Assembly: GCA_028700115.1 (NCBI GenBank)
Contig: JAQVTI010000021.1
Location: forward strand, 1-7,496
DNA from: Candidatus Iainarchaeum sp.
GTDB taxonomy: Archaea; Iainarchaeota; Iainarchaeia; Iainarchaeales; CSSED10-239
Direction of reading: 5' to 3'
Length of the DNA stretch: 7,496 nucleotides
The notes below the pieces were generated by a model. It saw only the letters and a list, made by a program, of their open reading frames with translations. It had not been told where the DNA came from and did no database searches. Numbering within the stretch: position 1 is the stretch's first letter; every line of letters begins with the position of its first letter. A program made the position numbers and the translations under genes. This document shows, piece after piece, positions 1 to 7,496 of this stretch.

Positions 1-191
1 TAAGTTTATACAGATTAAAATCCTGGGCAAGATGGTTAATCATAATCTTTTCATTATTTAGTTTTTCTTATTCCTTTTTAGGGCTATTGACAGGAAATTT
101 TTCAGTAATTGTTGGATTTTTAATAAACGGGGTAATTGCTTGGTATTTAATATTTGATGAGCAGGTTAAAATTAAATTTAAAGGAAAATAA
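1..191 (+). CDS. 3' end (62 codons + stop) of a small hydrophobic membrane protein of unknown function; 5' end lies outside the window
   Basis: Frame 3 (codons from nt 3) is open from the window edge to TAA 189-191: SLYRLKSWARWLIIIFSLFSFSYSFLGLLTGNFSVIVGFLINGVIAWYLIFDEQVKIKFKGK*. It has two helix-length hydrophobic runs and a Lys-rich tail. A 62-codon stop-free run is unlikely by chance in DNA this AT-rich. It is absent from the ORF track because no start lies in the window. No family recognised. Confidence 0.5.
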   Translation, partial: SLYRLKSWARWLIIIFSLFSFSYSFLGLLTGNFSVIVGFLINGVIAWYLIFDEQVKIKFKGK

Positions 192-200
192 AAGGAAGGG

Positions 201-247
201 TTTTTTAAATATTGTGTTCTAGAATTATTTTAATTATAAAAAGTGAG
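201..247 (+). promoter_or_regulatory. Candidate archaeal promoter and ribosome-binding region of the giant gene
   Basis: TTTAAATA (204-211) fits the archaeal TATA consensus TTTAWATA. A second TATA-like stretch TTTAATTATAAA lies at 228-239. GTGAG (243-247) is a partial match to GGAGGTGA, 9 nt before ATG 257. AT-rich background makes such matches common. Confidence 0.3.
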
Positions 248-256
248 TTGGTTATT

Positions 257-316
257 ATGTTAAAATATTTGAATATATTTTTTGTTATTGTGTTGTTAAT
301 GCCTTTTGCTTTTGCA
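257..316 (+). other. Predicted Sec-type signal peptide of the giant protein
   Basis: MLKYLNIFFVIVLLMPFAFA followed by ELQP: short Lys-containing n-region, 12-13 residue hydrophobic core, A-x-A at -3/-1. By-eye prediction only. Confidence 0.6.
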
Positions 317-3300
317 GAACTACAACCTGTTTTTTTAGATCAAAATATACACTATTTTGGCGAAGAAATAAATTTTGGATTAGTAGGTATTATTCCCGAC
401 GATTTTAATCGTGCAGAATTTCAAATCCAATTACCTATTGGGGACAACTATCATGAAGCTACTTTGTCTTTAACTAATTTAAGTGATTATAGTTTTTCTT
501 TTCCTTTGGATTTTATATATAACGAATTGAAAATAAAATATGTATATTATAATTTTGACAATATAGAAATATTAAATCAAGAACATTTATTAAAATTAGA
601 GAAGTTGTCAATTATAGAAAATATAGGTTATTGTATTAATTCAATCTGTAATAATACTTATTTTGATGACGTGAATGCTAATGAAATTGAATTAACTACT
701 TTTCCTAAAATTAGTGATGAAAACATAAATTTTGATATATTATTAATTTTAGATGGATATATTATAGAAGAAGTAAGAAACACTAAATTACCACATTATT
801 TTGACATAAGAGCAGGAGAGTATGAAATAAAAATAACTCCTAATTATGGGGATTTAAAATTTATAACTAAGTCTTTATTTTTAAATATAATTATAATGCA
901 AGAGAATAATAATAATTTAAGAGAATATTTGAATGAAATTAAAGAACAAGACGCAGATAAAGAAACATTTGTGCTTTTAAATAACGATGAATCTCAGATT
1001 AAAGAACTAAAAACTGAGGGCGAAAAAAATAACTTTTGGATAATTGGATTAGGAATACTTGGAGGATTGATTATTTTGATTACAATATTATTTTTTAATA
1101 AACAAAAAGATAAAAACGAAAAAACAAATAGAAGAGAACTTCGTAAAAGTAGGGGTTTTTTGTTTTTCGTATTTTTTTTATTTTTAGCGTCTTTTGCTTT
1201 TGCAACACCTCTTGATGAAAAAAATGCAGAATATAATAATTTAGAAACCAAATTTAATACATTACAAGAATTATTTCCTTATCCGAAAGCATTTACAATA
1301 AGTGTTAGTAATAGCAATCCACAAAACACACAGTATTATCCAATTTTTGCAACTGGGTTGAATGACACTCAAATCCGTCCCGTTTTAAATAATAAAACCC
1401 AAAATTTGACTGCGAATTTAGAAGCAATTTATTTTTCGATAGATATAAAGAACGCAATCGAAAAATCTAAAACTAATAACAATCCTCTTTTTTTTGAGAG
1501 CGGTTGCGAACAAGTATTAGAGTGGTTTCAAGCAAATCCAATTACAGAAGATCCAAATACTTTGATTGCAAGAACGAAAGAAAATTTATTAAAGAATATA
1601 ATAATAACGGATAAAAAAAACGGATATACCGATAGAGATGTTGTATTTATTAATAATAAACTTAATGAATTAAAAAATAACAAAAAATATAATAATTCAA
1701 TAAATCCTTATGCTGATTATTGTATTTCTGAATATTTGACTAAATTAGAATCTAATCTTGGTGGGAAATATCTTGTGGAAAAAAAAATTTTATTAAAAAT
1801 AAATTATTTTGAAAAAAACACAGAAAAAATAGAAACTCAAGATGACGAAATTACAGATACTATTGTGTTTTTAAATAACAAAAATAAAGATGTTTTAGAA
1901 GGTGAATTTTTAGGTAGCGATCTTAACCATATATTTGTTGAAGTAAATTATGTTAATGATATTTTAAAAGAACAAAGTTTAGTTTTACAAGGAATACCAA
2001 CAGATAGAATTATTAGAAAAGATAATTTAATTGAAGGCAATAAAATAAGTAACTATACTATTCCTTATTTAACAGAAGGAGAAAATTTAACTATAAAATA
2101 TACGGCTCAATTAATAAATTTAGAAATAATGGATTCCGATTATGGTAGTTATTATCAATTAGAAGAGTTGCCTGTAGATTCTTCTGAAATTTATAAAAAA
2201 GGTTTTGCTTTTGTAATTCCTGATAAAAGCATAGCTGCTTTAAGAAATAAAATTATATCTAATATAGAATTAACTGGAATGGTTCGTTTAAATAATGGCA
2301 GATACGAATTAAAATGGAACCCTGAATCGTTAGCTATTCTTGCAGAAGCAAATATTAATCCTGCAAAATTTATTATTATAGATAAAAAGATAATAATTAA
2401 TATAGGTCCAGAAAATCAAAAATTAAATTTAGGTATAGATTGGGATTACGGAATAATACTTGCCGATTCTTCTGAAATTACTTTGTTACTTGAAGAAGAA
2501 AATACCATTTATTTAACACCAAACATAACTAATTTGTATTTAGAATTACTTAAAAAAACAATTATAAAAGCAACAAGCCAAAAGAATTTAGAATTAATTA
2601 GATTACAATTGCCTATTTTTTTTATATTTACATTTAAGAAAAATGCACAAACTATTAATAATGAAGACGCATTATACTTGAAAACATATGATGAAATTGC
2701 AGATTTTCTTAAAAATACAAACCTTACTCCATTAGAAAAAAACATTATATTTAATAATTTAATTTCTTTAACTGAAGATTTTTCTTTTCCAAAACAAGGG
2801 GGTGGGCTATATAAATTTAAATATAAAACAAGATTAGTCCTTAATTACGGGCTTGTTAATTATATTGATAATCCAGAAAATATAAGTAATATTAATATAG
2901 AAAATCAATCTGCAGCAATGCCTTATTTATACGATAATGCTTATTTAGAACGAAAAGGTTTTGTTGATAAAGATTTAACTAAATTTTTGATTTTAGGATA
3001 TCTAGGAGACAATTACAGGTCTTATAATCCTGAACTAAATAAAGATTCAGCATATGATTCGTATGATTCTTATGAATCAGATTTTAAATCACAAACACAA
3101 AAAATATTTGTGGACCAAAATGCGAATGAACAAAATTGGGGGTACTATAAACAATTAATATCGTATCCATTTTATAGAACTGGATTTGAACAAAAGCCAT
3201 GTTCTTATGATAAAGTTAATTTTCCCGAATATTTCTCTGAAAGTTATTGTTCTGTTGCATATAATTTTAATTCTGAAAGTGGAAATTTTGGGACATTATA

Positions 3301-6300
3301 TAATCCAAACAATCTTAATGAGGGTTGGTTAATGCAGGATTACGACTTTCAAAATAATTATACTTCTGCATATAGATCTTTATTACTTCTTGAAGATATA
3401 GATTCTTTTAAAAACAACAAACTTACATTTAATTCAAATCAACTTAAAACATTTAATAAATTAAATGCATTTCTTAGTTTGATAGAATTAGAAGCTATAA
3501 GAAAAAGAGATTCTGGTAATACTAAAAATTATGGAACGGCATTAGTTTTATCTTATAAATTACTAGAGCTTTGGAATGGAAATTATAACGCATTAAAAGA
3601 ATATGATGATTCTAACAGACTTGGACAACAAATTTCTAATATAAATGCGGCTCTTGCGTATCAAGCAACCGTTAAATTAAAAAGCATCATTGCATCAGAC
3701 AAAATTATGAGGTTAGATGCTTATAAAAATATATATGAAACAGATTTTGATAGATTTAAAGAGTCTATTGATCCATCTGCCGGATTTTTTGATCTTACAG
3801 ATTCTGCAAGATTTATGATTACTGGTAGTTGGTTTGAAACATTTATTTTTACGGGGACTAAAAAAGATGTAGAGAAATTAGAACAAAGAGATAGAGATAA
3901 ATATAATAAATTATTACACGGCGCTTGTTGTATAGCGCAAAGATTGGGAGAATTAGAAGGTGTGTCAAATTATAAGAATTGGACGGTTGCTGAAATTAAA
4001 GATAATTACAGTCCATATTCTAAAAATAATAAAATAAAAAATGATGTTATTGGTTGGGTGACTGAAAGATCTGGGTGTAGTGGGACATTAAGAGCAAATC
4101 CAGACGATTGTGCAACAGACATATTATATTTGTATAATTCAAAAGAATATGGAAAAGACCTTTCTATTATTTTAAATGATACAAAAGAAAAAAAATCTAT
4201 AACTAATTATTTAACACAACACTATAATACTAAAGGTCAAATAAATTTAGATATTGATAATGGAGTGCAACTAAGTAGTACAGAAATAGAATTAGAAAAA
4301 GATATTGCAAAATTTAAACCCGGAACAATTGGTAGTGTTTTAAAATTTATAGATGCCGGAATTAATCCCGTGGCAATAGTTCTTACAGTGGCTACTGTGG
4401 GTATAGGTCATGGACTAGCAACAGGAACAGGTGGTTTTTTTACAAGAGTTGCGGGCGGTTTTACAGCAAAATTAGGAACTTCTACAGCTGGAAGTTTAGC
4501 GAGTACTGTGGGTGCGAGAGTAGTATATGAATTGGGGGAAAATGTAGTTATAGACGGGACATACGGAGCGTTAGCTTATAAATTGCCAAATGTTGCGGGC
4601 AAACATCCATTTTTAACTTGTATATTGTTGGGTGTTGTTGCTGGAAATTTTCAAAAACCTTTAGCTAGTTTGGATAATGCTGCAAAAATAATGACTACAG
4701 ATATAATTACAAATGCTGGTTTAAAAAATGCAGACAGTATAAAAATACAAACTGCAATAAAAGAGTCGTTAAATTTAGATTATCAAGATACTGCTGAGCA
4801 ATTATTGAAATTAAAAAGCGGAGAGTCTGCAACAGATGCATTTTTTAAAAAACTACCTAAAGTCGCGGCAGGTTCTGTTGATGATGAACTTGTTAATTCC
4901 ATACAAAAAAATCTAGTGGCTCAAAAAATTTCTGTAAGTGCGGATGTTATAAAAAAAAGTTTAGAAAATAACAATATATATTTAACAACAAGAGCAACGG
5001 CAGTTTCTAAATTTAAATCAACTAAAAGTCTTATAGAAATAAATAGAATGGTTGAAGCAAATTTAGATGAATCTTCTGATAAATTTATTAAATTAGCGAC
5101 AAACCGAACAGTGCCTGAAAGACATGGAATTAAATTTGCAAATATCGTTGACGAATTTGACGATTTAAAAAGATTCAACGAAATTGACCCAGAACATTTT
5201 GCAAAACCAACAAGAATAATATACGATGATTTTGGAAATCCATTAGGTTATGAGATGGATAAAATAAACGGGTTTACTCTTGCAGATTATATTGAAGGGG
5301 GCGGCACACTAGATGATTCTTTTTATAAGAGAATAGAAGATTCTGTCGAAAAATTACATAAGCAAGGATATGCTCACGGCGATATTAATCCTAGAAATAT
5401 AATAATTACTCAAACACCAGAAGGATTAGATTTTAAAATAATAGACCCGGTTGGCTTTAGAAAGCTTGCAGACAATGTAAATTTAAGAAGCACAACAGAT
5501 ACAATAATAAATGACGACACTATAAATGTTAGAAATTTAAAGAACTATACAACTTCTGATCAAATATATTATCAAACAAATTATGTTCCAAAAAATACGG
5601 CATCTCCAGGAATTAAATCAGGCGATTATGTAGTTATAGAAAATAGTACGACTAATAAAATTGGAAAAATACAAATAACACAAGATGGCAGATATTGGAT
5701 AAATTTTTCGGATGGTTCCTCAGGGTATTATAATGAATTAGATATTATAAATATGAAAAACCTAGATAATTATAAGAAACTAGTAGATACAAGTTATATA
5801 AATACATACACTGATGATTATTTAGGTGGACCATTTTTAGAAACACCGAAAAAATTACCAGACACATTTATTTTTAAAAGTACAAATAATTTGGATGGAA
5901 GAGAAATTATTCTTGTTGATAAATTAAATGACCCTATACTAAAAAATTTTTTGTCAGATTTAAAATTAGATTTAAAAAACCTCAGCAGGAGGGATGAATT
6001 TGGTACATTTCTGGATAAAGTATCTTTGGTTAAACAAAGAGTGGATTCTGTAATGAGTCATTATCAAGATTTGGAAAACAGAACAAATTTACTAAAAAAT
6101 ATAATTAACAATAAAGATGTTTCTGGGCAAGTTGTTCCATTAGGTTATTTTATAAATAATAATATAGGGGTTTGTAGACATCGAGCATTATTATATAAAT
6201 TAGCATTAGATGAAATAGATATTAGGTCAACAATAGTAAGAGGTTGGAAAAAAATTGATGGTCTAGATGTAAGACACTCGTGGGTAGAAATAAACGATCC

Positions 6301-7189
6301 CGGAATATCTCGGATGGTAAATGTAGAAGTAGGGGATGGATTTGAGTTAGTGGAATCTTATAAGGGTGTTGGATTTAAGCAATATTTACTTCCGGATGAA
6401 ATGTATGTAGAAAACTATGTAGGAATAAGAAGTATATCAGATTTAGGTCTTGTTGCTGACGAATATTTGCTGTTATATACTCCTCCAAAAGGCGCCGTAG
6501 CCACTGGAGATGGTTTTTTGCATAATAGGAATCCATATCAACACGGTTATAGTACAACAAAGAATTTACAAACAATTGAAATAAAAATAAATAATGCATT
6601 AAAAAATAATTATAGTTTAACTACTTTAGATGACTCGGCGTTTAATAGCGATTCGATAGGATATGCACTTAGAAATATTAATTCAGAATATAGTTCGAAT
6701 GATATAACACAATTAATGATTTATCAGCATCAAAAAATTCAGGATTATATAGATGGCGATATGATATTTTCGCATATATATAAATTAGATAATCCGGTAA
6801 GTAGGAGTTATTTAACAACAGATCAGATTTTGTCTTTAAAAGAAAGAGTGGTGGCTGATTTAAAACAACAAAATATCATTATTCGTTTGGCTGAAGACGG
6901 ATCTATTCAAAAATCATATGGTGCAGGAAAATATAGTTCATTAACGATGATTTCTAGTGGCGAATCTATAATATCAATAGAAAAATCGGCATTTAACGAT
7001 ATAAGTATATTTTCAAAAGAAATGCAAAAAAATTACGCGGTGTGGAGGTTTTCAAAACTTTACGGAAGTAAAGATAAAATTCCGGTATTTTTAATCCCAA
7101 CCCCTGATGGACAGGGCGTGAAACCAATTTGGGCGACTGAGTATTATACAGACTATTATTCTAAAAATTACAACGAATTATTCAATTAA
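257..7189 (+). CDS. Giant multi-domain membrane protein (hypothetical): signal peptide, ecto modules, TM segments, kinase-like domain, SH3/Tudor-like barrel, EDR1/transglutaminase-like Cys-His domain
   Basis: Single stop-free frame 212-7189 on the ORF track. I prefer ATG 257 (2,310 codons) because it yields a canonical signal peptide MLKYLNIFFVIVLLMPFAFA|ELQ. It is preceded by GTGAG (243-247, 9 nt spacing) and TATA-like TTTAAATA (204-211), which TTG 212 would abut. TTG 212 remains possible, with AGGAAGGG at 193-200 upstream. The other five frames are shattered. Block-wise composition and catalytic-looking motifs support real coding. Confidence 0.9.
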   Translation: MLKYLNIFFVIVLLMPFAFAELQPVFLDQNIHYFGEEINFGLVGIIPDDFNRAEFQIQLPIGDNYHEATLSLTNLSDYSFSFPLDFIYNELKIKYVYYNFDNIEILNQEHLLKLEKLSIIENIGYCINSICNNTYFDDVNANEIELTTFPKISDENINFDILLILDGYIIEEVRNTKLPHYFDIRAGEYEIKITPNYGDLKFITKSLFLNIIIMQENNNNLREYLNEIKEQDADKETFVLLNNDESQIKELKTEGEKNNFWIIGLGILGGLIILITILFFNKQKDKNEKTNRRELRKSRGFLFFVFFLFLASFAFATPLDEKNAEYNNLETKFNTLQELFPYPKAFTISVSNSNPQNTQYYPIFATGLNDTQIRPVLNNKTQNLTANLEAIYFSIDIKNAIEKSKTNNNPLFFESGCEQVLEWFQANPITEDPNTLIARTKENLLKNIIITDKKNGYTDRDVVFINNKLNELKNNKKYNNSINPYADYCISEYLTKLESNLGGKYLVEKKILLKINYFEKNTEKIETQDDEITDTIVFLNNKNKDVLEGEFLGSDLNHIFVEVNYVNDILKEQSLVLQGIPTDRIIRKDNLIEGNKISNYTIPYLTEGENLTIKYTAQLINLEIMDSDYGSYYQLEELPVDSSEIYKKGFAFVIPDKSIAALRNKIISNIELTGMVRLNNGRYELKWNPESLAILAEANINPAKFIIIDKKIIINIGPENQKLNLGIDWDYGIILADSSEITLLLEEENTIYLTPNITNLYLELLKKTIIKATSQKNLELIRLQLPIFFIFTFKKNAQTINNEDALYLKTYDEIADFLKNTNLTPLEKNIIFNNLISLTEDFSFPKQGGGLYKFKYKTRLVLNYGLVNYIDNPENISNINIENQSAAMPYLYDNAYLERKGFVDKDLTKFLILGYLGDNYRSYNPELNKDSAYDSYDSYESDFKSQTQKIFVDQNANEQNWGYYKQLISYPFYRTGFEQKPCSYDKVNFPEYFSESYCSVAYNFNSESGNFGTLYNPNNLNEGWLMQDYDFQNNYTSAYRSLLLLEDIDSFKNNKLTFNSNQLKTFNKLNAFLSLIELEAIRKRDSGNTKNYGTALVLSYKLLELWNGNYNALKEYDDSNRLGQQISNINAALAYQATVKLKSIIASDKIMRLDAYKNIYETDFDRFKESIDPSAGFFDLTDSARFMITGSWFETFIFTGTKKDVEKLEQRDRDKYNKLLHGACCIAQRLGELEGVSNYKNWTVAEIKDNYSPYSKNNKIKNDVIGWVTERSGCSGTLRANPDDCATDILYLYNSKEYGKDLSIILNDTKEKKSITNYLTQHYNTKGQINLDIDNGVQLSSTEIELEKDIAKFKPGTIGSVLKFIDAGINPVAIVLTVATVGIGHGLATGTGGFFTRVAGGFTAKLGTSTAGSLASTVGARVVYELGENVVIDGTYGALAYKLPNVAGKHPFLTCILLGVVAGNFQKPLASLDNAAKIMTTDIITNAGLKNADSIKIQTAIKESLNLDYQDTAEQLLKLKSGESATDAFFKKLPKVAAGSVDDELVNSIQKNLVAQKISVSADVIKKSLENNNIYLTTRATAVSKFKSTKSLIEINRMVEANLDESSDKFIKLATNRTVPERHGIKFANIVDEFDDLKRFNEIDPEHFAKPTRIIYDDFGNPLGYEMDKINGFTLADYIEGGGTLDDSFYKRIEDSVEKLHKQGYAHGDINPRNIIITQTPEGLDFKIIDPVGFRKLADNVNLRSTTDTIINDDTINVRNLKNYTTSDQIYYQTNYVPKNTASPGIKSGDYVVIENSTTNKIGKIQITQDGRYWINFSDGSSGYYNELDIINMKNLDNYKKLVDTSYINTYTDDYLGGPFLETPKKLPDTFIFKSTNNLDGREIILVDKLNDPILKNFLSDLKLDLKNLSRRDEFGTFLDKVSLVKQRVDSVMSHYQDLENRTNLLKNIINNKDVSGQVVPLGYFINNNIGVCRHRALLYKLALDEIDIRSTIVRGWKKIDGLDVRHSWVEINDPGISRMVNVEVGDGFELVESYKGVGFKQYLLPDEMYVENYVGIRSISDLGLVADEYLLLYTPPKGAVATGDGFLHNRNPYQHGYSTTKNLQTIEIKINNALKNNYSLTTLDDSAFNSDSIGYALRNINSEYSSNDITQLMIYQHQKIQDYIDGDMIFSHIYKLDNPVSRSYLTTDQILSLKERVVADLKQQNIIIRLAEDGSIQKSYGAGKYSSLTMISSGESIISIEKSAFNDISIFSKEMQKNYAVWRFSKLYGSKDKIPVFLIPTPDGQGVKPIWATEYYTDYYSKNYNELFN
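1034..1204 (+). other. TM helix, basic loop and second signal-peptide-like helix
   Basis: FWIIGLGILGGLIILITILFF (1034-1096), NKQKDKNEKTNRRELRKSRG (1097-1156), FLFFVFFLFLASFAFA (1157-1204), then TPLD. The loop has 9 Lys/Arg in 20 residues, which fits a cytoplasmic loop under the positive-inside rule. Confidence 0.6.
4322..4651 (+). other. Gly/Ala/Val/Thr-rich hydrophobic island with at least two TM-length segments and a GxxxGxxxG motif
   Basis: GTIGSVLKFIDAGINPVAIVLTVATVGIGHGLATGTGGFF...KHPFLTCILLGVVAGNF. GIGHGLATG is at 4400-4426. There is an abrupt local rise in G+C relative to the rest of the gene. Confidence 0.55.
4976..5470 (+). other. Minimal protein-kinase-like (Bud32/RIO/Kdo-like) domain
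   Basis: Catalytic-loop-like GYAHGDINPRNIII (His 5375-5377, Asp 5381-5383, Asn 5396-5398). Metal-binding DFG-equivalent FKIIDPVGF (Asp 5444-5446). Hinge-like GYEMDKINGFTLADYI (5246-5293). Candidate beta3 Lys in AVSKF (5009-5011). No obvious Gly-rich loop or APE segment. The N boundary is uncertain. Confidence 0.55.
5897..6400 (+). other. EDR1-like / transglutaminase-like papain-fold domain with candidate Cys-His-acidic triad
   Basis: GREIILVDKLNDPILKNF ... VVPLGYFINNNIGVCRHRALLYKLALDEIDIRSTIVRG ... DVRHSWVEIND ... MVNVEVGDG. Cys 6173-6175, His 6275-6277, acidic candidates Glu 6326-6328 or Asp 6335-6337. The pattern G-x-C...(basic)V.G...H.W.E fits the transglutaminase-like core. CRHRALL[FY]K matches my memory of plant EDR1/CTR1 N-terminal domains. 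Confidence 0.6.
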
Positions 7190-7231
7190 GCATCACCGTA
7201 ATTTGATATTTAATAAGCAAGTAAAAGCTGC

Positions 7232-7255
7232 TTTTAAATGAGGCTATTTTATTTT
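7232..7255 (+). terminator. Oligo-T tracts downstream of the giant gene (possible archaeal intrinsic termination signal)
   Basis: T4 runs at 7232-7235, 7247-7250 and 7252-7255, 43-66 nt after the stop codon. They are preceded by a weak AT-rich near-palindrome AAAAGCTGCTTTT (7223-7235). Archaeal RNAP terminates at oligo-T tracts, but such tracts are abundant here. Confidence 0.2.
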
Positions 7256-7278
7256 AAATACCCTTTTTAATACTTACT

Positions 7279-7342
7279 TATCTATATTATATATTAGATA
7301 GACTTTTTATTCATAAATATCTTTAAAAACAAAAATAGGTGA
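7279..7342 (+). promoter_or_regulatory. Candidate psmA promoter (TATA-like TATATTATATATT 7283-7295) and Shine-Dalgarno AGGTGA (7337-7342)
   Basis: GGTGA is complementary to the conserved 16S rRNA 3' end and sits 6 nt from TTG 7349 (good support). The TATA-like element lies 54-66 nt upstream of the start, compatible with a transcription start near 7315-7320 and a short leader (weak support in AT-rich DNA). Confidence 0.4.
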
Positions 7343-7348
7343 AAAATT

Positions 7349-7496
7349 TTGATTCCAAATTCTCTTGGAGCTGCTGCTGCAGGTTATGATCGTTCAATAA
7401 CAATGTTTAGTCCAGAAGGACATCTTTATCAGGTAGATTATGCCTCAAAGATTATAGAAAAAGGAAGTCCTGCTATCGGGATTATCTATAAGCAAG
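7349..7496 (+). CDS. psmA: Proteasome subunit alpha (archaeal 20S core), 5' part only; continues past window end
   Basis: Translation from TTG 7349: (M)[48 protein letters not shown]. It matches the alpha-subunit N-terminal signature YDRxITxFSPxGxLxQVEYA (Thermoplasma PsmA has ...[32 protein letters not shown]). An in-frame TGA at 7340-7342 excludes a longer N-terminus. The next ATG would delete the conserved YDR motif. GGTGA lies at 7338-7342, 6 nt upstream. It is missing from the ORF track because of the non-ATG start and truncation. Confidence 0.9.

Follow-up and report, generated by a model that had tools for sequence, protein, structure and literature searches.

The question raised by this locus is whether one stop-free frame, filling more than 90% of the window (the whole 7,496-bp stretch of DNA analysed, which is an entire MAG contig), is a real single gene and what its product might do. 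The host is a DPANN archaeon labelled Iainarchaeota.

The gene and its family

The giant gene and its surroundings comprise four features:

3-191, plus strand: 3' part of the preceding gene, encoding a small hydrophobic protein of which 62 aa are visible, stop TAA at 189-191, outside the giant gene (frame translation)
204-211, plus strand: TATA-box-like TTTAAATA, 46 nt upstream of ATG 257, a putative archaeal promoter element for the giant (read from the sequence)
257-7189, plus strand: giant gene (NCBI MDD3976394.1, PHN22_04495, annotated as "hypothetical protein" of 'Candidatus ainarchaeum sp.')
7349-7496, plus strand: 5' end of psmA (proteasome alpha subunit; PF10584, E=1.4e-12), a neighbour and not a partner

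From ATG 257 to the stop at 7187-7189 the frame comprises 2,310 codons plus the stop, or 2,325 codons when counted from TTG 212. The first-pass annotation had described it as a single open frame from 212/257 to 7189, and it holds one stop against 105-303 in the other five frames (262 and 303 in the remaining forward frames; 185, 105 and 167 in the reverse ones). About 217 stops were expected from base composition, the probability of none being ~1e-99. The largest antisense ORFs, given in that annotation as 74-85 aa, measured 85, 78, 85 and 74 aa. GC3 of the giant frame is 0.16 and GC1 0.37, a contrast that is a coding signature. The dN/dS ratio was 0.26 between the window gene and its near-identical allele L010 (codons 1-1680), 0.14-0.26 in the constant part of the family and 0.22 in one shared cassette. 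The giant ORF is a real single gene, under purifying selection within allele classes.

The start codon is likely ATG 257, because all homologues start at an aligned Met, because nucleotide identity to L010 begins just 29 nt upstream and because TTG 212 directly abuts TTTAAATA, whose match was judged against the archaeal TATA consensus. The product is predicted to be an integral membrane protein of ~2,310 aa. The upstream gene has no Pfam match and no likeness to any other family locus. The downstream gene is the proteasome alpha subunit already recognised in the first pass, and psmA lies beside the giant gene at no other family locus.

The family contains about 16 recovered sequences, fragments among them, from NCBI, JGI, ENA and Logan assemblies. 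Only 7 proteins emerged when 5.8 billion clusters were searched by word index, and 4 when 1.84 billion cluster representatives were scanned exhaustively by HMMER with the central ectodomain as query; a single carrier was identified among 185,579 species-representative genomes. These counts support a rare and tiny family that would be specific to small DPANN archaea, in agreement with the lineage specificity proposed earlier. The term "orphan" stands as to characterised proteins, to which no homology was detected, but not as to relatives, since a small family of full-length ones exists.

Every full-length locus contains one unbroken gene of ~2,200-2,450 aa amid archaeal housekeeping genes; beyond the window, full-length homologues are single ORFs in six contexts, and P0004 is present as identical copies in six contigs. 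Downstream neighbours across the loci are psmA, ArsR/IscS or Topo VI, with no operon partner conserved across the family neighbourhoods, and neither viral copies nor a viral context of the giant gene were found. No strong full-length match to a characterised family was identified and no orthologous locus with several separate genes was seen, either of which the first-pass annotation had named as fatal to its reading. The 778-aa P0010 was considered as a split version of the giant and rejected, its architecture being different.

Predicted architecture of the protein

The regions of the encoded protein, as predicted, are the following:

257-316, plus strand: signal peptide, aa 1-20 (MLKYLNIFFVIVLLMPFAFA, then ELQP; hydropathy)
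317-1030, plus strand: ectodomain A, aa 21-258, beta-rich with an acidic stalk at its end (AF2 secondary structure all-beta, low confidence)
1034-1204, plus strand: TM hairpin formed by TM1 (aa 260-280), a basic loop (aa 281-300) and TM2 (aa 301-316) (hydropathy)
1217-4327, plus strand: ectodomain B, aa 321-1357 (~1,040 aa), orphan, alpha/beta then all-alpha (profile searches)
4361-4441, plus strand: glycine-rich marginal TM3, aa 1369-1395 (INPVAIVLTVATVGIGHGLATGTGGFF; hydropathy, family alignment)
4517-4567, plus strand: invariant polar motif RxxYExGENxxxDxxxG, aa 1421-1437 (family alignment)
4604-4651, plus strand: short hydrophobic helix after the polar motif, aa 1450-1465
4667-5056, plus strand: helical linker, aa 1471-1600 (AF2 secondary structure, low confidence)
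5057-5491, plus strand: atypical protein-kinase-like module, aa ~1601-1745 (family profile against PDB)
5609-5764, plus strand: SH3-like beta-barrel, aa 1785-1836 (family alignment; beta strands in the AF2 model)
5837-6406, plus strand: EDR1/CTR1/ARMC3-type transglutaminase-like domain, aa 1861-2050 (PF14381)
6554-7186, plus strand: C-terminal alpha/beta domain, aa ~2100-2310 (best-modelled AF2 part, pLDDT 70-84)

A signal peptide, two strong TMs and one marginal TM are predicted in 9/9 members, topology having been assigned with crude hydropathy scales. The sequence ELQPxFLD behind an AxA-like site is invariant in the family. TM1 and TM2 are the strongest hydrophobic segments in all nine members and enclose a loop that is 44% K/R, with 8 K/R among the 20 residues of aa 281-300. 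The hairpin as the joint of two fused genes was ruled out, the frame being continuous in all homologues. TM3, the only consistent further candidate for a membrane span (9/9), is marginal at about +3.4 to +4.6 kcal/mol on one such scale, and a fourth hydrophobic segment is present that could flip the tail to the outside.

Ectodomain A contains one invariant Cys pair, C126 and C131, and has no relative in PDB below E=0.1; Foldseek returned weak FnIII and intimin-like matches to this N-terminal domain, which would be beta-sandwich-like. Of the eight ectodomain B cysteines (417, 489, 982, 998, 1224/1225, 1274 and 1285), none varies in 7 members and six are invariant in 9/9. Both ectodomains together present ten invariant cysteines in 7 members, eight of them in 9, and these apparently stabilise the ectodomains; in the 840-aa tail the catalytic Cys is the only one. 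Ectodomain B has no Pfam, NCBIfam or PDB match and was detected by exhaustive profile search only within the giant family. Eight residues of the polar motif (R1421, Y1424, E1425, G1427, E1428, N1429, D1433 and G1437) are invariant in 9/9, and the helical linker has no family match in Pfam. Neither internal or long repeats nor S-layer or adhesin domains were detected (Pfam, NCBIfam, repeat search). AF2 models were poor (mean pLDDT 38-44) and fold searches with them gave nothing significant.

The hydrophobic segments, cysteines and catalytic-looking motifs reported in the first pass are all present, and its estimate that about one sixth of the length is recognisable was accurate: only the kinase-like, barrel and EDR1-like parts match known families. 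The landmarks of the kinase-like module are a candidate beta3 Lys, K1612 (FIK), the catalytic loop HGDINPRN (nt 5375-5398, aa 1707-1714) and a DFG-equivalent IIDPVGF (nt 5438-5458) whose Asp sits 16 residues beyond the Asn of the loop. The family profile A10 matched ULK2 (1.3e-6), PknB-type kinases (5e-6), RAD53 (1.2e-5) and StkP among 389 PDB kinases at E<=1. The RAD53 match covers both lobes, and hhalign places only the hinge and the catalytic loop on PKA, with HGDINPRN against YRDLKPEN. Foldseek top matches were kinase C-lobes, and the best PADLOC matches were the kinase-containing defence proteins MkoA (8e-8) and PD-T4-6 (2e-5). The NCBIfam match to Bud32/PrkT is at 2e-5, but all scores lie below curated cut-offs (in bits, Pkinase 16.5 against 31.7, Kdo 16.9 against 21.3, Bud32 23.8 against 125, PrkT 23.5 against 280). 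HGDxNPxN and DPVG are kept in 7/9 members and lost in P0006 and P0008; the 7 active-looking members retain K1612 and a candidate alphaC Glu, E1633 (DEF), and no glycine-rich GxGxxG loop is visible in the module. It is predicted to be an atypical, minimal Ser/Thr-kinase-like module, inactive-looking in 2/9 alleles.

Homologues carry two SH3-like barrels, the first being absent from the window protein; PF22923 (KIF2A-like barrel) matched in 2 members (E=1.2e-4). The next domain scores above the PF14381 gathering cut-off (aa 1861-2012, E=1.5e-10, 41.6 bits against 27; 44.2 bits in P0009). PF14381 was identified in 6/7 members and PF01841 (Transglut_core) in 5/7, with weak Foldseek matches to TglA, TGase and 3isr (E 0.03-0.4). 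The triad C1973 (GVCRH), H2007 (RHSWVE) and D2047 is invariant in 9/9 aligned members, the Asp assignment being less certain in the window copy, where ~24 inserted residues separate the His from the Asp. The domain is a candidate thiol enzyme with a predicted Cys-His-Asp triad. This domain is transglutaminase/papain-like, near MEROPS C71 and C93, and is often fused to kinases (PMC10318531).

A recombination-driven divergence island

The new finding at this locus is that the giant gene is a recombination-driven divergence island. Between L001 and L008 the flanking proteins are 95-100% identical (dS 0.16-0.33) and the giant 35.5% identical (dS ~1.3); taking L001/L008 and L002/L003 together, dS is 0.03-0.43 in the flanks against 1.3-1.36 in the giant. 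L002 and L006 show 96.2% nucleotide identity to aa ~1740, none over 1.75 kb and 98.7% from the stop codon on. In the window, identity to L010 is 97.7% to nt 5489 and none beyond (blastn, pairwise alignment), which defines two further features:

5330-5560, plus strand: probable 5' recombination junction zone, where identity to L010 decays from 97.7% to background (blastn tract ends at 5489; pairwise alignment)
5489-7186, plus strand: variable C-terminal cassette, aa ~1745-2310, which alleles can exchange (identity comparisons)

Protein identity drops from 92-100% to 16-47% across the junction, and junctions are sharp, falling within the kinase-encoding stretch on one side and on the stop codon at the other. 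The window cassette has no close relative, its best matches being 30-42% identical. All cassettes are homologous and contain the barrel, the transglutaminase-like domain and the C-terminal domain in the same order. Over aa 1740-2100, P0004 matches P0009 at 73-87% identity, though their N-terminal parts are ~30% identical. P0002 and P0004 are 98-100% identical in the C-terminal domain and 37-54% in aa 1800-2040; judged by these identities, the C-terminal domain evidently reassorts independently of the barrel and transglutaminase block. Further replaced blocks lie inside the gene at aa ~200-300 and ~1150-1400, and L010 is a mosaic of several sources. Lineages exchange both entire alleles and modules smaller than the gene by homologous recombination. 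A hotspot of such replacement in a gene kept under purifying selection within allele classes is the usual picture where other organisms impose diversifying or frequency-dependent selection, and the block swapping resembles genes caught in cell-to-cell or virus conflicts.

The predicted cytoplasmic tail is the most variable part, the ectodomain core being more conserved within allele classes. A simple 'surface antigen' model would not lead one to expect so variable a tail. A diversity-generating retroelement target was also considered and rejected: the window contains no long repeat pair, no neighbourhood contains an RT gene, and the divergence covers hundreds of codons, not adenine-specific sites.

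Proposed working and comparison with known systems

The reading preferred here, with a probability of about 0.5, is that the protein resembles a receptor, exposed at the surface and bearing an enzymatic tail in the cytoplasm, and owes its diversity to the exchange of alleles and modules; its function and topology are predictions. A cleaved signal peptide and the TM hairpin would display two extracellular regions, one of 240 aa and beta-rich, the other of 1,040 aa and orphan. The single glycine-rich TM would lead into a cytoplasmic tail comprising the linker, the kinase-like module, one SH3-like barrel, the EDR1/transglutaminase-like enzyme and the C-terminal alpha/beta domain. On the outside of the cell the ectodomains may bind, for example, a virus or the envelope of a partner or host cell, and the kinase and thiol enzyme may relay or execute the response by phosphorylation, protein cleavage or cross-linking. 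The surface or signalling giant of the first-pass annotation is borne out at the level of prediction by the signal peptide, the hairpin, the ten invariant ectodomain cysteines and the tail with its kinase-like and transglutaminase-like domains.

An unlikely alternative is the contact-dependent display of an effector, as in polymorphic toxins, where the N-terminal ~1,700 aa would anchor and present the protein, the glycine-rich segment would insert in the membrane of the target (host), and the cassette of kinase C-lobe, barrel, thiol enzyme and C-terminal domain would be delivered into, or act on, the partner cell; an immunity gene would be unneeded because the target is another species. The constant N-terminal part with its exchangeable cassette and sharp junctions fits this, as do the passage of cassettes between lineages with ~30% identical N-terminal parts (P0004/P0009) and the marginal hydrophobicity of TM3. 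Transglutaminase/papain-like domains are also common toxin modules, and toxins for distant targets typically lack immunity genes (PMC3482391). Nevertheless, the cassettes are homologous and keep one domain order instead of drawing on unrelated toxin folds; searches revealed neither orphan cassettes nor immunity-like ORFs, and neither repeats nor domains associated with secretion; and the replaced blocks in the ectodomain and the whole gene make the variability not specific to the C-terminus. In addition, the kinase would require ATP, and archaea rarely have polymorphic toxins of the classical kind (PMC3482391).

A mainly structural envelope or adhesion protein, either an S-layer-associated anchor or an adhesin, is rather improbable; its tail would serve envelope maintenance and its diversity the avoidance of viruses and hosts at the surface. 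It would account for the large cysteine-stabilised ectodomains and the beta-sandwich-like N-terminal domain with its weak FnIII and intimin-like matches, and hypervariable surface islands have a precedent (PMC4535781), but it fits poorly with the lack of detected S-layer, adhesin or repeat domains, with the conserved catalytic motifs of two cytoplasmic-type enzymes and with an ectodomain core that varies less than the tail within allele classes.

Doubtful to a greater degree is a membrane-anchored antiviral defence or infection sensor, in which virus attack would be perceived by the ectodomain or the tail, kinase and thiol peptidase would trigger a protective or abortive response and the variable tail would reflect an arms race with viral inhibitors. 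The top PADLOC matches, the allelic hypervariability typical of defence genes and the location of most variation in the predicted cytoplasmic region point to it; against this, the PADLOC likeness is limited to the generic kinase core, the neighbours are housekeeping genes and not a defence island, no viral copies or context were found, and a 1,275-aa cysteine-stabilised ectodomain is unusual among known defence systems. Finally, a chimeric metagenomic assembly or decaying pseudogene mimicking one long gene might be suspected from a window that is a whole contig, flanks matching no other family locus, a cassette with no close relative and an L010 mosaic that could in principle be a chimera, but it is largely refuted and very improbable given 2,310 open codons in AT-rich DNA, purifying selection, the same architecture in ~16 sequences from four sources, identical P0004 copies in six contigs, and L002/L006 and L001/L008 replacements with conserved flanks on both sides, where a chimera would need two precise switches.

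Among known systems, the receptor-like reading has a precedent in the SPEARE proteins of Nanohaloarchaeota, proposed to mediate host-cell interaction (PMC6642349). These are giant DPANN membrane proteins, mostly extracytoplasmic, with a TM toward the C-terminus and a cytoplasmic enzymatic tail; the giant may have the same layout, its hydropathy pattern fitting in 9/9 members with TM3 marginal. No sequence relationship was detected, however, and SPEARE proteins are larger (3-8.5 kaa against 2.3 kaa), contain serine-protease, laminin-G/adhesion and type III restriction endonuclease domains absent from the giant (Pfam, NCBIfam), and are most conserved in the cytoplasmic part, whose predicted counterpart is the most variable in the giant.

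Bacterial and archaeal receptor-type Hanks/ePK Ser/Thr kinases (such as PknB/StkP) share the predicted succession of extracellular sensor, TM and cytoplasmic kinase, with HxDxxxxN and a DFG-equivalent Asp; the giant's module differs in falling below all curated cut-offs, in having no recognisable glycine-rich loop, and in lying ~230 aa after the TM rather than N-terminally, with a thiol-enzyme domain next. Its profile also matches the Bud32/Kdo minimal kinases of the Bud32, RIO and Kdo group. Plant CTR1/EDR1 kinases likewise join a PF14381 domain and a protein-kinase-like module in one polypeptide, but in the giant, an archaeal membrane protein, the order is reversed (kinase first) and the kinase is atypical and minimal, not Raf-like PK_Tyr_Ser-Thr.

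Polymorphic toxin systems (PMC3482391) resemble the giant in a conserved N-terminal bulk, a C-terminus replaced by recombination and cassettes found across divergent lineages, but the giant has no immunity gene, RHS/filamentous haemagglutinin repeats or secretion domains, and no standalone cassettes turned up when all flanks were searched by tblastn with the C-terminal regions. The cell-wall island of Haloquadratum walsbyi, with its recombination-diversified surface genes under purifying selection (PMC4535781), is alike in that populations maintain deeply divergent alleles between conserved flanks, with homologous recombination at work and each allele under purifying selection. At the giant loci, in contrast, the island amounts to little more than a single gene, mobile elements and glycosylation genes play no part, and recombination shuffles modules within the gene, the predicted cytoplasmic enzyme domains included.

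The giant gene, its surroundings and its family

The ORF scan of the window identified a stop-free frame at 212-7189 on the + strand, translated from ATG 257 into 2,310 aa. This frame has a single stop, whereas the other + frames have 262 and 303 and those of the - strand 105-185; about 217 would be expected at 72% A+T, the probability of no stop being about 1e-99. The GC3 of 0.16 against a GC1 of 0.37 is a coding signature and the largest antisense ORFs have 74-85 aa, all of which agrees with the single giant frame described in the first-pass annotation. ATG 257 is the likely start because the aligned Met starts all homologues, nucleotide identity to the near-identical allele at locus L010 begins only 29 nt upstream, and TTG 212 directly follows a TATA-like TTTAAATA (204-211), itself a candidate promoter. 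A 32-nt direct repeat, 78% identical, was found at 285-316 (signal peptide end, PFAFA) and 1173-1204 (end of the second transmembrane segment, SFAFA), both copies closed by an identical CTTTTGCTTTTGCA. The repeat is confined to the allele class of the window and its homologue P0002, with SSIHA in other members, and may have arisen by a minor duplication or conversion within the gene.

Upstream of the giant, 3-191 holds the end of a small hydrophobic protein gene, for which Pfam and the comparison with family loci gave no family match. Downstream, a fragment of the proteasome alpha subunit gene (psmA) starts at 7349 (PF10584, E=1.4e-12), as had been recognised earlier. The tRNA and Rfam searches gave no matches, and a sigma-70 and terminator scan, with bacterial models irrelevant to an archaeon, stayed below shuffle expectation.

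In NCBI the identical protein is MDD3976394.1, 'hypothetical protein PHN22_04495 [Candidatus ainarchaeum sp.]', whose source contig is the entire window; Candidatus Iainarchaeum is placed in the Iainarchaeota, a DPANN lineage. Sequence and family-profile searches of 5.8 billion protein clusters recovered seven proteins only (2,310-2,443 aa, 43-94% identical). The central 1,040-aa region, searched exhaustively with HMMER against 1.84 billion cluster representatives, matched four of them, including two more distant giants, P0008 (2,339 aa) and P0009 (2,233 aa), and a 778-aa protein (P0010) with only the N-terminal part in common. Six further near-identical sequences, several of which are fragments, came from cluster look-ups. 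The giant is present in one of 185,579 species-representative genomes. One JGI contig carrying it was recovered, a second metagenome scan gave only that known contig (the first was swamped by AT-rich patterns), and no viral contigs with the giant were found. A word-indexed search with the alignment of the C-terminal cassette (A6) gave zero matches and also missed the family's own members, being uninformative and not negative; blanks of such searches on low-complexity proteins encoded by AT-rich DNA are not proof of absence. As far as the searches reach, the family appears extremely small and confined to one archaeal lineage. The term 'orphan' used in the first-pass annotation thus holds for the lack of characterised relatives, not for a singleton, given this tiny family.

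At all loci one uninterrupted gene encodes the giant, surrounded by archaeal housekeeping genes, and orthologues split into several genes were not found; P0010 contains only aa 1-529 and its neighbours are unrelated. Two types of synteny were identified: Metallophos-GIANT-(ArsR)-IscS-NifU around P0003, P0004, P0005, P0006, P0009 and, by its flanks, P0002; and RIO1-KH/PNO1-GIANT-Topo VI around P0007 and P0008. The window neighbours (small membrane protein and psmA) fit neither. Neither a conserved partner gene nor a reverse transcriptase, an immunity-like ORF or an orphan giant fragment was found in the flanks of any locus.

Several loci present additional elements. In L013 (1-13535, GCA_046128295.1) P0010 lies among four large secreted or membrane ORFs (704+, 978, 778 and 1956+ aa), a cluster unrelated to the remainder of the giant; it comprises family aa 1-529 and an unrelated Cys-rich tail that shares 32% identity with the C-terminal end of the second ORF upstream (L013 1-2115). 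In L008 about 1.3 kb of the replaced island (14705-15986) is missing from the otherwise 93-96% identical L001 and carries an ORF of 198 aa with a pilin-like N-terminus (MYKRKGLQPIVATILLVV) and a weak Flp1-like match, and a second of 256 aa with a weak FGE-sulfatase match. Inteins were identified in NifU (Intein_splicing and LAGLIDADG matches; 532-534 aa, 143 aa without) and in the PFOR TPP-subunit gene (TPP_enzyme_C; 678+ aa, 308-312 aa without) of L002, L003 and L006, when compared with L007 and L001, a presence/absence polymorphism within the lineage.

Predicted layout and relatives of the modules

The layout of the window protein, encoded at 257-7189 on the + strand, comprises the following elements.

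aa 1-20: signal peptide, by hydropathy
aa 21-258: ectodomain A, beta-rich, with an invariant Cys pair (C126, C131) and an acidic stalk
aa 260-316: predicted transmembrane hairpin, loop 44% K/R
aa 321-1357: ectodomain B, with Cys 417, 489, 982, 998, 1224/1225, 1274 and 1285
aa 1369-1395: glycine-rich helix, marginally hydrophobic
aa 1421-1437: invariant motif RxxYExGENxxxDxxxG
aa 1450-1465: short hydrophobic helix
aa 1471-1600: helical linker
aa ~1601-1745: kinase-like module
aa 1785-1836: SH3-like barrel
aa 1861-2050: EDR1/transglutaminase-like domain
aa ~2100-2310: alpha/beta C-terminal domain (CTD)

A crude hydropathy and insertion-energy scan gave the same pattern in the nine full-length members: a signal peptide, two strong transmembrane segments and a marginal one at about 1372-1390, with a fourth hydrophobic segment reaching the threshold of this crude scale in two of them only. 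The simplest topology predicted from this pattern therefore places the two large N-terminal regions outside the cell and keeps the final ~840 aa within it. The predicted inside location of the tail is consistent with the need of a kinase for ATP and with the Cys distribution: of the ten ectodomain Cys, all are invariant among the seven closer members and eight across the nine, and the tail contains the catalytic Cys only. N-glycosylation sequons occur at the expected density in every region, hence they are uninformative on topology. A fusion of two genes, suggested by a second signal-peptide-like segment (aa 300-316) after a transmembrane segment and a basic tail, was rejected because the hairpin is one continuous frame conserved in all homologues.

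Likeness to known families was identified only in the tail. Both ectodomains lack Pfam, NCBIfam or PDB relatives (the central one even at E<=10), and about 1,600 aa of the window protein are without detectable relatives. The thiol-enzyme domain matched PF14381 with 41.6 bits (E=1.5e-10; gathering threshold 27 bits); this family was matched by six of seven members and PF01841 by five. With C1973, H2007 and D2047 invariant in all nine members, the domain is assigned to PF14381 by score and triad. Its identity as a pseudomurein endoisopeptidase (C71) was rejected, PF12386 matching no member at E<=0.1. In the window allele the catalytic His and Asp are separated by an insertion of ~24 aa (6293-6385, aa ~2013-2043), which makes the assignment of its Asp less certain, and the first of the two SH3-like barrels of other members is missing (5531-5620, aa ~1760-1790).

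The kinase-like module stays under every curated family cut-off. The family profile matched the solved Ser/Thr kinases ULK2 (1.3e-6), PknB-type (5e-6) and RAD53 (1.2e-5, spanning both lobes); HGDINPRN aligned to the PKA catalytic loop and was followed at the right distance by DPVG as the DFG equivalent. A candidate beta3 Lys (K1612) and a candidate alphaC Glu (E1633) are conserved in active-looking members, and no glycine-rich loop is visible in the module. These profile matches and catalytic motifs support a relationship to protein kinases at the superfamily level. Most alleles retain the catalytic loop as recognised by alignment. The exceptions are P0006 (locus L011) and P0008 (locus L008), two of the nine members, which have lost both catalytic Asp (HGN... 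and IGPSAGY in place of the catalytic and DFG-equivalent motifs) while keeping the Cys-His-Asp triad, and whose kinase regions look like pseudokinases. The N-lobe region of P0006 carries insertions of roughly 170 aa.

Exchange of alleles and modules

The main new result of the analysis is the demonstration, from sequence comparison, that the giant is a mosaic, recombining divergence island.

Identity between alleles and position of the breaks
P0001 (window) vs P0002: 97-100% identical to aa ~1680; 16-47% beyond
Window vs L010 (DNA): 97.7% from -29 to nt 5489; no similarity beyond 5489
L002 (P0003) vs L006 (P0005): 96.2% up to aa ~1740; then ~1.75 kb without nucleotide similarity; then 98.7% for 10 kb from the stop codon on
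L011 vs L002: 88.5% upstream, 81.7% downstream; break from aa ~1557 to the stop

The 5' junctions fall within the coding sequence of the kinase C-lobe (aa ~1690-1730), and on the 3' side the junction lies at the stop codon and the next gene's promoter region, which contains a TATA element. The last 210 aa of P0002 are 98-100% identical to P0004 (99.3% DNA identity over 690 nt), whereas their N-terminal parts are about 55-60% identical. Over aa 1740-2100 P0009 shares 73-87% identity with P0004, against about 30% elsewhere; the tail of P0006 groups with P0008 and its body with P0003. The block of barrel and transglutaminase-like domain and the CTD reassort independently. Internal blocks are exchanged as well: P0013 equals P0003 apart from aa ~1150-1400, and P0011 equals P0005 apart from aa ~200-300. 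Between L001 and L008 the whole gene was replaced: the flanks share 92.5-96% DNA identity (proteins 95-100% identical, dS 0.16-0.33), against 35.5% identity and a dS of 1.3 in the giant, with one breakpoint at codon ~42 and the other ~44 nt downstream of the stop. L002 and L003 show the same, with a dS of 1.36 in the giant and 0.03-0.43 in the flanks. The value for the CoA-ligase gene, calculated on the wrong strand, was left out of the dS comparisons. The dN/dS of 0.14-0.26 in shared constant regions and of 0.22 in a shared cassette indicates that the alleles are functional and under purifying selection; the giant is a real gene under selection, with the features of a membrane protein.

A conserved AAGCAAAACCTATATATA / ATATATGAAATGCTTATCATATAACTT segment was found directly after the giant stop in L002 (12475-12560), L003 (10983-11060), L006, L007, L011 and at the end of L010. 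The segment belongs to a 102-aa ArsR-family (HTH_5) gene, uncalled in some loci, whose promoter and 5' end it covers; cassette exchange uses it as the homology anchor on the 3' side.

Assembly chimera was rejected for the L002/L006 and L001/L008 pairs because both flanks are conserved, which argues against it as a general cause of the mosaic; L010 and the window's own junction could be chimeric. Over 5.2 kb the window giant shares 97.7% identity with L010, but the flanks are different on both sides; the L010 upstream flank is 94% identical to L007, and L010 ends in the ArsR-promoter motif. The gene body may have moved from one genomic context to another; the alternative is a chimera in one of the two contigs. 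Hypermutation by a diversity-generating retroelement was rejected, with no template repeat, no reverse transcriptase gene and divergence that is not site-specific.

Possible working and comparison with known systems

DPANN archaea depend on contact with other cells, and replacement of alleles or modules between near-identical genomes usually marks genes at the interface between organisms. To our knowledge, the molecules of DPANN contact, specificity and conflict are almost unknown, SPEARE being the main precedent. The favoured reading, with a probability of roughly one half, is a receptor-like protein with surface ectodomains and a cytoplasmic enzyme tail. The ectodomains would be exposed on the cell surface, where they bind a partner from outside, the kinase-like and thiol-enzyme modules would transduce or execute a response, and selection from other organisms (hosts, competitors or viruses) may drive the diversity. 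The lineage-specific surface or signalling giant proposed in the first-pass annotation is supported as far as sequence analysis reaches.

The most variable part of the giant is the predicted cytoplasmic tail, which is awkward for the simplest surface-antigen reading and keeps effector and defence readings alive. The first of these, a contact-dependent effector display with delivery of the variable tail, is unlikely. A mainly structural or adhesive envelope protein is more doubtful. Less probable again is a membrane-anchored antiviral sensor; the PADLOC matches (MkoA and PD-T4-6) are restricted to the kinase core. An artefact is very improbable.

A further proposal is tentative and of low probability: an archaeal receptor-effector system diversified by recombination, whose modules would set partner or target specificity, allorecognition- or polymorphic-effector-like, at the contact sites of DPANN with hosts or competitors. 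Jointly with it, and at the same low probability, at least four modules would reassort between lineages: stalk and transmembrane hairpin, membrane-proximal ectodomain, barrel and thiol enzyme, and CTD. If true, no system of this type has been described before in DPANN archaea, and the plant CTR1/EDR1 pairing of kinase and EDR1 domain would have a prokaryotic counterpart. The family, compact and well delimited, is a candidate for the interaction biology of DPANN archaea that lends itself to experiments; its two enzyme modules offer testable activities, and their pairing in a membrane protein of an archaeon is relevant to where the poorly understood EDR1-type domain came from and what it does. 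If exchangeable modules set partner or virus specificity, giant allele typing could mark DPANN-host or DPANN-virus relationships at strain level in anaerobic communities.

Giant DPANN membrane proteins and hypervariable surface loci are already known kinds, so that the giant is not categorically new and its function is putative; the added value is the allelic and modular exchange. The pairing of kinase and EDR1 domain, known from the plant signalling kinases CTR1/EDR1, parallels the giant tail, with reversed domain order and a different kinase type. Classical polymorphic toxins are defined by immunity genes, standalone cassettes and unrelated toxin folds (PMC3482391), and this identity was rejected for the giant family, which is without all three. 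The closest architectural precedent for the predicted layout is SPEARE of Nanohaloarchaeota (PMC6642349), with a huge ectodomain, a transmembrane segment near the C-terminus and a cytoplasmic enzyme tail; it has no domains in common with the giant and its conservation pattern is reversed. The closest pattern is the cell-wall island of Haloquadratum, with surface genes diversified by recombination, a variation attributed to virus avoidance (PMC4535781). Unlike that island, the giant is exchanged at sub-gene resolution, including its predicted cytoplasmic enzyme domains.

Follow-up and report, generated by a model that had tools for sequence, protein, structure and literature searches.

Comparison with homologues identifies positions 1034-1204 of the window, which is the whole 7,496-nucleotide stretch of DNA analysed here, as the seam of two modules. 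In one family of DPANN-type archaea, some members encode both modules in one ORF and others in a pair of overlapping genes. Alignment with the split relatives makes the internal hydrophobic unit at this seam the positional homologue of module 2's own Sec signal peptide, and assigns the RR motif to module 1's cytoplasmic tail. The combined reading, a seam whose internal signal would be cut after residue A316 to give two products, is judged slightly more probable than even. On the same evidence, this DPANN-type archaeon may well routinely make two surface polypeptides from one ORF, its housekeeping signal peptidase acting on the internal signal, which would amount to a cellular archaeal "polyprotein".

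The window is the complete contig C27 of a genome of 964,791 bp (~965 kb) in 47 contigs, with 22.4% GC and a completeness of 89%. The host is archaeal, its SSU rRNA scoring 1365 bits on the archaeal model, which was the best in clan competition. The features of the encoded envelope protein are listed in Table 1.

Table 1. Features of the ORF encoding the 2310-aa protein, with coordinates in the window.
Feature	Coordinates	Strand	Remarks
Single ORF	257-7189	+	2310-aa envelope protein
N-terminal Sec signal peptide	257..316	+	Predicted cut 316/317 after FAFA; PSSM 12.8 bits
Module 1, beta-rich ecto module, residues 21-259	317..1033	+	Own gene product in split relatives
TM1, 21-residue stop-transfer anchor of module 1	1034..1096	+	KD 19-residue window 2.83
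Basic cytoplasmic loop, 20 residues	1097..1156	+	Net positive; corresponds to the gene 1 C-terminal tail in split relatives
NRRELRK motif, conserved	1127-1147	+	Inside the basic loop
Hydrophobic core of the internal signal-peptide-like unit, residues 301-311	1157..1189	+	Matches genuine gene-2 signal peptides at their h-region in the alignment
C-region SFAFA, predicted signal-peptidase site after 1204	1190..1204	+	PSSM 9.9 bits; holds the 14-nt copy at 1191-1204
Conserved N-terminal domain of module 2	1205..2194	+	Homologous to the mature gene-2 start (alignment A2, profile search)
Rest of module 2	2195..7186	+	Large ecto region, Gly/Ala-rich weakly hydrophobic island, kinase-like and EDR1-type peptidase-like tail

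The layout given in the original prediction, with its signal peptide, TM1, basic loop and second FAFA unit, was present throughout at the positions claimed, the 16-residue hydrophobic unit ending in FAFA occupying 1157-1204. Orthologues start at the equivalent Met and all carry (E/D)LQP right after the N-terminal site, TM1 is kept in the alignment of fused and split forms, and R292, R293, E294, R296 and K297 are invariant in alignment A1. Module 1 is a type-I surface protein: behind its signal peptide come a beta-rich ecto domain, a TM anchor and, on the cytoplasmic side, an Arg-rich tail (NRRxxRK). Module 2 is a large exported protein with variable enzymatic ends. Pfam searches of the 2310-aa protein returned only an EDR1/CTR1/ARMC3 peptidase-like domain and weak kinase matches, all in the tail, and the module 2 of relatives carries NlpC/P60 domains, which fits an extracellular location. 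An AF2 model of residues 1-500, built on a 7-row alignment, was of low confidence (pLDDT 54.7); it renders module 1 mostly as strands, with moderate to low confidence, and places helices at 259-281, 290-314 and 319-339 with a break at 315-318, where a local confidence below 50 means that the arrangement counts for little.

The evidence that carries the assignment of the seam comes from relatives in which the two modules are separate genes. When 196 genomes of the order were searched with a profile built on residues 1-480 (A1), convincing matches were confined to the window's own GTDB family. The stop/start pair sought in orthologues at about 1097-1160 is present in at least six related assemblies (G009, G012b, G015, G021, Logan L058 and L059/L060), where the reading frame is split precisely at the point at which the RR motif gives way to the hydrophobic unit. 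The A1 match ends at the seam in G015, the second copy of G012, G021 and G009. Gene 1 in G015, G012b, G021 and G009 encodes 287-321 aa, comprising a signal peptide, module 1, a TM segment and a tail such as NRRTSRKKR followed by the stop, and gene 2 has its own ATG in another frame, overlapping gene 1 by 4, 11, 4 and 14 nt, respectively. Gene 2 opens with a normal n-h-c signal peptide, ending for example in QTFA/SP, and continues into the module-2 domain. A search seeded with G015 gene 1 recovered four further stand-alone proteins of 304-319 aa from independent assemblies; in L058 and L059/L060 an ATGA overlap is followed by a gene-2 protein with its own signal peptide. In one genome, G012, a fused copy and a split copy lie on the same contig. 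At the split locus of G009 the gene-2 signal peptide is directly followed by a scaffold gap of 10 N, and a one-base change in an A-run would restore a single frame there; G009 alone is a weak case, and the other five junctions carry the argument.

The signals of the split gene-2 products (G015, G012b, G021, G009, L058, L059) are homologous to the internal unit by position and flanks, and share its core length and c-region pattern (QTFA/SP against FAFA/TP). They differ in possessing a Met and a Lys-rich n-region of their own; in the fused unit, module 1's RR tail serves as the n-region. A word-based search with module 1 of the 2310-aa protein returned zero stand-alone homologues, the split forms being reached by the profile or by a split-gene seed, and a phmmer search of a representative library gave four matches, all fused. 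Weak A1 matches outside GTDB family f1 (L024-L034) were set aside, as they come from unrelated proteins that share no more than a generic "TM plus basic tail".

Maximum-likelihood trees of module 1 and module 2, rooted at the midpoint with no outgroup, are congruent. The split forms all fall, with the fused sequences G012a and G016, into a clade with 100/99 support, outside which the sequences are fused without exception. In the module-2 tree the split forms make up one group (85/80); in the module-1 tree they are unresolved. One change explains this distribution, and the midpoint root makes that change a fission, suggesting that the ancestor was fused and later split with a probability no lower than that of a fusion. 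A single fusion may be the alternative direction, the tree being rooted by midpoint without an outgroup. One of the readings first put forward for the region, a fusion of two genes, thus holds in part: the two-gene junction is borne out by the stop/start pairs of the split relatives, whereas the trees favour the opposite direction.

In 18 of 18 fused homologues, which are restricted to one archaeal family, TM1 leads into an NRRxxRK loop, and a 10-13-residue hydrophobic core, a polar break and an aliphatic-aromatic-small ending follow. In a column profile of the internal unit over 12 aligned lineages, the RR pair is invariant within a basic n-region, and in the 2310-aa protein NRRELRKSR directly precedes the core. 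Columns -16 to -12 are hydrophobic in all 12 lineages and columns -11 to -7 in 10-11 of them; column -5 is polar or helix-breaking in 11, column -3 aliphatic or small (A/I/V/T/L) in 12, column -2 aromatic or His in 9, and column -1 is A, G or S in 11 with a single T (homologue P0013). Acidic or basic residues appear from +4. On this comparison the -1 column is kept small by selection and not by inertia, because the surrounding core sequences are unconserved among lineages sharing only 20-30% identity. The core measures 10-13 residues in every lineage, against 19-23 for TM1, and an uncharged span of 20-24 residues (20 in the 2310-aa protein) separates the last Arg from the first acidic position. 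In the 2310-aa protein itself the length of the h-region is borderline, the c-region SFAFA being also rather hydrophobic, and the KD 19-residue window of the unit reaches 2.32.

The unit thus combines a basic n-region, a short h-region and small or neutral residues at -3 and -1, as in Sec signals processed by signal peptidase I; in departure from such signals, it lies at residues 291-316 of a 2310-aa ORF and not at the N-terminus, with no start codon nearby. A PSSM was built from 33 N-terminal cleavage sites in the genome's own ORFs, which read (I/V/L)-(F/Y/S)-A and have F-A at -2/-1 in 14 of the 33, making it the commonest pair. The 9.9 bits of the internal unit equal the leave-one-out median of the real sites, and 10 bits is reached by 3.4% of 352 internal hydrophobic segments. 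The second-highest "negative" (12.2 bits) is the second fused family member in the same genome, a 1207-aa ORF on contig C24 with a TM segment, NRREIRFKR, a 13-residue core and then NIFS/LPE. Several family members score near 0 with the G000-trained matrix; together with the T at -1 in P0013, these scores count against cleavage. Genes for SecY and for an archaeal signal peptidase I are present in the genome.

At the sequence level the protein has the topology of a two-product precursor, with a signal peptide, an ecto module, a TM segment, a loop, an internal signal and a second ecto module in succession. Following topology rules, cleavage of the first signal peptide would leave module 1 outside, TM1 would stop transfer, and the basic loop would remain cytoplasmic. 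The internal unit would then act as a start-transfer signal that re-initiates export, so that module 2 would be threaded through SecY. The archaeal Sec11-type signal peptidase would then probably cut after residue A316. After such a cut, module 1 would retain a two-helix hairpin, module 2 would begin at the new N-terminus TPLDEK, and the resulting mature products would be essentially equal to those of the two genes in split relatives. Cleavage of the fused form after A316 is given a somewhat better than even chance.

The principal alternative is that the unit is never cut and serves as a permanent TM2, a reverse signal anchor that both exports and tethers module 2. Its sequence also conforms to a hairpin of the leader-peptidase (Lep) type, in which two hydrophobic segments are joined by a short basic loop; this topology, as in E. 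coli leader peptidase, is common, the basic loop follows the positive-inside rule, and the KD window is as given above. The uncharged span is long enough for a stable TM2 and can cross the membrane, which favours the hairpin and counts against cleavage. No further TM segment follows in the short fused forms or in the split gene-2 products. In the short fused forms TM2 would thus be the sole anchor of module 2, and fusion may have been selected to tether it uncut; this too favours the hairpin and counts against cleavage. What a permanent TM2 leaves unexplained is the recurrence, across divergent lineages, of A, G, S or T at -1 and of aliphatic and aromatic residues at -3 and -2, as at the organism's real cleavage sites, and the purely hydrophobic core of 10-13 residues is signal-peptide-like and unlike TM1. 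The split relatives moreover indicate that both the covalent link and the anchor are dispensable. An uncleaved hairpin is considered possible, at clearly less than an even chance, and the same standing is given to its corollary that the signal-peptide look is inherited or incidental and that a cleaved signal occurs in the split relatives only.

Sequence alone cannot separate the hairpin from cleavage, and cleavage is moderately favoured because the signal-peptidase-type profile is conserved and viable split forms exist. The direction of the split has a bearing on this preference: starting from a fused ancestor, fission would be near-neutral only if the protein were already cut, because module 2 would otherwise lose its sole anchor.

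Two further explanations concern how module 2 might be made or exported without the proposed cut. Separate translation of module 2 from a start inside the fused ORF, with no proteolysis, finds some encouragement in the AGA/AGG Arg codons of split relatives, which create GGAG-like sequence ahead of the gene-2 ATG at a distance of 11-14 nt, and in G008, which has an in-frame Met-Lys just before the hydrophobic core. However, positions 1097-1204 hold no ATG or GTG, the lone candidate is a TTG in the core that would yield a signal with no n-region, and Met is absent here in most fused homologues, so that an internal start is very improbable. The conserved RR could also be taken as targeting module 2 to the Tat pathway, the pair being invariant and followed by a moderately short hydrophobic stretch. 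This reading was rejected, its likelihood being negligible: the residues after RR are E/x/R/K and not the x-F-L-K of the consensus (S/T-R-R-x-F-L-K), RR segregates with gene 1, staying at its C-terminus in split forms while the gene-2 signals mostly begin MK and have no RR, and a search of the genome, which is 89% complete, yielded no TatC. No PGF-like conserved motif of the kind associated with PGF-CTERM/archaeosortase sorting precedes TM1 in the alignments. The archaeosortase model PF09721 had no match in the genome, a result to be read with the failure of the same model to match the Haloferax control.

The original prediction had emphasised the repetition of FAFA at the two sites and on the DNA identity beneath it. 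The 14-mer CTTTTGCTTTTGCA occurs at 303-316 and 1191-1204, each copy encoding a FAFA that ends a hydrophobic segment; shuffling gives an expectation of 0.01 matches for the window, and no third copy exists anywhere in the 964,791 bp of the genome. The peptide FAFA occurs three times in genome ORFs of at least 80 aa, two of them in the 2310-aa protein. The 14-mer is a tandem repeat of the hexamer TTTGCW, and codon usage in the genome is strongly skewed (TTT 95%, GCA 60%, GCT 36%). Under this usage, two FAFA peptides would share all 12 nt with p = 0.19, or ~0.05 when the preceding CT is included. Given the identical peptide, this extreme codon bias alone would produce the shared nucleotides with p about 0.05-0.2; the DNA identity of the two sites largely follows from the peptide identity and adds little.

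The repeat is also narrowly distributed. Both 14-mers recur in a strain of 97.7% identity (Logan contig L056), the sole relative sharing the exact repeat; the 57% orthologue (G019) keeps the N-terminal FAFA and has SSIYG at the internal site, and the internal c-regions elsewhere read SSIHA, TVLA, FVTA, ITFS/ITFA, PLHS, SVFA and FVYS. Orthologues lack the second FAFA yet keep the signal-peptide-like unit, so the emphasis placed on the motif itself is not borne out, and in this comparison the exact FAFA repeat is a lineage quirk and not a conserved feature. FAFA appearing twice represents two instances of the preferred motif, because F-A is the commonest -2/-1 pair; the identity is that of two sites converging on the organism's preferred cleavage motif, aided by codon bias.

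A different origin for the motif is short DNA copying, in which the N-terminal site would have been the donor in a micro gene conversion that gave the internal FAFA, or the latter would have arisen through TTTGCW slippage. The uniqueness of the 14-nt identity in the genome, its retention in the 97.7% strain and the derived state of the internal FAFA (close relatives have SSIYG or SSIHA, ~6 nt different) are in keeping with this. The tract is only 14 nt, however, its identity has a p of 0.05-0.2 given the peptides, and F-A is the commonest site dipeptide in the genome, leaving DNA copying unlikely. Such copying concerns the origin of the motif alone and is compatible with any functional reading of the unit.

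Internal signal peptides cut by signal peptidase are textbook knowledge for viral polyproteins and are documented for a few eukaryotic proteins. What is new here is an archaeal example with an unusually clear series of fused and split forms; in the literature searched, nothing relevant was found on internal signal peptides in archaea, and none is documented there for archaeal envelope proteins. In this natural series, 18 sequences have an in-frame hairpin at the seam and at least six have a stop/ATG overlap there, making it possible to test whether an archaeal Sec11-type peptidase cuts internal signals, and how genes for secreted proteins fuse or split without loss of export. If cleavage is true, the sister lineages with split ORFs provide a natural control for the equivalence of the mature products. 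Annotation would also be affected, as the 2310-aa protein may be a 296-residue hairpin-anchored subunit and a 1994-residue effector-bearing subunit, a two-subunit form that would alter the reading of the topology and of the kinase/peptidase tail.

Among known systems, E. coli leader peptidase resembles the archaeal protein in its layout: H1 and H2 are joined by a basic loop in the cytoplasm, and a large domain behind H2 is exported. In the Lep constructs LepCC/LepH2, as related in PMC8277137 from Nilsson et al. 1994, an H2 of 14 Leu was cut by the Sec11-type peptidase, one of 17 Leu partly and one of 20 Leu not at all. By analogy, the 10-13-residue core of the archaeal unit, shorter than the 14-Leu H2 that was cut, would argue for cleavage. 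Native Lep is uncleaved, and the constructs were engineered and assayed with a eukaryotic peptidase and not an archaeal enzyme. Another parallel is found in the vertebrate astrotactins Astn1 and Astn2, in which the Sec11-type signal peptidase of the ER cuts at TM2 (Lara et al., bioRxiv 10.1101/493858); the earlier association of internal signal cleavage with viral polyproteins was incomplete, as these proteins are cut likewise. Their topology is the same as that of the 2310-aa protein. Cleavage has been shown in astrotactins and is predicted in the archaeal protein, to which they have no sequence relationship and from which they are separated by domain of life. The astrotactin fragments are disulfide-linked, whereas no such link is known for the archaeal protein, and natural split-gene relatives, present in the archaeal family, are not described for astrotactins. 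Viral envelope polyproteins, including flavivirus/pestivirus prM-E and bunyavirus GPC, are cut at internal signal peptides, and the signal stays on the upstream product after the cut by host signal peptidase (PMC7601889). Like the archaeal layout, they place the TM anchor of one product before the signal of the next; the archaeal protein differs from them in being a cellular gene with one seam, the origin of which is documented by split and fused homologues.

The 2310-aa protein of the window has a fused counterpart in its own genome (G000), a 1207-aa ORF with a seam of the same kind (Table). This ORF was not among the matches of the profile search of G000; it was first seen as a top 'false positive' of the cleavage-site matrix in that genome, and is linked by BLASTP to the homologues G006, G012a and P0008.

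In split relatives, in which module 2 is a separate overlapping gene (gene 2), the arginines of the RR motif are encoded by AGA/AGG, and these codons create GGAG-like stretches 11-14 nt ahead of the ATG of gene 2; the conserved motif may therefore double as a ribosome-binding site. The junction of the G015 relative has an A7 run immediately preceding ATGA, and slippage by -1 there would restore a fused protein. The fused protein of G008 (contig L038) carries an in-frame Met-Lys abutting the internal hydrophobic core on its N-terminal side (RRYMKC...), which resembles a start codon that is either retained or just arising.

Directly upstream of gene 1 (module 1) in the split loci inspected (G015, G009, G021 and L058) lies a gene for a protein of ~160 aa whose N-terminus is pilin-like: KKGASE or KGASA, then a hydrophobic helix; this adjacency suggests that gene 1 is tied by operon to a pilus or surface structure. 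In G015, a third tandem gene encodes a paralogue of module 2 that has its own signal peptide and carries an NlpC/P60 domain. The same domain closes gene 2 of G009 and, as a faint match, that of L058, and thus members of the window-protein family carry cell-wall hydrolase heads.

Table. Coordinates of features in the window and related loci
Feature	Location	Strand	Details
Second fused family member	G000 contig C24, 1207-aa ORF; seam ~residues 270-305	minus	TM, NRREIRFKR, 13-residue core, NIFS|LPE
GGAG-like stretch before gene-2 ATG	L049 ~1395-1420		G021
GGAG-like stretch before gene-2 ATG	L037 junction		G009
GGAG-like stretch before gene-2 ATG	L036 junction		G015
Pilin-like protein gene	L036 9364-9843		G015 split locus
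Pilin-like protein gene	L037 6458-6955		G009 split locus
Pilin-like protein gene	L049 11-520		G021 split locus
Pilin-like protein gene	L058 3482-3961		L058 split locus
Module-2 paralogue	L036 2554-5772	minus	third tandem gene
Gly/Ala-rich island	window 4322-4651

Cytoplasmic placement of the kinase-like and peptidase-like tail of module 2 is uncertain, since the Gly/Ala-rich island barely reaches the TM threshold (KD 19-residue window, 1.61); if the island does not span the membrane, all of module 2 would be extracellular. Contig L056, from another strain, shares 97.7% DNA identity with the window across positions 228-5489. Its N-terminal signal-peptide core differs from that of the window and is the same as in the distant homologue P0008, and the C-terminal ~600 residues (window ~5490-7186) are entirely unlike in the two strains, a cassette-like tail swap that is reminiscent of polymorphic effector proteins.

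Follow-up and report, generated by a model that had tools for sequence, protein, structure and literature searches.

A compact protein-kinase-like domain within a giant membrane protein of Candidatus Iainarchaeum

The window analysed here, the whole 7,496 nt stretch of contig JAQVTI010000021.1 from Candidatus Iainarchaeum sp., holds only one long open reading frame. The giant gene (257-7189, plus strand, as are all features below; gene call P0003) starts at ATG 257 in a frame that is open from TTG 212, and counted from this ATG its product has 2,310 amino acids. Seven full-length homologues of 2,233-2,409 amino acids were found, and the gene is patchy in its occurrence, being present in 3 of the 215 genomes of the phylum. 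The host archaeon is tiny and presumably episymbiotic.

The first-pass annotation had read a minimal protein-kinase-like domain into positions 4976-5470 from a handful of short motifs. Translation of this region (frame 1) confirmed that all of them, GYAHGDINPRNIII, FKIIDPVGF, GYEMDKINGFTLADYI, DEFDDLKRFNEI...KPTRII and AVSKF, are in frame within the giant ORF. Both the profile searches and a structure prediction followed by a fold search bear out the proposed domain, and they locate the catalytic loop, the DFG equivalent, the hinge, helix C and beta4 where these had been placed. The family-wide match delimits the domain at 5066-5551 (profile positions about 136-297), with support from family alignments, AlphaFold and Foldseek, and we regard a kinase fold for this segment as almost certain.

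Single-sequence matches to curated models were weak (Pfam Kdo 21.4 bits, Pfam Pkinase 19.8 bits, NCBIfam PrkT E 7e-7, Bud32 E 1e-6), and every match to a curated kinase model falls on the same stretch, from the hinge to the DFG/metal site. A phmmer search of the PDB returned kinases only, and a profile built from eight orthologues matched 398 PDB kinase chains at E<1, led by ULK2 (9.2e-7). The same profile retrieved 1,173 proteins at E<1e-3 from 1.84 billion representatives, while a library of defence systems gave generic kinase-domain matches alone, with MkoA as the best (E 3e-9). As far as these sequence comparisons can tell, the resemblance of the 4976-5470 stretch to kinases is greater than chance.

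Membership in a known family is another matter, as the scores stay below the cut-offs, with a tie in the case of Kdo. The Pkinase model PF00069 gave 16.5-20.3 bits against a gathering cut-off of 31.7 and aligned over profile positions 102-141 alone, the Bud32 model TIGR03724 gave 23.8-28.2 bits (E 1.2e-6) against 125, APH (PF01636) 12.1 bits (E 0.17) against 23.2, and NleH (NF041316) 21.2 bits against 450. RIO1 (PF01163, cut-off 22 bits) did not match the window's own domain, and matched four of the eight orthologues at a best E of 0.0023. Kdo (PF06293) tied its cut-off of 21.3 with 21.3-21.4 bits when the isolated domain was searched, fell to 16.9 bits with the whole protein, and covered profile positions 116-165 of 207 alone. 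Further, the genome encodes a Bud32 (189 aa on contig C8, 182 bits, with a GAEA loop) and a RIO kinase (161 bits) that are separate from the giant gene, which rules out that the mini-kinase is the organism's Bud32 or RIO. With all cut-offs missed save the Kdo tie, and with a Bud32 and a RIO encoded elsewhere in the genome, the predicted domain does not belong to Bud32, RIO or APH, probably not to Kdo either, and is not a housekeeping kinase.

The AlphaFold model of the domain (pLDDT 86.3, pTM 0.83), the second of two and built on 13 sequences, follows the kinase order of elements, with beta3, helix C, beta4, beta5/hinge, helices D and E, the catalytic loop, two strands and the DFG-like motif. 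Foldseek against the PDB returned 76 matches at E<=1e-3, and among the best 50 of the 76 almost all are kinases. The leading matches are NleH2 and NleH1 (TM 0.52-0.56 on the target, about 156-159 columns), followed by ULK2, Bud32 and OspG. It should be noted that the TM-scores of the predicted model to solved kinases are moderate, 0.4-0.56. A structure search of a viral library likewise gave nearly all kinases among its best matches. DPVG is similar to the DPxGL motif closing Rhs cores; as the fold evidence indicates a kinase, we treat the similarity as coincidence.

Along the domain the first catalytic element is the beta3 strand KFIKL (5081-5095, model strand 25-29), whose Lys at 5090-5092 was checked at the codon level, is invariant in 8/8 orthologues and is kept in 59/68 family domains, although it is missing in a subset of the family. 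This Lys is predicted to be the ATP-anchoring residue. The first-pass annotation had instead put forward AVSKF; this motif exists, yet the model puts it ahead of the first helix of the domain, where confidence is low, and the family alignment and the model both favour the Lys of KFIKL, hence we rejected AVSKF. Between beta3 and helix C runs a family-specific R-T-x-P-x-R-x-G loop (5105-5128), of which R33, P36, R38 and G40 are each at least 90% conserved in alignment A5, with family counts of 54/75 for R149, 59/75 for T150, 54/78 for P152, 63/81 for R154 and 58/83 for G156. Helix C, IVDEFDDLKRFNEI (5144-5185, model helix 46-59), carries a codon-checked Glu, the E of DEF, at 5153-5155 that is found in 99 of 116 family domains, and beta4 PTRIIY together with the beta5/hinge PLGYEMD (5207-5260, model strands 67-72 and 78-84) aligns to the hinge of ULK1/2.

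The catalytic loop HGDINPRN (5375-5398) aligns to HRDLKPQN of ULK1/2, with its Asp at 5381-5383 and Asn at 5396-5398; the family counts are 196/198 for H, 191/198 for D and 188/195 for N, and the loop is invariant in the orthologues. The DFG-equivalent metal-binding motif DPVG (5444-5455) follows model strands 131-136 and 139-144 and has its codon-checked Asp at 5444-5446 (family counts D 133/151, P 106/130, G 105/130). Both Asp codons that had been singled out for mutation are thus the right ones, GAT at 5381-5383 being the D of HGD and GAC at 5444-5446 the D of IIDPVG. The domain closes with helices at 5486-5572 (model helices 160-177 and 182-188) that hold a conserved Asp at 5516-5518, D170 being invariant in alignment A5. 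The domain keeps the Lys-Glu-Asp-Asn-Asp catalytic set (K 5090, E 5153, D 5381, N 5396, D 5444), the five residues that kinases require for Mg-ATP binding and transfer of the gamma-phosphate. None of K, E, H-G-D, N or D-P-V-G varies among the eight orthologues, and of the 68 family domains whose alignment runs through the Lys column, 52 are complete for the set.

Just as characteristic is what the domain does without. The absence of a Gly-rich loop, an activation segment and an APE motif, as first read, is confirmed by family alignments, the model and a motif count. A GxGxx[GASV] pattern within 50 residues upstream was found in only 2/68 family domains, the window's domain has a helix before beta3 in the model, and three complete relatives start at most 19 residues ahead of the Lys. 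After DPVG neither the model nor the family alignments show any equivalent of an activation segment, an APE motif or helices F-I; just one or two helices follow, so that the domain is over about 35-45 residues past DPVG, and stand-alone relatives stop there. The earlier description of a domain truncated as in Bud32/RIO is correct as to the truncation, yet it goes further than in Bud32 or RIO, with no glycine-rich beta1-beta2 hairpin at all.

The window domain belongs to an unannotated family with cores of about 140 residues that is absent from Pfam and NCBIfam. This mini-kinase family comprises about 93 representative clusters at E<1e-10, and its members are either small proteins without hydrophobic segments or parts of giant proteins. 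Many of the large relatives have an N-terminal signal-like segment and one more hydrophobic segment ahead of the domain, while the small stand-alone relatives begin with Met and have no hydrophobic segment and no export signals. Among 38 relatives, 23 matched Pkinase, 17 RIO1, 17 Kdo and 12 APH. A word-indexed homologue search with the isolated domain found nothing, and with a 38-sequence alignment it found two proteins only. Genome contigs searched with alignment A1 gave two orthologues only, and metagenome contigs searched with alignment A4 gave 44 loci, of which L011-L013 alone are true family members and the others ordinary kinases.

Ahead of the domain, a Gly/Ala-rich hydrophobic island (4361-4648), seen in hydropathy and in the orthologue alignment, separates the N-terminal part, with its Cys residues, from the enzymatic tail. 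By hydropathy the island has two clear helices and a conserved acidic middle segment, YELGENVVID; the greater hydrophobicity of this segment in P0011 suggests that the island may form three helices. From the island to the kinase-like core runs an all-helical conserved region (4661-5065), recognised by orthologue conservation and by helices over residues 2-133 of the first AlphaFold model (pLDDT up to 93). Ten of the 12 Cys are in the N-terminal 1,285 residues, and the only Cys of the 845-residue tail is the peptidase nucleophile. The variable tail contains an EDR1/CTR1/ARMC3-type peptidase-like domain (5837-6292; Pfam PF14381, E 1.6e-10, 41.6 bits against a cut-off of 27) with conserved GVCRH, HxWVE and a later Asp. 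This domain and the kinase-like domain are partner modules; the pairing is seen again in P0011, and EDR1 domains are frequently fused to kinases (PMC10318531).

The kinase region shows the highest identity along the giant protein and is its most conserved part. The tail is swapped between near-identical genomes and the N-terminal body is not the variable part, and the mini-kinase marks the recombination boundary between the conserved body and the strain-variable tail, which is new here. We rejected an assembly chimera as the source of the mosaic pattern because both flanks of the variable tail are 94-99% identical in two independent assemblies. No silent tail cassettes were found in this genome.

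Taken together, we suggest that 5066-5551 probably encodes the catalytic core of an extremely compact, unannotated member of the protein-kinase-like superfamily, as the best explanation overall, and judging from the conserved residues the domain is likely to be catalytically competent for ATP. Mg-ATP would sit with the Lys-Glu pair on one side and the HGD...N/DPVG elements on the other. The missing glycine-rich loop means that ATP binding would need to be unconventional, and we speculate that the R-T-x-P-x-R-x-G loop may cover the phosphates in its place. As the domain has no substrate-binding lobe, it would most likely work in cis or with a partner, like other minimal kinases. Such dependence is known, as OspG requires E2~Ub binding and SteC phosphorylation for activity (PMC13395416, PMC12756638). 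The domain would phosphorylate itself or the adjoining tail, which consists of an SH3-like barrel and the EDR1-type cysteine-peptidase-like domain, or alternatively act as an ATP-driven switch for this tail; it would do so in the cytoplasm, as part of a giant membrane protein of receptor-like build. That it is cytoplasmic and acts in cis on protein is a tentative proposal. In its favour are the stand-alone relatives without hydrophobic segment, the large relatives with the domain behind a membrane segment, the concentration of Cys in the N-terminal part and the possible third helix of the island. The variable part of the protein is the tail, whereas in receptors it is usually the other way round, and this counts against the receptor-like model.

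The switch could also be the whole function, with ATP hydrolysis driving a conformational change of the giant protein or its peptidase and no substrate being phosphorylated. We find this unlikely, although Bud32 works as an ATPase in KEOPS (PMC11621456), no equivalog model comes nearer than that of Bud32, the family model matches no other protein of this genome besides its Bud32, and both the HGD..N loop and the short C-lobe are Bud32-like; the modelled lack of a substrate-binding lobe would suit an ATPase as well. Protein phosphorylation is seen in minimal kinases whose C-lobe is just as small (PMC12756638), the best score of 28 bits is far under the Bud32 cut-off, and the hhalign alignment of the window domain to the genome's own Bud32 spans 54 columns only, at 69% probability.

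Alternatively the C-terminal half may be outside the cell or delivered into a host, as an exported cassette whose kinase acts on host proteins in the manner of NleH/OspG, which we consider rather unlikely. Taken at face value, two clear membrane helices after an ectodomain would place the tail outside the cell, and secreted minimal effector kinases are the closest structural matches among the best 50 of the 76. Tail swapping between near-identical genomes is as in conflict and effector proteins, the gene is patchy, and EDR1 domains resemble C71 pseudomurein endoisopeptidases (PMC10318531). On the other hand, the stand-alone relatives are without export signals, the large relatives resemble type I receptors in which the domain follows the membrane segment, and no immunity-like gene was found downstream of the giant gene. 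Outside the cell there is no ATP, no delivery route is known, and the single catalytic Cys of the tail is unpaired while the paired Cys are all upstream. A fuller version, which seems to us distinctly doubtful, takes the mini-kinase as the junction of a swappable effector cassette. A conserved delivery or attachment body of 1,650 residues would here carry interchangeable kinase-SH3-peptidase tails that are exposed to or injected into the host, as an archaeal counterpart of polymorphic toxins and effectors; the NleH/OspG-shaped minimal kinase without glycine loop would act on host proteins, and its conserved sequence would be the recombination patch.

A catalytically dead scaffold, retained as a unit of folding or as a patch of homology on which recombination can act, is improbable. 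The missing glycine-rich loop, the position exactly at the recombination boundary and the loss of the Lys in some relatives would fit such a role; however, pseudokinases usually lack at least one of the five catalytic residues, whereas here all five are invariant in the orthologues and the full set is kept in most relatives aligned through the Lys column. A small-molecule phosphotransferase of the Kdo/WaaP or APH kind, phosphorylating a sugar, lipid or metabolite at the membrane, is very improbable, for despite the Kdo tie on the isolated domain, the HGDxxxxN loop form shared by APH, Kdo and Bud32 and the relatives that match Kdo and APH, the model match is confined to the catalytic loop, the Kdo score drops with the whole protein, Pkinase and RIO1 are matched equally or more often, and there is no counterpart of the C-terminal helical substrate-binding subdomain of APH and Kdo kinases, as the domain ends so soon after DPVG.

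As a compact kinase-like core, the family would rank among the smallest known kinase-fold units with all five catalytic residues, and as it does without the glycine-rich loop that normally clamps ATP, it bears on how little of the fold catalysis needs. The family turns up repeatedly in the poorly characterised giant proteins of ultra-small archaea and bacteria, for which an enzymatic module offers an experimental entry point, and its boundary position ties the mini-kinase to the diversification of a possible host-interaction or signalling protein.

Among known systems the top Foldseek matches are NleH1/NleH2 and OspG (PDB 4lrj, 4lrk, 4o96, 4bvu), aligned over nearly the whole target (E 1.8e-5 to 7.6e-4, TM on target 0.51-0.56), which have a compact active fold of about 160-170 residues without Hanks subdomains VIII-XI (PMC12756638). 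The likeness is structural only, as the sequence family is different (21 bits against 450); NleH and OspG are small secreted enterobacterial proteins, whereas our domain forms part of a giant membrane protein of an archaeon, has no glycine-rich loop and carries the DPVG and R-T-x-P-x-R-x-G motifs. Bud32/PRPK, the KEOPS kinase/ATPase (PDB 4ww9), shares the HGD....N loop and a short C-lobe that lacks an activation segment, has its Lys and Glu spaced much as here (21 against 23 residues), and is with PrkT the best equivalog-type match, but the window domain lacks the beta1-beta2 hairpin and any KEOPS context. RIO and Kdo/WaaP also have a protein-kinase-like fold without activation loop, although their matches span just the catalytic loop to the metal-binding Asp. 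Hanks-type kinases (ULK1/2, PknB, DAPK, AMPK) give the best PDB sequence matches, from the hinge via helix E to the catalytic loop, and the Pro of their DLKPxN loop is kept in HGDINPRN; in contrast, the window domain is without subdomains I and VIII-XI, and has HGD for HRD, Asn for the loop Lys and DPVG for DFG. Finally, the plant CTR1/EDR1 Raf-like kinases also combine a PF14381 domain and a kinase domain on one polypeptide. In plants the EDR1 domain comes first and a full-size TKL kinase last, whereas the order is reversed here, and because the window kinase is minimal and of an unrelated subtype, the kinase-EDR1 pairing probably arose independently of that in plants.

The first-pass annotation had placed a kinase-like domain at 4976-5470, and the frame 1 translation of this stretch contains all motif strings quoted there, while both Asp codons proposed for mutation are correctly placed. 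Single-sequence scans of the window protein gave weak matches to kinase models exclusively, all on one hinge-to-metal-site stretch (Kdo 21.4 bits, Pkinase 19.8 bits, PrkT E 7e-7 and Bud32 E 1e-6, along with NleH, RfaY and LanKC), and phmmer against the PDB likewise found kinases exclusively, with ULK2 on top (2.4e-4). We fetched the loci of 7 full-length homologues of the giant protein and aligned the kinase region, which is its best-conserved part, from these loci and the giant protein into a profile (A1). Against the PDB, A1 matched 398 distinct kinase sequences at E<1, again led by ULK2 (9.2e-7), and the longer alignments begin near the beta3 Lys of DAPK.

A first AlphaFold model (307 residues, 8 sequences, pLDDT 76) already gave structural matches to kinases exclusively. 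The second model covered 194 residues and was built on a shallow alignment of 13 sequences including 3 distant members from metagenome loci (pLDDT 86.3, pTM 0.83). It runs from an N-terminal helix through beta3 (KFIKL), a small hairpin, helix C (IVDEFDDLKRFNEI) and beta4 (PTRIIY) to beta5 (PLGYEMD), helices D and E, the HGDINPRN loop, two strands, DPVG and two closing helices. Foldseek found 76 PDB matches to this model at E<=1e-3; NleH2 and NleH1 led with ~156-159 of ~160 columns aligned and a TM on target of 0.52-0.56, followed by ULK2, AMPK, Bud32, WbdD and OspG, and the matches in a viral library were nearly all kinases. Profile search and structure prediction thus both bear out the kinase-like domain. 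AVSKF, proposed as the beta3 Lys site, has to be given up: it sits N-terminal to the domain's first helix and outside the family-wide match, and the actual Lys belongs to KFIKL, with its codon at 5090-5092.

Searching 1.84 billion representatives with A1 gave 1,173 matches at E<1e-3, 93 of them at E<1e-10, the strong ones confined to profile positions ~136-297, a core of ~135-160 residues. Many members have 155-300 residues, start with Met and are free of hydrophobic segments; at the other extreme, giant members reach 6,530 residues. Conserved throughout the family are the beta3 Lys (59/68), which a minority of members lack, the helix-C Glu (99/116), R-T-x-P-x-R-x-G, two Pro, G-Y-x-M-E at the hinge, H-G-D (H 196/198, G 117/198, D 191/198), the catalytic-loop Asn (188/195), K-x-I-D-P-V-G and a late Asp. 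The full K-E-D-N-D set is present in 52 of the 68 domains aligning through the Lys column. The reported lack of a Gly-rich loop holds well beyond the window: within 50 residues upstream, GxGxx[GASV] occurs in just 2 of these 68, and three complete proteins start 19 residues or less before the beta3 Lys, hence absence of the glycine-rich hairpin is a family trait. The domain is truncated, as had been claimed by comparison with Bud32/RIO, but it is cut back further than either. It is not the genome's own Bud32 or RIO, as these are encoded elsewhere (182 and 161 bits).

Among 38 relatives the Pfam matches were about evenly spread (Pkinase 23, RIO1 17, Kdo 17, APH 12), and judged by their sequences they belong to no curated family. 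The domain is protein-kinase-like, yet its family is unannotated and has a motif set of its own. It is single copy in this genome, and within the phylum it occurs in 3 of 215 species genomes, the other two from a sister genus. Metagenomic members come from other environments (P0016 from MetaClust, TARA_052 DCM; L012; L013); P0016, from the under-0.22-micrometre ocean fraction, is consistent with ultra-small cells or viruses as carriers.

The source genome (0.96 Mb, 47 contigs, 89% complete) contributes the window as one contig of 21-33% G+C, nearly filled by the single ORF 212/257-7189. A frame still open at the contig end (7349-7496) resembles a proteasome alpha subunit N-terminus, judging from sequence. 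The relatives' loci carry archaeal neighbours (MCM, topoisomerase VI and eIF genes); this context, taken with the size of the genome, suggests a DPANN-type archaeon. The immediate neighbours vary by lineage: metallophosphatase and SufS-NifU in L001, L002, L004 and L005, RIO1 and topoisomerase VI in L003. The NifU-like gene 3' of the giant gene has intein and LAGLIDADG matches in L001 (13990-15588), L002 (12495-14099) and L005 (13994-15592), while the L004 copy is plain (143 aa).

The kinase region is preceded by a hydrophobic island rich in Gly and Ala and by a conserved region of helices, and followed by a stretch resembling SH3 and a peptidase-like domain of the EDR1 type (PF14381, E 1.6e-10). 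P0011 (746 aa; Logan contig, 2,880 nt), the top relative outside the orthologues, shares the island, mini-kinase and EDR1-type domain, has two SH3-like repeats and lacks the ~1,300-residue N-terminal part, so the tail seems to be a self-contained module. In the island (4361-4648) two Gly/Ala-rich helices flank a strictly conserved acidic segment (Y-E-L/F/I-G-E-N-x-x-x-D). The tail may be cytoplasmic, as stand-alone relatives have no export signal, many large relatives look like a signal and an ectodomain followed by a single membrane segment and the kinase, 10 of the 12 Cys lie within the first 1,285 residues, and the middle segment of the P0011 island is hydrophobic, which would give three helices. 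It may also be external, as hydropathy gives just two clear island helices in the window protein; charge and sequon counts favour neither side. Further upstream (1034-1207) the protein has what resembles a second signal peptide, ending in FAFA and preceded by a membrane helix and a strongly basic loop. This gives the impression of a fusion of two genes, and the unit is also conserved in P0034, an orthologue with hydrophobic segments at 260-287 and 302-324.

New here is a mosaic, strain-exchanged tail with breakpoints at the kinase domain. Up to residue ~1,650 the window protein (P0003) and its orthologue P0004 are 91-100% identical per 100-residue segment, mostly 96-100%; P0005 and P0007 are 90-100% identical, and P0008 and P0010 stay at 90-100% as far as residue 1,600 but have dropped to 70% by 1,601-1,700. 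The tails within these pairs are just ~20-57% identical. By tail, the orthologues pair differently: the tails of P0004 and P0008 are 80-100% identical, and those of P0006 and P0010 71-85% over residues 1,701-2,100 and lower beyond. Breakpoints fall in, or soon after, the kinase domain, the P0003/P0004 divergence beginning directly after HGDINP. The exchanged regions are 5390-7189 of the window, 11187-12474 of L001 against L005, and 5368-6961 of L006 against L004; the C-terminal 430-600 residues are swapped between otherwise near-identical genomes. Chimeric assembly is ruled out, as two independent assemblies are 94.5% identical in DNA up to a point inside the gene, unalignable through the stop codon, and 98.7% identical from the first base past it. 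The mosaic is a real allele replacement. No small gene stood constantly downstream in the fetched loci, and no silent tail copies were found in this genome.

The window domain has a kinase fold, an intact catalytic set and strong conservation. We suggest that Mg-ATP would be bound with the Lys-Glu pair on one side and the HGD...N/DPVG elements on the other, an Arg-rich loop possibly taking the place of the glycine loop. As known minimal kinases depend on a partner or activating event (OspG on E2~Ub, SteC on phosphorylation; PMC13395416, PMC12756638), and the domain lacks a substrate-binding lobe, action in cis is expected. This would be autophosphorylation or phosphorylation of the adjoining tail; alternatively, the domain may act as a Bud32-like ATP switch (PMC11621456) governing the peptidase-like domain. 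In known minimal kinases the truncation is less extreme than in this family. EDR1 domains are frequently fused to kinases (PMC10318531). Compared with the plant CTR1/EDR1 kinases, the window protein has the two modules in reverse order and a kinase of another type, which points to an independent EDR1-kinase fusion and to a functional link.

Follow-up and report, generated by a model that had tools for sequence, protein, structure and literature searches.

Introduction

In plants, the Raf-like MAPKKKs CTR1 and EDR1 are soluble proteins in which an EDR1 domain lies N-terminal to a full-length TKL kinase domain (PF07714). CTR1 works bound to a separate membrane receptor. The combination of an EDR1 domain with a kinase has been called unique to plants and protozoans (PMC5874906), and the EDR1 family has been described as highly similar to the C71 and C93 peptidases (PMC10318531). 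In small low-GC archaea, DPANN proteins of the 'SPEARE' type reach 8,000–9,400 aa and carry Ig-like repeats and a VirB4/TraG-like ATPase (PMC10266531). An earlier note on the archaeal DNA described here had recognized a kinase-like and an EDR1-like domain on one predicted membrane protein. It proposed that this pairing, parallel to that of CTR1/EDR1, is an old functional unit, with independent domain shuffling as the alternative. Here we report a computational analysis of this protein and of its relatives.

Results

One Giant ORF with a Four-Domain Tail

The window (the whole 7,496-nucleotide stretch of DNA analyzed) is almost entirely filled by one continuous ORF on the forward strand, at positions 257–7189 (ATG at 257, stop at 7187–7189). 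According to the ORF list and its translation it encodes a protein of 2,310 aa; all parts of the protein described below lie on the same strand. The segment on which the earlier note centered, positions 4976–6400, corresponds to residues 1574–2048. The tail of the protein consists, in this order, of a kinase-like domain, one small β-barrel, an EDR1-like domain, and a C-terminal domain. Full-length orthologues (2,233–2,340 aa) have an identical domain order, and the end-to-end architecture is shared with P0002, P0003, and P0005 and with the loci L002 and L047 at 28%–47% identity. An identical-sequence look-up of the window protein matched no record. The protein is membrane-bound and lineage-specific, and its source is an uncultured archaeon of low GC content. 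Searches of Pfam, NCBIfam, PHROGs, and PADLOC gave zero matches for its N-terminal domain, presumed ectodomain, and C-terminal domain. The overall confidence of the structure models was modest (pTM 0.33 and 0.54).

The EDR1-like Domain Retains a Cys-His Site

Residues 1850–2025 (positions 5804–6331) form an EDR1/CTR1/ARMC3 peptidase-like domain. PF14381 matched residues 1861–2012 of the whole protein with E = 1.5e-10 and 41.6 bits (cutoff 27), and the isolated domain scored 44.9 bits against the same cutoff. The domain contains the motifs GVC(1973)RHRALL and RH(2007)SW. The columns of Cys1973 and His2007 are invariant or nearly so in EDR1 alignments, and neither motif varies among the orthologues and some 60 homologues. 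The third triad position, which lies beyond the end of the PF14381 alignment at residue 2012, is occupied by Asn2022 in the window protein and by Asp in all orthologues and at least 90% of homologues. The functional triad of papain is Cys-His-Asn, so an Asn can complete a papain-type triad.

The model of residues 1760–2310 had a mean pLDDT of 71.8, with values of 70–93 in the EDR1 part. Foldseek matched this part to TglA (9crn, E = 1.5e-4), 3isr, FXIIIa/TG2, PeiP, an LapG complex, VASH, and NAT, and TglA was also the best solved relative of the EDR1 family profile (E = 7e-6). The EDR1-like assignment made by the earlier note is thus borne out by the above-cutoff PF14381 score, the Cys and His motifs, and the transglutaminase-like or papain-like fold. 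A provisional segment of Arabidopsis CTR1 aligned with the prokaryotic EDR1 profile as far as the Cys motif, but the alignment did not extend across the His motif; we treat this as a lead only, not as evidence.

About half of the bacterial EDR1-like proteins that we found carry signal peptides, so domains of this type often work outside the cytoplasm. A few of the bacterial proteins carry FHA domains, which bind phosphothreonine.

The Kinase-like Domain Belongs to a Family of Minimal Kinases

Residues 1605–1745 (positions 5069–5491) form a minimal protein-kinase-like domain, recognized by a family profile, Foldseek, and its catalytic residues. As a single sequence it scored below the cutoffs of Pkinase (16.5 versus 31.7 bits) and Kdo (16.9 versus 21.3 bits), and the cutoff of PK_Tyr_Ser-Thr was likewise not reached. 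A Bud32/PrkT match of the single sequence had E of about 2e-5, the Bud32 model TIGR03724 giving 23.8 bits against a cutoff of 125.

In an exhaustive search the domain proved to have more than 110 relatives, which occur both as stand-alone proteins of 170–300 aa and within giant proteins of 2,000–6,500 aa. A profile of 49 of these mini-kinase sequences matched solved kinases with E from 1.6e-13 to 1e-8, and RIO2 aligned to it over positions 48–176 of 187. Pkinase was matched by 42 of the 49 members and RIO1, below threshold, by 34; no curated Pfam or NCBIfam cutoff was reached by the family. Its signature is RTxPxRxG ... IDPEH ... GYxME ... HGDxNxxNI ... IDPVG, with the His, the Asp, and the Asp-Pro invariant across the 49-member alignment. 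The mini-kinase model (pLDDT 75–90) has a bilobal kinase fold and was matched by Foldseek to ULK2 (E = 2e-4), WbdD, JAK1, RIO2, and Bud32. The kinase call of the earlier note is therefore upheld by the 49-member profile and the Foldseek matches, together with the catalytic residues, despite the failure of the single sequence to reach a Pfam threshold.

The window protein keeps the catalytic positions Lys1612, Glu1633, His1707-Gly-Asp1709, Asn1714, and Asp1730 (in IDPVG). No Gly-rich loop of the GxGxxG type was seen upstream of Lys1612: conservation in the family begins at an [FY][FY]K strand, and the region of the expected loop was modeled, with low confidence, as a helix. After IDPVG, the DFG equivalent, there are about 30–50 residues with a single helix before the linker, and the conserved core comprises about 140 aa. 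The mini-kinase belongs to a prokaryotic or viral-type family for which RIO2 gives the best full-length alignment; to judge from its sequence and model, it is not a TKL/Raf-like eukaryotic kinase.

Ectodomain, Membrane Segments, and Predicted Topology

The protein begins with a signal-peptide-like segment, MLKYLNIFFVIVLLMPFAFA (residues 1–20, positions 257–316), which has a hydropathy peak of 2.08, is conserved in the orthologue L002, and may be cleaved. It is followed by an acidic N-terminal domain (residues 21–261, positions 317–1039) with one conserved Cys pair, 126/131; this domain is conserved in orthologues with E from 3e-86 to 2e-16. A membrane hairpin comes next (positions 1040–1213), composed of TM helices at residues 262–280 and 301–319 (Kyte-Doolittle 2.83 and 2.32) and a basic loop, residues 281–300, whose composition gives a net charge of +6. 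Beyond the hairpin lies the presumed ectodomain (residues 320–1357, positions 1214–4327), about 1,038 residues long and conserved in orthologues. The gap from residue 319 to residue 1358 accounts for the 1,039 codons of the earlier note.

A Gly/Ala-rich hydrophobic block (residues 1358–1465, positions 4328–4651) was delimited by hydropathy and a five-sequence alignment. By the same means, segments A (residues about 1365–1390) and D (HPFLTCILLGVVAGNF, residues 1446–1462) were recognized within it; the weak segment C (residues 1427–1445, containing GENVVID) is strongly hydrophobic in P0001 only. In the window protein, two segments of the block are clearly and one is weakly hydrophobic; in P0001 all three are clear. 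The earlier note had placed TM segments and the ectodomain directly upstream of the tail. A large region flanked by hydrophobic segments is indeed present, but the segments immediately adjoining the tail are Gly/Ala-rich and weakly hydrophobic, with a Kyte-Doolittle maximum of 1.9.

The kinase would be cytoplasmic if the chain crossed the membrane an odd number of times on its way from the ectodomain, whereas two spans would leave the tail extracellular. The presumed ectodomain has eight Cys in conserved near-pairs (8–10 in the ecto regions of the family), a density of 0.8 per 100 residues versus 0.12 in the tail. Over the approximately 830-residue tail, the catalytic Cys is the sole Cys in three of the four full-length proteins. 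The distribution of Cys thus favors a cytoplasmic tail. The predicted topology also draws on the charge of +6 in the hairpin loop and on the clear third segment of P0001, and it is plausible from the sequences that the tail is a membrane-tethered, probably cytoplasmic enzyme module. Given this predicted topology, the proposal that the protein is a one-component transducer running from an ectodomain through the membrane to the cytoplasm is plausible.

Barrel and C-Terminal Domain

A small β-barrel, SH3-like in size (residues 1790–1836, positions 5624–5764), was modeled with four short strands. The strands lie at residues 1790–1825 (E32–36, E41–48, E54–58, and E63–66 in model 2) with pLDDT of 63–82, between the kinase-like and the EDR1-like domains, where the earlier note had placed a barrel. 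One copy is present in the window protein and two in orthologues. The C-terminal α/β domain (residues 2098–2310, positions 6548–7186) was modeled confidently (pLDDT 76–96). It is conserved in P0002, P0003, and P0005 and missing from the short form P0001. Its profile gave nothing significant against the PDB, the best match being a sortase with E = 0.02.

The Kinase-EDR1 Pairing Is Confined to One Orthologous Group

Kinase (residues 1605–1745) precedes EDR1 (residues 1850–2025) in the window protein, the reverse of the plant order, as the earlier note had observed. The group of orthologues that bear this pairing comprises P0002 (loci L002 and L047), P0003, P0005, the short form P0001 (locus L048), and the window protein; the four distinct sequences other than the window protein are all on low-GC archaeal contigs. 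All five kinase catalytic residues are retained in four of the five orthologues. In P0005 the kinase is degenerate: the Lys, Glu, catalytic Asp, and metal Asp are lost (HGN, GSP), while Cys-His-Asp is kept.

The genome scan for EDR1-like domains used a 7-sequence alignment, and the survey covered domains with GVCRH[RK]ALL. In this range, about 70 further EDR1-like proteins were without a kinase; this held for 33 matches from the exhaustive search, 36 non-orthologous bacterial and archaeal ORFs, and 9 matches from a word-index search, which yielded no plant sequences. A kinase gene lay within 8 kb at only 3 of 40 loci. Conversely, an EDR1 domain was absent from the more than 110 mini-kinase relatives. 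Kinase folds are therefore not recurrently associated with prokaryotic EDR1-like domains in this survey, an outcome that the earlier note had named as refuting its own proposal. No shared descent of the pairing with the plant proteins was detectable. On these sequences, the best reading of the pairing is the alternative that the note had itself offered, independent domain shuffling, in the form of a fusion that happened once, within a small family of archaeal proteins.

Genomic Context

The gene neighborhoods are those of archaeal chromosomes. The start of a proteasome α-subunit gene lies downstream of the giant ORF within the window. P0005 is surrounded by MCM, eIF-1A, RIO1, and Topo VI, P0003 lies in the vicinity of PFOR and a CoA ligase of the ADP-forming acetyl-CoA-synthetase type, and PolD DP2 adjoins P0001. 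The L002 sequence is labeled 'archaeon'. We found no conserved partner gene beside members of the giant protein family, and no secretion ATPase or other delivery gene near P0003 or P0005. An anti-phage defense system was rejected, as the PADLOC matches to MkoA and PD-T4-6 were generic kinase-fold matches and the partner genes were absent. A viral origin was rejected as well; there was a single weak viral locus, and the gene context was archaeal housekeeping. A viral fold library gave nothing informative.

Discussion

Our best explanation, to which as a whole we give about an even chance, is a membrane-tethered cytoplasmic tail with a thiol enzyme at its core and an accessory kinase fold, brought together by independent fusion. 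Judged by the signal peptide and the strong hairpin, residues 21–261 and the 1,038-residue Cys-pair region would lie outside the cell, and the Gly/Ala-rich block, probably with three spans, would bring the chain back into the cytoplasm. The tethered tail would then be made up of a minimal RIO-like kinase fold, a small barrel, a transglutaminase-like Cys-His-Asn/Asp enzyme, and an α/β domain. On the inner membrane face, the thiol enzyme may act on a protein substrate, either as a peptidase or by isopeptide or acyl transfer. The kinase fold would serve as an accessory ATP-binding or phosphorylating module and the barrel as a likely peptide-binding adaptor, with events at the ectodomain (e.g., contact with another cell or surface) coupled to the tail. 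We take the thiol enzyme to be the conserved core because every orthologue has its Cys and His, and because P0005 has a dead kinase and retains Cys-His-Asp. The kinase-EDR1 pairing would have arisen by a fusion non-homologous to the plant arrangement of EDR1 followed by a Raf kinase. Against this explanation stand the two block segments that alone are clearly hydrophobic in the window, the third triad residue (Asn, not Asp), the undetectable Gly-rich loop, the lack of a conserved partner gene, the signal peptides on about half of the bacterial EDR1-like proteins, and the modest overall confidence of the models.

If the block instead forms a hairpin of two helices, or serves for translocation, then the kinase, the thiol peptidase, and the C-terminal domain would all be extracellular and the protein would be a surface-displayed or delivered effector, which we consider unlikely. 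By analogy with bacterial toxins that process themselves and with the giant surface proteins of DPANN archaea, these domains might then act on the envelope of a partner cell or be inserted into a host, and the thiol peptidase would process the chain. Across orthologues only two block segments are consistently hydrophobic, many bacterial EDR1-like proteins are secreted, and relatives of the mini-kinase are also found within other giant proteins (2,000–6,500 aa), all of which would suit an effector, as would the presence of the effectors NleH and OspG among minimal kinases of similar size. The EDR1 family is also close, by our fold matches and in the literature, to the LapG (C93) and PeiW/PeiP (C71) peptidases, which are active outside the cytoplasm (PMC10318531), and giant membrane-anchored proteins have been proposed as host-interaction devices in DPANN archaea (PMC10266531). 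A kinase needs ATP, however, the tail is almost devoid of Cys whereas conserved Cys pairs mark the ecto part, P0001 has three hydrophobic segments, and a secretion ATPase or delivery gene is absent nearby. That the tail domains are degenerate binding modules of a non-enzymatic scaffold, in a protein with a mainly structural role in the envelope or in adhesion, we regard as quite unlikely: Cys1973 and His2007 stand in motifs that never vary among the orthologues and some 60 homologues, four of the five orthologues retain the full set of five kinase catalytic residues, and a Cys-His-Asn triad works in papain. A scaffold would nonetheless fit the lack of a Gly-rich loop, the fully degenerate kinase of P0005, and the Asn at the third triad position in the window; moreover, if the provisional CTR1 alignment, which ends with the Cys motif, is right, members of the EDR1 family can be non-catalytic.

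The evolutionary reading of the earlier note, in which an old kinase/EDR1 unit extends from prokaryotes to plant CTR1/EDR1 and the present protein is an early receptor-kinase-like version, now appears highly improbable. Both folds do occur on one polypeptide, the combination is a recurrent eukaryotic architecture in the literature (PMC10318531, PMC5874906), and FHA domains are found on a few bacterial EDR1-like proteins. Yet the kinase is a minimal RIO-like fold and not TKL/Raf, the domain order is reversed with barrels in between, the kinase is degenerate in P0005, and the fusion occurs in one orthologous group only, next to about 70 EDR1-like proteins without a kinase and more than 110 mini-kinases without EDR1. 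Kinase and EDR1-type folds may have been joined independently at least twice, the kinase being of the TKL type in plants and protists and of a minimal RIO-like type in this archaeal family, and both fusions may reflect a working partnership; we think this decidedly improbable. An example of such a partnership would be a kinase fold that gates a membrane-proximal thiol peptidase, and the giant protein would in that case be an outside-in contact sensor of a small archaeon whose output is an active thiol enzyme.

Under the preferred explanation of independent fusion, the archaeal family is a formal exception to an EDR1 and kinase architecture limited to plants and protozoans, but a convergent one; it lends no support to an ancient kinase/EDR1 unit and says nothing on the origin of CTR1. 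It also adds a family of giant membrane proteins of low-GC archaea with an EDR1-type Cys-His site that, by sequence, appears catalytically intact and could provide a tractable prokaryotic model for the chemistry of EDR1 domains. The minimal kinases of about 140 residues constitute a sizeable family, in small and giant proteins alike, that lies below all curated cutoffs. P0005 is a natural experiment, in which the kinase is dead and the thiol site kept.

Comparison with Known Systems

Like 'SPEARE'-type proteins, the window protein combines on one chain a signal peptide, a very large ectodomain, membrane spans, and a (predicted) cytosolic enzymatic domain. We found no sequence relationship between them, and the window protein differs in its length of 2,310 aa, its kinase and thiol enzyme, and the lack of a secretion-ATPase neighbor. 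LapG (C93), PeiW/PeiP (C71), TglA, and the Cytophaga protein 3isr have the fold of the EDR1-like domain and a site of the Cys-His-Asp type; the window domain is distinguished from C71, C93, and TglA by belonging to PF14381 by sequence and by being likely cytoplasmic, whereas those enzymes are periplasmic or extracellular.

The mini-kinase resembles RIO1/RIO2, Bud32/PRPK, the phage T7-type kinase, and NleH/OspG in its short fold, in its Lys, Glu, HxD, Asn, and metal-binding Asp, and in having neither an activation segment nor a lower C-lobe; RIO2, Bud32, and PRPK are among the fold matches of its model. It differs from these kinases in that it falls below every curated threshold, has no Gly-rich loop, and carries a signature of its own. 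Compared with TKL/Raf kinases of about 250–300 aa, it is without an activation segment and without the lower C-lobe.

Plant CTR1/EDR1 and protist TKLs such as Toxoplasma TgTKL1 have in common with the window protein a PF14381 domain and a protein-kinase fold on one polypeptide, and, at the level of the family model, also the GxCRHRALLxK motif and, upstream of it, REVIxVDxxxDP. In contrast to plant CTR1/EDR1, the domain order of the window protein is reversed, a barrel intervenes, the kinase comprises about 140 residues, and the protein is itself membrane-embedded.

A Giant Archaeal ORF Joins Known Domain Families in a Novel Architecture

The 7,496-base window (G+C ~27%) is almost filled by one giant ORF (257–7189, plus strand, ATG at 257) encoding a protein of 2,310 aa. 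Downstream, the start of an archaeal-type proteasome alpha subunit gene (~7349–7496) runs off the window; it apparently begins with TTG (translation: [21 protein letters not shown] / [32 protein letters not shown]). The gene neighborhoods of orthologs consist of archaeal housekeeping genes. No conserved partner gene was found at these loci except a calcineurin-like phosphoesterase of ~400 aa (Pfam), that immediately precedes the giant gene in loci L002 (103–1281) and L042 (4123–5337); in a third locus, L047, a 405-aa ORF (132–1346) was matched by position. In the window this gene is absent, and the 3′ end of a gene for a small hydrophobic protein, ending at 191, is found instead. We conclude that the giant ORF is a novel domain architecture made of known families, within a small archaeal protein family.

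One lineage has the tail as a separate 746-aa protein (L001, 1–2300; L048, 3–2285) that contains the hydrophobic block, the kinase, two barrels, and EDR1, without the C-terminal domain. A TAA stop is found in frame 15 codons 5′ of its ATG, right behind a reading frame ending in YLE, so this form is either a split gene or the product of a recent nonsense mutation. The PolD DP2 gene adjoins it.

The EDR1-like Domain Has the Features of a Thiol Enzyme

An earlier note had proposed that positions 4976–6400 (aa 1574–2048) combine a kinase-like and an EDR1-like domain on one polypeptide, and domain, profile, and fold evidence confirms this. The EDR1-like assignment is sound. PF14381 (EDR1/CTR1/ARMC3, peptidase-like; curated cutoff, 27 bits) matches aa 1861–2012 of the whole protein with 41.6 bits (E = 1.5e-10), and the domain searched in isolation scores 44.9 bits. 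In alignments of 22–36 homologs, the columns of Cys1973 (GVCRHRALL) and His2007 (RHSW) are invariant or nearly so. The third triad position is Asp in at least 90% of homologs and in every ortholog; the window protein has Asn2022 (6320–6322). An AlphaFold model of aa 1760–2310 (mean pLDDT 71.8; EDR1-like part, 70–93) matched the folds of TglA (E = 1.5e-4), the Cytophaga protease 3isr, FXIIIa/TG2, PeiP, VASH, NAT, and a LapG complex, all of them transglutaminase-like or papain-like cysteine enzymes; no solved structure was found for any EDR1-family member itself. After the His/Asn strands, the stretch at 6332–6540 is poorly modeled (pLDDT <50 at model residues 268–302, aa 2027–2061), and part of it is an insertion not present in the orthologs.

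A Minimal Kinase-like Domain Precedes the EDR1-like Domain

On the window sequence alone, the kinase-like domain (aa 1605–1745) lies below every curated Pfam or NCBIfam cutoff (Pkinase, 16.5 bits versus 31.7; Kdo, 16.9 versus 21.3). The single sequence is matched by Bud32/PrkT at E ~2e-5, and a PDB sequence search returned ULK2 (E = 6e-4) and NleH/OspG (E = 0.05). An exhaustive homology search of 1.84 billion cluster representatives gave 194 significant matches, the majority to this domain alone; more than 110 representatives at 50% identity match it (5069–5491). Members show the signature RTxPxRxG ... IDPEH ... GYxME ... HGDxNxxNI ... IDPVG and weak Pkinase, RIO1, or Kdo matches. An alignment of 49 sequences defines a compact family with invariant His and Asp (HGD) and Asp-Pro (IDPVG), and with Asn, Glu, and a number of Gly and Pro residues almost invariant. 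Its profile matches solved kinases with E = 1.6e-13 to 1e-8; RIO2 aligns along positions 48–176 of 187, and eukaryotic-type kinases align mostly from hinge to DFG (positions 85–146). Pkinase is matched by 42 of the 49 members, RIO1 by 34, Kdo by 29, and OspG_kinase by 5.

In a model of aa 1590–2310, the kinase part (pLDDT 75–90) matches the folds of ULK2, WbdD, JAK1, RIO2, and Bud32/PRPK. The window domain keeps Lys1612, Glu1633, His1707/Asp1709, Asn1714, and Asp1730; no Gly-rich loop is detectable, and only one helix follows IDPVG. The kinase-like call, sub-threshold on the single sequence, is thus borne out by the 49-sequence profile and the fold matches: the domain belongs to the kinase-like superfamily in a minimal form, outside the TKL/Raf group.

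Members of this mini-kinase family are mostly stand-alone proteins of 170–300 aa, and some lie within giant proteins of 2,000–6,500 aa. PP2C phosphatase domains occur in three of the giants, a GGDEF domain in one. In L046 (1–30735; 322.5-kb contig CAZSAP010000002.1), the gene of one mini-kinase-bearing giant (P0013, 6,244 aa) is flanked on the same strand by giant genes of 6,385 and 2,192 aa, forming a tandem array.

The reverse domain order, with a small barrel between the domains, is also as proposed: the kinase is followed by four short strands (aa 1790–1825, pLDDT 63–82) and then by the EDR1-like domain. One barrel copy is present in the window protein and two in its orthologs P0001, P0002, P0003, and P0005; the loss (5492–5623; columns ~195–290 of alignment A3) is a deletion of ~60–90 residues versus the closest relative.

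The Kinase-EDR1 Pairing Is Confined to One Ortholog Group

When the 150 best representatives from the exhaustive search were examined domain by domain, more than 110 had the kinase only, 33 had EDR1 only, and just four had both (P0001, P0002, P0003, and P0005), all orthologs of the window protein with unchanged domain order. The motif GVCRH[RK]ALL, searched for in a single genome of each prokaryotic species, gave 40 EDR1-like loci. Their bacterial sources are Planctomycetota, Verrucomicrobiota, Margulisbacteria, Patescibacteria, Chlamydiales, Myxococcota, and Gammaproteobacteria; the one archaeal locus (L002) encodes a 2,336-aa ortholog of the window protein. Pfam detected no kinase family in 37 scanned host ORFs or in the 33 EDR1-only representatives. 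With the mini-kinase profile, a kinase in the same ORF was found in L002 alone among the 40 host ORFs, and some kinase gene within 8 kb at 3 of the 40 loci. Nine more word-index matches carried PF14381 alone or had no recorded family, and a metagenome scan added one full-length ortholog (L047) and, as L048, another copy of the short form.

Other partners of EDR1-like domains were seen (alignments A4 and A7): an FHA (phosphothreonine-binding) domain in two or three proteins, one or more of them encoded at a bacterial genome locus, and GDPD, PLD-like, ARMET_C, or PRTase-CE domains in single proteins. A recurrent family of ~430 aa in Planctomycetota and Verrucomicrobiota (L005–L029; e.g., L006, 674–1984; L010, 7230–8540) has a signal peptide, a conserved N-terminal region of ~230 residues (W...FDD..W..G..PLG ... 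NVxAVEVHQ), and, at the C terminus, an EDR1-like domain whose Cys-His-Asp site is complete. These look like secreted EDR1-type enzymes.

Membrane Segments and Probable Topology

The N terminus is signal-peptide-like, and strong hydrophobicity marks aa 262–280 and 301–319 (Kyte-Doolittle 2.8 and 2.3), which are separated by a loop of net charge +6. The 1,038-residue region after aa 319 has no family match in Pfam, PADLOC, or PHROGs. Of the transmembrane segments and large ectodomain that the earlier note placed upstream of the tail, the hydrophobic segments and the large region are real; the Gly/Ala-rich block directly before the tail (aa 1358–1465) is only weakly hydrophobic. Two of its hydrophobic segments are consistent across orthologs; the third (GENVVID...) is strong in the short-form ortholog P0001 and weak in the window. 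An acidic pair, Glu1428 and Asp1433 (motif GENvvlD; ELGENVVID, aa 1425–1433, 4529–4555), located inside the weakly hydrophobic middle segment, is conserved in all orthologs.

The presumed outside regions contain 2 and 8–10 Cys residues, closely spaced and at conserved positions, and the catalytic Cys is the only one in the ~830-residue tail of three of the four full-length proteins. This distribution fits an oxidizing outside and a cytoplasmic tail, and the tail is probably cytoplasmic. The signal-peptide-like ends ...MPFAFA|E (aa 15–21, 290–316) and ...ASFAFA|T (aa 312–317, 1187–1213) are near-identical, so that the second hydrophobic helix resembles a further signal peptide; possibly the protein derives from the joining of two secreted proteins.

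Possible Function and Relation to Known Systems

In the full-length ortholog P0005 (L043, 7686–14705), the kinase Lys, Glu, catalytic Asp (HGN), and metal Asp (GSP) are all lost, and the Cys-His-Asp site of the EDR1-like domain is intact. P0005 is a natural pseudokinase variant. This loss suggests that the role of the kinase fold is at least partly non-catalytic (e.g., nucleotide binding or regulation); unlike P0005, the window protein keeps all five catalytic residues. Because Cys and His are invariant, and because P0005 retains its triad while losing the kinase sites, the conserved core of catalysis appears to be the thiol enzyme. We rate a solely structural function of the protein, free of enzyme activity, as decidedly improbable.

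The best explanation, to which we give about an even chance, is a giant surface protein anchored in the membrane, whose cytoplasmic tail would couple ectodomain events to a thiol enzyme acting as peptidase or transferase, with the minimal kinase fold in a helper role and the barrel as adaptor. Its main rival, in which the hydrophobic block forms a hairpin or serves in translocation and the tail acts extracellularly or in a partner cell, draws on the signal peptides seen in roughly one of every two bacterial EDR1-like proteins and on mini-kinase relatives within other giant proteins; the Cys pattern and the ATP required by a kinase speak against it, and we consider it unlikely. A receptor-like layout remains a plausible proposal. 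From DPANN archaea, giant proteins are described that are anchored in the membrane and have enzymatic domains in the cytosol (PMC10266531); the explanation favored here implies a similar layout, and no sequence relationship to them was found.

The combination of EDR1 and kinase has been termed a plant and protozoan architecture (PMC5874906); frequent fusion of EDR1 proteins to PF07714 kinases, and their likeness to C71 and C93 peptidases, are also on record (PMC10318531). The earlier note had read the pairing as possibly an older functional unit than the plant proteins suggest, with independent domain shuffling as the alternative. The recurrent association with kinase folds that it proposed surveying was not found in our sample (the nearest homologs of the window's EDR1-like domain and one motif-restricted genome scan), and confinement to one ortholog group, a different kinase family, and a reversed order leave an ancient unit very improbable; independent shuffling is the supported reading. 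Formally, the archaeal protein makes an exception to the plant and protozoan architecture, apparently by convergence: compared with plant EDR1-kinases, its kinase is of a different family, its domains run in the opposite order, and barrels lie between them.
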